This document shows positions 1 through 64,000 of a stretch of DNA of 64,000 nt, piece after piece. The translations under genes were made by a program, and so were the position numbers. How positions within the stretch are numbered: the stretch's first letter is position 1; each line of letters opens with the position of its first letter. The stretch is from the NCBI GenBank assembly GCA_965203985.1, contig CBDBDS010000012.1, forward strand, positions 211,907-275,906, given 5' to 3'. Below the pieces are notes generated by a model, which was not told the origin of the DNA, made no database searches, and saw nothing but the letters and a program-made list of their open reading frames with translations. Origin of the DNA: Dehalococcoidia bacterium. Its GTDB lineage: Bacteria > Chloroflexota > Dehalococcoidia > Lucifugimonadales > UBA3495.

Positions 1-207
1 GAGCGCGGTCAAAAACAGTACGACGAGCTCACCCCCAACGACGGGCAGATCCCCAGCGCAGACACGCTCATTCGCATCGAAGAGATGTACGACAACGAGT
101 ACGGCGGTGACGAGCCGACCGAGCCCACCACGCCTCTGCCGTCCAGCATCGAAGAATTCCTCCAGGGGTTGGGCGCGGACCTCGGCGACGACGAGGAATC
201 TCGCTAG
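1..207 (+). CDS. 3' end of an unidentified CDS (5' part outside the window)
   Basis: Frame 1 is stop-free from the window edge to TAG at 205-207 with strong G/C third-position bias. The C-terminus is acidic (...GADLGDDEESR). No family recognised. Confidence 0.35.
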   Translation, partial: ERGQKQYDELTPNDGQIPSADTLIRIEEMYDNEYGGDEPTEPTTPLPSSIEEFLQGLGADLGDDEESR

Positions 208-238
208 ATTCCGCTTCACCAGCGGGGCTTGTGATCCG

Positions 239-1570
239 ATGGTCTCCGCGTCACCTTCTGCGGAATTCCGCCTCCCTGTTCCTGAGGTGCTCCAGAAGCT
301 CATCCGCTTCGACACCACCAACCCACCCGGAAACGAGAGCGATTGCGCCGCCTATTGCCGGGATGTCCTCGCCGGCGCCGGTATTCCCGCTGAGCTGATC
401 GGCGACGACCCCAATCGCCTCAACGTCGTCAGCCGCTTGCCCGGCCGTGCCGACGCTCCTCCGCTCCTTCTCTACGGCCACATCGACGTGGTGCCCACCG
501 CCGCGCAGCCCTGGGACGTCCCTCCCTTCGAGGGCCGCATCCAGGATGACTACGTCTGGGGTCGCGGCGCGCTGGACATGAAGGGCGGCGTCGCCATGAT
601 GATGGACGCCTTCATCCGCGCTCACCAGGAAGGGGCCAGTCTCCCCGGCGACGTGATCCTGGCCTTGGTCAGCGACGAGGAGGCCGGCGGCAACACCGGC
701 GCTGCCTGGCTGGCGCGAACCCACCCGGAGCTTTTTGAAGGCGTCCGCTACGCCGTCGGCGAGTTCGGCGGCTTCAGCAAGACCCACCGGAGCCGCAAGT
801 TCTACATGGTCCAGGTGGCCGAGAAGCAGGGTTGCCAGGTTCAGGCCGTGGCTCGAGGCTCCGGCGGACACGGCTCCCTGGTGCACCGTGACACCGCCCC
901 CTCGCGCATGGCCCAGTTCCTGGTCAAGCTCGACCGCACCCCGCTGCCATTCCATGTGCATCCGGTCACCCGCATGATGATCGAGGCGATGGCCGGGCGG
1001 TTGCCCCTGACCGATGGCGCGTTCTTGCGGCTCCTCCTGAACCCTGCGTTTACCGGCCAGATGCTGCGTCGCATGGGGACCGTGGGCCGCGAGATGGAAC
1101 CGCTGTTCCGGCACACCGCCAACGCCACGGTCATCGCCGGCGGCGAAAAGACCAACGTCATCCCCAGCGAGGTAACGGTCACGCTGGATTGCCGTATGCT
1201 CCCCGGCTACGACGCCGAGGACCTGCTCGGCGAACTGCAGCACATCGCCGGCCCCAACATCGAACTCCAGGCCATCCGCTTCGACCCCAAGCCGTGGGCG
1301 CTCAACATGGGGTTGTTCGACACCCTGTCCGTCATCATCCGGGAACAGGACCCCGAAGGCGTCTCCGTGCCCATGCTCATGCCGGCCGCAACCGACGGGC
1401 GCCATTTCGCCACCCTCGGCATCCAGACCTACGGCTGGATGCCCATGAACCTGCCCGCTGATTTTGACTTTCTCAAGACCATCCACGCCGCCAACGAGCG
1501 TGTTCCGGTCTCAGCCCTTGAATTCGGCTCCGAAGCCCTGTTCCAGTTGCTCCAGCGTTTCCACGAATGA
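239..1570 (+). CDS. M20 family metallopeptidase (ArgE/DapE/CPG2-like deacylase)
   Basis: Motifs HIDVVP, GRGALDMKGG and SDEEAGG are typical of M20 zinc peptidases. ATG 239 lies after the upstream stop at 205-207, whereas the ORF-track start at 107 would overlap the preceding gene. Confidence 0.85.
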   Translation: MVSASPSAEFRLPVPEVLQKLIRFDTTNPPGNESDCAAYCRDVLAGAGIPAELIGDDPNRLNVVSRLPGRADAPPLLLYGHIDVVPTAAQPWDVPPFEGRIQDDYVWGRGALDMKGGVAMMMDAFIRAHQEGASLPGDVILALVSDEEAGGNTGAAWLARTHPELFEGVRYAVGEFGGFSKTHRSRKFYMVQVAEKQGCQVQAVARGSGGHGSLVHRDTAPSRMAQFLVKLDRTPLPFHVHPVTRMMIEAMAGRLPLTDGAFLRLLLNPAFTGQMLRRMGTVGREMEPLFRHTANATVIAGGEKTNVIPSEVTVTLDCRMLPGYDAEDLLGELQHIAGPNIELQAIRFDPKPWALNMGLFDTLSVIIREQDPEGVSVPMLMPAATDGRHFATLGIQTYGWMPMNLPADFDFLKTIHAANERVPVSALEFGSEALFQLLQRFHE

Positions 1571-2343
1571 CCGTGCATTCCGTGTGGCTGCTCCGCGGCT
1601 TGCTCGTCATCGCCTTTTGGGCGATCGTCGCGTGCGCTACTGACCCACCGATTCCTGAGCCGACCGTGCCCGTGACCTCAACCGGCGCCCCTTCATCCAT
1701 TGTCACATCTACCGAGACCGTCCGGCCCACGCCCGCCGTCACCATCCCACCAACCCTCGGGGTCACTGTGGCTACGCAGGCGCCGACGGCGACCCCTATC
1801 CCCACGCCACGCCTGCCGACACCCGAGTCCCAGCCAAGCCCTGCTGCGCTCGAGACTTCGGCACCAATGCCGTTTTTGATCCGCTTGCGGGATAACCTCG
1901 ACGATCCGCTGGGCTACTGTATCGATGTCCGTGGGTTCGGCGCCGGGATCCGGCTGGACGCCGACTTGCAGGCCCACAGTTGCAAGTCCAACTCTCCCGA
2001 CGATCAGTCCTTCGCCATGATGGATGACCGGGCGGTTGGAACCATCGTGCTCGTCGATTACGATGTCTGTCTTACCGCCGCTGATCCGAAACCAGGCGCA
2101 TCCATTCTGCTGCGTCCGTGCGACGACCGCTCGGTTTCCCAGGGTTTCGAATTGCTTGCTGATGGCCGTCTGCGCCTTCAGGTGGAGTCCGGTGTTTCGC
2201 AACCGGAGTTGTGCATTGGCATTGCCGACGGCGCCGGCGAACCGGCTGGAGGCCGCAATCATTTGCGTCGGGACCTCATGCTGCTGGAATGCGACGAGGC
2301 CGATCCCATCTTGATCGCATGGGAAGCGACCCCAACAAAATAG
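1567..2343 (+). CDS. Predicted lipoprotein with a Pro/Thr-rich linker and a Cys-containing beta-trefoil (ricin-type lectin)-like C-terminal domain
   Basis: Hydrophobic signal peptide ending in a lipobox-like AIVAC, then a PT-rich linker. The C-terminal region has paired Cys and Q-x-F/W-like repeats. ATGA overlap with the upstream stop. Confidence 0.55.
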   Translation: MTVHSVWLLRGLLVIAFWAIVACATDPPIPEPTVPVTSTGAPSSIVTSTETVRPTPAVTIPPTLGVTVATQAPTATPIPTPRLPTPESQPSPAALETSAPMPFLIRLRDNLDDPLGYCIDVRGFGAGIRLDADLQAHSCKSNSPDDQSFAMMDDRAVGTIVLVDYDVCLTAADPKPGASILLRPCDDRSVSQGFELLADGRLRLQVESGVSQPELCIGIADGAGEPAGGRNHLRRDLMLLECDEADPILIAWEATPTK

Positions 2344-2365
2344 GGGCGAATGTTCATTCGCCCCT
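2342..2365. terminator. Bidirectional terminator-like hairpin between convergent genes
   Basis: Inverted repeat AGGGGCGAATG / CATTCGCCCCT lies between the + strand stop at 2343 and the - strand rplT stop at 2395. Nearly the same stem recurs at 40731-40758. Confidence 0.5.
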
Positions 2366-2394
2366 CGCTCGTCGTGGAAATGACTCGGAGTCGA

Positions 2395-2760
2395 CTATGC
2401 GGTGGCCGCCGTCGCTCCCTTGGCCACTTCGATAAGCCGCTCGAAGGCATCCGGATCCCGCACCGCCATATCCGCCAGCATCTTGCGGTCGATCTCTATG
2501 CCGGCGACATTCAACCCGTGCATGAACTGGCTGTAGGTCATGCCGTGCTGGCGGGTCGCCGCACCGATGCGGATGATCCACAAGCGCCGGAAATCGCCCT
2601 TGCGCTGCCGACGATGCCGGTACGCGTGGCTCCACGCGTGCATCACCGCCTCTTTCGCCCACTTGTAGTTGCGCCCCGAGGACGCCTGGTACCCCTTGGC
2701 GGCTTTGATGATTTTCTTGTGACGGGCGCGCTTGGTCACGCCCCTTTTGACTCTTGGCAC
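2395..2760 (-). CDS. rplT: 50S ribosomal protein L20
   Basis: [24 protein letters not shown]...[11 protein letters not shown] is a canonical L20 sequence. It is the last gene of the infC-rpmI-rplT order. Confidence 0.95.
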
Positions 2761-2778
2761 GGTTACGGATTCTCCAGT

Positions 2779-2979
2779 CTAGACGTCATAGGGAACCAAC
2801 CGGCTGAGACGCTTCACGTCCGCGTCGGCGAAGCCGATCTTCTGAGCGAATTTCCGCGTGACCTTCTTCGGCTTCTTGCGCCGGAGGTGGCTGCTCATCC
2901 GCTTGCGGCGGAGCAGTTTGCCTGAGCCCGTCACGTGTATTCGGGCCTTGGCCCCTTTGTGGGTTTTCAGTTTGGGCAT
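2779..2979 (-). CDS. rpmI: 50S ribosomal protein L35
   Basis: MPKLKTHKGAKARIHVTGSGKLLRRK is a canonical L35 sequence. It lies between infC and rplT. Confidence 0.95.
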   Translation of the reverse strand: MPKLKTHKGAKARIHVTGSGKLLRRKRMSSHLRRKKPKKVTRKFAQKIGFADADVKRLSRLVPYDV

Positions 2980-2985
2980 GTGCGA

Positions 2986-3540
2986 TTATTCCGTAGCTAC
3001 TGCTTCCTTTCGTTCGTTGCGGGCAGCGACCGTTGGATTGGGTATCAGGACCATGGACATGGCCCGCCCTTCCATTGAAGGCTGCTGCTCCAGTCGGATG
3101 TCGTCTTTCAGCTCCTCAGCCACCCGCTTCAACAGCGACAGGCCGTTTTGCTGGTGCACCGCCTCACGTCCGCGGAACCTTACCGTCAGCTTGACCTTGT
3201 CACCGTTGCCGATGAACTGGCGCACCTTGCGGAGCTTGGCGTCGAAGTCGTGGGTGCCGATGTTGGGACGGAACCGGACTTCCTTCAGCTCGTTGCTTTT
3301 CTGGGATTTGCGGGTCTCGCGCTCTTTCTTGGACGAGAGATACCGGAGTTTGCCGTAATCAAGCAGCCGCGCGACCGGCGGGTCGGCGTTGGGCGCCACT
3401 TCCACCAGGTCAAGGTCATTCATCCGCGCCCTGGAGAGAGCGTCGGACACCGTCATTACGCCAAGCTGCTCGCCATCTTCTCCGATCACTCGTACCCGTG
3501 GGACGCGTATCTGTTCGTTGACCCTGTACTGCCTGGCTAT
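2986..3540 (-). CDS. infC: Translation initiation factor IF-3, predicted to start at a non-canonical ATA codon
   Basis: The IF-3 sequence (RVNEQIRVPRVRVIGEDGEQLGV...KEVRFRPNIGTHDF) begins right after an ATA at 3540-3538. A GGAGG at 3552-3548 sits 7 nt upstream. The ORF-track N-terminal extension has no RBS. Confidence 0.85.
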   Translation of the reverse strand: MARQYRVNEQIRVPRVRVIGEDGEQLGVMTVSDALSRARMNDLDLVEVAPNADPPVARLLDYGKLRYLSSKKERETRKSQKSNELKEVRFRPNIGTHDFDAKLRKVRQFIGNGDKVKLTVRFRGREAVHQQNGLSLLKRVAEELKDDIRLEQQPSMEGRAMSMVLIPNPTVAARNERKEAVATE

Positions 3541-3614
3541 GGCGTCACCTCCTTGAGGGTACGTAACGTATAGGGCTGGGACCGAACACAGCCCCAACCG
3601 CTCATCATGGCCCT

Positions 3615-3643
3615 ATTCTAGCGGCGGCCCACCGGGCAGTCAA
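3615..3643 (-). promoter_or_regulatory. Sigma-70-like promoter for infC-rpmI-rplT
   Basis: On the minus strand: TTGACT - 17 nt - TAGAAT, about 70 nt upstream of the infC start. Confidence 0.5.
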
Positions 3644-3738
3644 CGATTTGGGAAGGGGTTTCAATCGTGGGTAGGGCCCCATCTTGCTCGCCGCCGCGGC
3701 CCTCCCGCAGCCAATTGCCACGGAGCCACGCGCGGTTT

Positions 3739-4356
3739 TTAGTCCAGCTCCTCGTCCTCGTCGTCTTCAAACGGGTCGTCGTCATCGTCGTCGAGGTCGT
3801 CTTCACCAAACAGGTCATCGTCCTCGTCATCGTCTGCGGCGAGAGCCTCGATGATCCTGCTCAACTGCTCGTCTTCGTCCGTTCCCGGGGCCGACAGCAT
3901 GAGGACCGTGTCGGCAACCTCCTCGGGTTCTGGATCTTCCACCGGAATCGCCGCAAACCCGTAGAACACGTCGTTATCCAGCACCCTGGCCAATCCGGCC
4001 ATGGTAAGCGTGATCGGTCGTATCGGTGTTGACCACTTGCCGGTAAGTTCGGCATGCAACTCCGACAGCGACATCGGTGCCTCTCCCCGCAGCAGCAGCG
4101 TGCGGAACACTATCTCCTGAAGCGGCATCGCTGACTGTATGTACTCGGTGTCTTCGGCGCAATGGGACCGGATTTCCCGTACCAGATCGGACGGGTCCGC
4201 GATTTGGGACGGCGTCTTGCCAAACGACGGGCACGCGGTGTTCAGCCGGGCCAGGAGCAATGGGATCGCGGACCGGTTCAATTCTTCCAACCGTTCCAGG
4301 CTGAACCGGTATTCAGTCCCTGCCGATCTGCTATTTCCGGTGACGGTGGTCGTCAT
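3739..4356 (-). CDS. Hypothetical protein with a poly-acidic (D/E) C-terminal tail
   Basis: Good GC3 coding bias. ATGA start/stop overlap with moeA. The C-terminal ~45 aa are almost entirely D/E. No family recognised. Confidence 0.6.
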   Translation of the reverse strand: MTTTVTGNSRSAGTEYRFSLERLEELNRSAIPLLLARLNTACPSFGKTPSQIADPSDLVREIRSHCAEDTEYIQSAMPLQEIVFRTLLLRGEAPMSLSELHAELTGKWSTPIRPITLTMAGLARVLDNDVFYGFAAIPVEDPEPEEVADTVLMLSAPGTDEDEQLSRIIEALAADDDEDDDLFGEDDLDDDDDDPFEDDEDEELD

Positions 4357-5840
4357 GCGTTAACCTCTTCATTCCAGTCCAGCATTATGATCTTTACGGC
4401 TTGCCCGGCGTTCTTGCGTGGCAGGTCAGCCGGGCAAATCGCCAGGCCGTTGGCCTTTGACAGCGATGTCAGGATGTTCGAGCCCTGCGGCCCGGTCGGC
4501 GTGGCGTACCATGTCCTATCCCGCCTCTCGACCTCGACCCGCGCGTACACCCGCCGGCCGTCGTTGTTGAAAATGGGCCCGGTGAGCACGCCCTCAACCG
4601 CCGGCCGCTCCAACAGGTCCCGCCCCAACATGCGGCGCACCGCCGCCCGACCGAACATTTCGAACGCCAGCAGCGCGCTCACGGGGTTCCCGGGCAAGCC
4701 CAACAACGGTAGCGGTCCTCGACCGTCCCGCCGGATCAACCCGAACGCCAGCGGTTTGGCCGGCCGCATCCGCACCGACCAGAAGTTCATGTCCCCTCGC
4801 TGCTCCAGCACGTCCTTCACCATGTCGTAGTCGCCCTTGGACACGCCGGCCGACGTAACCAGCAGGTCAGCGTCCGAGGCGGCGTCGATGCAACGGTGCA
4901 GGTCGTCCAGGTTGTCCCGCGCGATCCCAATCATCTTAGTTTCGCCACCCGCCGCGTGGACGGCCGCGGCCACGCTGCTGCTGTTGCTGTCGTAGATGTG
5001 ACCCGGGGCCAGATCTTCGCCCACCGTGGTCAGCTCGTCCCCGGTGGAAAGCACCGCTACCAACGGTCGCCGGATCACCTTCACCGTGACCAGTCCCAGC
5101 GATGCAAGCACTCCGGCCTCCGCGGGTCGAATCACCGTGCCCGCGGCCAACACCAACTCCCCGGCCCGCACGTCCTCGCCAGCCGGTCTGACGTTGCTGC
5201 CCAGCGGCAGGGCCTTGCGGATTTCGATCTCATCCAGCGGCGTGCCGGCTCGCCGGCGGTCCAGTTCGTCCGTCTCCTCGAAGGGAACCACGGTGTCCGC
5301 GCCGTCGGGCACGGGCGCCCCGGTCATGATCCGGATCGCCGTACCCCTGGTGACGGTTTGGTCCGAAACCTGCCCGGCCGCCACCGCGGAAATCACTGAC
5401 AGCTTCGGCGCTGCATCGTTGGCGCCTGCGATGTCAGCGTGCAGCACGGCGTAGCCGTCCATGGCCGAGTTGGCCAGCGGCGGCAGGTTCAACGGCGAGC
5501 TGACGTCCTCCGCCAGCGCCAGCCCCAGACACTCCAGTACCGGCAGTTCCACCGCGTCCAGCGGGCCGAAGTGGGCAAGGATGCGCTCGAACGCCTGCTC
5601 CACTTCCAGCATGTCCTCGTGCCCGTGGCCGTCGTCGCGGCCGCGATGGTGTCCGCCGTGCTCATGTTCCCCGTGGCGTTGGTCGCGATGCCCATGGTCA
5701 TGGATACTTTCGTGGTCCCCGTCGCCGTGGGCGTCGTGGGCATGCAGGTGTCGGGAGTGCTGATGTGTGGTCATAAGGCTGTCGTCCATTGCAGCGGGAT
5801 GTGGCGCGCTCAAGTATCGTAACATAGCGTCGCGTTGCAA
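4353..5840 (-). CDS. moeA: Molybdopterin molybdenumtransferase MoeA with a His-rich N-terminal extension (start uncertain)
   Basis: MoeA core motifs are present (SPLNLPPLANSAMDGYAV, GAPVPDGADTVV, GLPGNPVSA). The N-terminal ~75 aa are rich in H/D/G (HLHAHDAHGDGDHESIHDHGHRDQRHGEHEHGGHH). Confidence 0.85.
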   Translation of the reverse strand: MQRDAMLRYLSAPHPAAMDDSLMTTHQHSRHLHAHDAHGDGDHESIHDHGHRDQRHGEHEHGGHHRGRDDGHGHEDMLEVEQAFERILAHFGPLDAVELPVLECLGLALAEDVSSPLNLPPLANSAMDGYAVLHADIAGANDAAPKLSVISAVAAGQVSDQTVTRGTAIRIMTGAPVPDGADTVVPFEETDELDRRRAGTPLDEIEIRKALPLGSNVRPAGEDVRAGELVLAAGTVIRPAEAGVLASLGLVTVKVIRRPLVAVLSTGDELTTVGEDLAPGHIYDSNSSSVAAAVHAAGGETKMIGIARDNLDDLHRCIDAASDADLLVTSAGVSKGDYDMVKDVLEQRGDMNFWSVRMRPAKPLAFGLIRRDGRGPLPLLGLPGNPVSALLAFEMFGRAAVRRMLGRDLLERPAVEGVLTGPIFNNDGRRVYARVEVERRDRTWYATPTGPQGSNILTSLSKANGLAICPADLPRKNAGQAVKIIMLDWNEEVNA

Positions 5841-5845
5841 GCCGG

Positions 5846-6154
5846 CTAGTTGGTTTCGATGCGCAGTATGGATTCCAGATATACGGCACGGTCGTCCTCA
5901 ACGACGGAGTACCACATTTCAATTACTGGAGGGCCAATGAGGCGAGGAAACGCAATTGAGTATAAATTGACCGGTGTGTCGGGCAGCTGCCGACCGGAGA
6001 CCGGACGTCTCGCCAAGCGCTGTTTGAAATGGAGCAAATCGGCGGCGTCGGTCACCGGGTTGATGTATCCAAGCTCCACGCCTCGCCTCCAGTCGGCGGC
6101 AAACTGCTCCGTTTCTATTACGTCATAAGGATTTGCGGCGTTCGACAATGGCAT
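5846..6154 (-). CDS. Candidate toxin partner of the Panacea-domain protein (RelE/ParE-like by C-terminal pattern)
   Basis: A 102-aa ORF overlaps the upstream DUF4065 gene by 32 nt. Its C-terminus (...VIEMWYSVVEDDRAVYLESI) resembles the RelE/ParE beta-strand signature. Similarity is weak. Confidence 0.45.
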   Translation of the reverse strand: MPLSNAANPYDVIETEQFAADWRRGVELGYINPVTDAADLLHFKQRLARRPVSGRQLPDTPVNLYSIAFPRLIGPPVIEMWYSVVEDDRAVYLESILRIETN

Positions 6155-6689
6155 CGGCTATTTTTCGGCCTCGTCTGATAGCGCTGGCGCTGAGGGGAGG
6201 AGCGATCATTCCGGCAGTTTCGTAAGATATTGGTTCGCCGTCTTCAGTGTCTCGCCAACTCAATTCCTGGTGCGAATGCTCCGAAATGCCGGCAGTATTG
6301 AACAAGGCGAACCGCTTCCGTTGTTCATCCAGGATGGCGCATTCCTCGGCAGTCAGCACCTCCGGTTTCACCGTTCGATTGGGCAGCATACGATAACGGT
6401 GGAAGCCGTCGTCACAATCCTCGTACACCACTTCCACGTCCCCGGCCGCTTGCATCTCTCTCCGCACTTTGTACCAGTGCTCCGGGTACGGGCCGTGGGG
6501 GAAATGCAGGTAGGTAACGCCGGTGATAGGCGCGCCGTGTTGCAGGTAGGCGGCGCAATCGGCGTAGTACAGAAGGTGTACCAGCTTGATTACGCCAAAA
6601 TTGGGGTCGTCAGCAGAGCGCTCGCTCAGGTAGATTACGGCTTCAATCAATTTTTCCTTGTGCAGGTCGAACTCCCTTTCGGTCTCCAT
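6123..6689 (-). CDS. Panacea (SocA/DUF4065) domain protein, putative antitoxin
   Basis: KLIEAVIYLSERS...GVIKLVHLLYYADCAAYLQHGAPITGVTYLHFPHGPYPE matches the DUF4065/Panacea pattern. Confidence 0.7.
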   Translation of the reverse strand: METEREFDLHKEKLIEAVIYLSERSADDPNFGVIKLVHLLYYADCAAYLQHGAPITGVTYLHFPHGPYPEHWYKVRREMQAAGDVEVVYEDCDDGFHRYRMLPNRTVKPEVLTAEECAILDEQRKRFALFNTAGISEHSHQELSWRDTEDGEPISYETAGMIAPPLSASAIRRGRKIADAIVERRKSL

Positions 6690-6706
6690 AGCCGTATTCT
6701 CCTTGA

Positions 6707-9127
6707 CTACGCTCGCACCGTCGCCCCGGCTTCCCGTTCCAGAGCCCGCGTCAGTCCGTTCACCGCCCGGTTCACGTCTTCGGCGGTCAGGGTCCGGTCC
6801 GCGGCTCGGAACCGGATGCGGAAGGCCAGCGACCGCGTACCCTCGGGCAGACTCTCGCCGGCGTACACGTCAAAAAGCTCCGCCCGTTCCACCAGCCGCA
6901 CTCTCTCGATCAGGCCCTGCACCCGGGCCGCCGGCACGTCCGCCGGCACCACCAGCGCCAGGTCCCGGTTGGCGGCCGGGAACCGCGACAACGACTCGAA
7001 CCGGCCACCGTTCGTGCCAGCCTCCAGCAGGTCGTCCAGCCGCACCTCGAAGTAGACCACCGGGTCCGATCCCAGGTCGAACGCCTCCCTGATGTCCGGG
7101 TGCAGTTCCCCGATCAAACCCACGCCATCCGCGCTGCCCGCATTCACTACCACGCGGGCGCACCGTCCCGGATGGAACATCTCGTGGTCATGCGACTCCA
7201 GCGACACCGCGATCCCTACGCGCTCCAGCGCGGTCGCCAGTGTCCCCGATAGGTCAAAAAAGTCCAGGGACTCGCCCGCGCTCAGCCAGTTGGCGTCGTA
7301 GCGTGGCCCCGACATGACGCCCGCCACCGTCTCGCGCTCTACCGGAAGCCCCGTGCTCTGCGGGATGAAAGCCCTCCCCATCTCGAACAGCCGGAATCCG
7401 CCGTCGTTGTGCCCGCGGTTGTAGGCCAGCGTGTTCAGGATGCTGGCCGCCAGCGTGGGACGCATGATGTCCTGTTCGACGGACATCGGGTTTGCCACCC
7501 GCAGTAATTGGAGGGCGTCGTCCGCCTCGCCGCTCACGCTTAGCCGTTCCAGATCATCCATGCTGACCAGGGGGTAGCTGATCGTCTCCTGCATCCCCGC
7601 CGCCGACAGCGCGTCGCGCAGGCCGTCCTTCAGCGCCGTCATCGAGTTGGGCCGGTGGTACGGTATCGGCGACGCCAGCATGGTGGTCGGCACTTCGTCG
7701 TACCCGATGATGCGTATAACCTCCTCGATCAGGTCCTCTTCGATGGCAATGTCGCTGCGCCAGTACGGCGGGTCCGCCTCCAGGCTGTCCGGCCCCGTGC
7801 GCCGCGTCGTGATCCCCAGGCTCCCCAGCACCGTCTCTGCCCGGGCGATGTCCAGGTCCATGCCCAGCACCTGCCGCAACCTTGCCACCGTCAGCGGAAC
7901 CGCCGGCGTCTCCGTGTCCCCGCCCGGGAAAACGTCGATGATCCCTGCCGCCGCCTGTCCGCCGGCCGTCTCCAGGATCAACTGTGTGGCGCGCCGCAGC
8001 GCGATGGGCGCCAGCTCGGGCCGCAGCCCTTTCTCGAAGCGTAGGCTCGCCTCGGTTCGCAGACCAAGGTCCGTCGACGTGCGCCGGTTGTTCAGCGGGT
8101 GGAACGTCGCCGATTCCAGCAGCATGTTGGTCGTGCTTGCCGTGATCTCGCTGTTGGCCCCGCCCATGACGCCGCCGATGCCAATCGCCTGCGCCGGGTC
8201 TGCGATCAGCAGGTTGTCGGTCGAAAGCTTCCGTTTTACCCCGTCCAGGGTCGTGAACTCCTCGTCCTCTGCGGCCCGTCGCACCACTACGTGGCGGTCG
8301 GTCACCGTGTCCAGGTCAAAGGCGTGCAGCGGTTGGTTGAATTCCAGCATCACGTAGTTGGTCACGTCCACCACGTTGTTGATGGGGCGCAACCCCGCGC
8401 GGTTCAGCCGTTCCTGCAGCCACTGCGGCGAGGCCCCGATGCTGATCCCGGTGATGACCGATGCCGTGTAGCGCGGGCACAGATCCGGGTCTTCAATGGT
8501 CACCCTTGCCAGCGTCTCCACCGGCACATCCGACTCCGCGTATCCGATCTCCGGCACCCGGACCGGCTGCCCGGTGATCGCCCCGATCTCCCGGGCCACG
8601 CCCAGTATCGACAGGCAGTCGCCGCGATTCGGCGTCAGCTCCAGCTCCAGGAACGTGTCGCCCAGCGCTTCGTCCAGCGGAGTGCCGACCACCGCGTCAT
8701 CCGGCAGCACGATGATCCCTTCGTGCTCGTCGCTGATCTCCAGTTCCGCTTCCGAGCAGATCATCCCCTCCGAAACGATCCCCCGTATCGTCGCCGGCTT
8801 GAGCTCCTCCCGGCGCCCGTTGTGCATGTTCATCAGCATGACGCCGGGTCGCGCGAAGCATATTTTCTGGCCCGCCGCCACGTTCGGCGCGCCGCAGACC
8901 ACTTCCATCGGCGGCCCGTCCCCCGGATCAACCTCGCAAAGCGTCAAGGTATCGGCGTTGGGATGCGGCCGCGTCGCCCGCACGTATCCAACCACGCAGC
9001 CTTCCCAGCCGCCGCGCGTGAACACGTCGCCCACCTCGATGCCGCCCATGGTCAGCCGGTGCGCCAACTCATCGGGCACCAGCGTGATGTCAACGTACTG
9101 GGAAAGCCAGGAGAAGGGAATCAGCAT
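6707..9127 (-). CDS. pheT: Phenylalanine--tRNA ligase beta subunit
   Basis: MLIPFSWLSQYVDI... is the canonical PheT N-terminus, and B3/4, B5 and C-terminal anticodon-binding-like regions are present. The start at 9127 lies 5 nt after the upstream stop. Confidence 0.95.
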   Translation of the reverse strand: MLIPFSWLSQYVDITLVPDELAHRLTMGGIEVGDVFTRGGWEGCVVGYVRATRPHPNADTLTLCEVDPGDGPPMEVVCGAPNVAAGQKICFARPGVMLMNMHNGRREELKPATIRGIVSEGMICSEAELEISDEHEGIIVLPDDAVVGTPLDEALGDTFLELELTPNRGDCLSILGVAREIGAITGQPVRVPEIGYAESDVPVETLARVTIEDPDLCPRYTASVITGISIGASPQWLQERLNRAGLRPINNVVDVTNYVMLEFNQPLHAFDLDTVTDRHVVVRRAAEDEEFTTLDGVKRKLSTDNLLIADPAQAIGIGGVMGGANSEITASTTNMLLESATFHPLNNRRTSTDLGLRTEASLRFEKGLRPELAPIALRRATQLILETAGGQAAAGIIDVFPGGDTETPAVPLTVARLRQVLGMDLDIARAETVLGSLGITTRRTGPDSLEADPPYWRSDIAIEEDLIEEVIRIIGYDEVPTTMLASPIPYHRPNSMTALKDGLRDALSAAGMQETISYPLVSMDDLERLSVSGEADDALQLLRVANPMSVEQDIMRPTLAASILNTLAYNRGHNDGGFRLFEMGRAFIPQSTGLPVERETVAGVMSGPRYDANWLSAGESLDFFDLSGTLATALERVGIAVSLESHDHEMFHPGRCARVVVNAGSADGVGLIGELHPDIREAFDLGSDPVVYFEVRLDDLLEAGTNGGRFESLSRFPAANRDLALVVPADVPAARVQGLIERVRLVERAELFDVYAGESLPEGTRSLAFRIRFRAADRTLTAEDVNRAVNGLTRALEREAGATVRA

Positions 9128-9132
9128 AACGA

Positions 9133-9840
9133 TTATGCGCCTACTTCTACTTCGTAACGGGAGGGGAGAAAACTCTTGGGCAGCCATGGATATTCGCAGT
9201 CCACTGGTGGAATGATGGCGATATGCGCCCAGATGTGGCTGTCATCGGGAAGTTTGGCCTCGGGCCAGTCAATCCAACGACCGGGTTTGACCGGTGGGTA
9301 GCGTTGGCTCTCCCCGGTCAGGTCAATGACCACGCAAATGCCGATAGCGCCCGAATTAGCGGGAATCACCGCATCCTTGAGTGTCCTGATGTATTGTTTC
9401 GCTCTATCTTGATGAAACTTGCCTGTTTTGAGATCCACTGCAAGCAGCAGATTGCCGCCAACGTCCAGAACAGCCAAATCAAAGAAGTGGCCCGGCTGTC
9501 CATAGGAAACCCGCAAATTCAAACCCAACGCGTTGATCATCCCTTCCACACGCCGGCGTAAGACGTCAATTACAGACAGCCCGGTATCAACAACGTCTGC
9601 TTGGTAGCGCCAGCGCAACCCGGCCAACGCCGTTCCGAATATACCGAAGGCCAACAACGGTTCCTCGGCCATCCCTGCCCGTTCGCGTTCATCCCAGAGG
9701 ATTTCCAATCCGATAACGTTGTCATCGCGGTCGTAGTCCGCGATGAAATCGTAGGCGAATTCCCCGCTGGTTTCGTAATCGGCGTAGTCGGCGAAGTACA
9801 GATTGATGCCTTCGTCATCACGCGTTATTCGGGCTGGCAT
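9133..9840 (-). CDS. DUF2283-like N-terminal domain fused to a PD-(D/E)xK (YhcG-like) nuclease-fold domain
   Basis: The N-terminus (...DDEGINLYFAD...DYDRDDNVIGLEILWD) fits the DUF2283 pattern. The C-terminal FFDLAVLDVGGNLLLAVDLKTGKF...AKQYIRTL fits the D-x(n)-(D/E)-x-K...Q-x-x-Y nuclease motif. Confidence 0.6.
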   Translation of the reverse strand: MPARITRDDEGINLYFADYADYETSGEFAYDFIADYDRDDNVIGLEILWDERERAGMAEEPLLAFGIFGTALAGLRWRYQADVVDTGLSVIDVLRRRVEGMINALGLNLRVSYGQPGHFFDLAVLDVGGNLLLAVDLKTGKFHQDRAKQYIRTLKDAVIPANSGAIGICVVIDLTGESQRYPPVKPGRWIDWPEAKLPDDSHIWAHIAIIPPVDCEYPWLPKSFLPSRYEVEVGA

Positions 9841-10070
9841 GGGAACTCCCGATCAAAATGAACGGTAATCACGTACTCACGGCGATTCTCTGGGACTACC
9901 ACCTTCAACATTTGTCGGCGCCCCGGTATACAACGCAAAATCTGGACGCGGTCTGGGTGCTTTGGATCTGATCGGACCACATCCGGATCATTTAGACAAA
10001 GCTCTACCCACTCTTCAGGATATCTGCGCTCCACCATCTTTTCTCGCGCGTGCCGGCTGTACTCAATCAT
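9825..10070 (-). CDS. DUF4258 domain protein (putative toxin)
   Basis: IEYSRHAREKMVERRYPEEWVE...MLKVVV...YVITVHF fits the DUF4258 pattern. It overlaps the downstream DUF2283 fusion gene by 16 nt. Confidence 0.65.
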   Translation of the reverse strand: MIEYSRHAREKMVERRYPEEWVELCLNDPDVVRSDPKHPDRVQILRCIPGRRQMLKVVVPENRREYVITVHFDREFPCQPE

Positions 10071-10085
10071 ATCAAAGCCGGCGCA

Positions 10086-11135
10086 TCAGAACTGCCGCAA
10101 AAACCTCACATCGTTCCGGTAGAAATGCCGGATGTCGTCAATCCCATATTTCAGCATCCCGATGCGTTCCGGCCCCATGCCGAACGCGAACCCCGTGTAA
10201 CGCTGCGGGTCGTACCCCACTCCCTCAAGCACTCTCGGATGCACCATCCCCGCGCCCATGATCTCGATCCAGTCCTCGTCCCGATTGATAGGTCTGCGGC
10301 CCGTCTCCGGGTCAACAAAGTTGGAGATGGACATGTCCACGCCCGGCTCGACAAAGGGGAAGTAGTCGCACCGGAAGCGGATCTGTCGGTCCTCGCCGAA
10401 CATCCGCCGCGCGAATTCGTACAGCGTGCCCTTCAGGTCGGCAAAGGTGATCCCCTCCGCCACGGCCAGGCCCTCGATCTGGTAGAAGTGCCATTCGTGG
10501 GTGGCGTCCGTAGCCTCGTAGCGGTAGCATTTGCCCGGCACTATGACCCGCACCGGCGGATCCTGCGCCTCCATCACCCGCGCCTGCATCGGCGACGTGT
10601 GCGTGCGCAGCAGCATCGGTTGCTGCCCCTCTTCGTTGGCGTAGTCGATCCACAGCGAGTTCCACATGTCCCGTGCCGGGTGCCCCGCCGGAATGTTGAG
10701 CATCTCGAAGTTGTAATGGTCCAGCTCAACCTCAGGACCTTCCACCACGCTGAACCCCATCGCCATGAACGCCGCGCAGATCTCCCGCACGATCTGCGTC
10801 GTCGGGTGCAGCCGCCCTGTGATGACCGGCCGCCCCGGCAGGGTGACGTCCAGCGCGTCTTGCGATGCAAGGGCGGCCTGGGCGATCTCGCGGGTACGGC
10901 GCGCCAGCGCTTCTTCCAGCGCGTTTTTGGCCTGGTTGGCCCGCGAACCTACTTCGCGTCTCTGGTCCGGGGCCAACTCCGAAAGCGACCGCAGCAGTCC
11001 CGTCAGCGTCCCCCGTCGCCCCAGGTACGCCACCCGCCATTGCTCGACCCCGTCCGCCTCGCCGATGCCGTTCAGCTCGTCGAGCGCGTCGCGGGTCAAT
11101 TGGTCGATGGATTCTACGGAAGGCGCGTTGGTCAT
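10086..11135 (-). CDS. pheS: Phenylalanine--tRNA ligase alpha subunit
   Basis: The class II aaRS PheS core is present (HPARDMWNS, FRCDYFPFVEPG, GAGMVHP, FAFGMGPERI). Confidence 0.95.
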   Translation of the reverse strand: MTNAPSVESIDQLTRDALDELNGIGEADGVEQWRVAYLGRRGTLTGLLRSLSELAPDQRREVGSRANQAKNALEEALARRTREIAQAALASQDALDVTLPGRPVITGRLHPTTQIVREICAAFMAMGFSVVEGPEVELDHYNFEMLNIPAGHPARDMWNSLWIDYANEEGQQPMLLRTHTSPMQARVMEAQDPPVRVIVPGKCYRYEATDATHEWHFYQIEGLAVAEGITFADLKGTLYEFARRMFGEDRQIRFRCDYFPFVEPGVDMSISNFVDPETGRRPINRDEDWIEIMGAGMVHPRVLEGVGYDPQRYTGFAFGMGPERIGMLKYGIDDIRHFYRNDVRFLRQF

Positions 11136-11179
11136 GATAACGAATACAAGCGATTGCCGAATACGGATGGGCCTAAAAA

Positions 11180-11209
11180 ATTATAGGCAGCGCCCCGCCG
11201 AAGGGTCAA
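11180..11209 (-). promoter_or_regulatory. Sigma-70-like promoter upstream of pheS
   Basis: On the minus strand: TTGACC - 18 nt - TATAAT, about 45 nt upstream of the pheS ATG. It overlaps the stop of the upstream esterase paralogue. Confidence 0.45.
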
Positions 11210-12102
11210 GAAATCTCCACGCCCAAACGCGCCGCCAGCCAGGCCCCGCGCTCCAGACCATGGATGTGTCCTCCGCCTTCCGCCGCGCCGTCGTACACCC
11301 TGAAATCGCACTCGGGCAGCGCCTCCGCCAACTCCTCGGCAAACGCCAACGGGCACAGGCTCCGGTCGAGCCGTCCCGCGCTCATCAGGACCGGGCATCG
11401 CACCGCCGGCGCGGTGGTCACCGGGTTGATTGCCGACAGCAGCGACTCCACGGCGCCTTCGCTGCCCGGATTCGCCCGCAGGTAGTCGCCTAATTCCGCC
11501 AGTGGATAACCGAGACCAGGCTCCAGCGCGGCCGGATGACCCAGCGCCAGCGGTGTATCCGCCGCCACGGCCGATACTGCCGACCGGCGGGCCGCCGTCG
11601 CCAGTGCCAGGCTCGCCCCAAGGCCCGCTCCGGTCAGCGCCAACACACCCGACAACTCGACGATGCCCGGCATGCCCAGCACGTCCACCGCCCGCAACGC
11701 GTCGGCGTACGCTCCAAAGAGGGTGTATGCGTCGGCGCTATCGATGCCGTCCGTCAACAGACCCGGGTAGCTGGCCTGCACCAACCCGTCGCTGTTTCTC
11801 TGCCCCCGGTGGGTCGCGTTCATCACCACGGCCCGCTGCCGCAACGGCGTGTAGATGATGTCGTGCACGCTGGCGTAGTCCGGCATCCGCACCAATGCCG
11901 GAAACGGCCCGTCGCCATGCGGGACCGACAGCCAGGCGAACAGCCGGTGTCCGCCCGTGCTCGTATAGCGCATCCGGTACACGTCCCACTCCGGTTGCGA
12001 GTAGAACCCGTCCCGCTCAATGGCGATGTCGGCGTCGGTTTCGGCCAGTTGCGCCTCGATCCGTTCCCAGAATGCGGCGGAGCGATGTTGCGCGGACGTC
12101 AT
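11206..12102 (-). CDS. Acetylxylan esterase (CE7/AXE1)-like paralogue lacking the nucleophile serine
   Basis: Homologous along its length to the upstream AXE1 gene. The GxSxG position reads G-A-G-L-G (LTGAGLGASLA versus CCGSSQGGGLT). The start at 12102 forms an ATGA overlap with the upstream stop. Confidence 0.7.
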   Translation of the reverse strand: MTSAQHRSAAFWERIEAQLAETDADIAIERDGFYSQPEWDVYRMRYTSTGGHRLFAWLSVPHGDGPFPALVRMPDYASVHDIIYTPLRQRAVVMNATHRGQRNSDGLVQASYPGLLTDGIDSADAYTLFGAYADALRAVDVLGMPGIVELSGVLALTGAGLGASLALATAARRSAVSAVAADTPLALGHPAALEPGLGYPLAELGDYLRANPGSEGAVESLLSAINPVTTAPAVRCPVLMSAGRLDRSLCPLAFAEELAEALPECDFRVYDGAAEGGGHIHGLERGAWLAARLGVEIS

Positions 12103-13046
12103 GACGTCGCCTCCTGCGCTCCGACCACGCCGATGCGCTCCTCCAGCCAGGCCCGCTCCCGCGCCGGATACTCGTGGGCGTTGCCGTGGCCCGACTCCGG
12201 GAACAGCCACAACTCCCGCTCGCCGCCCAGCAGCCGGTACGCCGCGTAGCTGGTTTCCGGCGGGCATACCTCGTCCTCCAGGGCAATACCGACCACCATG
12301 GGACACAGGATGCGGGGCGCGAAGTTCACCGCGTCGAAATACCGCAACGTGCTCAGCATTTGCTCCGTCCGGTCTGGATGCGCCCGCTGGTAGCACGAAA
12401 GCTCGTCATACGGGTAACTGCGCAGCATCCGCATCGACTCCGGAAAACAGCACAGGAACGGGTAGCCCGCAACACCGGCCTTGATCTCCGGCCGCAATGC
12501 CGACGTTATCAGCGTCAGGCCGCCGCCCTGGCTGCTGCCGCAGCAGAAGATCCGCTCGGCGTCGATCTCCGGCCGCGACAGCAGGAAATCGACCCCGCGC
12601 ACGCAGTCCGCGATCACGCCCTTGTAGCTGTACGTATCCCGATGCTCCACGCCGCTGGTCAGCAGGCCGGGATACCCGGGGTTGAACTCCCCGCTGCTGG
12701 GCAACTTGCCCCTGACGGCCACCGACAGCACCGCGACGCCTTTCGCGCCCCAGTCCCGCCGCAACGCCGGCTCGGACTTGTACCCCGGCAGGTGCAGGAT
12801 CGCGGGAAACGGCCCGTCGCCCACCGCTGGCAGCGCGTACCACGCGAATATCTCCAGCCCGCCCAGGCTGCGGTACGTCGCCTGATACACCTTCACGGCG
12901 TCTGTGCTGCGCATTGGGTCCGCTTCCGCCCGCGCTTCCAGCGGCATCCCGTGCAGTTCCGCCTTGACCTCATCCCAAAAAGCATCAAAATCGTCGGGAC
13001 AGGTCACGTCCGTAACGAATGTCTCCAAGTCCTGTTGAGTAGCCAT
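12099..13046 (-). CDS. Acetylxylan esterase / cephalosporin-C deacetylase family (CE7, AXE1) alpha/beta hydrolase
   Basis: The N-terminal DFDAFW motif is present. The nucleophile elbow GSSQGG, an acidic residue (LEDEVCPP) and a His (ESGHGN) are in the expected order. Confidence 0.8.
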   Translation of the reverse strand: MATQQDLETFVTDVTCPDDFDAFWDEVKAELHGMPLEARAEADPMRSTDAVKVYQATYRSLGGLEIFAWYALPAVGDGPFPAILHLPGYKSEPALRRDWGAKGVAVLSVAVRGKLPSSGEFNPGYPGLLTSGVEHRDTYSYKGVIADCVRGVDFLLSRPEIDAERIFCCGSSQGGGLTLITSALRPEIKAGVAGYPFLCCFPESMRMLRSYPYDELSCYQRAHPDRTEQMLSTLRYFDAVNFAPRILCPMVVGIALEDEVCPPETSYAAYRLLGGERELWLFPESGHGNAHEYPARERAWLEERIGVVGAQEATS

Positions 13047-13299
13047 GCCTACGCTCCTCGGTCCGGCTGGACATCCCCATTATAGCCATGTGTCAACTCG
13101 GGAGAATAATGTCGTTCGCTGTCTCATGCGTGCCCACGTTCGTAATTCGCCAGAACACGGATATACGGGATTTTATGGTTGAACAAGATTGTTAGATCTC
13201 CATCAACGAAGGGTTCCAGTCCTGATAATCCCGAAATCTTGAAAATCCTGCTTCTGACGTTCCACCGTCACAGCCGGGTGCACGTGAGGCCGTGCCCGG

Positions 13300-13365
13300 C
13301 ACCTACGAACCAGAAACCCAATCCCGTCCATGCCATTCATCCCGTCCATCCCTGCCAAACCGCAG
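13300..13365 (+). repeat. C-rich/G-poor dispersed intergenic repeat, copy A
   Basis: ACGAACCAGAAACCCAATCCCGTCCATGCCATTCATCCCGTCCATCCCTGCCAAACC shares the core ATCCCGTCCATCC...TGCCAA with copies at 19505-19543 and 22021-22106. Confidence 0.6.
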
Positions 13366-13393
13366 CCCCCCAACCGTTCGCCAGGGTGCCCGG

Positions 13394-13402
13394 TGTTATA
13401 AT
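13394..13402 (+). promoter_or_regulatory. Extended -10 promoter element (TGTTATAAT) upstream of the dehydrogenase gene
   Basis: TGnTATAAT lies about 50 nt upstream of ATG 13454. An AGGAG RBS follows. Confidence 0.35.
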
Positions 13403-13453
13403 TCGGCCACTTGCCGCCGGTAGCGCATCGGCGCGTTTCAGGAGCGAAAAGGT

Positions 13454-14359
13454 ATGAAAGCTGGGTTTATCGGGGTTGGCAACATGGGCAACCCTATGGC
13501 CGCCAACATGATCAAGGCTGGGCATCAGCTCACCGTCCACGACCTGCGTCGCGAGTCCGCCATCAACCTGCTCGAAATGGGCGCCGAGTGGTCCGACAGC
13601 CCCGCCGGCTGCGTCGCCGGCAACGATGCCGTGTTCACCTCGCTGCCGGTGCCGCGGGACGTTGAAGCTGTGGTGATGGGCGAGAACGGCATCATGTCCG
13701 CCGCCGGCTCCGGCAATGTTTACGTCGACCTGTCCACCAACTCCCCGACGGTCATCCGCCGGATCCACGACGAGTGCGCCGCCCGTGGCGTGACCGTTCT
13801 GGACGCTCCGGTCAGCGGAGGCGTGTACGGCGCGGCCGCCGGCACCCTGGCCGTCATGGTCGGCGGCGACGAGGATACCTACAACACCGTCAAGCCCATG
13901 CTCGACGCCATCGGCGCCCACGTCGTCTATTGCGGCGAGATCGGCAACGGCATGGTCACCAAGATCTGCAACAACCTGCTGTCCATGGGCATCGGCGTCC
14001 TGATGTCCGAGGCCCTGACCCTCGGCGTCAAGGCTGGCGTCTCGTTGGAAACCCTGGCCGACGTCATCGCCAACAGCAGCGGCGGCAACCGTCGGCTCAC
14101 CGAAAAGTTCCCGCGCTACCTCTTTGCGGATAACTTCGAGCCTGGCTTCGCCACCGCCCTGGCCGCCAAGGACGTCCGCCTCGCCACCGACCTCGGCCGC
14201 GAGTACGGCATCCCCATGGAACTCTCCAACCTCGTCGACCAGCGCCACGTCGAAGCCCTCTTCCGCGGCTGGGGCCCCGAAGACTCCGACGCCGTAGCCA
14301 AACTCCAGGAGGAAAAATCCGGCGTCCAGCTCCGCTTCGGTGGCGAGACGGACCGATAA
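13454..14359 (+). CDS. NAD(P)-dependent 3-hydroxyisobutyrate dehydrogenase-type (HIBADH/6PGDH-like) oxidoreductase
   Basis: N-terminal Rossmann motif GFIGVGNMGNPMA, and a family-typical core (VLDAPVSGG, GNGMVTKICNN). Confidence 0.85.
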   Translation: MKAGFIGVGNMGNPMAANMIKAGHQLTVHDLRRESAINLLEMGAEWSDSPAGCVAGNDAVFTSLPVPRDVEAVVMGENGIMSAAGSGNVYVDLSTNSPTVIRRIHDECAARGVTVLDAPVSGGVYGAAAGTLAVMVGGDEDTYNTVKPMLDAIGAHVVYCGEIGNGMVTKICNNLLSMGIGVLMSEALTLGVKAGVSLETLADVIANSSGGNRRLTEKFPRYLFADNFEPGFATALAAKDVRLATDLGREYGIPMELSNLVDQRHVEALFRGWGPEDSDAVAKLQEEKSGVQLRFGGETDR

Positions 14360-14426
14360 TGAGTTGCAAAGTAGGCCGGGTCAGTACATCGACCGCTGAG
14401 ATTGGAGCACCGACAGGAGGGTACTG

Positions 14427-14804
14427 GTGATTACCCACGGCGTGAAGTGCCGCAAACCTGAAGACCATCTGAAAGCTGCTGACCTGGCGCTTGCAAATGG
14501 CGATTACGATACCGGATCGCTTCTCCTGTATCAGTCCGTAGAGTGTGCGTTGCAGCGACTGGCTGAAGCGTCAGGAATGCGCGTTGAATCAAGGTCGGAG
14601 TTCCGGGATTTCGCCGACCGGCTGGACCGCCAGTATGGACGTGATGGTTGGCACGCGCGTAAATTGCGGTTGGCAACCGTTTTCCGTGACAACGCCGCAC
14701 ACCATTTCGCGCCTTCGAACGATATCGTGCTCAGTTGGCCATCCGTTAGAGAGTTTGCCCAAGCGTTGATGGAGTACCAACCTGAGAACCTTGCGGATGG
14801 ATAA
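14427..14804 (+). CDS. HEPN/PaREP1-like helical protein (paralogue 1)
   Basis: An all-helical 125-aa protein with the same layout as the downstream PaREP1-like genes. It contains an R-x4-H motif (FRDNAAHHF). GTG start with AGGAGG 6 nt upstream. Confidence 0.45.
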   Translation: MITHGVKCRKPEDHLKAADLALANGDYDTGSLLLYQSVECALQRLAEASGMRVESRSEFRDFADRLDRQYGRDGWHARKLRLATVFRDNAAHHFAPSNDIVLSWPSVREFAQALMEYQPENLADG

Positions 14805-15171
14805 GATCGACCATTTGGCGGTGGCGGATCGCCTTAATCAATTGGCTGCAAGACTGCGGGCAGATGGCGATGACATCGCCATGGCGGAAATGCTGTGGGG
14901 AACCGTGAACCGCATCACCAACGCTTTAGCCCTTCAGCACGAGCTGGCCTATGGGAATAGCTACCCGCGGGGTGGCCGCGTCATCAGCCATCTTGTCACT
15001 CATCATTGCAACGACGCGGAGCTACAGGACAATTGGCTGTCAGCCAGTGCTTTGCACGGCCACTTTTACACCAGTCACCTTGAGCCTGCGAATTTGGCTG
15101 GGCACGTGCAAGATACGCAAAACCTGATCGACGAACTCCTGAAATTGTGCGATGCTTCTATTGACGAGTGA
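14797..15171 (+). CDS. HEPN/PaREP1-like helical protein (paralogue 2)
   Basis: Helical protein ending its third helix with ...ASALHGHFYTSHL (compare LHxNFY). ATG 14797 overlaps the upstream stop (ATGGATAA). Confidence 0.45.
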   Translation: MDKIDHLAVADRLNQLAARLRADGDDIAMAEMLWGTVNRITNALALQHELAYGNSYPRGGRVISHLVTHHCNDAELQDNWLSASALHGHFYTSHLEPANLAGHVQDTQNLIDELLKLCDASIDE

Positions 15172-15371
15172 ATAATGGACTCGCCAACGCCCCCCGGTGT
15201 GTCCGGATACGACGACGTAAAAGTCAGCGTCTCCATGCACTGCCTTAGTAACACCGTTGCTCAAGCAAGCGCCAGGCCAATATAGAAGTGTGCCGCCCTC
15301 CCAACAAAAAACGTCACTAACTGCCTTCTAAACCGATGGTCACGAGTGCGTAACAGTCCAGTCTCAATGGA

Positions 15372-15764
15372 ATGTCCCACTTCGCTCCATCATTCCAGAA
15401 ACCTCATGTCCACCGAGGCCACACGTTGTTCCGTTCGGCCTACCCCGCCAAAGACCGGCCCGCGTACATCACCCGCTACGTGTACGCCGACACCACGTTG
15501 TCCACCCACGGCGGGACTGCGGGCAAGGTCAGCGTCACCAGCGAGGAGCACACCCGCCTCCAGCAGATGGCCGAGTACCTCGAACGCTGCTGCAACGACC
15601 TTGACGCCGCCGGCTACGACGTCATCTCCATCACCCCCGTCATCAGCGGCCGCACCGCCTACACCCACACCGAGACCACCGACATCTACCCCGGCCACGG
15701 CTACAGCGTCACCGACGGCCTGGTCGTTACCGGCCGCCTCAAGTCCCTGGAGCCCAACCCATGA
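15372..15764 (+). CDS. Hypothetical small protein (start uncertain)
   Basis: Strong C/G third-position bias. The stop overlaps the ATG of the next gene (CCATGA). No family recognised. The alternative-frame 204-aa ORF looks like a low-complexity artefact. Confidence 0.55.
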   Translation: MSHFAPSFQKPHVHRGHTLFRSAYPAKDRPAYITRYVYADTTLSTHGGTAGKVSVTSEEHTRLQQMAEYLERCCNDLDAAGYDVISITPVISGRTAYTHTETTDIYPGHGYSVTDGLVVTGRLKSLEPNP

Positions 15765-16189
15765 CCCAATCCTCTCCCATCGAACCCTTCGACGAGCCGG
15801 CCGCAGCCATCGCCGACTATCGTCAGCAGGCCCGCGAGTTCCTGGCAAAAAGCCGTCAGTACCTGGCCGACGACGACCTGCACCAGGCATCCGAAAAAGG
15901 CTGGGGCGCCGCCGCGTGGATGGCCAAAGCCGTCGCCGATGCACAGGGCTGGGAATATAAAAGGCACGCCCAGTTCAACGTCGTAATGTATAGCGCCCAG
16001 GACTTCGCCGGCGATGCCAGATTAGACGGCCTCCGCGCTTTGGCCAGTGAACTGCACGGCTACTTGTACACCCGCAAGCTTCTTCTGCGCTCCGACGTGA
16101 TCAGTCGCGGGCTGGACCAGATGGGCGTCCTGTTGGACATCCTCGAACCCCTCACCGAAACCGACCGACACGCTGAAGGCGACCCATGA
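15761..16189 (+). CDS. PaREP1-family (HEPN superfamily) protein, tandem copy 1
   Basis: AREFLAKSRQYLADDDLHQASEKGWGAAAWMAKAVA...ELHGYLY matches my recollection of the archaeal PaREP1 signature (QASEKxWGAAA ... LHxNFY). Confidence 0.65.
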   Translation: MTQSSPIEPFDEPAAAIADYRQQAREFLAKSRQYLADDDLHQASEKGWGAAAWMAKAVADAQGWEYKRHAQFNVVMYSAQDFAGDARLDGLRALASELHGYLYTRKLLLRSDVISRGLDQMGVLLDILEPLTETDRHAEGDP

Positions 16190-16599
16190 CCCAATCCTCT
16201 CCCATCGAACCCTTCGACGTGCCGGCCACAGCCATCGCCGACTACCGTCAGCAGGCCCGCGAGTTCCTGGCAAAAAGCCGCCAGTACCTCGCCGAGGATG
16301 ACCTGCACCAGGCATCCGAAAAAGGCTGGGGCGCCGCCGCCTGGATGGCCAAGGCGGCTGCCGAGGCACAAGGTTGGCAGTACAAGAAGCACGATCAATT
16401 CAATGTAGTGCTGAACAATGCCCGTCTTTTGACTGGAGATGGACGACTGCCCGGGCTGCGTGGCATCGCCAACGACCTGCACACAAACTTTTACAAACGC
16501 AGGCTATTGCTGAACGCCGACGCCATTGCTGTAGACTTGGACCACATCTCTACCCTCCTCGACATCCTCGAACCCCTCACCGAAACCAGCACAACCTAG
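16186..16599 (+). CDS. PaREP1-family (HEPN superfamily) protein, tandem copy 2
   Basis: It has the same signature, including LHTNFY. The first ~150 nt and the last ~40 nt are nearly identical to copy 1 at nucleotide level, and the middle is diverged. Confidence 0.65.
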   Translation: MTQSSPIEPFDVPATAIADYRQQAREFLAKSRQYLAEDDLHQASEKGWGAAAWMAKAAAEAQGWQYKKHDQFNVVLNNARLLTGDGRLPGLRGIANDLHTNFYKRRLLLNADAIAVDLDHISTLLDILEPLTETSTT

Positions 16600-16608
16600 G
16601 AGATCCCC

Positions 16609-17637
16609 ATGACCAGCAGCGCAGAACGTCACGTCGAAACCGCCGACACCATCGAGGCCATCGAGGAGTGCTTCCGCCTCGGCTGGACTGACGGCCTCCC
16701 CGTCATCCCACCAGCCGATTACAAGGTCCGCGAGATGCTCTCCACCGCCGGCCTCACCGGCGAGGAGGAACTGCTCAACCTCGATATGCGCAGCCGCGTC
16801 ATCACCTCCGAGAACGCCGCCGCCAACGCGGTCATGGCCGGCTGCGAGGCCGAGTACTTCCCCGTGCTAGTCACCGCCCTGCGCACCCTCGAGGAAGAGC
16901 GCAACTTCGTCAACATGGCCGCTTCGTCCACCAGTTCGCCCAGTATCCTGATGGTGCTCAACGGCCCCATCCGCGAGCAGCTCGGCATCAACAGTCGTGA
17001 CGGCCTCTTCGGCCCCGGCTTCCGCGCCAACGCCAGCATCGGCCGCGCCGTCCGCCTCTGCTTCATGAACGGCTTCGACGCCTGGCCCGGCCAGCTCGAC
17101 CGCGGAACCCTGGGCACTCCGGCCAAGTACACCTTCTGCGTCGCCGAAAACGAGGAAACCTCCCCCTGGGAGCCGCTCCACGTCAGCCGCGGCTTCGACG
17201 CCTCCGACAGCGTGGTCACCGTCGCCGTCGCCTACAACCCGGTCAGCGTGCCGAACAGCTACGCCCACACCGGCCAGGCCATCCTCCTCTCCATCTGCGA
17301 CGCCCTCCGCTCCGCCGCCCTGGCCCATCGCTACCCCGCCCAGTGGGTCATCGTCATCGGACCCGAACACGCCCTGACCCTCCAGGGCGACGGCTGGACC
17401 CGCCGCGACATCCAGGACTTCCTCATTGAGAACAGCGGCCGCTCCCGTGCCGAACTCGTCCGCCTCGGTTCCAAGCAGGGCCCGGAACAACCCGGCGACG
17501 AAGAACTCATCATGCGCTGCGCCATCGACCCGAACGACATCCTCATCATGCACGGCGGCGGCACCGGCGGCCGCTACAGCGCCATCATCGACACCACCGG
17601 CTACCGCATCCGCACGCGCAAGATCGGCGGGGATTAG
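16609..17637 (+). CDS. Conserved hypothetical protein (342 aa), first gene of the selenoprotein-containing string
   Basis: AGGAG RBS and good coding bias. Motifs GWTDGLPVIPP and AANAVMAGCEAEYFPV. I cannot assign a family. Confidence 0.7.
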   Translation: MTSSAERHVETADTIEAIEECFRLGWTDGLPVIPPADYKVREMLSTAGLTGEEELLNLDMRSRVITSENAAANAVMAGCEAEYFPVLVTALRTLEEERNFVNMAASSTSSPSILMVLNGPIREQLGINSRDGLFGPGFRANASIGRAVRLCFMNGFDAWPGQLDRGTLGTPAKYTFCVAENEETSPWEPLHVSRGFDASDSVVTVAVAYNPVSVPNSYAHTGQAILLSICDALRSAALAHRYPAQWVIVIGPEHALTLQGDGWTRRDIQDFLIENSGRSRAELVRLGSKQGPEQPGDEELIMRCAIDPNDILIMHGGGTGGRYSAIIDTTGYRIRTRKIGGD

Positions 17638-17638
17638 C

Positions 17639-18460
17639 ATGACGACATCAGCCTTTCCAACAAGCCCGTTTCCAGGAATGAATCCTTACCTGGAAGACCC
17701 TGATCTTTGGCCGGGCATACACAAGACCTTTATCGCCGGTTTGCAGCGGCTCCTCAGTCCCCAATTGCGCCCCGATTACATGGTCCGGATTGAGGAACGG
17801 GTGTATGTATCCGACGAACCCAACGTCAGCGGGCAACGGCCCTTCCGCATACCCGACGTTATGATTGTGGACGAGGGTGGCGCCGCCGCCCGCGCCACCG
17901 CAATAGAGACGGAACCCCAACAAAACGAGGACGCCATCAACGTGGCGCTCCCTTCAGTTGAGCTGGAAAAAGACCGTTACCTGAAAATCATCAAGGTCAG
18001 CAATCGTGAGGTCGTTGCTGTAATCGAGCTGCTGTCGCCCTCCAATAAGACTGGCGATGGCCGCCAGGAATATCTGTCCAAGCGTGCCGAAGTGCAGTAC
18101 AGCCTTTCTCATTTGGTGGAAATCGACCTGCTGCGCTCCGGATCGCCCATGCCAGTCGTTGGAGACGTCCCCGGTGGCGACTACCGAATCCTGATTAGCA
18201 ATGCCCGGCTTGCGCCCGATGCGTCGCTGTACGTCTTTAGCATGCGCCAGCCGATACCCATCTTCGTCATGCCCCTGGCAGAAGGCTCCGAAGGCATAGC
18301 AATAGACCTGAAACCCGTCATCGACGAGGTGTACGTCCTCGGTTCCTACGACCGGGACATCGACTACTACCAGGACCCGGAACCGCCCCTCTCCGACCCC
18401 GACCGCGCCTGGATCGACCAACTCCTTCGCAATCAGGGGTTACGCAAACCGGCCCTTTGA
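17639..18460 (+). CDS. DUF4058 family protein (restriction-endonuclease-like fold)
   Basis: The N-terminus SPFPGMNPYLEDPDLWPGIHKTFI is the typical DUF4058 start. The ATG lies 1 nt after the upstream stop. Confidence 0.7.
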   Translation: MTTSAFPTSPFPGMNPYLEDPDLWPGIHKTFIAGLQRLLSPQLRPDYMVRIEERVYVSDEPNVSGQRPFRIPDVMIVDEGGAAARATAIETEPQQNEDAINVALPSVELEKDRYLKIIKVSNREVVAVIELLSPSNKTGDGRQEYLSKRAEVQYSLSHLVEIDLLRSGSPMPVVGDVPGGDYRILISNARLAPDASLYVFSMRQPIPIFVMPLAEGSEGIAIDLKPVIDEVYVLGSYDRDIDYYQDPEPPLSDPDRAWIDQLLRNQGLRKPAL

Positions 18461-18520
18461 CGGTACAATCCGCGCATATCGTTCATTCCGACCACACGCC
18501 CAAATCAACGGAGGTATCGC

Positions 18521-19081
18521 ATGACCACCGCCGAATCGAGCCGCCTCCGGCTCGTCAACCCCAAGGGCACCGAACTGCCCCAGACTGAGTTTCGCATGAA
18601 CGACCGCTCCGGCGGCTTGGCCGGCAAGCGCCTGGGCCTCATGGAGAACTCCAAGGCCAATGCCGACAAGCTCCTGATCGAGCTCGGCAATATCCTCAAC
18701 GAGCGCCACGGCTTCTCCGAGATCAAGTTCTACGACAAGGGCCACGCCAGCCTGCCCGCCAAGCAGGAAATGATCGACGAGATCTTGAGTGAGGTCGATT
18801 ACCTCATCACCGGGGTCGGAGATTGAGGGTCCTGCAGCTCGTGCAGTGTGCACGACGGAATCGACATGGAAAAGCGCGGCGTCCCCACCGCTGCCATCAT
18901 CACTCACGTCTTCCTCAACACGGCGCAGGCCATGACCCGCATGATGGGCGTGCCCGACTACCGCTACGTTGTCGCCCAGCATCCCCTGTCCAGCCTCACC
19001 GATGACGAGGTCAAGCAGCGTGCCGCCGACTTGGCCGACGAGGTGGAGTCCATCCTGACCGGCCAGCCTGTCGCCGCCTAG
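18521..19081 (+). CDS. UGSC-family / GrdB-C-terminal-like selenoprotein (predicted Sec at TGA 18824-18826)
   Basis: ORFs 18521-18826 and 18848-19081 share a frame and are separated only by one TGA. Read-through gives ...DYLITGVGD-U-GSCSSCSVHDGIDMEKRGVPTAAII... (UxxCxxC). Only the first ORF has an RBS (GGAGG). Confidence 0.75.
18839..18855 (+). promoter_or_regulatory. SECIS-like hairpin downstream of TGA 18824
   Basis: TCGTGCA-GTG-TGCACGA forms a 7-bp stem with a G-containing apical loop about 20 nt after the UGA. An alternative hairpin is CTGCA-GCTCG-TGCAG at 18832-18846. Confidence 0.45.
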
Positions 19082-19104
19082 CAACCCGCGCGTCGGAGTC
19101 GCCC

Positions 19105-19491
19105 GTGGCGTCTCCCGGCACGTCGCAACCGTCTCGCCTGCCCATCGACCCGGCCATCCGGCCCGGTCTGGCAGGCGAAACTCATTTGACCGTCGCCGCC
19201 GAACACCTCGCCCCGCATACGCCCAAGTTCAGCACCCCGGCCATGGTCATGCTCATGGAGCAGGCGTCGTACCAGGCGGTCCTGTCCCTGCTCCACCCTG
19301 CCCAGACCGTTGTCGGCTACGAGGTCAACGTCAAGCACCTCGCCCCGGCTGACGAGGGTTCAATCGTCACCGCCCGTTCCATCCTTACCGACGTGTCCGG
19401 CAACAAGCTCCGCTTCGAAGTCGAAGCCCACCACGGCGACGTCCTCCTCGGCACTGCTGAACATAAAATGGCCATAGTGCCAACCCAGTGA
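19105..19491 (+). CDS. Hotdog-fold thioesterase (FlK-like/4HBT-like)
   Basis: ...THLTVAAEHLAP...FSTPAMVMLMEQASYQAV...VGYEVNVKHLAPADEG fits the hotdog thioesterase pattern. GTG start with GGAG 6 nt upstream. Confidence 0.7.
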   Translation: MASPGTSQPSRLPIDPAIRPGLAGETHLTVAAEHLAPHTPKFSTPAMVMLMEQASYQAVLSLLHPAQTVVGYEVNVKHLAPADEGSIVTARSILTDVSGNKLRFEVEAHHGDVLLGTAEHKMAIVPTQ

Positions 19492-19504
19492 CCGTCTTAA
19501 TACC

Positions 19505-19543
19505 CAATCATCCCGTCCATCCTGTGCATCCATGCCAAACCGG
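19505..19543 (+). repeat. C-rich/G-poor dispersed intergenic repeat, copy B
   Basis: CAATCATCCCGTCCATCCTGTGCATCCATGCCAAACCGG lies 14 nt after the thioesterase stop. Confidence 0.6.
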
Positions 19544-19577
19544 CCGCATCTCGAGCGGTTAGTATCAGGAGGCCATC

Positions 19578-20144
19578 ATGTCCTGGATCCGAGAAACCGA
19601 CGTCGCCGTCCCCTCGGTGATCAGTTGCATGTCCATCAACCCCGACCTCATGGCGGCGGTCCAGAACCTTAACGCCAAGGCGACCTTCGGCTCGTCCGCC
19701 CTAACCCGCACCCAGGAGGAAGCAATCGCCACCGTGGTCTCCCTGGTCAACCGCTGCCGGTATTGAGCCGTCGCCCACGGAGGGTTCCTCCGTCAACACT
19801 CCGGCGACCCCGAGTACTCCAGCCACATCATCCACGACTACACCCTGGCAGACCTGGACCCGCAGACTCGCGCCATCCTCGATTACGCCGTCAAGCTCAC
19901 CCTGACCCCGGCAGCGATGACCGAAGCCGACATTAGTACCCTCCGCACTGTTGGCCTCACCGACGAGCAAATCCTGTCCACTGTCGCCATCACCTGCGTC
20001 TTCAACTTCATGAACCGCTTAGCCGATGGCCTCGGCGTCGAAATCCCCGAAGGCCGCGAGGCCATCATGGGCCAGTGGCTCTCCGACGCTGCCAAGCAAG
20101 CCCAGGACTGGCTCCTGTCCCCGGACGCCGTTGCCGTCTCCTGA
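19578..20144 (+). CDS. AhpD-like / carboxymuconolactone decarboxylase-family selenoprotein (predicted Sec at TGA 19764-19766)
   Basis: ORFs 19578-19766 and 19917-20144 share a frame, and the 150 nt between them are stop-free with coding bias. Read-through gives ...VSLVNRC-R-Y-U-AVAHGGFL..., which is the family motif N-x-C-x-Y-C-x-x-x-H with the second Cys replaced by the TGA codon. AGGAGG RBS at 19578 only. Confidence 0.8.
19770..19808 (+). promoter_or_regulatory. SECIS-like two-tier hairpin downstream of TGA 19764
   Basis: The outer stem is GTCGCC/GGCGAC (19770-75 / 19803-08). The inner stem is ACGGAGG-GTT-CCTCCGT (19777-19793). The apical loop G lies about 18 nt after the UGA. Confidence 0.55.
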
Positions 20145-20168
20145 GCCGCGGGTACTACGTCGACTGTT

Positions 20169-20196
20169 ATTGCCAGGCGCAAAGCGCCGTGGCAAT
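20169..20196. repeat. REP-like/terminator hairpin of the GGCAATCTCGCC family
   Basis: ATTGCCA-GGCGC-AAA-GCGCC-G-TGGCAAT followed by CTCGCC, 25 nt after the AhpD-like stop. Related copies lie at about 21242-21270 and 21310-21352. Confidence 0.5.
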
Positions 20197-20253
20197 CTCG
20201 CCAGCCGGGCCACCGCCGACAATTCCAGCCAACCCAACCACCCGGAGGTCCCC

Positions 20254-21081
20254 ATGACACTCCTACCATCCGGTCGTCCCCGTCTCCAGGACAAGGTCGC
20301 CATTGTCACCGGCGCCGGCTCCAGCGGCCCCGGCGTCGGCACGGGCAAAGCCGCTTCCATCCTGTTCGCTCGTGAGGGCGCTCGCGTCCTGCTGGTTGAT
20401 CGCAACCTTCAGGCCGCGGAGGAAACCCTCGCCATCATCCACGAGGAGGGCGGCGAGGCCTCGGTAATCGCCGCCGACGTCACCTCTGCTGCCGACTGCG
20501 AGGCCATTGTTGACGCTGCCGTGGAACGCTACGGCGCGTTGCACATCCTTTTCAACAATGTCGGCATCACCGGTCCCGGCACGCCTACCGATGTCGACGA
20601 ATCCGTCTGGGACAACGTCCTCGACGTGAACCTCAAGAGCATGATGCTCACCACCAAGTACGCCGCCCCCAGGATGATCGACGCCGGTGGCGGGAGCATC
20701 ATCAACATGTCCTCCATCGCCGGCGTCCGCGCCGGCAGCGGCCTGGCCAGCATCCCTTATTCCGCCTCCAAGTCCGGCGTCATCGGCATGTCCGAGACCA
20801 TGGCCGTCCACCTCGGCCGCGACAACATCCGGGTCAACGTCATCGCCCCCGGCCACATCTACACTCCCATGGTCGCCGGCGCCATGGCCGATGAAACCCG
20901 CGAAAACCGGCGCAAGGCCGGCCCTCTCGGGGTCGAGGGCAATGCCTGGGACATCGCCTATGCCGCGCTCTTCCTCGCCAGTGATGAGGCTCGTTGGGTC
21001 TCCGGCGTCGTGCTCCCCGTCGATGCCGGCCTCCTCGCCGCTACTCCCCTCGCCATGTACAACCGCATCCGCGACGAGTGA
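20254..21081 (+). CDS. SDR family oxidoreductase
   Basis: The cofactor motif VAIVTGAGSSGPGVG and the catalytic YSASKSG (YxxxK) are present. ATG 20254 has GGAGG 5 nt upstream. The ORF-track start at 20026 overlaps the upstream gene. Confidence 0.85.
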   Translation: MTLLPSGRPRLQDKVAIVTGAGSSGPGVGTGKAASILFAREGARVLLVDRNLQAAEETLAIIHEEGGEASVIAADVTSAADCEAIVDAAVERYGALHILFNNVGITGPGTPTDVDESVWDNVLDVNLKSMMLTTKYAAPRMIDAGGGSIINMSSIAGVRAGSGLASIPYSASKSGVIGMSETMAVHLGRDNIRVNVIAPGHIYTPMVAGAMADETRENRRKAGPLGVEGNAWDIAYAALFLASDEARWVSGVVLPVDAGLLAATPLAMYNRIRDE

Positions 21082-21111
21082 CCGCATCAGACTTACGCAG
21101 TTGGGACCGTC

Positions 21112-21352
21112 ATTCCGGCGAAAGCCGGAATCCAATGACTGAAATCGCTAAACATTGTCGGTTTCAGTCGCCATACCGACGCAGGACTCCTGCTTTCGCA
21201 GGAGTGACGGGGGTGTGGGTTCAAGTGCGTAACTCCTATGCCATTGCGAGCGCAGCGCGGCAATCTCGCCAACGGAGCAATGCCCCGCCATGCGCTGCCG
21301 TCTTTCATGTCATTGCGTCCCCGCGCTTGATGCGGGGGGCGGCAATCTCGCC
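21112..21352. repeat. Cluster of REP-like hairpin elements
   Basis: Successive hairpins: ATTCCGGC-GAAA-GCCGGAAT (21112-31), GACTGAAA...TTTCAGTC (21137-68), ACTCCTGC-TTTC-GCAGGAGT (21186-205), and two ATTGC...GGCAATCTCGCC units. Spurious ORFs here read IPAFAGMT / SGESRNP. Confidence 0.55.
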
Positions 21353-21361
21353 GGCAAAGGT

Positions 21362-21979
21362 GTGTCGATCATAGTCAATCTGTCATCTGCGCTGATCATC
21401 GCCGTCACGACTGGTGCGTCGTTGCTCTACGTGCTGAAACGCCCCCATCTGGACGGCAGACAAAAGCTGATAGTTCTGGCGCTTGCCATGTTGGCCGCCG
21501 TTCCGGTGGGCTTTGTGCTTTTCGGGCTCCTTTCTATGGCGGCTATCATTCTCTTTTGGGATACCGGGGTCGGGAGCGACGCAGTGTTTCTATACCTCTC
21601 GGCGCCGATGGCCGTTCTGCTGAGCTTGATGCTTGCCCTGATAGCCACCATCGTCAACTCCGGCGCAGCCGGCAAATCGGAGACGGTTATGCCGGACACG
21701 TCCGTGACCGCCAGGCAAGGAGTGCCCGCGACGATTGACCGGGAAACGACCGCGGCGGGAACGCCCCGGACGACCGGGCCGGTTGCGCCGGAAACGGGCC
21801 GACTATTGCTGACGGGGACAATCGCCGTCGGGGTATTCTTTCTATTCATCGTCGTGGTGACCGTGGGTAGTTTCTTCTGGTGGGACACCGACCCGCGGGC
21901 TTCGCTCGCCACGTCAGTCGCGCTCTTCGTCCTGCTACTGGTGATGGTTGTTGCCACCATCGTTCACCGCTTTCGGTGA
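21362..21979 (+). CDS. Hypothetical integral membrane protein (start uncertain)
   Basis: There are at least four hydrophobic helices and a central Pro/Thr/Ala-rich loop. The ORF-track start at 21290 lies inside the repeat cluster, so the in-frame GTG at 21362 is preferred. Confidence 0.5.
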   Translation: MSIIVNLSSALIIAVTTGASLLYVLKRPHLDGRQKLIVLALAMLAAVPVGFVLFGLLSMAAIILFWDTGVGSDAVFLYLSAPMAVLLSLMLALIATIVNSGAAGKSETVMPDTSVTARQGVPATIDRETTAAGTPRTTGPVAPETGRLLLTGTIAVGVFFLFIVVVTVGSFFWWDTDPRASLATSVALFVLLLVMVVATIVHRFR

Positions 21980-22020
21980 GCAATCCCACCGGTGCCCTAG
22001 CAGAGTGCCACAGGAACCCC

Positions 22021-22106
22021 ACGAACCAACAACCGCAATCCCATGAAACCCCCGACCCGCAGTATTGCTAACATCATCCCGTCCATCCTGCCCATCCATG
22101 CCAATT
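22021..22106 (+). repeat. C-rich/G-poor dispersed intergenic repeat, copy C (longest)
   Basis: ACGAACCAACAACCGCAATCCC...ATCATCCCGTCCATCCTGCCCATCCATGCCAATTC lies between convergent genes. Its 5' part also matches copy A. Confidence 0.6.
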
Positions 22107-22125
22107 CAGTCCCCGCCGCCCAACG

Positions 22126-23367
22126 TCAGTAAATCACCCCCGCTTCTTCCAACCGCTCGATCTCGCTGTCCGGCATCCCCAGCAACTGCCCGAACACGTA
22201 AGCATTGTCCTCGCCGATGTTGCTGTACTTGCCGAACGGTATCGGCGATACCGACATCTTCGCCGGTATCGACCACGAGACGCTCTCTCCCTCCGTCCAT
22301 TCCGTCGCCTTCACGCCCCGTTCAGCTTCCCAATACTGCGTGTCCTGGTAAAACTCCCGCGATTGCAGGTGCGCGTTTTCGTTCAGGTCCTGCCCCTGCG
22401 ACACCATCCCGGCCGGCACTCCTGAGGCTTGCAGCTTTTCCATCAGGGCCAGCGATTCGTGCTGGCGTGTCCACTCCGCGATGCCTTCGTCCATCGCGTC
22501 TTCGTTGCGCCGTCGACCCAATCGGGTTTCGTACTCGGCCGCCGCCGCCCATTCCGGATCGCCCATCGCCTTGCGGAGCCGTCCCCACTGCTCGTCGTCT
22601 GAAACCGCGATGGCAATGTACCGGTCCTCTCCCGCGCACGGGTACACGTTGTGCGGCGCCGCCCAGGCGTCCTGGTTGCCCCGGCGTTGCGGACCCCGCC
22701 CGTTCACCTGGTAATCCAGCAGCGCCGGCCCGCCGGTGGCTACTCCCGACTTGAAGATCGACGACTCCAGCGTCGCCGTCTTCCCGGTCAGGTTCCGCCG
22801 CATCAACGCCGCGATGATCCCCGCCGGCTGGAACACCCCGGTGTGGTAGTCCGAGTACGAGGTGTTGACCACACCCGGCGGCTCGTCCGGCAACCCGGTC
22901 ATCAACGAGACCCCGGAAAGGTGCTGCACCAGTATCCCGAAGGACTTGTAGGTATAGTAAGGCCCGTGACCTCCCAGACCGGTCTGCCACATGATGATCG
23001 CGTCCGGCCTCTGCTTGCGGATTTCCGGGAAATCAATGCCCCATCGGTCCAGCACGTTCCGCCTGAAGTTGGTCATGAACACGTCGCTGATCCGCACCAT
23101 CTCCAGCATCAGGTCCCGCCCCGCCTCGGTCCGAACGTCCAGCGTGATCCGCCGCTTGCCCCGCTGGTACTCCGGCTGGCCCGCTCCCCGGGACCAAGCC
23201 GGTATGAACGACATCTCGTCCAACACCTTGTTCGTCTCAACCTTGATCACCTCCGCCCCGAGAGAACCCAGGATCCTCCCCGTCAGCGGCAGCGCCACGT
23301 AAGGCCCGAACTCGACCACCCGTATGCCCGCCAACGCCGATGGCGTGTCGGAAGTGAATCCGGTCAT
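22126..23367 (-). CDS. Family III CoA-transferase (CaiB/BaiF family)
   Basis: The N-terminus LAGIRVVEFGPYVALPLTGRILGSLGAEVIKVE and the overall length are typical of CaiB/BaiF. Confidence 0.85.
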   Translation of the reverse strand: MTGFTSDTPSALAGIRVVEFGPYVALPLTGRILGSLGAEVIKVETNKVLDEMSFIPAWSRGAGQPEYQRGKRRITLDVRTEAGRDLMLEMVRISDVFMTNFRRNVLDRWGIDFPEIRKQRPDAIIMWQTGLGGHGPYYTYKSFGILVQHLSGVSLMTGLPDEPPGVVNTSYSDYHTGVFQPAGIIAALMRRNLTGKTATLESSIFKSGVATGGPALLDYQVNGRGPQRRGNQDAWAAPHNVYPCAGEDRYIAIAVSDDEQWGRLRKAMGDPEWAAAAEYETRLGRRRNEDAMDEGIAEWTRQHESLALMEKLQASGVPAGMVSQGQDLNENAHLQSREFYQDTQYWEAERGVKATEWTEGESVSWSIPAKMSVSPIPFGKYSNIGEDNAYVFGQLLGMPDSEIERLEEAGVIY

Positions 23368-23372
23368 GGTTC

Positions 23373-24059
23373 CTACTCCTCGTTGTGCCGGTCAAAAATC
23401 AGGCTACGCACCGCAAAACTGAATCCCGGCAGCAAATCCTCGCCTGAAAGGGTCTCAGGGTTCTCCAGGATTTCAGGCTCGGCCTGCCCGGCCCGGTAGA
23501 CATAAGCCCGACGCTGTCGCGCGTCGATCCCCCAACCGAGTGTTGCGCCGCCCTCCATCCATTCCTGCATCTTGGCCAAAAATGGCGGGAGACGGTCGGT
23601 GCGAGAACGGATTTCGACCACGAAGTCAGGCGCGCCATGTATGGTTCCACGCCGCTCAATGGCGGTCAGGTTATCGTATCGTTCTCGTGTAATCCAGGCA
23701 GCATCGGGAATGCGCTGCGCCCCGCTGGGCAAGCGGAACCCGACGGTTGGACCGTAGCTCATACCTCCGTTGCCGCGATGCCAAACATACAGTTCACCGC
23801 TAGCTACGGCTTCTTCTCGGCTACTTTCCGAACCGGGTGGCGGCATGATTATCAACTCTCCTTGCGCAGAATACTCAAACTGCCAAGGTGGGTTATCAGT
23901 GGAAAGCTGACACAACCGCTCTCCGAAGTCGGGAGCCAGGTGGTCAACACCCAGGGCAGATAAGTTGAGACGGAACTCACCTGTCAGCGGCCAATCCGCT
24001 GCCGGTTCTGAGTCGTCTGGAGGAGCGATTAACGTCGGCTCCGGTTTGACTGTAACCAT
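23373..24059 (-). CDS. Uma2 family (DUF820) endonuclease-like protein
   Basis: ...GELIIMPPPGSESS...PDAAWIT...APDFVVEIRSRTD...KMQEWMEGGATLGWGID fits the Uma2 pattern. Confidence 0.75.
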   Translation of the reverse strand: MVTVKPEPTLIAPPDDSEPAADWPLTGEFRLNLSALGVDHLAPDFGERLCQLSTDNPPWQFEYSAQGELIIMPPPGSESSREEAVASGELYVWHRGNGGMSYGPTVGFRLPSGAQRIPDAAWITRERYDNLTAIERRGTIHGAPDFVVEIRSRTDRLPPFLAKMQEWMEGGATLGWGIDARQRRAYVYRAGQAEPEILENPETLSGEDLLPGFSFAVRSLIFDRHNEE

Positions 24060-24087
24060 TTCGGTATCCTCTGGTGTCGTATAGCGA

Positions 24088-25335
24088 CTAGATTATTCCA
24101 TCCATCTGCAACGCGGCCAACTCTGCCGCAGTCAAGCCCAGCTCACCCTGGTACACCGCCATGTTGTCCGCCCCCAACGCCGGCGCCGGCCGGCGCCGCG
24201 CCGATACTTCCTCGCTGTGGAATATCCCCAGCGGATACTTGATCGTTCCGATTGACCCATCCTCGTGCTCAATGTCGTACCAGAACCCCGACTCCGCCAG
24301 CTGCGGGTCGGCCAGCAGGTCGGCAACCTCGTTCACCGGCAGGAAAACCAGGTTCCGCCGCTGACCCTCGTGGAACAACTCCTGCACCGTGAAGTTTTCC
24401 GCAAACTCCAGGAACAGCGCGGTGATGATGTCGATGTGCTCGGCCCGGTCCTGGTTCCCGCCCCGGTACGCCTCGTTGAGCACCTCGTCGTTACCGGTCA
24501 CCTCGTGGATCCATTCTGCCAGCGCGTCCCATTCCCGCGGCGTGATGACCCCGGCCGCAATCCAGCCGTCCTTGCACGGATACGCCCCCAGCGGGATGAC
24601 CAGCGTCGAGTTGGTGCCCACCCTAGTCACGTTCTGCCCCAGCTTTCGCCACAGCAGCGCCGGGTGCGCGTCCGTGTAGTAGGTGATCAGCGCCTCCTGC
24701 GACGACACGTCAATGTGCTGTCCCACGCCGCCGTCGGCGAAATCACGGTAATACAGCGCCGCCAGTATCCCCACCGCCGCGTACTGCGCTCCGGGATAGT
24801 GGCTGTGCTCGTTGCCCTGCCGCACCGGCGGTTCGTCCGGCTCGCCCGTGATCTGCATGTATCCGCTCGCCGCCATCACCACTAGGTCGTCGCCCGCGTA
24901 ATCCGCCCATTCGCCGGTGGATCCGAACGGCGTTACCGACGCCATCACCAGCCCCGGGTTGTCGGTCCTTAGGTCGTCGTATCCAATACCTCTGTCGGCG
25001 AGGTAGTGCCGGCCGTAGCTCTCGATGATCACATCGGCGTCCGCAGCCAGACGCCGGAACAGCCGTCGCCCCGCCTCGGTCTCCAAGTCTAGCGTGATTG
25101 ATCGCTTGTTGGTGTTGTAAAACAGGAAATCTAGGCTTTGCTCGGCGTCCGGCGTGTCCCCGGGATATGGCCCCAGCGTCCGCGAGCGGTCCCCCGATGG
25201 CGGCTCCACCTTCACCACGTCCGCGCCGTAGTCCGCCAGCAGCCGGCCGCAGAACGCCGCCCGTCGGTCGGTCAAATCCAGGACCCGGTAGGGAGGTATC
25301 AGGTGCTCGCCGGTATATTCGTCGAACCGAGGCAT
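24088..25335 (-). CDS. Family III CoA-transferase (CaiB/BaiF family)
   Basis: YRVLDLTDRRAAFCGRLLADYGADVVKVEPPSGD is a typical CaiB/BaiF N-terminus. It is a paralogue of 22126-23367. Confidence 0.85.
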   Translation of the reverse strand: MPRFDEYTGEHLIPPYRVLDLTDRRAAFCGRLLADYGADVVKVEPPSGDRSRTLGPYPGDTPDAEQSLDFLFYNTNKRSITLDLETEAGRRLFRRLAADADVIIESYGRHYLADRGIGYDDLRTDNPGLVMASVTPFGSTGEWADYAGDDLVVMAASGYMQITGEPDEPPVRQGNEHSHYPGAQYAAVGILAALYYRDFADGGVGQHIDVSSQEALITYYTDAHPALLWRKLGQNVTRVGTNSTLVIPLGAYPCKDGWIAAGVITPREWDALAEWIHEVTGNDEVLNEAYRGGNQDRAEHIDIITALFLEFAENFTVQELFHEGQRRNLVFLPVNEVADLLADPQLAESGFWYDIEHEDGSIGTIKYPLGIFHSEEVSARRRPAPALGADNMAVYQGELGLTAAELAALQMDGII

Positions 25336-25388
25336 GGGCTGTAGGTCTCCGTCTGCATAATGCTGGACCCCGCGGGCCGCGTCCCGCC

Positions 25389-25417
25389 AATTTATCGCCG
25401 CCCAATCCCGGTGTCAA
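25389..25417 (-). promoter_or_regulatory. Sigma-70-like promoter for the CoA-transferase operon
   Basis: On the minus strand: TTGACA - 17 nt - TAAATT, about 55 nt upstream of ATG 25335. Confidence 0.4.
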
Positions 25418-25485
25418 AAAGCGGACAGCGAATCTGCCCCCGCTATAATGTTCCCCACCCACATTCCTGAAGATTGAGAGCGCCC

Positions 25486-27228
25486 ATGAGCACGATGCAC
25501 CCCACCGATATCAACGCCGCCCTGGTCAACCTCGTCCGCAAGCGCAGCCCGGAACGCTGGCAGACCGTACCCATCGGCCTCACGCCCCTGTGGCGGCCAA
25601 TGCTGGCCCTGATCGACACTCGTTCCCTGCCATTCTCCGATGAAGACCACCGCCCGACGGTCCTGCTCGTCGCCGGCTTGCGGGGCGAATCCATGGACAC
25701 CCCGCGCATCCTCACGGCGCTCGATCTGTTCGCCCGTTCGTCGGCCGCCGGCTCCTCCGGCGTGGCCCTCAGCGCCCTGGCTGCCAGCAATCCCGATGCC
25801 CTCGCCGGTGGTGATTGGGAACCCACCGCTGGAGATCCGACCGACCTGACCCGGGGATTCCCGCCCGACGGCGGTTTTTACTCCGACGAGACCGGCCCGG
25901 AAAGCCGTTACCTGTGGCGGTGGGTTTGCTATCAGGCCCCGGACCTGCTCGTCGAAGTGGCGCTGTCTGACGACTCCGATCAGCAACCGCGTTGGGAGGC
26001 TAACGCCGTCGCTGCTGACAACCCGGTCACCTCGGCCCTGGGTGCCTCCCTGGTCCACGATGGCGACTCTCTGGTCGCCGCCCTCGGCCGCCCGTCCTCC
26101 GACAGTCCCGGCGTTATACCGGCCTTGCGCCTCACCACCCACTGGACCGGCCTCTCCGACGCCCTGCACTCCCTCTGGCGCGTAACTGGAAAGGACTCTA
26201 ACGTCCCACCATCGCCGGCCCGCCTTGCTCTCGACGCTCGCCGTCGCCGCACTCCCATCGAAATCGCGCGCATCCTGGCCGGCCGTTACGGTCACACCCT
26301 GGATCCGGTCAACTACACCCAGGGCGTCGGCATCAGTGGACGCCTCCGCCTCGCCGCCCTCGACGACGCGCTGCCCAACCCCACCGCCGACATTGCCGCG
26401 ATGATCGACCATATCGCAGCCGATCCGCCGGCCTACCTGTCCGATGCCGGCGGCGCGGCCCTGGCCGGCGTTGTCTGGGCCGCCCGTTTGGCCGATTACA
26501 CCGGGGACGAAAAATACCGCCGCCTCTTCTTCTATGCTGCTGACCGGTTCGTCGCCCGCGGCCCCGGCGAAGCCCCCGCTCCGTGCGACCCCGACTTCCG
26601 TGTCGAAGATATGTTCATGACCGGCGCCATGCTCGGCCGCGCCCACCGCATCTCCGGCGACGCCCGGTACGCCGACCTCCTGGCAACCTTCCTCCTCGAT
26701 GGCGGCGACGTTCAAGAGGCCAACGGCCTGTTCCGACACGCCCGTTCCGCGCCGTTCTACTGGAGCCGTGGCAACGGGTTCGCCGCCCTGGGGTATGCCG
26801 AAGCTCTGACCTACCTGCCGGACGACCATCCCGCCCGCGATACCCTCCTGCAGCGTCATCGCCGCCACCTGGACGCTCTGCTGCGCGTCCAGCAGCCCTG
26901 GGGCACCTTCGGCGAACTCGTCGACCTGCCCGGCGCGTGGGGCGAACTGACCTCCACCTCCATGATCGGGTACGCCCTGGCCCGGGGTCTTCGGCTCGGC
27001 TGGCTTCCCTCCGACGAGGCTGCCGGGTACACCGCCGGCCTGCAAGCCTGCTGGCGCGCCCTGTCCGAGCGTATCGACGAGATCGGCGGTGTTGTCGACG
27101 GCTGCATCAGCACCGGCGTCATGCCCGGCGCCCGAGCCTACCTGAACCGTACCGCCGTCAACGGCTACGACGACCGCACCGGCAGCCTGGCCCTGTGGTT
27201 CGCCTGCGAAATGGCCCGGCAGCCCTAG
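25486..27228 (+). CDS. GH88/GH105-like (unsaturated glucuronyl/rhamnogalacturonyl hydrolase family) domain protein with an N-terminal region of unknown function
   Basis: The C-terminal half (DMFMTGAMLGRA, FYWSRGNGFAALGYAEAL, TSTSMIGYAL, GYDDRTGSLALWF) resembles YteR/GH105. A TATAAT at 25444-25449 precedes ATG 25486. Confidence 0.6.
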   Translation: MSTMHPTDINAALVNLVRKRSPERWQTVPIGLTPLWRPMLALIDTRSLPFSDEDHRPTVLLVAGLRGESMDTPRILTALDLFARSSAAGSSGVALSALAASNPDALAGGDWEPTAGDPTDLTRGFPPDGGFYSDETGPESRYLWRWVCYQAPDLLVEVALSDDSDQQPRWEANAVAADNPVTSALGASLVHDGDSLVAALGRPSSDSPGVIPALRLTTHWTGLSDALHSLWRVTGKDSNVPPSPARLALDARRRRTPIEIARILAGRYGHTLDPVNYTQGVGISGRLRLAALDDALPNPTADIAAMIDHIAADPPAYLSDAGGAALAGVVWAARLADYTGDEKYRRLFFYAADRFVARGPGEAPAPCDPDFRVEDMFMTGAMLGRAHRISGDARYADLLATFLLDGGDVQEANGLFRHARSAPFYWSRGNGFAALGYAEALTYLPDDHPARDTLLQRHRRHLDALLRVQQPWGTFGELVDLPGAWGELTSTSMIGYALARGLRLGWLPSDEAAGYTAGLQACWRALSERIDEIGGVVDGCISTGVMPGARAYLNRTAVNGYDDRTGSLALWFACEMARQP

Positions 27229-27286
27229 CGAAAGCCCGTGCTAAAATCGCCCAACTGCCGCTCCAACAACGCGGAGGGAGGCCATC

Positions 27287-28726
27287 ATGCTGACCAGGTT
27301 GGAAGTCAACGGATTCAAAAACCTTGTGGATTTCTCCCTGGACTTCGGGCCGTACACCTGCATCGCGGGCCCGAATGGAGTCGGCAAATCCAACGTATTC
27401 GATGCCATCCGCTTCCTCTCTCTGCTCACGGAACACACCATAAACGATGCGGCGCTGCAAATCCGCAACGCCGGCGAGGAAACCGGCGATATCGCTGACT
27501 TGCTTTTTTACGGTTGCGGCGAAAGGACAGACCGGATGGAATTCGCCGCGGAGATGATAGTCAGCGAAAGCGTGCGCGATGATTTCGGTCGGGAAGCCAA
27601 AGCGTCTTCATCATTCCTGCGTTACGAAGTCGCCTTCCGCTACGAACCGCCGTCACCAACCGGCGGTCTTCTGGGCGGCTTGGCTCTGGAACGGGAAGAA
27701 TTGCGGCCCATCATCACCGGACATGCGGCCCGGCATCTGAAATTCCCCCACAGCAAGAGCAAGTTTCGCGATAGCGTGGTATACAACAACCGCCACGCCC
27801 GCAGCGGATTCATATCCACCCAAATCGATCCGGAAACCGAACAGGCCGCCATTGTGGTGCACCAGGACGGGGGCTCCCACGGGCGAGGTCGGCCATCTCC
27901 GGCGCGAGGGGCAACGCGCACTATCATCGGCACCGAAAATACCTCCGCCACTCCGACGATACTGGCGGCCCGCCGGGAAATGCAGAGCTGGCGTGTCCTG
28001 GCCCTCGACCCGGCTGCCATGCGCCGCCCCGACCGTTACACGCAGCCCCCTGGCATCGCTGCCAACGGGGCGCACATAGCGGCGACTCTGCAACACCTGA
28101 CGAATGTTGCCGAGGAATCCGGGGAACGTCCCGATGTCGTCCTCCAGATGGTATCCATCATTTTGTCGGAACTCGTTCCCGTCTACATGGTCAAAGTAGT
28201 CAAGGATGACGTGCGGCAACTCCTGTCGTTGCAGGTGGAAGAACAATCGGGAATCAAACTCCGCGCCAACTCCATCTCCGACGGCACGCTGCGATTCCTG
28301 GCATTGGCGACGATGACCGAAGTGGTTGACGAAAGTGCAGTGATTTGCATCGAAGAGCCGGAGAATGGCATTCATCCGGCTAAGATGGAAGCCATACATC
28401 GCCTGTTGGATGACCTGGCGGTCAACCCGCATGAACCTGTTGACACTGAAAACCCAATGCGACAGGTAATAGTCGCAACCCACTCACCCTACTTCGTGCA
28501 GCTACAAAACAAAGAAGACTTGGTACTGGCGAAACCACGCATGGCTCGCTCCAGGTCAGGAGCGCTGGTAGAGCATCTGGTGCAGTGTCAACCCTACCAC
28601 GGAACTTGGCGCTGTTCCAATGAACGAGAAGGAATGAACCTGCTTTCGCTGCAATCTTACCTGATGCCTCCGAAAACGGCGCAAATCGCTTTCCCAAGGG
28701 AGTTCTGGGAATCGGTATGGCGATGA
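27287..28726 (+). CDS. ABC/OLD-type AAA ATPase (AAA_15/AAA_21-like)
   Basis: MLTRLEVNGFKNL...IAGPNGVGKSN (Walker A), SDGTLRFLAL (signature-like), VICIEEPENGIHP (Walker B/D-loop) and VATHSP (H-loop). Confidence 0.8.
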   Translation: MLTRLEVNGFKNLVDFSLDFGPYTCIAGPNGVGKSNVFDAIRFLSLLTEHTINDAALQIRNAGEETGDIADLLFYGCGERTDRMEFAAEMIVSESVRDDFGREAKASSSFLRYEVAFRYEPPSPTGGLLGGLALEREELRPIITGHAARHLKFPHSKSKFRDSVVYNNRHARSGFISTQIDPETEQAAIVVHQDGGSHGRGRPSPARGATRTIIGTENTSATPTILAARREMQSWRVLALDPAAMRRPDRYTQPPGIAANGAHIAATLQHLTNVAEESGERPDVVLQMVSIILSELVPVYMVKVVKDDVRQLLSLQVEEQSGIKLRANSISDGTLRFLALATMTEVVDESAVICIEEPENGIHPAKMEAIHRLLDDLAVNPHEPVDTENPMRQVIVATHSPYFVQLQNKEDLVLAKPRMARSRSGALVEHLVQCQPYHGTWRCSNEREGMNLLSLQSYLMPPKTAQIAFPREFWESVWR

Positions 28727-28958
28727 GGTTTCTCCTGGTATGTGAAGGCAATTCCGATGCCCCGCTTGCGTTTCACATACAGCGGTTATTCGAAAGTTGC
28801 GGCTACCCTCGGCCGGACTTCGACGTCTCCCACGAAGGCCGTCTGTTGGTGGACAAGATATTCGGCGGCCTCGCTATGGCGCCTCAGTATGATGTCTTGT
28901 TCATACATCGTGACGCTGACAGTGCCGTCGCATCCTACAGATACCACGAAATCACTGA

Positions 28959-29840
28959 GAGGGTGTGTGACAAATGGGTTCAGGTGGGTTGAAGCCGTTT
29001 GAGCATCAGGTTGACCATGGCGATATGCACCCAGGCTTCGCTGCTCTCGGTCCGTTCCTCATAGTCCTTGCTCAACCGTCGACATCGGCTCAGCCAGGCC
29101 AAAGTACGCTCCACTACCCACCGTCGGGGCAGCACTTCGAAGTGGTGGCTATCCGGTTTGCGTTTGACCACGGTGAGCAGCCAGCCGCCGGTGGCCCAGG
29201 CCCACGTCACCAGCCGGCCAGCGTAACCAGCGTCCGCCCAGATCAGCTGCAATCGGGGGAACCGGCCCAGCAACTTGGCCAACACCAACTTGGCGCCGTC
29301 TCTATCCTGAATGTTGGCAGCATGAACCACCACCGCCAGCAGCAACCCCATGGTATCCACCACGATGTGCCGTTTGCGTCCGGTTACCCGTTTGCCAGCG
29401 TCGTAACCCCTGGGCCCCCTTTTTCCGTGGTCTTCACCGACTGGCTGTCAATGATCGCCGCACTGGGAGTGGCCTCTCGTCCCGCCGCTTCCCGAACCCG
29501 GCCCCGCAGGGCTTCCTCCACCCGTTCCCACGTCCCGTCATCCCGCCACTTTCGAAAGTACCACCACACCGTGCCCCAAGGCGGCAGGTCATGGGGCATC
29601 ATCCGCCAGGGTATCCCGCCACGCAGCACGTACAGGACGCCGTTGACCACCTCACGCAGGTCCGTGGTTCTGGGATGGCCCCGAACGGTGTCCGGCGGCA
29701 ACAGCGGAGATAGTTCCTCCCACTGGGCATCGTTCAAATCACTGGGATAAGGCTTTCTGCTCATGCCACCAGCGTAACCAGCTTCCCATTCTCACCCCAA
29801 GAACCGCACGCGCTAGTTTAGCCCATTGTCACACACCCTC
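28959..29840 (-). mobile_element. IS5-family (IS427-group-like) insertion sequence, 882 bp
   Basis: Terminal inverted repeats GAGGGTGTGTGACAA(A)TGGG / CCCATTGTCACACACCCTC are flanked by the 3-bp direct repeat TGA (28956-58 and 29841-43). It encodes a two-frame DDE transposase. Confidence 0.85.
28980..29764 (-). CDS. IS5/IS427-type DDE transposase OrfAB (programmed -1 frameshift predicted)
   Basis: OrfA (...[11 protein letters not shown]...[27 protein letters not shown]) and OrfB (...[29 protein letters not shown]...ADAGYAG) are joined by a shift at the slippery GAAAAAGGGGG (about 29415-29425). The shifted frame reads [14 protein letters not shown]. Confidence 0.8.
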
Positions 29841-30228
29841 TGAGGCGGTTCAGCGAGCAGGATACGATGGTCCCTGGGTAGGCATAGTGCCCGTCCGCAT
29901 GACGGAAAGCTGGTTACTTCTGGATGAGGCTGCCATCCGGAACGCCGTCGGCAACCCAAACGGGCGCGTACGGCTGGACTTGCCGTCGCCCACAGAAGCG
30001 GAACGCATGGCCGATCCCAAATCCGCGCTCCGGTCGGCCATAATAATCGGCGCGGAAGTGCAAGGCAGAAGGCGGAGAGCGTTAACGAAAAGACTGTCAA
30101 ATATGCGTGACCAGATTCTTGAAACCCTCACCGTCGGCGGGCCTCTCGAACGGCTGGAATCCTGGACCCGGTTTCGCGATGACACCGTCGTCGCGCTCAG
30201 CCAGATCTTGGGTTAGGGCCTTTCCGCC

Positions 30229-31542
30229 ATGCACGTCCTGATCGCCTACATATCCCGGCGCGTCCCCTTCTACTACGGGTGGATCGTTCTGGGAACCGCC
30301 GGCAGCAGCATGTTCGTCCGCAACGCGGCTGGCAGTTTGACCTTCGCCGTCTTCGTGCCCCTCATCGCGGACGAGACCGGATGGAGTCGAGCCCTCATCG
30401 GTGGAGCCGCTGCTGTCGGCGGACTACTGGCCACCGGAGCATCGCCACCCGTGGGCTGGGCCATCGACCGCTACGGCGCGCGAGCCGTGTTGGTGTCCTC
30501 TTTGATCATCATCGGCCTCAGTACGATGACCATGGCGTGGCTTTCCGTCCACATCGCCATCTTCTACTCGGCTTTGGCCGTTGGCCGCATCATGTTCAGC
30601 AGCCCGCTCAACGTGGGCGCGGCCACCGTCGTCGGCCGTTGGTTCGTCCGTCAGCGCGGCCGCGCCACCGGGCTGTTGTTCCTGTCCCATTCCGGTGGCA
30701 TGGTGGCGTTCCCGCTGGTGGCCACGTGGGTCAGCGTTGCCTACGGATGGCAGGTTGCCTGGATCGTCCTCGGCTTGATGGTGTACGCCATTGCATTGGC
30801 GCCCGCCGCCCTGCTGGTGGCCCAACGTCCCGAGGATGTCGGTCTCCTTCCCGATGGCGACCCACCCGACCCAGCCGACCCGTCCGACTCGCCTATTGCT
30901 GCCACCACTGAATCCGAATCCGCCCTGGAGTGGACCACCAGGCAGGCCCTGCGCACGCCGGCGTTGTGGGTACTGGCCATCGGAACCGGCTTCCTCTTCC
31001 TGTTGCAGTCCGGAACCAACGTGTACCAGGCCGACTTGCTGCGTTCCCGTGGCATCGACCTCTCCCTCTCTCAGCTCAGTATCGTGGTGAACGCTGCCGG
31101 AACCGCGTTTGGCAGCCTCCTGTGGGGACGCCTGGTCGAGAAGATGCGGGTTTCGTACACCTACGCCATCGTTGCCGTGATCATGGCCGTGGCCTGTGGG
31201 TTGTTCGTCGTGGCAGACACCGTCGCGCTGGCTTTCTTCGCCGCCGGTCTGTTCGGGCTCGCCGTCGCCGGAATCCTGGTGGTCCCAGCGGTAGCCTACG
31301 CCAACTTCTTCGGCCGCCAATCCCTTGGCACCATCCGCGGCGTGACCGAGCCCTTCACCTCCCTGGGCCAGGCTATAGGCGCGGTGGCGTCCGGGCTGGT
31401 TTTCCAGCTCGCCGGGCGCTACGAGATCGCTTTTGTCATCTACGCGGTCCTGGGCGCGATCACCGCCCTGGCCCTGCTCCTCGCCCGGCCGCCGGTACAT
31501 CCCGAGGGGTCATCTGCTTTGGCTCCGGAAACCGCCGACTAG
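30229..31542 (+). CDS. MFS transporter
   Basis: About 12 predicted TM helices. The DRYGAR motif in loop 2-3 is typical of MFS. Confidence 0.8.
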   Translation: MHVLIAYISRRVPFYYGWIVLGTAGSSMFVRNAAGSLTFAVFVPLIADETGWSRALIGGAAAVGGLLATGASPPVGWAIDRYGARAVLVSSLIIIGLSTMTMAWLSVHIAIFYSALAVGRIMFSSPLNVGAATVVGRWFVRQRGRATGLLFLSHSGGMVAFPLVATWVSVAYGWQVAWIVLGLMVYAIALAPAALLVAQRPEDVGLLPDGDPPDPADPSDSPIAATTESESALEWTTRQALRTPALWVLAIGTGFLFLLQSGTNVYQADLLRSRGIDLSLSQLSIVVNAAGTAFGSLLWGRLVEKMRVSYTYAIVAVIMAVACGLFVVADTVALAFFAAGLFGLAVAGILVVPAVAYANFFGRQSLGTIRGVTEPFTSLGQAIGAVASGLVFQLAGRYEIAFVIYAVLGAITALALLLARPPVHPEGSSALAPETAD

Positions 31543-32378
31543 CCCTCCAGGCCCACCCGCCTCAGCAGCAAAGCGTCTGACGACATGATCTCGTCCACCC
31601 GCGCCGGGATGTTCTCGAAAGTGTCCAGCGCCGCGCGTATGAGCCGACCGGACAGTTCTCCGCACGTATCGCTGCCCAACAGCACCGCCAGTTCCGCCGC
31701 CCTTTCAATCGATGCTCCGCCGCCCGACGTAACCTGCACGCCCTTCTCGTACATCTCCAGATCGCCGGCGGCCAAGGCCATGTCCCGGACCTCTTCCCAC
31801 ATTCGCGTGTGAATCGAGCCGGGACTGATGGCGTTCACCGTCACTCCCGTGCCGGTCAGTTCAACGCTCAGGTTCTCCGTCATGTTGACGATGGCGGTCT
31901 TGGCTGCATCGTACGATGTGTCGTTTGGCCCTCCAACTCCGGACATGTTGACGATACGACCGCTCCCCCGTTCCAGCATCGCCGGTATCACCGCTCGGCA
32001 GCCGTAATACGTACCCAGCACGTGCACCGAAATGACGTTAGCCCACCGATCGGGATCCAGTTTCCACAACGGGCCGATCTCGCCCGTGTTCCCGGCGTTG
32101 TTCACCATTACATCGATGGTCCCGAATCGGTCCAACGTGAGTGACACGGCGTTCTCCACCTGCGCTCGATCCCGCACATCCGTGATTACGGTGGCGACCT
32201 CGCTGCCAAACTCAGATCGTAGTGTCTCGGCGGTCGACTGCAATTCGTCGTCAGTCCTGGCGGCCAACGCCAGAGACGCCCCCTCGGCCGCGTAAGCCCG
32301 CGCGATTGCCCGTCCGATGCCCCGTCCGCCTCCGGTGATCAGGGCTACTTTTCCACGCATTCGTTCCCCGTCAGCCAT
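31539..32378 (-). CDS. SDR family oxidoreductase
   Basis: ALITGGGRGIGRAIA cofactor motif, NNAG, and the catalytic SYDAAKTA (YxxxK). Confidence 0.85.
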   Translation of the reverse strand: MADGERMRGKVALITGGGRGIGRAIARAYAAEGASLALAARTDDELQSTAETLRSEFGSEVATVITDVRDRAQVENAVSLTLDRFGTIDVMVNNAGNTGEIGPLWKLDPDRWANVISVHVLGTYYGCRAVIPAMLERGSGRIVNMSGVGGPNDTSYDAAKTAIVNMTENLSVELTGTGVTVNAISPGSIHTRMWEEVRDMALAAGDLEMYEKGVQVTSGGGASIERAAELAVLLGSDTCGELSGRLIRAALDTFENIPARVDEIMSSDALLLRRVGLEG

Positions 32379-32458
32379 TGGATCCTCTCCTTGCCAATCC
32401 GAATGTCACCACGGTGATGGTACAATTCCGGCACATACTACACGATGGGAGTACGCCC

Positions 32459-33046
32459 ATGAGCGACGCATCCCAGGCAGCGGTGCCAACCGTCTCGTTC
32501 ACCACCATGGCTGCCGGAACCCGCGAGGACTACGAACTGCTGGAACGTCTGGAAGCCCAGTTCGCCTCCAGCACCGCCGACCGTGTGCTGGAGCAACTGA
32601 AAGGTCTGGCCGGTTCCCTTGCCGGCTACAAGGTTGACCGTTTGGAGCATTCCTTGCAATCGGCCACCCGGGCGTATCGGGATGGCGCGGAAGAAGAGAT
32701 GGTCGTCGCCGCGCTGCTGCACGACATCGGCGATCTGCTGGCTCCGCACAACCATAGCGAAATGGCGGCGGCGGTACTCCGGCCCTACGTTTCCGAGCGA
32801 ACCTACTGGGTCGTCCGCCAACATGGCCTGTTTCAAAGTTATTACTACGCCCATCACATGGGCGGCGACCGCAACGCGCGCGACCGCTATATCGACCACC
32901 CGTGGTATCAGGACGCGGTGGATTTCTGCCATCGTTGGGATCAGTCGTCCTTCGACCCCGAGTACGACTCCCTGCCATTGGAATTGTTCGAGCCAATGGT
33001 TCGTCGGGTGTTCGCCCGTGAACCCTTCAGCGCCGGGAGGGAATAG
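32459..33046 (+). CDS. HD-domain protein (PhnZ/inositol-oxygenase-like HD oxygenase/phosphohydrolase class)
   Basis: H...HD metal motif (LEHSLQSA ... AALLHDIGD), further His ligands, and the C-terminal WDQSSFDP. ATG 32459 has a GGGAG RBS. Confidence 0.65.
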   Translation: MSDASQAAVPTVSFTTMAAGTREDYELLERLEAQFASSTADRVLEQLKGLAGSLAGYKVDRLEHSLQSATRAYRDGAEEEMVVAALLHDIGDLLAPHNHSEMAAAVLRPYVSERTYWVVRQHGLFQSYYYAHHMGGDRNARDRYIDHPWYQDAVDFCHRWDQSSFDPEYDSLPLELFEPMVRRVFAREPFSAGRE

Positions 33047-33048
33047 CC

Positions 33049-33897
33049 ATGAGCCTGGAAGGTAAAGTCGCTTTGATTACCGGCGCCGGCGGGATGCGCG
33101 GTGTCGGCCGCGCCACCGCTCTGAAATTGGCGTCCCAGGGCGCCCACGTCGCCATCACCGACGTGCGCCGGCCCGCGGAAGATCTGCCCCCCGGTGAGGT
33201 CCGCGCGGAGTGGCAGTCCATCGACAGCGTTGCCGAAGAGGTCCGCGCCCGGGGCAGTCAGGCCCTGCCCGTTTATGCGGACCTGTCCAACTCTGATGAG
33301 ATTGAAGGGCTGGTGGCCGAGACCGTAAACCACTATGGCCGCCTGGACATCCTCGTCAACAATGCCCGCGCCATCATCGGTCGGGACAAGGTTCCAGTCA
33401 CCGAATTGGACGAGGACGTATGGCAGCATTTCCTCACTATCAACACCACTGCGGTTTTCCTGTGCACCAAGTACGCCGGTCGCGAGATGGTCCGCCTGGG
33501 CAACGGCGGGCGCGTGGTAAACATCGCCAGCAACGCCGGCAAACAGGCCAGCGCCGATGGAGCCGCCTATTCAGCCAGCAAGTTCGCCGTGATTGGTTTG
33601 ACCCAGGCCTCGGCCATGGATCTCGCTCCCCACGGCATCACCGTCAACGCCGTCTGCCCGGGACCCATCAACACCGACCGCATGAGTTACTGGGAACGCG
33701 ATCAGGCGGCTGAACGAGGGTTGACCCAGGAAGAGTTTCGCGCCCAGGTGGTCGCCTCATCTGCCGACCGTACGCCGCTGGGCCGTATCGCCGAAGCGGA
33801 AGACGTTGCCAACTTGGTGGCGTTCCTGGCCGGACCTGATTCGAGCCTGATCACCGGCCAGTCCTACAACGTCAACGGCGGCATACTGTTTCACTGA
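33049..33897 (+). CDS. SDR family oxidoreductase (FabG-like)
   Basis: ALITGAGGMRGVGRA, NNAR and AYSASKFAV (YxxxK). Confidence 0.85.
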   Translation: MSLEGKVALITGAGGMRGVGRATALKLASQGAHVAITDVRRPAEDLPPGEVRAEWQSIDSVAEEVRARGSQALPVYADLSNSDEIEGLVAETVNHYGRLDILVNNARAIIGRDKVPVTELDEDVWQHFLTINTTAVFLCTKYAGREMVRLGNGGRVVNIASNAGKQASADGAAYSASKFAVIGLTQASAMDLAPHGITVNAVCPGPINTDRMSYWERDQAAERGLTQEEFRAQVVASSADRTPLGRIAEAEDVANLVAFLAGPDSSLITGQSYNVNGGILFH

Positions 33898-33930
33898 TCC
33901 GCCTCCACGCGATTTTCGAGGTTTAGTCCC

Positions 33931-34890
33931 ATGCAGTACGGCATTACGTTACCCGGGCGCGGCCCGTTGTCCACTCCCGACAGCCTGGCAACCATCGCCC
34001 AACGAGCGGAAGCGCTCGGTTTCGATTCCGTCGCCCTCGGCGACCACATCCTGGTGCCCAAGAATATCGACTCCGATTACCCCTACACCGAGACGGGAGA
34101 GTTCCCGGGCTCGGCCTCAGGCCAGGCTATGGAGCAGATCACCGCGCTGGCCTACATGGCCGGGTGCACCGACACGATCCGACTGGCCACCTCGGTGCTC
34201 ATCGTGCCCCACCGCAACCCGCTGGTGGCCGCCAAGGCCCTGGCGACCCTGGACGTCTTGTCGGGCGGGCGGCTCATCGTGGGCGTGGGCGTCGGTTGGT
34301 GTCGTGAAGAATTCGAAGCGGTGGGTTGCGAACCCTTCGACGAGCGCGGCGCCGTAACCGACGAGTACATTCGCGCCTTCAAGGAACTGTGGACCTCTGA
34401 CGATCCTACCTTTGAAGGCCAGTACGTGAATTTCTCCGACATCTGGTTCCTGCCCAAGCCGGTGCAAAAGCCTCATCCGCCTTTCTGGGTCGGCGGCGAG
34501 AGCCGACCTGCCATCCGCCGCGCGGCTACCCTTTGTGACGGTTGGTATCCCATCGGTAACAACCCCGCATTCCCGGTGGGAACGCCTGAAGCGCTGGAGA
34601 ACAGCATCGGCCGTCTGCGCAGCACCGCCGAACGGGCCGGCCGTAATCCCGACGAAATCCAGATCATCTACCGCTCCCACGACTACCGCATCAACGGAAC
34701 CGACACCAGCCCGGACCGCGCCCGCTTTACCGGCAGCGGCGAACAGATCGCCGGCGACATCCGCCAGTACGAGGAGATGGGCGTCAGCTACCTGGTTATC
34801 GACATCGCCCGCCTCAGCGCTGACGGCAACCTCGAAGAAACCCTGGGACACCTCGAAGATTTCACGGCCCAAGTGGCCGCCCGGGTCTAG
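33931..34890 (+). CDS. LLM-class (luciferase-like) F420/flavin-dependent oxidoreductase
   Basis: Typical LLM layout (AEALGFDSVALGDHI..., PHRNPLVAAKALATLDVLSGGRLIVGVGVGW, PHPPFWVGG). Confidence 0.8.
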   Translation: MQYGITLPGRGPLSTPDSLATIAQRAEALGFDSVALGDHILVPKNIDSDYPYTETGEFPGSASGQAMEQITALAYMAGCTDTIRLATSVLIVPHRNPLVAAKALATLDVLSGGRLIVGVGVGWCREEFEAVGCEPFDERGAVTDEYIRAFKELWTSDDPTFEGQYVNFSDIWFLPKPVQKPHPPFWVGGESRPAIRRAATLCDGWYPIGNNPAFPVGTPEALENSIGRLRSTAERAGRNPDEIQIIYRSHDYRINGTDTSPDRARFTGSGEQIAGDIRQYEEMGVSYLVIDIARLSADGNLEETLGHLEDFTAQVAARV

Positions 34891-34946
34891 GCAGGTAACG
34901 GGAATCCGGCCACACGCGCATCCCGCCCGTCAACCGGAACGCGCAA

Positions 34947-35987
34947 ATGGCTTACGCGCTCTCGGATACCAACGCGGTCGAGTACCTGCTTGGAACGGAG
35001 CTGATTTCCGCCAGCCAGGCCGGTTCGGCAACCGCTGTGGAGCTTGGTGGAGGGGTCTCCAATATCGTCGTCAGGGTGGATTTGGCTGACCCAACGGGCA
35101 GCCTCATCATCAAGCAGTCCCTTCCCCGTTTGCGCGTCCAGCAGGAATGGCTCGCGGACCAAGCCCGCATCCACCGCGAGGCGTCGGCGCTCCGCTACCT
35201 GGAGGATGTCCTGCCGGGATCTTCCCTGCCAGCCGTGATCCACGATGATCCGGAACATTTCCTGTTCGTCATGACCGCCGCGCCGTCCGGGTCCCGGACG
35301 TGGAAGGACGATCTCCTCTCCGGGCACGTCGATACCCGCGTGGCTGCGGAAGTCGGGCGCGTGCTGGGAACGATGCACCAACAGTCCGCAGTCTCCGGCG
35401 ATGTGGTACCGCCCGCATTGCGGGAGTTCGCGGATCAACGTTGCTTCGTTCAACTGCGCATTGACCCGTATCACCGAGCCACCGGCACGGCCCATGCGGA
35501 TCTTTCCGGAGCCATCGAGGCCGAAGCACAGGCTATGCTGGGCCGTCCCCTGTGCCTCGTACACGGCGACTACAGCCCAAAGAATATCATCGTCACCAGG
35601 ACTGAAGAGGAACCGACCGCCTTCCTCCTGGACTTCGAAGTAGTTCACCTCGGCAACCCGGTCTTCGACCTGGCTTTCATGTTGAACCACCTTACGCTCA
35701 AGGCTATCCACCGTCCCGACCTCGTCGCACAGTACAATGCGGCCGGCACCGCCTTTTGGTCGGCGTACTGCTGTAATTCCCAAACTTTCGCCACCGACCC
35801 CGTTCGGCTCCAGTTGGAAACGATACGCCAGATGGGTGTGCTGCTTTTGGCTCGTATCGACGGCAAATCGCCGGCCGAATACATAACGACCGACGCACAG
35901 AAGTCCTTGGCCCGCCGTCTCGGCAGGATGATCCTTGCTAACGAGATTCAGTCGTTGCCGGACTTGCACGACGCTTTGCACCGTTAG
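34947..35987 (+). CDS. APH/ChoK-family phosphotransferase (methylthioribose-kinase-like)
   Basis: Nucleotide-loop GGGVSNIVVRV, the catalytic LVHGDYSPKNIIV (HGDxxxxN), and the DFE metal-binding motif. Confidence 0.7.
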   Translation: MAYALSDTNAVEYLLGTELISASQAGSATAVELGGGVSNIVVRVDLADPTGSLIIKQSLPRLRVQQEWLADQARIHREASALRYLEDVLPGSSLPAVIHDDPEHFLFVMTAAPSGSRTWKDDLLSGHVDTRVAAEVGRVLGTMHQQSAVSGDVVPPALREFADQRCFVQLRIDPYHRATGTAHADLSGAIEAEAQAMLGRPLCLVHGDYSPKNIIVTRTEEEPTAFLLDFEVVHLGNPVFDLAFMLNHLTLKAIHRPDLVAQYNAAGTAFWSAYCCNSQTFATDPVRLQLETIRQMGVLLLARIDGKSPAEYITTDAQKSLARRLGRMILANEIQSLPDLHDALHR

Positions 35988-36112
35988 CGCCCACCGGATG
36001 GTTCGCGGCTCCAGAATCTGGTGACACTGTCTGCGGCTCCGTAGTACACTCTTCGCGCGGGTATCCGGTCCAAGGTCCGGGCGCCTAGCTCCCGATCAGA
36101 GGAGATGAGAGC

Positions 36113-36586
36113 TTGCCGCAGGAACTGAACGCCGGGTTGGACGGGACCGGCCTTCGCGTCGCGGTGGTCGCCGCCCGGTTCAACTACGTGATCACCAAGA
36201 ACCTGATGGAAGGGGCCATTTCGACGCTGGCCCAATATGGCGTGCGCGACGGAGACATTACCACCTCCTGGGTGCCGGGCTCCTTTGAACTGCCCGTGGT
36301 CGCCAAGTCCCTGGCTCAATCCGGGCGATACGACGCGGTGATCTGCCTGGGCGCCGTCATACGTGGCGAGACCAGCCACTACGACATGGTATGCAACCAA
36401 GCAGCATCGGGTATAGCCGCGGTGGGCCGCGAGACCGGCATCCCGACCATGTTCGGCGTATTGACGACCGAAAACATGGAGCAGGCTATTAACCGCTCCG
36501 GGGGCAAGGTCGGTAACCTCGGCGCCGATTGCGCGGTCGGAGCCATCGACTGCGCCCGGCTCTTGCAGGCCATCAAGACCGGCTGA
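36113..36586 (+). CDS. ribH: 6,7-dimethyl-8-ribityllumazine synthase
   Basis: RVAVVAARFNYVITKNLMEGA...WVPGSFELP...AVICLGAVIRGETSHYD is a canonical RibH sequence. TTG start with a GGAG upstream. Confidence 0.9.
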   Translation: MPQELNAGLDGTGLRVAVVAARFNYVITKNLMEGAISTLAQYGVRDGDITTSWVPGSFELPVVAKSLAQSGRYDAVICLGAVIRGETSHYDMVCNQAASGIAAVGRETGIPTMFGVLTTENMEQAINRSGGKVGNLGADCAVGAIDCARLLQAIKTG

Positions 36587-36610
36587 GCCGGCAGGCAGGT
36601 GTGAACGACA

Positions 36611-37300
36611 ATGCAGGCCACCGTAGAGTTCGACCCCAGTTACTCTCTACTCACCATTGACCTGACCGCGGGGGAGTCCGTCAAGGCCGAGCCCGGCGCG
36701 ATGGTCGCGCAGCAGGGAGTCGCGATGACCACGGGCATGAGTGGCTCAGGAGGCCTGTTCGGCGGCATTCGCCGCATGATGGGCGGCGAGTCCTTTTTCG
36801 TGAACACCTTCACCGCCGAAGGCGCAGGAGGTTGGGTCAGCCTGGCTCCGCCCGCTCCCGGCGATGTCGGCTCATTCGACCTGCAACCGGGCGGTAACCT
36901 GTTCCTGCAGTCCAGTTCGTTCCTCGCCAGCACCGGGAACGTTCAAATCGACAGTCAGTTCCAGGGATTTCGCGGGTTTTTCAGCGGGGAAAGCCTGTTC
37001 TTCATCCGCGCCTACGCCCAGCAGGGCACCGGGACGGTGTATTACAACTCCTACGGTGCCATCAAAGAGGTTGCGGTGAATCCGGGCCAGGAGTTGGTGG
37101 TGGATACCGGGCATCTGGTGGCCTTCAGCGATGACGTCAAATATTCCATAGGAAAAGTCGGCGGCATCCGCTCGCTTATCGCCGGCGGCGAGGGCCTGGT
37201 CATGAAGTTCCGCGGCAGCGGAACCGTGTGGATCCAGACCCGTAACCTGGCCTCCCTGGCCGAAAAACTGAACCCGTTCCTACCCAAGCGCGGGCAATAG
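36611..37300 (+). CDS. AIM24/TIGR00266-family (DUF124) protein
   Basis: ...LLTIDLTAGESVKAEPGAMV...GGESFFVNTFTAEG...LFLQSSSFLA... fits the AIM24 family pattern. Confidence 0.75.
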   Translation: MQATVEFDPSYSLLTIDLTAGESVKAEPGAMVAQQGVAMTTGMSGSGGLFGGIRRMMGGESFFVNTFTAEGAGGWVSLAPPAPGDVGSFDLQPGGNLFLQSSSFLASTGNVQIDSQFQGFRGFFSGESLFFIRAYAQQGTGTVYYNSYGAIKEVAVNPGQELVVDTGHLVAFSDDVKYSIGKVGGIRSLIAGGEGLVMKFRGSGTVWIQTRNLASLAEKLNPFLPKRGQ

Positions 37301-37411
37301 CGCTGGATCTGATCGCCGGTCGTATACGGCGCCGACTGCTGCGGCTGGCTGCATTCCGGTTGCGCTTCGGGTTGTCGCGTCCGACCTGCGTGCCCCAACA
37401 GGAGATCAAGC

Positions 37412-38326
37412 ATGGAATTTGGCGCGACCGTACCCAACAACTGGGGCGTCGAGGACCCCCAGGCAGTCGTCAACTTTGGTCCGCTGGCCGAAGAGTTGGG
37501 CTTCGATTCCGTTTGGGTTATGGACCACCTTTTCAACAACGGATACATCCGCGAAAGGCTGGACGACAAGCCTTATTACCATCCCATGGCGACGCTGTCC
37601 CATATATCCGCCCTGACTTCACGGGTGCAACTGGGGACATCGGTGCTGGTCTTGCCGTATCACAATCCGGTGGAGCTGGCCAAATACGCGGCTACCCTGG
37701 ATCAAATGTCCGGCGGCCGCGTCATCCTGGGCGTCGGTGTCGGGGCTATGACCCCGGAATTCGATGCGCTGGGCATACCAATGAGCCAGCGCGGGTCGCT
37801 GACCAATGAGTCCATGGACATCATGCGGGAGCTGTGGTCCAACGAAGACCCTCGATACAGCAGCGACCGCTGGGAATTCGAAGACCTCAAGTTTTCGCCC
37901 AAGCCGGTACAGTCCGTAGCGGGTTCGGCTCACGTACCCCTATGGGTTGGCGGCGGCAGCCCGGGGGCGTTGCGCCGGGCCGCTCGCCGAGGCAACGGCT
38001 GGCATCCCTCCGGTGTGACCGCCGAAGAATTTGCCATCGGCCGTCAGCGTGTCCGCGAACTTGCCGAGTCCGCGGGTCGCAATCCTGACGACCTCGTGAT
38101 GTCTGCGCGCGTGGAAGTGGAAGCTCACGGCGGCCCGTCCAGCCAACGCGCTGCCGACCGTTCTCGCCTCCCCGGCGACGACCCGGCCGGGATGGTCGCC
38201 GGCATCGCCGCCTACCAGGAGGCTGGCGTGCAGCACATCGTGCTGGCTCTCAACACGGGAGACGTCGGCCGCCTCCGAGAGTTGATGCATTCCATCGCAT
38301 CCGATGTGATGCCGCAGTTCAGTTAG
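37412..38326 (+). CDS. LLM-class F420/flavin-dependent oxidoreductase
   Basis: AEELGFDSVWVMDHL, LPYHNPVELAKYAATLDQMSGGRVILGVGVG, VPLWVGG. Confidence 0.8.
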   Translation: MEFGATVPNNWGVEDPQAVVNFGPLAEELGFDSVWVMDHLFNNGYIRERLDDKPYYHPMATLSHISALTSRVQLGTSVLVLPYHNPVELAKYAATLDQMSGGRVILGVGVGAMTPEFDALGIPMSQRGSLTNESMDIMRELWSNEDPRYSSDRWEFEDLKFSPKPVQSVAGSAHVPLWVGGGSPGALRRAARRGNGWHPSGVTAEEFAIGRQRVRELAESAGRNPDDLVMSARVEVEAHGGPSSQRAADRSRLPGDDPAGMVAGIAAYQEAGVQHIVLALNTGDVGRLRELMHSIASDVMPQFS

Positions 38327-38381
38327 CCAAGCCTGGCTCGCCCAGCCCGTTCAAGCCGGGTTGGCAATTCCCAAACTGAAA

Positions 38382-38406
38382 GGGGGGCGATTTTACTTCG
38401 CCCCCC
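38382..38406. terminator. Bidirectional intrinsic-terminator-like hairpin between convergent genes
   Basis: GGGGGGCGA-TTTTACT-TCGCCCCCC (9-bp GC-rich stem), flanked by A-rich sequence 5' and TTCTT 3'. It lies between the stops at 38326 (+) and 38441 (-). Confidence 0.6.
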
Positions 38407-38440
38407 TTCTTGGTGTCCGCTGCCCGAGCAGCGCTTGCGA

Positions 38441-40708
38441 CTACAGTTTCGCTTCCAGCACGCTGCCCGGAGTGATCGGCAGGTTGGTCAACCGCTGGTC
38501 GGTGGCATGGCCCACCGCGTTGGCAACGGCCGCCAGCGGAGGAACTATGGGTACCTCTCCCACACCCCGCACGCCGTACGGATGGCCCGGATTGGCGACC
38601 TCCACGATGACAGTGTCAATCATGGGCAAGTCCAGCGAAGTCGGCATGCGGTAGTCCAGGAAGCTGGAGTTCATCATCTGGCCGTTGTCGCTGAAGTAAT
38701 ACTCTTCGTTCAGCGCCCAGCCGATGCCCTGGACCGCTCCTCCCTGGATTTGCCCTTCCACGTAGCTGGGATGCACTGCCTTGCCGGCATCCTGAATCGC
38801 GGTGTAACGGAGGATTTCGGTTTTCCCGGTTTCCGGGTCAACCTCAACGTCTACCAGGTGCACGCCGAAGGAATTGCCCTCGCCAGTGGGGTCCAGGCTC
38901 GCCGTGCCGGTGATGCCTCCTCCGGTGGTGTAGAGTTGACGGGCCAGTTCCTTGAAAGTGAAACTGAGCTCCTGTGACTTGTGCCGCACAACGCCGCTAT
39001 CATATTCGACATCCTCGGACGGCACATCCCATATGGACGCGGCGCGTTCGACCATTTGCCCCTTGACGTCTTCCGCGGCCAGAATCGCAGCCCAACCGGT
39101 GGCAAACGTGGTGCGGCTCCCGCCGGTGACCATGGTGTACCCGATGGAGTCCGTGTCAACCACTTGGGGCTTGATGTCGTCATACGATATGCCAAGGGTC
39201 TCGGCGGCCTGCTGAGCGATTGACGCCCGGGAGCCGCCGATATCCACCGAACCCTCGATAAGGTTTACGGTGCCGTCCGGGTTTACGGTCATGTTGACGC
39301 TGGAATGGAAGCCACGGTTCATCCAGAACCCCGAAGCGATGCCACGGCCGCGATTTGGCCCTTCCAACGGTGTCCGGTAGTGCTCGTGGTTGCGGGCTGC
39401 CTCAAGGCATTCCACCAGGCCGATCTTTTGGAACACGGGGCCCTCAACTTTCCGTGAGCCCTCCGTGACGGCGTTGTTCAGCCGGAATTCCACCGGGTCC
39501 ACGCCCAACTTTTGGCAGAGCTCGTCCACGACCTGCTCCACCCCGAACGCGGCCTGCGGTGAGCCCGGCGCGCGGTACGCTGCCGTCTTGGGCTTGTTAA
39601 CGACCACGTCGTAGCCTTCGACGGTTCCGTTCTCCAGCTGGTAGCAGGCGAAGGCGCAGGTCGCGCCCTGCATCACCGGGGAACCGGGATACGCGCCGGC
39701 TTCGAAGGCAAGTTCGATTTCCGCCGCGGTGATTTTGCCCGCCGAGTTGGCGCCCATCTTGACCCGCATCCAACTGCCGGGAGCAGGTCCGCTGCCTTCG
39801 AATACCTCGGTGCGGCTCATCAGTACTTTGACCGGTGCCCCGGCCTTGCGGGAGAGCAGCGCGGCTACCGGTTCCAGGTAGAACGATACCTTGCCGCCGA
39901 ACCCTCCGCCGATCTCCATGGGGGTAACCCGTACGTCGGAGACGTCGACCCGCAAAACGTCAGCGGTGTTGGCGCGAACGACGAATGCGCCCTGAGTGCT
40001 GCACCAGACATTGATCTGCCCGTCGGCGCGCCAGTGAGCGGTTGCGTTGTGCGGCTCGATGTACCCTTGGTGTACCGACGCGGTGGTGAATTCGCGCTCG
40101 ACAATAACGTCGGAGTTGGCAAACCCGGCCGCCGTGTCTCCCCTCTCGAATTTCATGTAGGAAGCGACGTTGCTGGGTTTGTCGGATATTTCGCCCATCG
40201 CCGAGGTGTGGATCAGATCATCGTGCAGGAGCGGGGATCCGTCCTGCATCGCGGCTCGCACGTCGACGACGGGCTCCAGGACCTCGTAGTCAACGTCGAT
40301 CAGGGCCAGCGCTGACTCAGCGATGTGAGCGTTGTCGGCGGCGACGGCGGCGACCGCGTGCCCCCGGTATAGCGCCTTGTCGCTGGCGAGGAAATTGTCG
40401 CTCAAGAACTTGAACCGGTTATAGTCGTTGCCCAAGTCCTCCTTGCTGAGCGCCGCAAACGGTAGATCGGCTGCGGTAACGATGGCGCGCACGCCGGCGA
40501 GGGCTTCCGCTTTCGACGTGTCGATGGCCCTGATGCGAGCATGTGCGTGCGGGCTACGCAACACTCGGGCATGCAACAGGCCGGTCAGTTCCAGGTCGGC
40601 TCCGTATTGGGCGCGACCCGTGACCTTATCCACCCCATCGGGACGCACCGGCCGCTTCCCAACTACGTCGTATTCGACTTCCGATAGCACTTGGTTTGCT
40701 ATGGTCAC
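38441..40708 (-). CDS. Xanthine dehydrogenase-family molybdopterin-binding large subunit (CoxL-like molybdenum hydroxylase)
   Basis: A 755-aa aldehyde oxidase/XDH a/b-hammerhead plus MoCo-binding domains. The active-site loop reads AAYRAPGSPQ rather than the CODH form I VAYRCSFR. Confidence 0.9.
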   Translation of the reverse strand: MTIANQVLSEVEYDVVGKRPVRPDGVDKVTGRAQYGADLELTGLLHARVLRSPHAHARIRAIDTSKAEALAGVRAIVTAADLPFAALSKEDLGNDYNRFKFLSDNFLASDKALYRGHAVAAVAADNAHIAESALALIDVDYEVLEPVVDVRAAMQDGSPLLHDDLIHTSAMGEISDKPSNVASYMKFERGDTAAGFANSDVIVEREFTTASVHQGYIEPHNATAHWRADGQINVWCSTQGAFVVRANTADVLRVDVSDVRVTPMEIGGGFGGKVSFYLEPVAALLSRKAGAPVKVLMSRTEVFEGSGPAPGSWMRVKMGANSAGKITAAEIELAFEAGAYPGSPVMQGATCAFACYQLENGTVEGYDVVVNKPKTAAYRAPGSPQAAFGVEQVVDELCQKLGVDPVEFRLNNAVTEGSRKVEGPVFQKIGLVECLEAARNHEHYRTPLEGPNRGRGIASGFWMNRGFHSSVNMTVNPDGTVNLIEGSVDIGGSRASIAQQAAETLGISYDDIKPQVVDTDSIGYTMVTGGSRTTFATGWAAILAAEDVKGQMVERAASIWDVPSEDVEYDSGVVRHKSQELSFTFKELARQLYTTGGGITGTASLDPTGEGNSFGVHLVDVEVDPETGKTEILRYTAIQDAGKAVHPSYVEGQIQGGAVQGIGWALNEEYYFSDNGQMMNSSFLDYRMPTSLDLPMIDTVIVEVANPGHPYGVRGVGEVPIVPPLAAVANAVGHATDQRLTNLPITPGSVLEAKL

Positions 40709-40730
40709 TTTGGCTCACCTCCCTAACAAT

Positions 40731-40758
40731 GTAGGGGCGAATGGCCATTCGCCCCTAC
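40731..40758. repeat. Perfect 28-nt palindrome/hairpin in the coxS-coxL intercistronic gap
   Basis: GTAGGGGCGAATGG/CCATTCGCCCCTAC has the same GGGGCGAATG stem as the terminator-like hairpin at 2342-2365. Confidence 0.55.
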
Positions 40759-40813
40759 CGCTGGAAACATCGTAATGGGCGCCGGGTCTGTGTGCCCGGC
40801 AACCCACAAGCGC

Positions 40814-41290
40814 TTATGCCTGCATGCGTTCTCCGGCGTCAATCACCGCGCGGACGATCTTGTCGTAACCGGTGCAACGGCACAGGTTGCCGGCCAGCCA
40901 GTGGCGTATGCGCGCTTCGTCCGCGTCCGGCTCGTCGTCCAGCAGCGCCTTGGCGGCCACGATGAAGCCCGGGGTGCAGATCCCGCACTGGAGGGCGGCG
41001 TTTTCCAGGAACGCCTGCTGGATGGGATGCAGACCGTCAGCGGAGGCCACGCCTTCGATGGTGTTGACCTCGGCGCCCTGCGCCTCGACTCCCAGGACCA
41101 GGCAGGAGGTGACGATGCGACCGTCCAAGTTGACGGTGCAAGCGCCGCAGTTGCCGTCGTTGCAACCCTCTTTGGAGCCGGTCATACCCACGACGTCGCG
41201 CAGGCATTCCAGCAAGCTCTGCCTTGGCTCACATAGGAAGTCGGTTTGGTTGCCGTTGATGGTGGTGGTTACGTGGACAAGTCCGGGCAT
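40814..41290 (-). CDS. (2Fe-2S)-binding small subunit of the molybdenum hydroxylase (CoxS-like)
   Basis: Two [2Fe-2S] motifs: C-NDGN-C-GA-C and C-GI-C-TPG ... C-R-C-TGY. Confidence 0.9.
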   Translation of the reverse strand: MPGLVHVTTTINGNQTDFLCEPRQSLLECLRDVVGMTGSKEGCNDGNCGACTVNLDGRIVTSCLVLGVEAQGAEVNTIEGVASADGLHPIQQAFLENAALQCGICTPGFIVAAKALLDDEPDADEARIRHWLAGNLCRCTGYDKIVRAVIDAGERMQA

Positions 41291-41292
41291 TA

Positions 41293-42174
41293 TTACTCCT
41301 CCCCTCGGGCGCGCCGGATGGCGATGTTCAGGGTGCGGCGGGTCAGCACGTCCACCAGGTGATGCCTTTGGCGGATCGTGCCGCGCATGTCTGTGATGGG
41401 GCTCGCGGCTTCGCTGGCAAGGCGTCCGGCCTCGGCGATTGCGTCGTCAGAGACTGCCTTGCCGGCCAGGCTGTCGCCGGCCGCCGTCGCAAGAATCGGC
41501 GTGGGACCCACGGAAGCCAAGGCTATGCGCGCGGACTGGATGGTCTGTCCGGACGCATCCAGTACCACCGAGGAGGACACGCCGGCGACGGCGATGTCCA
41601 TCTCGTTGCGCGGAATGAAGCGAAGGTACGCGGTGCCGGAGTTAGCAACCGGCGCCGGGATCTGGATACCCACCAGTATTTCCCCGGGTTCCAGCACACT
41701 CCGTCCCGGTCCGGTGCAGAAATCCTCTGCGGCCACGGCGCGCCAGCCGTTGGGTCCATTGATGTGTGCCTCGCCGCCGAGCGTGATGACCGGCGGGATA
41801 CTGTCACCGGATGGAGCGGCGTTGCACAGGTTCCCTCCGATTGAAGCCCGGCCTTGAATCTGAATGCTGCCAATAAGGCCGGCGGCGTCAATCAGGCCAG
41901 GATAGGCGGCGGCTACCTGCTGGTTCTGATAAATCTGGTAACAGGGCACGGCGGCGCCCAGGCGCAGCCCGCTGTCAGTCATTTCAATCTGGTTCAGTTC
42001 TGGGATCGTCTTGGCGTCCACCAGAACGTCCAGTTCTCGCCGTCCGCCACGCAACTGGACAATTATGTCCGTTCCGCCGGCCAACGGGCGGGCGCGATCG
42101 CCGTTCGCAGACAAAACTGAAACGGCTTCGCTGAGAGATGTAGGGGCAACGTAGTCAATAGCTCGCATGGGCAC
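41293..42174 (-). CDS. FAD-binding medium subunit of the molybdenum hydroxylase (CoxM-like)
   Basis: The FAD_binding_5 pattern is present (LAGGTDIIVQL, ...GNLCNAAPSGD). It sits 2 nt upstream of the small-subunit gene. Confidence 0.9.
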   Translation of the reverse strand: MPMRAIDYVAPTSLSEAVSVLSANGDRARPLAGGTDIIVQLRGGRRELDVLVDAKTIPELNQIEMTDSGLRLGAAVPCYQIYQNQQVAAAYPGLIDAAGLIGSIQIQGRASIGGNLCNAAPSGDSIPPVITLGGEAHINGPNGWRAVAAEDFCTGPGRSVLEPGEILVGIQIPAPVANSGTAYLRFIPRNEMDIAVAGVSSSVVLDASGQTIQSARIALASVGPTPILATAAGDSLAGKAVSDDAIAEAGRLASEAASPITDMRGTIRQRHHLVDVLTRRTLNIAIRRARGEE

Positions 42175-42188
42175 CTCCTCCGGCGCAG

Positions 42189-42216
42189 ATTATAGCACGA
42201 TCAGCGGCTTCGTCAG
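42189..42216 (-). promoter_or_regulatory. Sigma-70-like promoter with an extended -10 for the coxMSL-like operon
   Basis: On the minus strand: CTGACG - 16 nt - (TGC)TATAAT, followed by GGAGGAGG and ATG 42174. Confidence 0.45.
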
Positions 42217-42331
42217 CCGTTGGTGGCCTCCAGCCAGCGCTTGCACCAGCAGAGGGCCGACCAGTGCAGCCGATCATCAAGGGACGCGCGCCATCATACC
42301 GTAACCGGCCCGGTCGCGCTACAAACGACCA

Positions 42332-42919
42332 CTATCTGGCCAGAATCGCCTGCAGCCGAACTCGCACCGCCGGCCACTCACTGTCGATGATGCCGTAATA
42401 CACCGAGTGGCGGTTGACCCCGTCGCGGGCGATCCGGTGATTGCGCAGTATGCCTTCTCGGATGGCTCCGATTCGTTCGATCGCGCGCCGGGACCTGAGA
42501 TTGCGGTGGTCAGCCTTCAGGCAAACCCGCAGCGCACCCAAGTCATCGAAAGCGTGCCTCAATAGCAGGTACTTGCATTCCGTGTTGACCGCCGTCCTTT
42601 GGTATTCCGTTCCGTACCACGTCATACCGATCTCCAACGACCGGTTGGATCGATCAATGTCATGGTATCCCGTGGAGCCGATTGCCCGATCATCGGCAAG
42701 GTGCACTACGGTGAATTGGATGCGCCCCTCCCGTTCGTTCCGGGCGATGCAATCTCGGATCCATCCCTGAGTATCGTCCAGGCTCGCGAAGGCAGGTCTG
42801 GCCAGATATCGCCAGATTGTTTCGTCCGTCCCAACGCGAAACAGGTCCTCAGCGTGCTGCGGGCCAATGGGCTCCAGCCGTACGTGCTCCCCTTCAAGGG
42901 TAATTGGTTGCGCGTTCAT
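42332..42919 (-). CDS. GNAT family N-acetyltransferase (RimJ/RimL-like)
   Basis: LEGEHVRLEPIGPQHAEDLF ... acetyl-CoA-binding region NLRSRRAIERIGA. ATG 42919 has a GAGGAG RBS. Confidence 0.75.
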   Translation of the reverse strand: MNAQPITLEGEHVRLEPIGPQHAEDLFRVGTDETIWRYLARPAFASLDDTQGWIRDCIARNEREGRIQFTVVHLADDRAIGSTGYHDIDRSNRSLEIGMTWYGTEYQRTAVNTECKYLLLRHAFDDLGALRVCLKADHRNLRSRRAIERIGAIREGILRNHRIARDGVNRHSVYYGIIDSEWPAVRVRLQAILAR

Positions 42920-42979
42920 AGGGTCTCCTCGTAGCTCGTTCTTTTGCAACAGCGAGACTGAGCCGGCAGCCCCTGACTG

Positions 42980-44326
42980 CTAATTATCCGCGCCTCCGGG
43001 CGACGGTACAGGTGTTCCGGCCTCGGTACAGATCCATCTTCTGCGGGTGCTGACCGGAGGGTCGGGCCGCGTGGCGAACAGGAAAGCCACGGCGCTAACG
43101 ACGTATAACGGCGTGAACACCGCAAGCACCCAGTAGTAACTGCCCGTCCGGTCGAATACCAATCCGGACGCGTAAGGCGAAATGAACATCCCCACGTTCA
43201 TGAACAGGCTCATGAACCCCATGAGGGTCGCGAATCGCGCACGGCCGTAATAGTCGGACAGCATCAGCCAATTCACCGATGTGATCCCTTCAACGATGGC
43301 GATACCAACCACGAACAGAAGCAAGCCGATGACACCCGGGCCGATCCACAAACCGCCCATGCCAACGGCTCCGATCACCATGCCGATGGCGAGGAGCACG
43401 TTGCCGCGGAACCTGTCCGAAGTAACTCCCATGACGAACCGCAGGGGTATTCCCAGGAAGAACATGGCTGCCACCCAGGCCGATGCTTCGTTCTCTGAGA
43501 TACCACGCACCGCCATGATCGGAAACACGTGCACCAGCATCCCGTTGGTGACGGATACGCGCAATATTGCGCCCACCATGATCAGCCAATAGGTGCGCGT
43601 TGCGATCGCCTGGCGAAACGAAAAACTCACGTCGCCAGACCCCCGGGTGCCGCGCCCGTTGGATCCGGCTCCGACGCCCGTGTTCGTGGGGACGTCGCCA
43701 TCGGGCAACAGGCCCATATCCTCCGGACGACTGCGGATGAAAAACGCCGCCGGCAGAGTCGCAGCCACGATGAAAACGCCGGTCCATAAGAGCGTGTCCC
43801 TCCATCCGATCTGTTGAATACCCAGATTCAGGAGGAGAACCACAAACGCGCCGCCGCCGGCAAACGCCGTCATGAGCGTGGACATCGCCACAGAGCGCCG
43901 GCGTATGAACCATTGATTGACGGCCGCCATCAAGGTCTGGCCGAACCCCGCACTTTTCCCCAGCGATATGATGCCTGAAAACAGGACGAGGAGTTCCCAG
44001 TAACTGTCTGCCCGCGAAAGCAGGATGGTTCCGATTCCGGCCATCAAACCGCCGGCCAGAATCATCGGCCGCGCGCCATACCGGTCAACGGCCCAGCCGA
44101 CCAGGGGTCCTCCGGCGCTGCCTTCAGCCCGCGCGAGGCTGAAAACCAACGACATCTGCGCGGAGGTTAGACCTAATTCGGTCCGGATGGGTACAAAAAA
44201 TCTCGGGAACCCCTGGGATATGGACCCGTTCCCGAACATGCCCAACAATGAGGAAACGACGACAACCCACCATCCATAAAAGATACGGGGTTGTCGCCGT
44301 CCGATGTCGGTTTCAGTTTCCGTCAC
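42980..44326 (-). CDS. MFS transporter
   Basis: About 12 TM helices. The DRYGARP loop motif is present. Confidence 0.8.
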   Translation of the reverse strand: MTETETDIGRRQPRIFYGWWVVVVSSLLGMFGNGSISQGFPRFFVPIRTELGLTSAQMSLVFSLARAEGSAGGPLVGWAVDRYGARPMILAGGLMAGIGTILLSRADSYWELLVLFSGIISLGKSAGFGQTLMAAVNQWFIRRRSVAMSTLMTAFAGGGAFVVLLLNLGIQQIGWRDTLLWTGVFIVAATLPAAFFIRSRPEDMGLLPDGDVPTNTGVGAGSNGRGTRGSGDVSFSFRQAIATRTYWLIMVGAILRVSVTNGMLVHVFPIMAVRGISENEASAWVAAMFFLGIPLRFVMGVTSDRFRGNVLLAIGMVIGAVGMGGLWIGPGVIGLLLFVVGIAIVEGITSVNWLMLSDYYGRARFATLMGFMSLFMNVGMFISPYASGLVFDRTGSYYWVLAVFTPLYVVSAVAFLFATRPDPPVSTRRRWICTEAGTPVPSPGGADN

Positions 44327-44407
44327 GTCACGTTTTTATGCTTATGCGTTCGTAGTGCACTCTAACCAGAGCCAAATGTGATTTATCCTCCGGTATCCAC
44401 GTGCCTA

Positions 44408-44761
44408 TCAGCCCTCGGGGACGAACCACGGCTGGGCGGCCGCTTCGTCGGGCCACAGAAATTCGAACCCATTCCGCAGCGCATTCTGACGATCCAGGTC
44501 TTCCCGGTCGCCAATGTGGTAATAGGCTTCGGCGTCGAACCCAGATTTGACGTCCGACAGCAAGTGCTTAGCGACCGCGAAGTCCACGCTGATGTCGTGC
44601 TCTTCCCACATGGAGCGCTGGCTACTGGGCGGTCGGTCGGAACAACTCCCGATGAGGAAACCCTTGTCCTGGACGATCTTAACCATCTCCATGGTCAGTG
44701 GTCCCGGCGGGTCTCCCACTTCCAGCGTGCCGTCGATGTCAAAGCTGATGAGAATAGCCAT
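44408..44761 (-). CDS. Small HAD-superfamily hydrolase
   Basis: Motif I FDIDGTL and motif II GSCSD. ATG 44761 has a GGAG RBS. The ORF-track N-terminal extension is not supported. Confidence 0.65.
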   Translation of the reverse strand: MAILISFDIDGTLEVGDPPGPLTMEMVKIVQDKGFLIGSCSDRPPSSQRSMWEEHDISVDFAVAKHLLSDVKSGFDAEAYYHIGDREDLDRQNALRNGFEFLWPDEAAAQPWFVPEG

Positions 44762-44862
44762 GTGTCTCCTCTGGTGATTTGCCCGACGCCCGTACCCGAA
44801 AATTGGGCGACCCCGTGAGGTCGCCCCGAGCGACGATGTTACCCAAAGCCGGAAGGTGCGAT

Positions 44863-46194
44863 CTAATCCGGCGTGGCGCTCCAGACGGTGAAGTTTCCGC
44901 CCAAGGGCATTGGCCCCCCGGAAACTGCAATTTCCGGCTTTACTCCGGTCAGTGACCGTGCGCCGGCCCGGCCTTGGATTTGCTGCATGCAATCGGTGTG
45001 CATCCAGAACCGGCTCCTGCCGCTGCCGATGTTGCCGCCGCTGGCCAGAATGGGGTTCGGCCCCTCGATGCTGATATCGGTCTGGTAGAAATCGAGCGCG
45101 TCGCCGGGCTGCATCCCGCGATAGCGCAGACCTTCGATGTGGAACTGGTGGAACTGGGCGAAACCGTCGTACATGTTCTCGAACGAGAGATCGTCGGCGG
45201 TGATACCGGCCCCCTCGTAGATCTTCCTACCGGTGGTGGCGGTTTCGGTTTCCACCTCTTCAAGGGTCGGGGTGATACTGCGGGCGACGCCCCGGCTGGA
45301 GGCATGGTTCAGGATGTACACGGGCTTTTGCGCCATGTCCTGGGCCCGGTCCGCGGTGGTGAACAGGTAGGCTGCGGCAACCATGATCGGAATGTCGTTG
45401 TCGAACAGGTTCGCCGGCTTGGCGATCCAGCGCGAGGACAGGTAATCCTCGGGGGTCAACTGTTCGGGCCGGTGCTGTGCCCAGTAGCCTTCGGGGAAGA
45501 GCAAGCCGTTGCGCCTCGAGTTCTGCATGAAAGGCGCCATCATGTCATGATGCTTGCCGTACTTGGTGCAGTATTGCGCGAACTGCAGGGCGGTGCCGTA
45601 ACAGCCGGGAGCGCCCCACAGCGTGCGGCCCGGGCTGATGGCGAAGGTGCCGGGGACTTCGTCGGCGGCGCTGATGCCCCCGTGGTTATAGCGACCTTCC
45701 AGGTTGTGCCAGCCTTTCAGCACGAGACAGTTGCTGGCGAGGCCGTCACCCACCGCTTGCGCGGCAACCACAATTGCCGCAGACATGCAGCCGGGCGCGT
45801 ACATGGTGAACTTGACGTTAGTCAGTTCCGGCATATTCTTCAGGAGCCATTCCGCGCTGAGCTGCCCTACGCCATCCAGAGGATCGTCCGTGGGATTGAA
45901 GGCGTTGACCACGTCCATGGGCACGGGTTGATCCGCCGGCCAATGGGCGCCCGTGGTGGTCACCGGCACCAGAACCAGGCCGTCAACCTGGTCCGGGGCA
46001 ACGCCGGCATCGGCTATCGCCGTGCGCAAAGCCTGGATGCTTAAGGCTCCCACCGACGTTTCGGCCCGGCCATCCCAACGGCGGGCGGTGGGAGAGTGTC
46101 CAATACCCACGGCGGCTACCTTGCCCCGGTGTTCCCAAATTCCCAAGCCTTCGGTGGAGCGATACATAGATTCGGGAGCCATCTGGGTGGTCAT
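44863..46194 (-). CDS. Thiolase-like (SCP-x/DitF-type) acyltransferase
   Basis: Thiolase-fold length and pattern (active-site region YAPGCMSAA). It is paired with an upstream DUF35 OB-fold gene, as in known thiolase/DUF35 pairs. Confidence 0.75.
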   Translation of the reverse strand: MTTQMAPESMYRSTEGLGIWEHRGKVAAVGIGHSPTARRWDGRAETSVGALSIQALRTAIADAGVAPDQVDGLVLVPVTTTGAHWPADQPVPMDVVNAFNPTDDPLDGVGQLSAEWLLKNMPELTNVKFTMYAPGCMSAAIVVAAQAVGDGLASNCLVLKGWHNLEGRYNHGGISAADEVPGTFAISPGRTLWGAPGCYGTALQFAQYCTKYGKHHDMMAPFMQNSRRNGLLFPEGYWAQHRPEQLTPEDYLSSRWIAKPANLFDNDIPIMVAAAYLFTTADRAQDMAQKPVYILNHASSRGVARSITPTLEEVETETATTGRKIYEGAGITADDLSFENMYDGFAQFHQFHIEGLRYRGMQPGDALDFYQTDISIEGPNPILASGGNIGSGRSRFWMHTDCMQQIQGRAGARSLTGVKPEIAVSGGPMPLGGNFTVWSATPD

Positions 46195-46278
46195 AACAAA
46201 CTCCTTGAGAATGCCGCGGCAGTCCCGACGCCAAGGTCGGGCCGCCTGGTTTTGTTTGGTGGGACGGTTTCGGGGGCG

Positions 46279-46689
46279 TCAGGACACAATTTCCCATTCC
46301 GGGACTTTTTGGCCGTTGGCCGTGGCTTCAAATATCACCCGCACGCTGGCGCCCACCGGGACTTCATCCGGCGCGGTTCCCGGCAGATGTGAATACATCA
46401 ATATGCCGGGGTCCTCGTCCAGCATGATGACTGCCAAGTTGAAAGGGATGTCCTCTTTGAGGCTCGCCACCGGGCAGTCATACACTACGCAGTAGTTGTA
46501 GATTTTGCCTCGGCCGCTCATTTCCCTCCATTCCAGGTCTTCGGGCGAACAGCCTAATTCGGAGGCGGTCCGGGGCGGAAAGTACAAACGATCAGATCCC
46601 TTGCGAGCCTGGACTACAAGTCGTCCTTCGTTAGCGGCCTCGAAGAATGGCCTGGTCAAATCGTCGGGTACCACACCCTGCTTAACCAT
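46279..46689 (-). CDS. DUF35 OB-fold protein (thiolase partner), Zn-ribbon cysteines mostly absent
   Basis: PFFEAANEGRLVVQ...YFPPR...GRGKIYNYCVVY...AVIMLDE... fits the DUF35 pattern. The start is set at MVKQG (46689). Confidence 0.7.
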   Translation of the reverse strand: MVKQGVVPDDLTRPFFEAANEGRLVVQARKGSDRLYFPPRTASELGCSPEDLEWREMSGRGKIYNYCVVYDCPVASLKEDIPFNLAVIMLDEDPGILMYSHLPGTAPDEVPVGASVRVIFEATANGQKVPEWEIVS

Positions 46690-46939
46690 ATCTCTCCTCA
46701 CATGATGCGGACTTCCCCGCGCTGAAGCCGGGAAACCGATCAAACAGATGGGAATTTCGTACGGCAAAGAATATGCGGCAATCGCGCGCGATGTCAAGCA
46801 GAGCACCGCGCTGCGCCTTCTTCCCAGCGCCAGCCCGGCGGAGCGCGATAGGCCACTTAAATCCGCACTCGCTCCGACCCTTCACCATGGCTTGACCCTG
46901 ATGTCGCTGCCATGAGGCTGACGACCAGCGTAGGCCAAA

Positions 46940-48784
46940 TCAGGGGCGCACGGTGGTGGTCACCAAACCCGGATTGGGAGGAATCGTGACCCCAGACGGG
47001 ACTACGACCGCAAACTTGACCGGGAAACTGATTACGCCGCGTTCCGTCTTGGCATGTGGTGAGATTTCCTGTACTTGAGCTTCTAACTCGACATCGGGTA
47101 AAGCTGCCACCGTCACCGACCCGGGCGTGCCGACCTCGATGCGCTCTACATTGTTGGCTTCGACCAGCCCTTGGATGGAGATCTTCGTCGGGTCGACTAG
47201 CTGGATCACCCGAGCGTCCACGGTAATGACGTCGCCTTCTTTCACGGTCACCAGCCGTACCATGCCCGAGAAGGGCGCACGTAGGTACGAGTCTTCCAGA
47301 TCTTCTACGATCTCGTCGTAATCGGATTTCGCTTCGTTGAGATTGGCTCGCGCCAGCGCGACCGCCGCAGTATCCGGCCCGGCAGCGAGTTCGTCTCGGG
47401 CCTCGCCGGCGGTAACGATTTGTTGGTTCAGATCTGCGAGCACTGCCTGGTCGATACCCTCTTCGAGCCGGGCCAATTTTGACTCAGCCGCTTCAAGCGT
47501 GAGACGAGCGCTTGTTGCACCGGCTTCCAAACTCGCGAGTTTCAGTTGATCGATCCCCTGCTCCAACTCGGCCAAGTCTCGCTCAGCTCGTTCAAGCGTT
47601 TCGCGCGCAACCAGCACATTGGCTTCGAGGCGGTCCAATTCAGTTTGGTCGGGTCCGACCAATTCTTCGCGCAGTTTCCGGTTCAGCCTTTCCAGCTCCA
47701 ACGTCAGCCTGGCGACGTCGGCCTGGACACCGGCACGATCGAATTCTTTGGGCCCAGCTTCCAAATCGGTCAGTTCTGTCCGCCAGAATTCAACATCCCT
47801 CTTGGCCGAGTCCACCGTGGCCTGTAGGGCTTCAAACTTCACCACGTCAAAATTTCGGCCGTCATCCAGGTTCAGAAACTGTCCCTCGATTACCATCACG
47901 TGAAACTCATCAAACGCGTCCTCTGCTGTTTCCAGGTTGGACTCCGCATCGGCCAATCGCACCCGCGCCATTGCCAAACGCTGGGCGTGGTCGACGTCGA
48001 AGTCTCGCAGCGCATCCTGCGCTTGGTCCAGGTCATTTTCGACCTTGGCTATCTGAGTTTCGAGCGTGGCAACCGCTTCGTTGTGCAGGGGAAGAAAATC
48101 GCTGACCGCGTCTTGAGCGTTATTCAATTTCGCACGAGCTTCCGAGCGTCGCGCCAACGCAGCAACAAAGTTTTCCCCGTGCATGTCGGCAAAATCGGAT
48201 ACGGCGTCCTCTGCCTGGTCCAGTGCAAACTTGGCGTCGGCAACCGCTTTGCGCCCGGCGCCAAGATCGACGTCGTACTGGAGGAGGTAATCCTCCAGCT
48301 CGTCCTCGGCCATCTGCAATCGCAACTCCGCCTTGGTGAGGTTGCCCTCTGCCTGCGCTCGGATCAGCGGGTCCGATGACTCCAGGCCCAGTACCCGGTC
48401 CAGTTCGTCCTGGAGTTTATCGATTTGGTAGAGGCCCTGCGACTCGGCGTACCGTAAATCTCGGATGGTTTCAGAATCTACAGTAGCCAGCACGTCTCCG
48501 GAAGAGACCATGTCACCGACGGCGACGTTTACTTCTCCCACCTCACCGGAGATTTCAAACGCCAAGTCAGCGGTTTCCCTAAAGACCAACTGGCTGGGCA
48601 CGTCGAATCCTCGGGCTTCGACCGGGGTGGATGCACGGGCCGCAGGGCCCCCGGGCGGCGCGGCCGTCGCATCGGAAGACTGCCCGCACGCCGCGAAAAC
48701 CAGGGCAAACGCTCCCAGCGCCAACATCAAGGAGATCGCCCGGCGGCGGGCTAATGACTGGGAACAACGTCTGATCAAACGCAA
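46940..48784 (-). CDS. Efflux RND periplasmic adaptor (membrane fusion protein) with a very long coiled-coil hairpin
   Basis: Lipobox-like signal (...ALVFAACG). Barrel-sandwich and beta-barrel motifs (GDVLATVD; YLRAPFSGMV; GLVEANNVERIEVG). About 330 aa of heptad-like E/L/A/D-rich sequence lie in between. Confidence 0.75.
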   Translation of the reverse strand: MRLIRRCSQSLARRRAISLMLALGAFALVFAACGQSSDATAAPPGGPAARASTPVEARGFDVPSQLVFRETADLAFEISGEVGEVNVAVGDMVSSGDVLATVDSETIRDLRYAESQGLYQIDKLQDELDRVLGLESSDPLIRAQAEGNLTKAELRLQMAEDELEDYLLQYDVDLGAGRKAVADAKFALDQAEDAVSDFADMHGENFVAALARRSEARAKLNNAQDAVSDFLPLHNEAVATLETQIAKVENDLDQAQDALRDFDVDHAQRLAMARVRLADAESNLETAEDAFDEFHVMVIEGQFLNLDDGRNFDVVKFEALQATVDSAKRDVEFWRTELTDLEAGPKEFDRAGVQADVARLTLELERLNRKLREELVGPDQTELDRLEANVLVARETLERAERDLAELEQGIDQLKLASLEAGATSARLTLEAAESKLARLEEGIDQAVLADLNQQIVTAGEARDELAAGPDTAAVALARANLNEAKSDYDEIVEDLEDSYLRAPFSGMVRLVTVKEGDVITVDARVIQLVDPTKISIQGLVEANNVERIEVGTPGSVTVAALPDVELEAQVQEISPHAKTERGVISFPVKFAVVVPSGVTIPPNPGLVTTTVRP

Positions 48785-48829
48785 TGGATTACCTCCGCGG
48801 GCAGCGTTGGTTTCTGGATGGAGATGAGC

Positions 48830-51800
48830 TTACGACCCGTCCGCCTGGGCGACGGGTCGACGCGTCAATCGTCGGACCGCGGACGACCAGGCTCCGGGTA
48901 TGGCGTCGTGCAACAGCACGTAGGTCACCGGCACTGCGACCAACGTGAGGAATGTCGAGCTGATCAGACCGCCGATTACCACCGTGGCCAATTCCGCGCC
49001 TACCAATCCACTGGTATCGCTGAACGCCAGGGGGAACAGGGCGAGTATGGTGGTAAAAGCGGTCATCAAGATTGGGCGCAATCGTGTGCGGCCCGCAAGG
49101 ATCATGGCGTCAAGGGCTCCAAGTCCCTGTGACCGCAGTTGAGCAACAAAAGTAATCAGCACAATGGCGTTAGTCACCACGATTCCGATGAGGAAAAGGA
49201 ACCCCATTAACGCCGGCAAACTCAAAGCGCGCCCGGTGATGGTCAACGCGATCAGCGCTCCCACCACCGCCAGCGGCATGCTCAGCACCACAATGAAAGG
49301 ATCGCGCAGGGAACCGAGGGTCGCCACCATAACCAGGTATACCAGGGCGAGGCCAATCATCATGGCCAGGTACACGTTGGTGAACTGCTCCTGGATATCG
49401 CTCGCGAAACCTCCCTGGCGGATCTCCACTCCGGCCGGCAGGTCTGAGTTCTCGATGATTTGATCGATGCGTGCGCTGATGGCTTGCGGATCGTTGCCCA
49501 GGAATTCTCCCGTGATCGTAACGGAACGGTCACCGTCGTAATGGGTGACGAGTGACGGTCCTACAGTGGTCCTGGCGTCGGCAATCGAACCGAGGGAGGC
49601 CGCGCCCAAGGGCCCGACGATGGTCAGGTTCTGCAGCTCCGCCAGCTCGTCGACGCCATCTGCCGGGCCGCGCACTACCACGTCGTAGGTATCCCCGAGG
49701 AGGCTGACGTTGGCCGCGTCAACGCCGTACACCCAGGTTCGAACCTGTCCCGCGACCGCGGCGGCGGTGAGCCCGTAGCGCCTCGCTTCGGAGGCGTCGA
49801 CCTCAAACGTCAACTCTTCGCTTTCGTCGCTCAAGTTTGTCTTCAGGTTGACGACGCCTTCCAATGGTCGGATGCGATTCACCAAATCCTGCGCCACCCG
49901 ACGCACCCGACTGAAGTCGCTACCTGTAACCGCTATTTCGATGCCGGCCTGTGGGGGACCCGCTGAGTCAACGAACAACTGAACTTCCACGTCATCCTTT
50001 TGCGGTAGCTCCGCACGCAACCGCTTGTCGAAATCTGCCGGAGCCGTGTCCGATAGGGCGATGAAAAACCCGGCCACGTCGTAACCAGTCTCGCCCAATC
50101 CTGGGCCGAAATCCTGGCTGGTTGAACCCAAAGTGGCCTGGAATGAAGTGATTTCCCCGGTGACCACGTAACGGTCGAGGATAGCTTCGACTTCCCTGAC
50201 TTCACGATGGATCGCCGTTGGCCCGGTATTTTCGGGCATGGTGATGTCTATCCTCATGGACTCCGCTTCGCCTGAAGAAAACAACGTGATCGGCAGTACG
50301 GCGATCAGCGGAAGCGTGGCGCCCACCGCCCCGATACAGCCCAGTACGGTCAGGAGCGGATGCCTGAGCGCCCAGGTCAATATTGGAGTGTAAATGCGCT
50401 GCAACCAGGTGTCTCGCGAAACGGAATCATCCTCGTCCGCCATATCTCCGGCGCGGAGCAGCAACGAGGCAAGTACGGGTACGGCCGTCAGCGCAATGAA
50501 CGTCGACGCCAGCAGTGAGGTACACACGGTCTGTGCGAACGGAAGAAAGAACTCGCCTACGATTCCGGGAATGAATCCCAAAGGAAGGAACACCGCCACG
50601 GTGGTTAGAGTAGAAGCGAGAATAGCGGGTCCGACCTCGCGTGTGCCGCGGATGGCTGCGGTCAACCCGGGGTCGTCACCCAGCGGCGTCAGGCGATACG
50701 CGGTGAACTCCGGGCCCTGCATCGGGTAACGAGTGGCTCCGGCCTGAACATGGCGGTAGATGTTTTCCAGGACGACGATGCTGTCATCGACGATGCGCCC
50801 GACGGCGATAGCCAAGCCGGCCAGGCTCATAAAATTGAGCGTCCAATCCATCGCCGCCATGACCAGTATGGTGGTCATGATGCTGAGCGGTATAGAAATC
50901 GCGATGATCACCGTGGGTCGGAGGGTTTGCAATATTCCCCTGATAACCGTCGGCCGCAGTTGGAGCAGGAAAAGGAAGATGGCGATCACCGCGATGATGA
51001 AGCCCAACCCGCCCTGACCGACCACGTTGGTGAGCTGCTCTTCAAGTTCAGGACCGTCGTTATAAAGCACGTCGACGCTCACGTCCTCCGGAAGCTCCAG
51101 GTTTTGAATGATGCCCAGCAACTCCCTGGTCACGTCAATCGTGTTTCCGTCCGGCAACTGCAACACCTGAAGTGAGATGCTGGGATGGCCGTTTGTGCGC
51201 GACACCGTTGCGGCTCGCGGAGTGTCCACTTGAACCGTTGCTACGTCGGTCAGCATGATCGGGGTGCCGCCGTCTTCGTTTAGAGGCGTGCCCACTGAGT
51301 TGAAGGTAGCGCGCCGATAATCGACTGGCAGATCACGTATGGAATCGAGATCGCCGTAACCTCGGTAGGTCCGCACGCCTAACGAGCGGTCGCCGTTATC
51401 CAAAGAGCCGGCATTGAGGTCAACCGAATTCCCGGATACCGCATTTACGACATCCTGGATGGCGAGCCCGTGTTCGTCGCTGCGGGACGGGTCAACTATC
51501 ACCGAAACGCGCTCTTCGACTCCGCCCTCCACGTTCACGTCATATACGCCGTCAACAGCTTCGAGGCGCGGGAGAATTTCGTCGTCCACGATACGTTGCA
51601 GTGCCGGAATGTCTCGTTCCCCGCTAACGCTCAGCCACATGATGGGGAAAATATCCGAGGTCAGCCGCAGGACGAACGGGTCGCCGGCCTCTTCACGTAG
51701 CTGCAGGCCGTTCACCCGGCTGCGGATTTCTTCCTCCACCGATTCCACGTCCGCGCCGGCCGCAAAGTTCGCTGTCACCAGCGACACGCTGGAAGTGGAA

Positions 51801-52051
51801 ATTGACGTGGTCTTCTCCAAGTCCGGCAGGCCGGAGATCGCGTCTTCCACCTTCGCGGTCACGTCCGTGGCGACGGTGTTGGGGTCCCCCTGCTGATAAG
51901 AGGTAGCCACGTAAATGATCGAGAAGCTGATTTCGGGAAAGAGTTCCTGCTGGATCTGGCTGTAAGAAAATACGCCGGCACCCAAAAGCAGGATCATTGC
52001 CATAATGGTTACCGGCTTACGGCGGAGGGCTAACGAGGTCAGGAAAGTCAA
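48830..52051 (-). CDS. Efflux RND transporter permease (AcrB/AcrD/AcrF family)
   Basis: A 1073-aa protein with 12-TM architecture and two large periplasmic loops. The typical N-terminus (...RRKPVTIMAMILLLGAG...) is present. Confidence 0.9.
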   Translation of the reverse strand: MTFLTSLALRRKPVTIMAMILLLGAGVFSYSQIQQELFPEISFSIIYVATSYQQGDPNTVATDVTAKVEDAISGLPDLEKTTSISTSSVSLVTANFAAGADVESVEEEIRSRVNGLQLREEAGDPFVLRLTSDIFPIMWLSVSGERDIPALQRIVDDEILPRLEAVDGVYDVNVEGGVEERVSVIVDPSRSDEHGLAIQDVVNAVSGNSVDLNAGSLDNGDRSLGVRTYRGYGDLDSIRDLPVDYRRATFNSVGTPLNEDGGTPIMLTDVATVQVDTPRAATVSRTNGHPSISLQVLQLPDGNTIDVTRELLGIIQNLELPEDVSVDVLYNDGPELEEQLTNVVGQGGLGFIIAVIAIFLFLLQLRPTVIRGILQTLRPTVIIAISIPLSIMTTILVMAAMDWTLNFMSLAGLAIAVGRIVDDSIVVLENIYRHVQAGATRYPMQGPEFTAYRLTPLGDDPGLTAAIRGTREVGPAILASTLTTVAVFLPLGFIPGIVGEFFLPFAQTVCTSLLASTFIALTAVPVLASLLLRAGDMADEDDSVSRDTWLQRIYTPILTWALRHPLLTVLGCIGAVGATLPLIAVLPITLFSSGEAESMRIDITMPENTGPTAIHREVREVEAILDRYVVTGEITSFQATLGSTSQDFGPGLGETGYDVAGFFIALSDTAPADFDKRLRAELPQKDDVEVQLFVDSAGPPQAGIEIAVTGSDFSRVRRVAQDLVNRIRPLEGVVNLKTNLSDESEELTFEVDASEARRYGLTAAAVAGQVRTWVYGVDAANVSLLGDTYDVVVRGPADGVDELAELQNLTIVGPLGAASLGSIADARTTVGPSLVTHYDGDRSVTITGEFLGNDPQAISARIDQIIENSDLPAGVEIRQGGFASDIQEQFTNVYLAMMIGLALVYLVMVATLGSLRDPFIVVLSMPLAVVGALIALTITGRALSLPALMGFLFLIGIVVTNAIVLITFVAQLRSQGLGALDAMILAGRTRLRPILMTAFTTILALFPLAFSDTSGLVGAELATVVIGGLISSTFLTLVAVPVTYVLLHDAIPGAWSSAVRRLTRRPVAQADGS

Positions 52052-52239
52052 AATCGCTCCGCGTACGAACAGGTGAAATTATGCGCCGTCTGCTACGAGG
52101 GTCGGGCGATCAGCGCATGATGCCGGCCTAGAATCATACCAGACGTGTCTCAGCGCTACGGTGGGAACTAACGCCGCGCCGTTGCCCGCCGTTCCCCCCG
52201 TGTGTACACTTCCGGGAGTTTTGATTCGAGGAGCGCGAC

Positions 52240-53286
52240 ATGAAATTCGCCTTGTTTTCGCACATACCGTGGCCTGAGGGGAATACGCCGAAAGCCCTCT
52301 TTGCGGATTTGTTGGAGCAGGCCGTGGTGGGTGAGGAACTGGGTTTCAATGCCATTTGGTTGGCCGAACACCATTTCACGCGGTATGGTCTTGGGGCTTC
52401 GTCGCTGGTGGTCGCAAGCAACATTGCGGCGAGGACCGGCACGATTAGATTGGGGACTGCGGTCCTGATACCGCCCTTGCATCACCCGGTTCGGCTGGCT
52501 GAAGACACGGCTACGCTCGACGTGCTCAGCGACGGACGGCTGGACGTTGGGTTTGGCCGGGGCGCATCGGGCACGGAGTACGGTAATTTCGGCATCGACC
52601 ACGGCGAGAGCCAGGCGCGCTACCGCGAGTCCATCGAGATGGTGGAAACTCTATGGACTACTCCCGACTGCACTTTCCGGGGAAACTACTATGCCACCGA
52701 GCGCCTCAACCTGGTGCCAACTCCGTTGCAACGGCCCCATCCGCCGGTCTACGTCGCGGCGACGCGCAGCGCCGAGTCGTTGGAGTTTGTATCTTCCACG
52801 GGGCGCCGACTGATCATCGGGGTTGTCCTCAATACGGACGATGCACTGGATTTGCTGCAGCGCTTCCTGGCGCAGGCTCAAGCCAGCGGGCACGCGGCTA
52901 CTCCGTCCGAGGTACCTTTCTTTCGCTACTTCTATGTGGCGGACACCGAAGAGCAAGCTCATCGCGACGCGCGAGAGGCACTGAACTGGACACTGGACAT
53001 CAACACCTGGAGACGCGAATTTTCGGTCGGGAGCGAAGTGTACGAAAGCATTGACGACTACCGCAAACGCCGTACTGAATTACCGCCGTCGTACGAATAT
53101 CTCGCCGAGCACCGTGCTTTCATCGGCACTCCAGACCAGTGCGCCGCGAAGATTCAGATCCTCCACGACGCCGGGGTCCGCTACTTCGGCTGCAATTTCG
53201 CCTTCGGCGGGCTGGAACAGAAGAAACAACTGCGATCAATGGAGTTGTTCGCGCGAGAAGTGATGCCTCGCTTCTCCGACCTGTAA
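52240..53286 (+). CDS. LLM-class flavin-dependent oxidoreductase
   Basis: MKFALFSHIPWP..., EELGFNAIWLAEHHFTRYG, PLHHPVRLAEDTATLDVLSDGRLDVGFGRG. Confidence 0.8.
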   Translation: MKFALFSHIPWPEGNTPKALFADLLEQAVVGEELGFNAIWLAEHHFTRYGLGASSLVVASNIAARTGTIRLGTAVLIPPLHHPVRLAEDTATLDVLSDGRLDVGFGRGASGTEYGNFGIDHGESQARYRESIEMVETLWTTPDCTFRGNYYATERLNLVPTPLQRPHPPVYVAATRSAESLEFVSSTGRRLIIGVVLNTDDALDLLQRFLAQAQASGHAATPSEVPFFRYFYVADTEEQAHRDAREALNWTLDINTWRREFSVGSEVYESIDDYRKRRTELPPSYEYLAEHRAFIGTPDQCAAKIQILHDAGVRYFGCNFAFGGLEQKKQLRSMELFAREVMPRFSDL

Positions 53287-53296
53287 GCGGCGGGCG

Positions 53297-54850
53297 TCAG
53301 TCGTTACCCGCCGTCCTCGGCTGTGGCTCGGCAGCTATCGGCGGTCGCGGGACGGCGGAGCGGTTGGACAGCGCGCGGTAGAAGGCAATCGCCGCTCCTG
53401 TGGCGAGCGCCGCGCCCAACATCAAAAACGCCCAACGCAGCCCGGCGACGAACGCCGTTGCCACCTCGGGATTAACCGCCTCAAGCTTGGGCTCCACTCC
53501 GTAGGTTGCCATGGTCGACACCACGACGGTGGTGGACACGGCGACGCTGACCACGTTCGCCGAGTTCCTGACTAATTGGGTCAGCGCCGAAACCACCCCA
53601 TATCGGCTACGGTCCACCACGCTGAGAATGCTGCTGCTGTTGGGGGAATTGAAAATTCCATTGCCCGAGCTCTGCATCATCATGGTGGCGATGACCAGCC
53701 AAACCGGGGACCGCTCCTGGAGCGCAAAGGGCCAGGACAAAAGCCCCCGCCGCGGTCAACGCCATGCCGCACACTGTCGGGACCCGCCATCCGAAACGAT
53801 CAGCCACGCGGCCGCTGAACGGCCCGATCAGCACCATGCACACCGCTGGCGGGATCATCATCAACCCTACCTGCTCCGGTGAATATTGCAGCACGCGCTG
53901 CAAGTAGAATGGCATCATGAAACGCGCAGCCGACGAACCGAAGAACGACAACCACGCCGCGGCAACCCCCAGCCCGAATATCTGGTTGGTGAACAGCCGC
54001 AGGTCCAGCATCGGCGCGCGGACTCTCAGCTCCCACCAGATGAAACCTGCCATCAGGACCGCCACCGCGACAACACCCACGATGACCGGGGTGGACAACC
54101 AGCCCAACCCGTTGCCATTGCCTACCACCAGCAAAAGAACGAGGAGTATCACTCCGGAAACCGCGGCACCGGTCCAATCGAATGAGGACGCTCCTTGCCC
54201 CCGGTGGTACTGACCCGCACCCGGACCTCGTTCCAGCAGGAGCCATGCGAGCACCAGCACCAGGCCGCCCGCCGGAACATTGATGTAAAACACCGATTGC
54301 CAGCCGAACCACGCCACGAGGAAGCCACCCACGGCCGGACCGGCGATCGCTCCCATTCCTACGACGCTGAGGTGTGTGCCCAGGGCCTTGCCACGCTCAG
54401 AGTCTGGGAAGGCCGCGATCATCATGCCCATGCCGCAGCCCTGGACCATGCCTGCTCCTACCCCCTTCAAGACGCGCATTACAACCAGCATCTCGAGGCT
54501 GGTAGAAAGCGCGGCGCCCAGCGAAGCGAAGACGAAGATTGCCGTGCCCGTCACGTAGACCCTGCGTCGACCAACGACATCACCCAGACGACCCATGGGC
54601 AGCAGGAGAACGCTGATTACCAACGCGTACGCGACCACCACCCACTGAACCGATTCCAACGACGCGTCGAAATGGGACTCGATGCCGGGCAGCGCCACGA
54701 GCACGCTGCCGTGATCGACCACCGAGAAAAATGTGCCGGCGGCTATGGTCCAGAAAGCCCACCATTTATAGGACTCGCTGGACGTTATGCGTTGGATCAA
54801 CTGCGTGACTGCCTGGGACCGGACCGTGCGGCGAATAGGATGACCATCAT
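53297..54850 (-). pseudogene. DHA2-type (14-TM, EmrB-like) MFS transporter with apparent frameshifts near both ends
   Basis: The MFS body is read in the frame of the 864-aa ORF. An RBS+ATG (AAGGAGTATGATG, 54850) is out of frame with that body. The C-terminal ~145 aa continue in another frame (ORF 53297-53740), with the shift near 53715-53750. Confidence 0.6.
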
Positions 54851-54874
54851 ACTCCTTTCGGAAACCTGACGCTG

Positions 54875-56150
54875 CTACTCCTTGGTGACCGGGGCCATCA
54901 GGCCAAACGCCGCACGCGGCCCAGCACAAACCCAGCATACCGCCGAAGCGCCGAGGCCGAGAACCGCAATCATTGCCATGGCCGTGGACGACGATGTCAC
55001 GTCTGAGAGGATTCCGACACCCAGGCTTGCCACGACCAGGAATCCCCGATCCAAAGCTCTGCAGGCTGGTCATGCGTCCGCGCAGGCTGTCCGGCGCCAA
55101 GGTCTGAATTAACGTGCCGCGGGCGGTCCGGAAAACTGCCTGGCTGAATGCCATAGCCGCGATGAAAAGGAATGCCAGTGCCATCCACTTGGAAAAAGCG
55201 AAAACCAGTAGCGTGGCGGAACTGCCGACGGCTGCTCCCAGCACCACCTTCCCCTTCGGGAATATGAACCCGAATGTGGCCATCATGAGCGCCGCCAGCA
55301 GGCCTCCGACGCCGGTCACTGCCAACAGATAGCCGCCCACGTCGGCGTCTCGATGCAACACCTCGGTAGTGAACACGGGAAACAGGAACCACGAAGGGTG
55401 CAGGATGATATTGGGAATGATCGACAAGATCATCAGTTGGAAGAAGGCTCGTTCCCCACTCCAAACGTAGCGCAGTCCTTCGATCATGTTGGACATCGCC
55501 GATCCGCGCTGGCGGGCATTTCCTGGCGTGTGGAACGGAGTGCGCAGCCTGAAGATCATCAGGACGTTCACCAGGTAGAGGCACGCTTCGATAGTGAAGT
55601 TCCAGAAGAACCCCAGAGTGAAAATCAGGATTCCGCCGACAAACGGGCCAACGGTTCGTGTACCCGTGATGGTCAACACGTTGGTGGCCAGCGCGTTCCC
55701 GAGCATCTCCCGGGGAACGGTGCCGGCGATCAACGCCTGGCGCATGGGCTGGACTGTAGAGTGACAGCAGCCCGCGAGTATCACGTACAGGTAGGCATGC
55801 CAAATCTGCACCTTTCCGGTCAGGATCAAAAGCGCGAAAGCCAAGGCCAGCACCGCCATCGCAGTCTGGAGGGCCATGACCAACTTGCGCCGGTCGAACC
55901 GGTCGCTCAGCACGCCGCCCCAGGGTCCAACCACCAGGCCGGGCAGCGTATTGATTCCGCCCACCGTGACCACCAACAATCCGGCTACGTTTGAGCCTTC
56001 GGATAACTCCCGGACCAGCCAGCCCACGCTCAGCAATTGCAGCCATTGAGCGTTGTTGGCAAAGAAATTGCCGAACCACAGGTACCGGAAGTCCCGGTAA
56101 GCAAGCCAGGCGTCCAGCGTGTGCAGGCGTGGCAACCGTGCGGTTCGCAA
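54875..56150 (-). pseudogene. MFS transporter (paralogue of 56162-57352) with a 1-nt frameshift near 55053-55058
   Basis: After ...RGRMTSLQ the paralogue-like sequence ALDRGFLVVASLGVGILSDVTSSSTAMAMIAVLGLG... continues in another frame to TAG 54875-77. The TTG start at 56150 is preceded by GAGGGA. Confidence 0.6.
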
Positions 56151-56161
56151 ACGGCTCCCTC

Positions 56162-57352
56162 TTAACGCAGCGCCCGCACTCGCCGCAGCGTGGCGAAACA
56201 CCCTAGCGTTACCGACAACCCCAGACAGCCAAGCGCCAGGATAGCCATCGATGCCGAAGTAAAATCAGCGAAAATGCCCACGACAACGCTCACACCGATC
56301 AGGAAAGAACGCTCGTAGGCCAACAAGGCCATGGTGCGCGCGCGGAAGCGGTCCGGCACGATGGTCAGTACCAGCGTCCCCTGCGTGGTGCGGAAGTAGG
56401 CCTGGAAGAACGACATCGCGCCCAGGACGGTGAACGCGGCCCAGGGCCACACGGAGAAGGCGAACAGGATGGTGGTCAGCGACGACAACGCCGCCGCGCC
56501 AAACAGGATGTAACCGCGCCGGAAGGGCAATCCCCAGGTGGCGATGGTCAGCGTGGAGATCAGGCCGCCCACTCCGGTGATCGCCAGCAGATAACCGCCC
56601 ATGTTGGCGTGGGCCTGCATGACTTCGACCGTAAACAGCGGCAGCAGGAACCAGACGGGGTGCAAAATGGTATTTGGAACCACCGACAGCACCGCAATTT
56701 CCAGGACTTCGCGTTGGTTCCGCCAAAGGTGAAGCAGGCCGTCCTTGATGTCTCCCAGCGGGGTGAAGCGCCGCTGTTCCTCCGCCGGTTCGGTGCCTGT
56801 GTATGGCGTCCGCATTGGCAGCAACATCAGCACCACGCCCGGGTACAGGGCGGCTTCCAGGGCGAAGTTCCAGAAATATCCCAGAGTGAATATCAGGATT
56901 CCGCCGAAGAATGGGCCGAAAATGCGGGTCCCGGTCACGGTGAGAGTGTTGATGGCGTAGGCGTTGACCAGCGCATCACGAGGGACAGTATTGGAAATCA
57001 GAACCTGCTGCAACGGTTGGGTGATGGCCAGGCAAGAACCGGAAATCAAAACGTACGCGTAGGCGTGCCAGGGCCGCACGTAATCAGTGGCGACCAGGAA
57101 AGCGAAGCCCAAAGCCAGCAATGCGCTCACGGACTGTAATGAGATTGCCAGCTTCCGACGATCCAGGCGGTCGCCCAGTACTCCGGTTATGGGGTTGATC
57201 AGGAGCCCGGGCAGGGTGTTGAGGGCGCTAACCGACAGTACCAATAAACCGCCGATGCCGGAGCCCGCAGACAAGTCCTTAACCAGCCACCCGATGCTCA
57301 GCAGTTGGAGCCATTGGCCCGTGAAACCACAAAAATTTGCCAGCCACAGCAA
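56162..57352 (-). CDS. MFS transporter (EntS/MFS_3-like); true start probably upstream at a non-ATG codon
   Basis: About 12 TM helices. Upstream in-frame sequence (...LRLPRLHTLDAWLAYRDFR) matches the N-terminus of the paralogue, but no ATG/GTG lies between the stop TAA and 57352. Confidence 0.7.
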   Translation of the reverse strand: MLWLANFCGFTGQWLQLLSIGWLVKDLSAGSGIGGLLVLSVSALNTLPGLLINPITGVLGDRLDRRKLAISLQSVSALLALGFAFLVATDYVRPWHAYAYVLISGSCLAITQPLQQVLISNTVPRDALVNAYAINTLTVTGTRIFGPFFGGILIFTLGYFWNFALEAALYPGVVLMLLPMRTPYTGTEPAEEQRRFTPLGDIKDGLLHLWRNQREVLEIAVLSVVPNTILHPVWFLLPLFTVEVMQAHANMGGYLLAITGVGGLISTLTIATWGLPFRRGYILFGAAALSSLTTILFAFSVWPWAAFTVLGAMSFFQAYFRTTQGTLVLTIVPDRFRARTMALLAYERSFLIGVSVVVGIFADFTSASMAILALGCLGLSVTLGCFATLRRVRALR

Positions 57353-57713
57353 CCGGAAATCCCGGTAGGCCAGCCAGGCATCCAGAGTATGCAGACGCGG
57401 AAGTCGAAGCGACGGAATGATTGGGCTCTCGCTTGGTTATGGGTAGTTTTGCCTTGAATGCGATGGCAGGTGGGAAACGCCGTGGCATGGCGGAAGCGGA
57501 AACATGGTGCGCTCGCTCTGAATTGTTGTCAATACGACCGGCGCCGGCCGGAACCAACGTCGTTTCACCCCGAGGAATCGATGACCAGTGTACTCCGACC
57601 GCTATGATATGATGGCCGTCGATCCTCCGAGTTCCGACCCAACGGACGTTCTTCCGCCCTGCGACGGATTGGTTACAAACATGCGTTGGGCGTCGGCCCC
57701 TCCCGGTGAAAAT

Positions 57714-59123
57714 ATGCAAGTCGACTCCCAACGCGCCCTGATGGCTCATCTACTGCGCCGCGCCGGATCCGGCGCGACCCCGGTGGAACTCGATACCTAT
57801 TGCGCCTGGGGCTATGAGGAAACGGTCGAGTGGCTGTTGCATCCGAAGGACCACCCCACGCTGGAAGAAGACATCATCGAGCGGTACTACATCGACTGGA
57901 AGGAGAGCCGCAACATCGAGGGAGCGCTGACCGAAACGGTTTATCGCATGAACTGCAACGCGGGCGTGAGACCTCTCCAGGAAAAGATCGCGCTGTTCTG
58001 GCACGGAGTGTTCGCCACCGGTTTGGCCAAAGTGCTGCACGAGAAAACGATGCTCAATCAGATCGACATGTTTCGGCAATACGGTCTGGGCAGTTTCCAG
58101 GATTTGTTGCGCCAATTGGCCCGGGACCCGGCCATGATTTTCTGGCTGGACAACAATTTCAATCACAAAGACGCCATCAATGAGAACTGGGGGCGGGAAC
58201 TGCTGGAGTTGTTCTCCATGGGCGTGGGGATGGACGGCCAACCCAACTACACGGAAGACGACGTCCAGGAGGCCGCCCGAGCCTTCACCGGCTGGACGAT
58301 TGACGACGATAACGTGGCGAGTATCCCATACGGAAAGACCCCCTGGCTGTTCCGTTACGATCAGGAAGATCACGACGCCGGGACAAAGACATTCCTGGGA
58401 GAAACGGGCAACTTCGATGGCGACGACATCATTGAAATCATCTGCCGCCAGCCCTCGACCGCGCGATTCATCAGCCGGCATCTCTATAACTTCTTCGTAG
58501 CAGACGACGTTCAGGTGCCGGCGTGGCAGAACACGCCGCCACCCGATCCTGATGCCGTCGCAACGCTGGAGTCCGAATACTTCCGGTCCGGCTACGACAT
58601 TCGGTCCATGCTGCGCGTGATGTTCACCTCAGAGTTCTTCAAGTCGGAAAAGGCGCGCTTCGCCAGGGTCAAAAGCCCCGCTGAAGTGGTGGTCGGCACG
58701 CTGCACCTCGTCGGGGATTTCAAATTCCCCCGGGTCGGTTTCATGGATACGGCGCTGGAATGCCGCTACATGAACCAGGACCTGCTGAATCCACCGTCGG
58801 TGGAAGGTTGGCATACCGGCAGGGAATGGATCGACAGCGGCAGCATGGTGGAGCGCATCAACTACGTGGCCGACAATTTGGGAGACACTACCCATCCCGG
58901 CGTGAGAGCCATCGTAACGAAACTCGCGGACCGCAACCCAGACGCGCCAGAGATCGTAGACGGATGCCTGGACTTGTTGGGCAATGTCATGCTTCGGGAA
59001 GACAACCGGAACGCTCTGGTCGCCCAGGCTGAGGCCGCGATCGATGCAGGCGCCGGCGTCGAAACCGTTATCCTGAACGCGCTGCGAATGATCGGATCCA
59101 CGCGGGAATACCAGTTCGCGTAG
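57714..59123 (+). CDS. DUF1800 domain protein
   Basis: MAHLLRRAGSGATPVELD...VEWLL and the later WHGVFAT / FWLDN motifs are typical of DUF1800. The start is set at ATG 57714. Confidence 0.75.
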   Translation: MQVDSQRALMAHLLRRAGSGATPVELDTYCAWGYEETVEWLLHPKDHPTLEEDIIERYYIDWKESRNIEGALTETVYRMNCNAGVRPLQEKIALFWHGVFATGLAKVLHEKTMLNQIDMFRQYGLGSFQDLLRQLARDPAMIFWLDNNFNHKDAINENWGRELLELFSMGVGMDGQPNYTEDDVQEAARAFTGWTIDDDNVASIPYGKTPWLFRYDQEDHDAGTKTFLGETGNFDGDDIIEIICRQPSTARFISRHLYNFFVADDVQVPAWQNTPPPDPDAVATLESEYFRSGYDIRSMLRVMFTSEFFKSEKARFARVKSPAEVVVGTLHLVGDFKFPRVGFMDTALECRYMNQDLLNPPSVEGWHTGREWIDSGSMVERINYVADNLGDTTHPGVRAIVTKLADRNPDAPEIVDGCLDLLGNVMLREDNRNALVAQAEAAIDAGAGVETVILNALRMIGSTREYQFA

Positions 59124-59264
59124 CCAGCCGTACCGCGACGCCTTGAACCGCGTTGCTGTCCAGCGGAAGCAAAGACCAGACTATCGAGCGCGAATTCGCT
59201 ACACGGGGAACAGACTCCCTTGAGTATCAGATCGGAACCGATACCCGGTGCGGCTAGGCGCTGG

Positions 59265-60428
59265 ATGTCTGATGCGCAATCGGCTTTGGTTGATGTGGCT
59301 GACGAACTGGCCCGTGAACGTTTTGGGCCGCGTGCGGCGCACTACGATGCCGAGGCGGAGTTTCCAATCGAAAACTACGTCGACCTGAGGGAAGCAGGAT
59401 TACTCGCGCTGCGCGTGCCCCCCGCGTACGGCGGCAGCGGAGTTGACCCTCTGACCTTCGCAATGTGCATTCTGGCCGTCGCGCGCGGCTGCCCGTCAAC
59501 GGCCCTGACGCTGACCATGCACACGAACGTGCTCGGCTCGTTCGTCGCCGGGTTGGGCACCCCGGAGCAGCGGCGGCGTTACTTTGCCGAAGCCGTGGAG
59601 GCGGGCAAGCTGTTCGCGTCTATAACCAGCGAGCCCGGGGTGTCCGCCAGAGAGCGGTTCGTATTGTCCACCACTTTCACGCCCCAGGATGACGGTGGCT
59701 ACCGCGTTTCCGGCGTCAAGCATTTTTGCTCCCTGGCCGATGCTGCGGACTATTTCTTCGTTTCCGGCGTAGTGGAAGGAAGCGGCGGCGGCAGTGACAA
59801 TATCCTGTCAGCGATGATCCGGAGCGATATGAGCGGCGTCCGCGTGACCGGCGAATGGAATGCGGTGGGTATGCGGGCCACGGCGAGCCACACGGTCAAC
59901 TTCGATACCGTGGCGCCGCACGACGCGGTATTCGGGCCGCCGGGTCGATTGCTCAGCGCGGACTGGGGCAGTTTTTCACTGGGGTACGCTGCCGTTTACC
60001 TGGGAATTGCGGAGGCTGCGTACAACCACATCCGGGAGTACGTGACTGCTCGAACCTGGACGCCCGGTGGAGACGTGATGATCGGTCATCCGTCGACCCA
60101 GCAAACGATTGGACAGATGGGCCTGTCAATCCATTCCGGTCGGCTCCTGCTGGTCGACGCGGCACTGACGGACCGGGATGCGGACCAGACCGGAGCCGTC
60201 CTGGCGGTAAACCGAGCCAAGCAATACTGCGCCGAAGTGGGTTCACGGGTAACCGACGCGGCCATGCGGCTCGCCGGGGGTGGCGGGCTGCTCAAGTCAT
60301 CGCCGCTGGAGCGATTGCGGCGGGATGCCCTGTCGGGACCGGTGATGCCACCGGCCAATGATCGATGCCTCGAAACCATTGGCAAGCTGGAATGTGGATT
60401 GCCCGCGGTCACAATCGAGCTGAGTTAA
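59265..60428 (+). CDS. Acyl-CoA dehydrogenase family protein (start 59220 TTG or 59265 ATG)
   Basis: ACAD three-domain layout (…FPIENYVDLREAGLL…, …TSEPG…, C-terminal helical domain …RLAGGGGL…PLERLRRDA…). Confidence 0.8.
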   Translation: MSDAQSALVDVADELARERFGPRAAHYDAEAEFPIENYVDLREAGLLALRVPPAYGGSGVDPLTFAMCILAVARGCPSTALTLTMHTNVLGSFVAGLGTPEQRRRYFAEAVEAGKLFASITSEPGVSARERFVLSTTFTPQDDGGYRVSGVKHFCSLADAADYFFVSGVVEGSGGGSDNILSAMIRSDMSGVRVTGEWNAVGMRATASHTVNFDTVAPHDAVFGPPGRLLSADWGSFSLGYAAVYLGIAEAAYNHIREYVTARTWTPGGDVMIGHPSTQQTIGQMGLSIHSGRLLLVDAALTDRDADQTGAVLAVNRAKQYCAEVGSRVTDAAMRLAGGGGLLKSSPLERLRRDALSGPVMPPANDRCLETIGKLECGLPAVTIELS

Positions 60429-60436
60429 GGAATGGC

Positions 60437-61420
60437 ATGACCACAACTGTCGAACATCCGGCATCCGTTGCCGGACTGTACCGGTACCACGACGTGATTG
60501 GCCTGCTATCGGCCGGAGGGCCGGGGTTCAGCGGACCGGTTTCGTTGGCGCTGGGACCAGACGGGTTGTTGCACGTGGCCAGCCGCGCCAACCCAAACCA
60601 ACCTGAAGCGGTGAGGGTAACCAGATGCAGTTTCGAAGGGGACTACGTCGGCGAATTCTGCGGCTGGGGCGAGGCTCTGGGACAGTTCATCTGGGTCACA
60701 GCGATAGCCTTCGGACCCGACGGCAACCTGTATCTGGCGGACGAAAATACCCATCGCATCTCCAGGTTTACTTCTGAAGGCAGGTTCCTGGATCATTGGG
60801 GCGAATTCGGCAGTGGCTTTGGCCAAATGAACCGGCCCTCCGGCATGGCTTTCACTCCGGACGGCACGGTGGTGATCGCTGATTCGCTGAACCATCGTGT
60901 TCAACGCTTCACCATGCACGGCAGCCCGCTGACCGCCTGGGGCATCCATGGCGACGGGCCGGGTCAGTTCGATATGCCCTGGGGTATCGCTGTGGACTCG
61001 GATGGTGCAGTGTACGTGTCCGACTGGCGCAATGACCGGGTCCAGAAATTTGACCCGGATGGCCGATTTCTGGACGAGTTTGACGGGAAAAACGGTGGTG
61101 ACGGGTTCGCACGACCCAACGGACTGGCCGTCGGCGGAGGTCGCATCTACGTGTGCGATTGGTGGAACGACCGCGTGCAGGTGCTGGACACTGACGGGCA
61201 AGTGATCGACACCTTGATCGGCCACTCAGGAACGTCCAAGTGGGCGCGGACGTTCCTCGATGCCAACCCGGACATCGAGGAGAAGCTCGATAAGGCGACG
61301 CAGAACATTGAGCTGAAGCGCCGCTTCTATCGGCCCACGGCGGTCACGTTGAGCGCGGACGGGTTGGTGTTCGTCGCTGACTGCTATCGGCACCGCGTAC
61401 AGATTTATCGAAGACTTTAG
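60437..61420 (+). CDS. NHL-repeat beta-propeller protein
   Basis: Six repeats each ending in the NHL signature (NTHRISRF, LNHRVQRF, RNDRVQKF, WNDRVQVL, YRHRVQIY ...). ATG 60437 has an AAGGA RBS. Confidence 0.75.
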   Translation: MTTTVEHPASVAGLYRYHDVIGLLSAGGPGFSGPVSLALGPDGLLHVASRANPNQPEAVRVTRCSFEGDYVGEFCGWGEALGQFIWVTAIAFGPDGNLYLADENTHRISRFTSEGRFLDHWGEFGSGFGQMNRPSGMAFTPDGTVVIADSLNHRVQRFTMHGSPLTAWGIHGDGPGQFDMPWGIAVDSDGAVYVSDWRNDRVQKFDPDGRFLDEFDGKNGGDGFARPNGLAVGGGRIYVCDWWNDRVQVLDTDGQVIDTLIGHSGTSKWARTFLDANPDIEEKLDKATQNIELKRRFYRPTAVTLSADGLVFVADCYRHRVQIYRRL

Positions 61421-61478
61421 CGGGTCTTCCAGAGTTCAATTTCCGATTCGACCGGTCCCAGTGGCTAAAGGAGGTACC

Positions 61479-61901
61479 ATGACCAGCAGCAACGGCCTGA
61501 GGGCAAACCAGGAAGTCGGAACGACGGTACTCGTCGTCATGATGGAAGTAGACGAGGCCGACGACGAAGTGTTCAACAAATGGTACAACGAGGAGCACCT
61601 GCCGGAGCGCATGTCCATCCCCGGCTACGTCAGCGCCCGGAGGTTCATGCTGGATCCGGAGGACGACCAGGCGAACGGAGCGCTGCGGTATTTGTGCATC
61701 TGGGAAATGGAAAACGACAGCCCATTGCAGTCCCAGTTCTACAAGGACCAGAATGCGAAGCCCACCCCCACGAAAGAGGCCGCTAACGGCGTCGTGAAGC
61801 AGCGGGCTCGGGGGCTCTACCGGCAGATCTTCCCGGCCTCCGGCGGATACAACGACCGCAGCGGGTACACCTACCCAGACGGCACCAGGATAGGCGCATA
61901 G
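61479..61901 (+). CDS. DUF4286/EthD-like (dimeric alpha-beta barrel) protein
   Basis: FNKWYNEEHLPERMSIPGYVSARRF is typical of this family. AAGGAGG lies 4 nt before ATG 61479. Confidence 0.5.
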   Translation: MTSSNGLRANQEVGTTVLVVMMEVDEADDEVFNKWYNEEHLPERMSIPGYVSARRFMLDPEDDQANGALRYLCIWEMENDSPLQSQFYKDQNAKPTPTKEAANGVVKQRARGLYRQIFPASGGYNDRSGYTYPDGTRIGA

Positions 61902-61966
61902 GCCCACGAGCCATGGTGCGCAATTCGAAGGGCTGTCCGACGACAGCCCCTCGTGCTTGTTGATTT

Positions 61967-63340
61967 TCAGATCCGGGTGAGGCGCAGAAGATCGCCGATG
62001 TCGGTTTCGTCTTCAAGATGCCACAGGCGGGTCAGCAATTCCTCGGTTTGCTCTGGTGAAAGCAGACCCTCGCACAGCCCTCGGAACTTGCTTTCGACCT
62101 CGGTGTCGGTCATGGGGTTGAGATGGTGACCGCGGAAGTGCGCGACCTCAGAGCTGTAGATACGTCCGTCTTTCATCCGCAGATCGAAGTTGCAGAGCAT
62201 GGCCTCGGGCACCCGCCGGTTGGCTTCCTCCGACGCCTCGATGCGCGTGCGACCGATCAAGGCAGCGATGCCGGGGTCGTTGATGTGCTCGTCAGAAAAG
62301 TGGCTCTCGTTGAGGGTGTTGTAAGTCAATGCGATTGCGGTGGCGTAGGGCATGCTGTGGTCGGCTGACTCGCGGGTTTTGGGGTGATATTTCTCCTCGT
62401 CGCCGGCCATGATGTCGATGGCTTTCTGGAGCGTGCGAATGTGTATGTCCTGAACGTCCGCGACGCTAAAGCCGGGCACCTGGCGGCGAGCGTCCAACGC
62501 CGCTTCAACAACGGTTTGCGAATAGAGGCCCAGGGCAAACTGCTTGATGTTGCACTCGTGGACCTTGAACGGTTGGCCCTGGTCTCCGCCGAAGCGCTCC
62601 AGATGGTACGGTTCTTTGGTCACCGCGGAGAAGAATCCGAGTTCTCCTTCGAACACGGGGGTTGGTCCAGTCAGGCCACGCTCGGCCAGCAGAGCCGCGA
62701 ACACTGCGTTGCGGCTGGCGTTGGCATAGGCGCATCCCTTCCAGTGGGAGAGTTCGCCTACCCGGGTTTGCCCCAAGGCCAGGTTCGGCGTGATCCCCAA
62801 GTTCAGCGTCTGCTCAGTTTGCGCGGCGGACAGTCCCATGGCACGGGCCGCCCCGACCGAGCTGGCGATGGCGCCGTTGGTCACGTGATCGAAGCCCAGG
62901 GCCCTGATGTTGCTGGCATCGCCGAAGCGGCAGAACGCCTCGTACGCGACTGCCGTGGCAGTAATCAGGCGACGACCGCCCGCGCCAGCCATTTCGGCGC
63001 CGGCGAGAGTGGCGGCGATGCTATCGCTGGGATGCCCGGATTCCTGCGTAGTGTAACCATCGTTGAAATCCAGGTAGCGAATCATCACCCCGTTGGCGAA
63101 GGTGGCAAGCTCGGGGCTGCTGGTCAGGCCGCTGCCGACGATGGTTACCGGCCGGCGGTGCCCGGTGACTTCTGCTGCCAGGTCGCGGGCGATTTTGCTC
63201 GGTTCCGAGGTGTAGCCGCCGATGGCGCATCCCACGGTGTCGATAATCATCCTTTTGAGCAGATGAACCGAATCAGATGGGATGTCGCCAAAGTGCAAAT
63301 TGGCTGAGTAATTGGATACGTACTCGGCTATCGTGGTCAT
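61967..63340 (-). CDS. MmgE/PrpD family protein (2-methylcitrate dehydratase-like)
   Basis: The N-terminus ...LLKRMIIDTVGCAIGG and overall PrpD-like length and pattern. ATG 63340 has an AGGAAGGA RBS. Confidence 0.85.
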   Translation of the reverse strand: MTTIAEYVSNYSANLHFGDIPSDSVHLLKRMIIDTVGCAIGGYTSEPSKIARDLAAEVTGHRRPVTIVGSGLTSSPELATFANGVMIRYLDFNDGYTTQESGHPSDSIAATLAGAEMAGAGGRRLITATAVAYEAFCRFGDASNIRALGFDHVTNGAIASSVGAARAMGLSAAQTEQTLNLGITPNLALGQTRVGELSHWKGCAYANASRNAVFAALLAERGLTGPTPVFEGELGFFSAVTKEPYHLERFGGDQGQPFKVHECNIKQFALGLYSQTVVEAALDARRQVPGFSVADVQDIHIRTLQKAIDIMAGDEEKYHPKTRESADHSMPYATAIALTYNTLNESHFSDEHINDPGIAALIGRTRIEASEEANRRVPEAMLCNFDLRMKDGRIYSSEVAHFRGHHLNPMTDTEVESKFRGLCEGLLSPEQTEELLTRLWHLEDETDIGDLLRLTRI

Positions 63341-63438
63341 CAGAATCCTTCCTGGTCGCCGGCGAGCCCGGTCCGACGGTATGAATGCGGGGCGAACCTT
63401 CGCCCGCCCCGGTGAATAGCTTCGGCAGAGGGTAGGCG

Positions 63439-64000
63439 TTACTCCTTCCAGAACCTCTCTTCGGTCCAGCGCCATCCGGCGGCGGTCACGATCTCCCTGC
63501 TGGTTTCGATCATCCCGGGATGCCCGCAGGCGTAAATCAGAGTTTGGGAGCGGTCCAGGTCAAACTTCTCGAGCAGGTCGGCAACGATGTTGTTGAGACG
63601 ACCGGTCGCACCTTCCCAGCCGACATTGCGATCTTCGGTCGGCCGGCTGATCGCAGGGACGAAGGTCACTACGTCGGGATGTGCGGCAGCCAACCGCGCC
63701 AGCTCGACATCGTAGACGAACTCGTCGCGATACGAAGCTCCTTCGATCACGTAAAAGTGATGTCCGTCGCGACCGTAGTGAAGGTGATCGCGGACCATGC
63801 TGACAAACGGCGCGACCCCGGTGACCGTGCCCAACATCAGGTGTTGGGTGGCCGCAGGATCCATCAAGAAGATTCCCTTGGGACGGGGACGGATCGACAT
63901 CGTGTCGCCAATTTCCATGTGCCACATGCGCGGCGTCAGTTCACCTTCAGGCACCAGCTCGACGAAGATTTCCAACAGGGGTTCGTGAGGGGCGGAGACG
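63439..64000 (-). CDS. Ferredoxin-NADP reductase-like FAD/NAD(P)-binding oxidoreductase (5' end outside the window)
   Basis: NAD-binding motifs LMLGTVTGVAPF and IYACGHPGM. The ORF stays open to the window edge. Confidence 0.7.
   Translation of the reverse strand, partial: VSAPHEPLLEIFVELVPEGELTPRMWHMEIGDTMSIRPRPKGIFLMDPAATQHLMLGTVTGVAPFVSMVRDHLHYGRDGHHFYVIEGASYRDEFVYDVELARLAAAHPDVVTFVPAISRPTEDRNVGWEGATGRLNNIVADLLEKFDLDRSQTLIYACGHPGMIETSREIVTAAGWRWTEERFWKE

Follow-up and report, generated by a model that had tools for sequence, protein, structure and literature searches.

A predicted selenocysteine-containing AhpD-like protein with a short SECIS-like hairpin in SAR202/Dehalococcoidia

We analysed a 64-kb stretch of Dehalococcoidia DNA (hereafter the window), in which one reading frame of 567 nt has a TGA codon as its sole interruption (Table 1). 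Reading through this codon gives a product of 188 aa. An earlier note, made from the sequence alone, had described two ORFs in a common frame, 19578-19766 and 19917-20144, separated by 150 nt (19767-19916) without a stop codon, and had proposed that together they form one selenoprotein gene. Our analysis recovered the same arrangement, and the read-through peptide (...TVVSLVNRC-R-Y-*-AVAHGGFLRQH...) agrees exactly with the one quoted there. The GC3-type coding bias is also present on both sides of the TGA, at 0.87 upstream and 0.83 downstream. In DNA this rich in GC, 150 nucleotides without a stop could well arise by chance; the case goes beyond chance through homology that extends across the TGA, from residue 8 to 154 in the TIGR01926 profile and from residue 10 to 159 in homologues from the PDB, with comparative data added.

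Table 1. Features of the AhpD-like gene and its neighbours in the window
Feature	Position	Strand	Basis
UGSC-family selenoprotein gene	18521..19081	+	in-frame TGA at 18824-18826 (...ITGVGD-U-GSCSSC...)
Hotdog-fold thioesterase-like gene, between the two selenoprotein genes	19105..19491	+	Pfam FlK/4HBT on orthologous called genes
Shine-Dalgarno-like AGGAGG, 5 nt before the ATG; putative function	19567..19572	+	read from the sequence
AhpD-like / peroxidase-related predicted selenoprotein, complete CDS, 188 aa	19578..20144	+	translation, CMD and TIGR01926 profiles, PDB homologues, synteny
TGC, Cys60, first residue of the C-x-x-U motif	19755..19757	+	translation, structure alignment; invariant Cys in 81 distinct genes
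In-frame UGA, predicted selenocysteine codon (U63)	19764..19766	+	aligned Cys in structures; TGA conservation
Outer stem GUCGCC (19770-19775) / GGCGAC (19803-19808)	19770..19808	+	in the window MFE; present in the lineage, not conserved in the family
Predicted SECIS core: 7-bp stem ACGGAGG/CCUCCGU, apical loop GUU; putative SelB binding	19777..19793	+	folding, conservation
True terminator, also TGA	20142..20144	+	sequence and translation; orthologues terminate at the equivalent place (TGA, TAG or TAA)
Short-chain dehydrogenase/reductase (SDR), downstream, in the conserved four-gene cluster	20254..21081	+	NF005559, 223.8 bits vs 215

The AhpD-like gene is flanked by a second gene with an in-frame TGA, the UGSC gene, which lies about 500 nt upstream. 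This gene scores 154.9 bits against NF041046 (threshold 125) and 194.6 bits against Pfam PF24696, and its in-frame TGA is kept in 49/49 syntenic loci. The hotdog gene has a weak match to TIGR00369 (21 bits, below the cut-off) and is syntenic in 41 loci, and the SDR gene is syntenic in loci L017-L056 and L121. With the UGSC, hotdog thioesterase and SDR genes as neighbours, no linkage to ahpC or pca genes was seen. We also performed a GC3-based scan of the whole window for further TGA-split genes, in which a candidate stood out if GC3 exceeded 0.8 on both sides and the peptides were sensible. The scan was noisy because the window DNA is GC-rich, and only the TGA codons at 18824 (UGSC) and 19764 stood out.

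To place the read-through protein, we used profile searches and comparison with solved structures. The protein matches the Pfam CMD domain (PF02627) over residues 22-97 with 41.9 bits (gathering score 23), and TIGR01926, "peroxidase-related enzyme", with 133.3 bits (curated cut-off 81.8), the latter match covering most of the 188 residues and spanning the UGA. Its NCBIfam matches were limited to TIGR01926, TIGR04030, NF041238, TIGR00778 (core domain) and TIGR04029, with no AhpD or gamma-carboxymuconolactone decarboxylase equivalog in that search. Five PDB entries (6k40, 2oyo, 2pfx, 3c1l, and 2prr) match at E = 2e-27 to 3e-22 in alignments that cross the TGA. In all five structures the TGA stands opposite the second Cys of the CxxC motif, so that the assignment of the TGA to the redox Cys in the earlier note holds; 6k40, 2oyo, and 2pfx read NRC-x-Y-C-AVSHG at this place, and the Cys homologue L128 has a TGT (Cys) codon at the site. 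Alignment of the translation with these same three structures gives the pattern E48...C60-x-Y62-U63-x3-H67, which corresponds to the Glu, Cys, Tyr/His, Cys, and His relay residues defined for AhpD and PA0269 (PMC3141380). The part downstream of the TGA keeps the conserved residues of the CMD/AhpD-like family, as had been expected of a normal C-terminal half. The description of the replaced residue as the "resolving" Cys is doubtful, because in Mycobacterium tuberculosis AhpD it is the counterpart of this residue, Cys133 at the end of CxxC, that is exposed and attacks AhpC (PMC6626918).

The stem of the hairpin 3' of the UGA begins 10 nt past this codon and its loop 17 nt past it, with the two arms at 19777-19783 and 19787-19793. 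Its location right behind the UGA and its small, G-containing apical loop make the hairpin SECIS-like, and such a loop is among the features listed for bacterial SECIS elements (PMC1088965). A two-tier hairpin had been proposed, and both stems do exist in the window, but only the inner one has held up in relatives. Across 82 distinct sequences, 99.3% of cells in the inner helix are paired and the RNAalifold consensus includes it, while the outer stem is paired in 68.3% of cells, is absent from the consensus, and is broken in locus L001 by a GUC-to-GUG change. Folding of 71 nt gave an MFE of -21.8 kcal/mol (z = -1.97), a stability that 7 of 200 shuffled sequences also reached; fold energy alone is modest evidence for the hairpin.

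Further indications come from how the inner helix changes among relatives. Sixteen wobble changes were found in it (A-to-G opposite U in 12 and C-to-U opposite G in 4), and all internal changes are wobble-compatible. Locus L092 carries one GC-to-CG compensatory double change at the cost of two amino acid replacements, G69A and F70L. A hairpin also occupies this place in the distant TGA members L123, L124/125, and L126; L123 and L124 retain it through GC-to-AU and GC-to-CG changes, and L126 has a different loop. At the codon level, codons 67-72 have an entropy of 0-0.6 bits, compared with 1.2-2.1 bits in other conserved Gly, Leu, and Arg columns, and they use the locally unusual GGA/GGG and CGT. 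The 16 distinct paralogues without the TGA (Gly/Arg at the site) form on average 4.9 of the 7 inner-stem pairs, with a mean hairpin energy of -4.0 kcal/mol, against 6.9 of 7 and -9.4 kcal/mol in 78 distinct TGA genes (Mann-Whitney p = 3e-12, a value that ignores kinship). At the RNA level, the argument draws on the scarcity of synonymous change, on a handful of compensatory cases, and on the difference from the Gly clade, and none of these lines is phylogenetically independent.

This evidence bears on the possibility that the hairpin is a by-product of the conserved H-G-G-F-L-R peptide and that any real recoding signal is located elsewhere. In favour of this, the stem coincides with the codons of six highly conserved amino acids, and classical covariation on the helix is not significant among the 82 sequences, with scores no better than those of shuffle controls. 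Rfam matched no SECIS family in the whole window at gathering thresholds, and at a permissive E <= 10 the region 19500-20200 gave no SECIS model, only chance snoRNA/sRNA matches (E = 0.9-10). The covariation result is explained by a helix that hardly varies, and the Rfam result has no bearing on function, given how short and heterogeneous SECIS elements are in bacteria (PMC9312934). Against a peptide by-product, the Gly clade encodes an equal peptide with varied, stem-breaking codons, the collapse of synonymous entropy is confined to the stem codons, and L092, L123, and L124 change amino acids yet keep the pairing. We consider this explanation improbable.

The TGA itself is strictly conserved in the group. 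It occupies the site in all 80 of 80 species-level relatives (Dehalococcoidia/SAR202 MAGs) and is never TAA or TAG. The terminal stops of those 80 genes are TGA in 45, TAG in 23, and TAA in 12, and TGA is thus not globally reassigned, as orthologues terminate with any of the three at the equivalent place. The closest full-length homologues have no Cys at the site and carry Gly, Arg, Trp, or Leu, with Cys only in more distant relatives, which counts against the selenocysteine reading. Gly defines a sister clade, in which Sec has given way to Gly rather than to Cys and the hairpin has decayed; its members may work as one-cysteine variants whose chemistry differs. Codons for Trp, Arg, or Leu occur in single contigs. 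That the Gly and Trp residues could be TGA codons translated under genetic codes 25 or 4 was considered and rejected, as the codons are truly GGA/GGG/GGC, TGG, CGA, and TTA.

An alternative is that the UGA is read through as something other than selenocysteine, whether as Trp or Cys by near-cognate decoding or as Gly or Trp by a reassigned code. The Gly sister clade and the single contigs fit such a scenario, as does the fact that the Sec machinery was not directly seen in this genome. No selA, selB, selC, or selD was present in the window or in the related loci that we fetched, and ARAGORN found no tRNA whatever in the window and 60 related loci, hence no tRNA-Sec. A tblastn search with approximate E. 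coli SelA/SelB/SelD queries gave no matches in 888 kb of related loci, a result that carries little information because these regions make up a tiny share of each genome. For related MAGs, the machinery is documented by published COG annotation only: Table S4 of Slaby et al. (2017) assigns SelA and SelB COGs to SAR202 bin87 and bin22, which correspond to our loci L024 and L077, both with the TGA. The neighbouring UGSC selenoprotein gene adds indirect support for Sec decoding in the lineage. An OsmC-like UxxT candidate selenoprotein was found in L059 and L077, and BSepDB lists Dehalococcoidia MAGs with 46-49 selenoproteins (PMC13326102). Several observations argue against non-Sec read-through: besides SelA and SelB in related MAGs, TGA is a normal terminator in this group, including the end of the window's own gene; solved homologues have a redox Cys at the site; the hairpin with its small G-containing loop is conserved only where the TGA is present; and the family has already been catalogued as a selenoprotein. 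There is accordingly little chance that the codon is decoded in this way.

It is also possible to read the TGA as a nonsense mutation in a pseudogene, with translation ending at 19766 and the downstream part decaying untranslated. Automatic gene callers treat the gene in this manner and routinely split genes with such a UGA in two, and the gene is represented in public protein sets by a 62-aa N-terminal product and by C-terminal products of 75-124 aa annotated as "hypothetical protein". The sequence comparisons do not resemble decay. Each of 12 syntenic metagenome/MAG loci keeps both the TGA and the 567-nt frame, and substitutions relative to the window are mostly synonymous and in third positions upstream as well as downstream of the TGA, including the 150 nt that follow it; locus L009, for example, shows 17 synonymous and 2 non-synonymous codon changes. 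This purifying selection downstream, together with the invariance of the TGA (never another stop codon in any of the species representatives) and the conserved family residues of the C-terminal half, contradicts termination at 19766, and a pseudogene is very improbable. A reading as two separate small genes, one for a 62-aa peptide and one for a C-terminal protein with its own start, has next to no plausibility, even though a GTG or ATG right after the TGA makes ORFs of 119-124 aa callable in some relatives. In the window the next in-frame start lies 150 nt on (19917), yet protein-level selection acts on this interval; the C-x-x-U...H motif and one CMD/TIGR01926 domain both extend across the TGA; and no ribosome-binding site is evident after that codon in the window sequence.

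We therefore favor selenocysteine recoding. On the evidence of sequence comparison, we estimate a probability of roughly 0.9 that the gene encodes a selenocysteine-containing AhpD-like protein of the TIGR01926 / COG2128 YciW family with the CMD fold, in which the UGA is recoded and the hairpin is a SECIS element, and the selenoprotein interpretation of the earlier note is supported, with the three checks set there all coming out in its favour. Under selenocysteine recoding, the UGA at 19764-19766 would be read as selenocysteine and not as a stop, and the hairpin within the coding sequence (19777-19793) would act as a bacterial SECIS that recruits SelB with Sec-tRNA(Sec) to the ribosome. Selenium would then be incorporated at U63, the second residue of a predicted redox pair of the C-x-x-C type, C60-R-Y-U63. 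The protein is most likely a thiol/selenol-disulfide oxidoreductase, and what it reduces may be a peroxide or a partner of the peroxiredoxin type. U63 would probably be the exposed attacking nucleophile, with C60 as the partner with which it forms a selenenylsulfide.

The position of the gene next to a UGSC gene raises the question of whether the two proteins work together. In one clade of sponge-associated and marine SAR202/Dehalococcoidia, the genes of the UGSC protein (U-G-S-C) and the AhpD-like protein (C-R-Y-U) share the conserved four-gene cluster with those of the hotdog thioesterase and the SDR. The two selenoproteins might form a single dedicated selenol-based redox relay, but we regard this as a tentative and rather unlikely idea. 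If it were true, it would provide the first functional partner for the uncharacterised UGSC family. The adjacency is a modest lead on the function of two uncharacterised selenoprotein families.

The AhpD-like selenoprotein family has been known since the analysis of the Sargasso Sea by Zhang & Gladyshev in 2005 (PMC1088965). It was described again in the GOS data of 2008 as "AhpD-like 1" (PMC2398784), and the CxxU family also appears in reviews from 2022 and 2026 (PMC9312934, PMC13188914) and in BSepDB (PMC13326102). The 2026 review connects the family to the model in its entry "AhpD-like protein, TIGR01926, CxxU" (PMC13188914). We found no literature evidence of experimental selenium incorporation for any member of the AhpD-like C-x-x-U family. 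The protein described here shares with that family the HMM family, Sec at the second position of the motif, a post-UGA stem-loop with a small loop containing G, an origin in marine or uncultured bacteria, and the existence of Cys-containing homologues, and it differs in nothing essential. The present group is sponge-associated and marine SAR202/Dehalococcoidia with a clade-specific cluster that includes the UGSC gene, and its nearest non-Sec relatives carry Gly, not Cys. It is an ordinary addition to a selenoprotein family known for two decades, which leaves knowledge of selenocysteine decoding and of the AhpD family unchanged, and its practical value lies mainly in annotation: the split gene models lose the active site, and the selenoproteome of SAR202/Dehalococcoidia is under-counted as a result.

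The Cys proteins 6k40, 2oyo, 2pfx, 3c1l, and 2prr are homologous over about 145 residues, including N-R-C-x-Y-[C/U]-A-V-x-H-G and the C-terminal half, and have Cys where the present protein has UGA/Sec. Their N-terminus is about 30 residues longer (query residue 11 corresponds to chain residue 43), and their names suggest that none is from Chloroflexota. These solved homologues are "uncharacterized peroxidase-related proteins", although the depositors of 6k40 called it alkyl hydroperoxide reductase AhpD. M. tuberculosis AhpD (E118, C130, H132, C133, H137), the reductant of AhpC, has the same CMD fold and Glu...C-x-x-C-x3-H relay, and its Cys133, which cross-links to AhpC, corresponds to U63. 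It differs in having His mid-motif, where the present protein has Tyr as in PA0269, and here there is no adjacent ahpC. NF041238 (AhpD_rel_CFYUT, "hypothetical protein 1" of the Sargasso Sea) is likewise a C-x-Y-U selenoprotein of the AhpD superfamily; membership was rejected at 56.4 bits against a cut-off of 175, with only profile positions 178-342 of 357 matched, as NF041238 has a different, longer architecture. With the fdhF-type SECIS of E. coli, the predicted hairpin shares a position inside the coding sequence just 3' of the UGA and a small apical loop with G, and in both conservation is limited to the upper stem-loop and its spacing from the UGA. It differs from fdhF in being very short (7 bp), in its GUU loop of 3 nt, and in lacking a bulged U. 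It may serve as a clean, small-scale natural model of a minimal bacterial SECIS, with 17 nt from UGA to loop, whose constraint can be seen as frozen synonymous sites and which vanishes when Sec is lost.

The AhpD-like gene is a single reading frame whose sole interruption is an in-frame TGA. The two ORFs on either side of this codon (19578-19766 and 19917-20144) lie in a common frame with a stop-free gap of 150 nt between them, and the GC3 bias is similar across the TGA (0.87 upstream vs 0.83 downstream). Translation through it reproduced the peptide quoted in the earlier note, ...SLVNRC-R-Y-U-AVAHGGFLRQH..., within a product of 188 aa. The closest matches in protein databases are mostly 119-124 aa long and start directly past the UGA as M/V-AHGGFLR..., so gene callers have evidently cut many relatives at the same place.

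Features of the AhpD-like gene and its UGSC neighbor (window coordinates)
Feature	Position	Strand	Basis or remark
UGSC family (seleno)protein gene	18521-19081; TGA 18824-18826	+	~500 nt upstream of the AhpD-like gene
AGGAGG	5 nt before the ATG at 19578	+	read from sequence
AhpD-like gene, predicted Sec codon	19578-20144; TGA 19764-19766	+	sequence and translation
Outer stem GUCGCC/GGCGAC	19770-19775 / 19803-19808	+	folding
Inner stem ACGGAGG-GUU-CCUCCGU	19777-19793	+	folding
Second TGA, end of frame	20142-20144	+	read from sequence

A search with the identical 62-aa N-terminal peptide led to 12 syntenic metagenome or MAG loci, in all of which the gene retains the TGA and the reading frame and is 567 nt long. 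Their 24-77 differences from the window fall chiefly at third codon positions (in locus L007, 60 third-, 11 first-, and 6 second-position changes). Because these loci were selected by identity in the N-terminal half, unbiased counts come from the C-terminal half alone, where the 150 nt past the TGA show 2-17 synonymous vs 1-3 non-synonymous codon changes. Scanning one genome per species gave 80 loci with amino-acid identities of 60-97%. They all come from Dehalococcoidia/SAR202/Chloroflexota MAGs, and each of them has TGA at the Sec site (C-x-Y-U in 77, C-R-F-U in 3), whereas the terminal stops of the same genes are varied (TGA 45, TAG 23, TAA 12). Because the stop inside the gene is UGA in every case and UGA also serves as a normal terminator in the same genes, a decaying nonsense mutation and a global reassignment are both ruled out.

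In these 80 loci, U is invariably the last base of the codon preceding the UGA (TAT 77, TTT 3; 19761-19767 in the window), unlike Tyr88 of the same genes, which is TAC in 74, and the base following the UGA is G in 61 and A in 19. This may reflect a local context requirement for recoding. The sole close “full-length” database proteins are three singletons on contigs of <1.2 kb (L129, L130, and L131), in which the Sec codon is one base off TGA (TGG, CGA, and TTA, encoding Trp, Arg, and Leu). The hairpin at the site is still present, via a GC-to-AU change in L129 and without the loop G in L131. These are sequencing errors or very recent losses of Sec, and they surface in protein searches because all true TGA genes are split by gene callers.

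With Cys in place of the stop, profile searches of the product matched Pfam CMD (41.9 bits vs 23) and, above its curated cut-off, the NCBIfam “peroxidase-related enzyme” model TIGR01926 (133.3 bits vs 81.8, residues 8-154). The NCBIfam AhpD and PcaC equivalog models gave no match, and the product falls outside the NF041238 CFYUT (seleno)protein equivalog, scoring 56 bits vs 175. Five solved structures (6k40, 2oyo, 2pfx, 3c1l, and 2prr) align over ~145 residues (E = 2e-27 to 3e-22); these “peroxidase-related / AhpD” structures show N-R-C-x-Y-C-A-V-S-H-G, and the UGA falls exactly opposite the second Cys, as had been proposed for the redox motif. The AhpD proton-relay set, Glu...Cys-x-His/Tyr-Cys-x3-His (PMC3141380), is present in full as E48, C60, Y62, U63, and H67. 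That the second redox Cys is the one replaced thus stands, but the label “resolving” is doubtful. As the second Cys of Mycobacterium tuberculosis AhpD (Cys133) is exposed and forms the cross-link with AhpC, Cys130 being partly buried (PMC6626918), we infer that Sec more probably replaces the attacking residue, an assignment kept provisional because Burkholderia has the reverse Cys hierarchy (PMC6626918). No ahpC was found near the gene.

Both stems of the proposed two-tier hairpin are present in the window, but only the inner one is conserved. Over 82 distinct sequences, the inner helix has standard pairs in 99.3% of cells, its sole broken pair being the terminal A-U in 4 sequences. Internal changes are all wobble-compatible (G for A opposite U in 12 sequences, U for C opposite G in 4), and L092 carries a GC-to-CG double change at the cost of G69A and F70L. 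The outer stem, paired in 68% of cells and dropped from the RNAalifold consensus, which retains the inner helix only, at best characterizes the clade to which the window belongs. The 71-nt fold (MFE -21.8 kcal/mol, z = -1.97) is weak evidence taken alone, and formal covariation scores were no better than shuffles because the helix barely varies; we therefore turned to codon entropy and to a sister clade with Gly at the Sec site. Across 81 distinct genes, conserved Gly/Leu/Arg columns outside the hairpin have codon entropies of 1.2-2.1 bits, vs 0-0.6 bits for codons 67-72 (CAC GGA/GGG GGG TTC CTC CGT), which are locally unusual in that GGC and CGC/CGG are favored elsewhere. More distant TGA members (L123, L124/125, and L126; 40-47% identity) have a hairpin at the equivalent position. 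Pairing is preserved in L123 and L124 by GC-to-AU and GC-to-CG changes that alter amino acids, and L126 keeps six of seven pairs with a different 5-nt loop.

In the sister clade (45-51% identity), Gly (GGG, GGA, GGC) or Arg (AGG) replaces the UGA, and the same H-G/A-G-F-L-R peptide is encoded with varied codons. The hairpin there averages 4.9/7 pairs and -4.0 kcal/mol (16 distinct sequences), vs 6.9/7 pairs and -9.4 kcal/mol in 78 distinct TGA genes (Mann-Whitney p = 3e-12, a statistic that ignores phylogeny). Members of this clade (loci L013-L016, L097-L113, L115, and L127, and proteins P0017-P0039) read C-R-Y-G, with occasional Arg (AGG) or Glu and no Cys, and their downstream hairpin has decayed. 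The clade may represent a variant with one Cys and altered chemistry, and the Sec-to-Gly change is a residual lead. In L013-L016, a separate 101-aa CMD-domain gene (2634-2939, +) lies 60 nt upstream of the AhpD-like gene, making tandem CMD-family genes.

Neither selA, selB, selD, nor tRNA-Sec was found within the window or 888 kb of related DNA. There is good, if indirect, support for Sec machinery in the lineage from related MAGs and other TGA genes. COG1921 (SelA) and COG3276 (SelB) have been reported in sponge-symbiont bins (Slaby et al. 2017, PMC5649159), with three SelA and one SelB in bin87 and two SelA and one SelB in bin22 (Table S4). These bins (MPNC00000000 and MPMM00000000, both “Chloroflexi; SAR202 clade”) correspond to our loci L024 (93% identity) and L077 (63%), and both carry the TGA. 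Two distant loci, L077 (1833-2420, -) and L059 (1798-2385, -), also contain an OsmC-like gene that is interrupted by a TGA in frame (...AILF-U-E-M-T..., a UxxT motif; Pfam OsmC 47.2 bits vs 27.5). It lies ~0.6-0.9 kb away from the AhpD-like gene, on the other strand, and is a further member of a known selenoprotein family.

The upstream UGSC gene is likewise cut by its TGA, into ORFs of 101 and 77 aa (...ITGVGD-U-GSCSSC...; NF041046 154.9 bits vs 125; Pfam UGSC 194.6 bits), and this TGA is kept in 49/49 syntenic loci. A small hairpin follows it (CUGCA-GCUCG-UGCAG or GUGCA-GUG-UGCAC). The cluster of UGSC, hotdog thioesterase, AhpD-like, and SDR genes (18521-21081) is kept in 40 species representatives at >=78% identity (L017-L056) and in L121, making ~41 genomes within a single clade; it is missing around more distant TGA-bearing AhpD-like genes, whose neighborhoods differ. 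Sponge metagenomes are the source of many of the closest records. The UGSC/AhpD-like pair is not among the neighboring selenoprotein gene pairs in the passages of PMC2398784 and PMC13188914 consulted, and this conserved pairing of two uncharacterized selenoproteins is a second residual lead. Further upstream (~13300-18460; also L003-L012), the numbers of PaREP1, DUF4058, and Uma2-family genes differ between syntenic loci, with four PaREP1 copies in L004. The peptide PNPLPSNPST follows the TGAs at both 15762 and 16187, indicating repeated DNA.

The earlier prediction of a selenoprotein is supported because the gene has every testable defining feature of a known family, and it needs correction only in the outer stem and the “resolving” label. 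AhpD-like C-x-x-U selenoproteins were described from the Sargasso Sea in 2005 (27 sequences, COG2128; PMC1088965). The GOS survey counts 299 “AhpD-like 1” and 255 “UGSC-containing” sequences among the most abundant families (PMC2398784), and current reviews list “AhpD-like protein, TIGR01926, CxxU”, “UGSC-containing protein, NF041046”, and “OsmC-like, UxxT” (PMC9312934, PMC13188914). The host lineage is already known as selenoprotein-rich, and BSepDB includes Dehalococcoidia MAGs with 46-49 selenoproteins (PMC13326102). The gene is an ordinary predicted member of this family that was formerly split in annotation. Its hairpin has no match in Rfam; in its spacing (10 nt from the UGA to the stem, 17 nt to the loop) and its small loop starting with G, it agrees with bacterial SECIS elements as described in the literature (PMC1088965).
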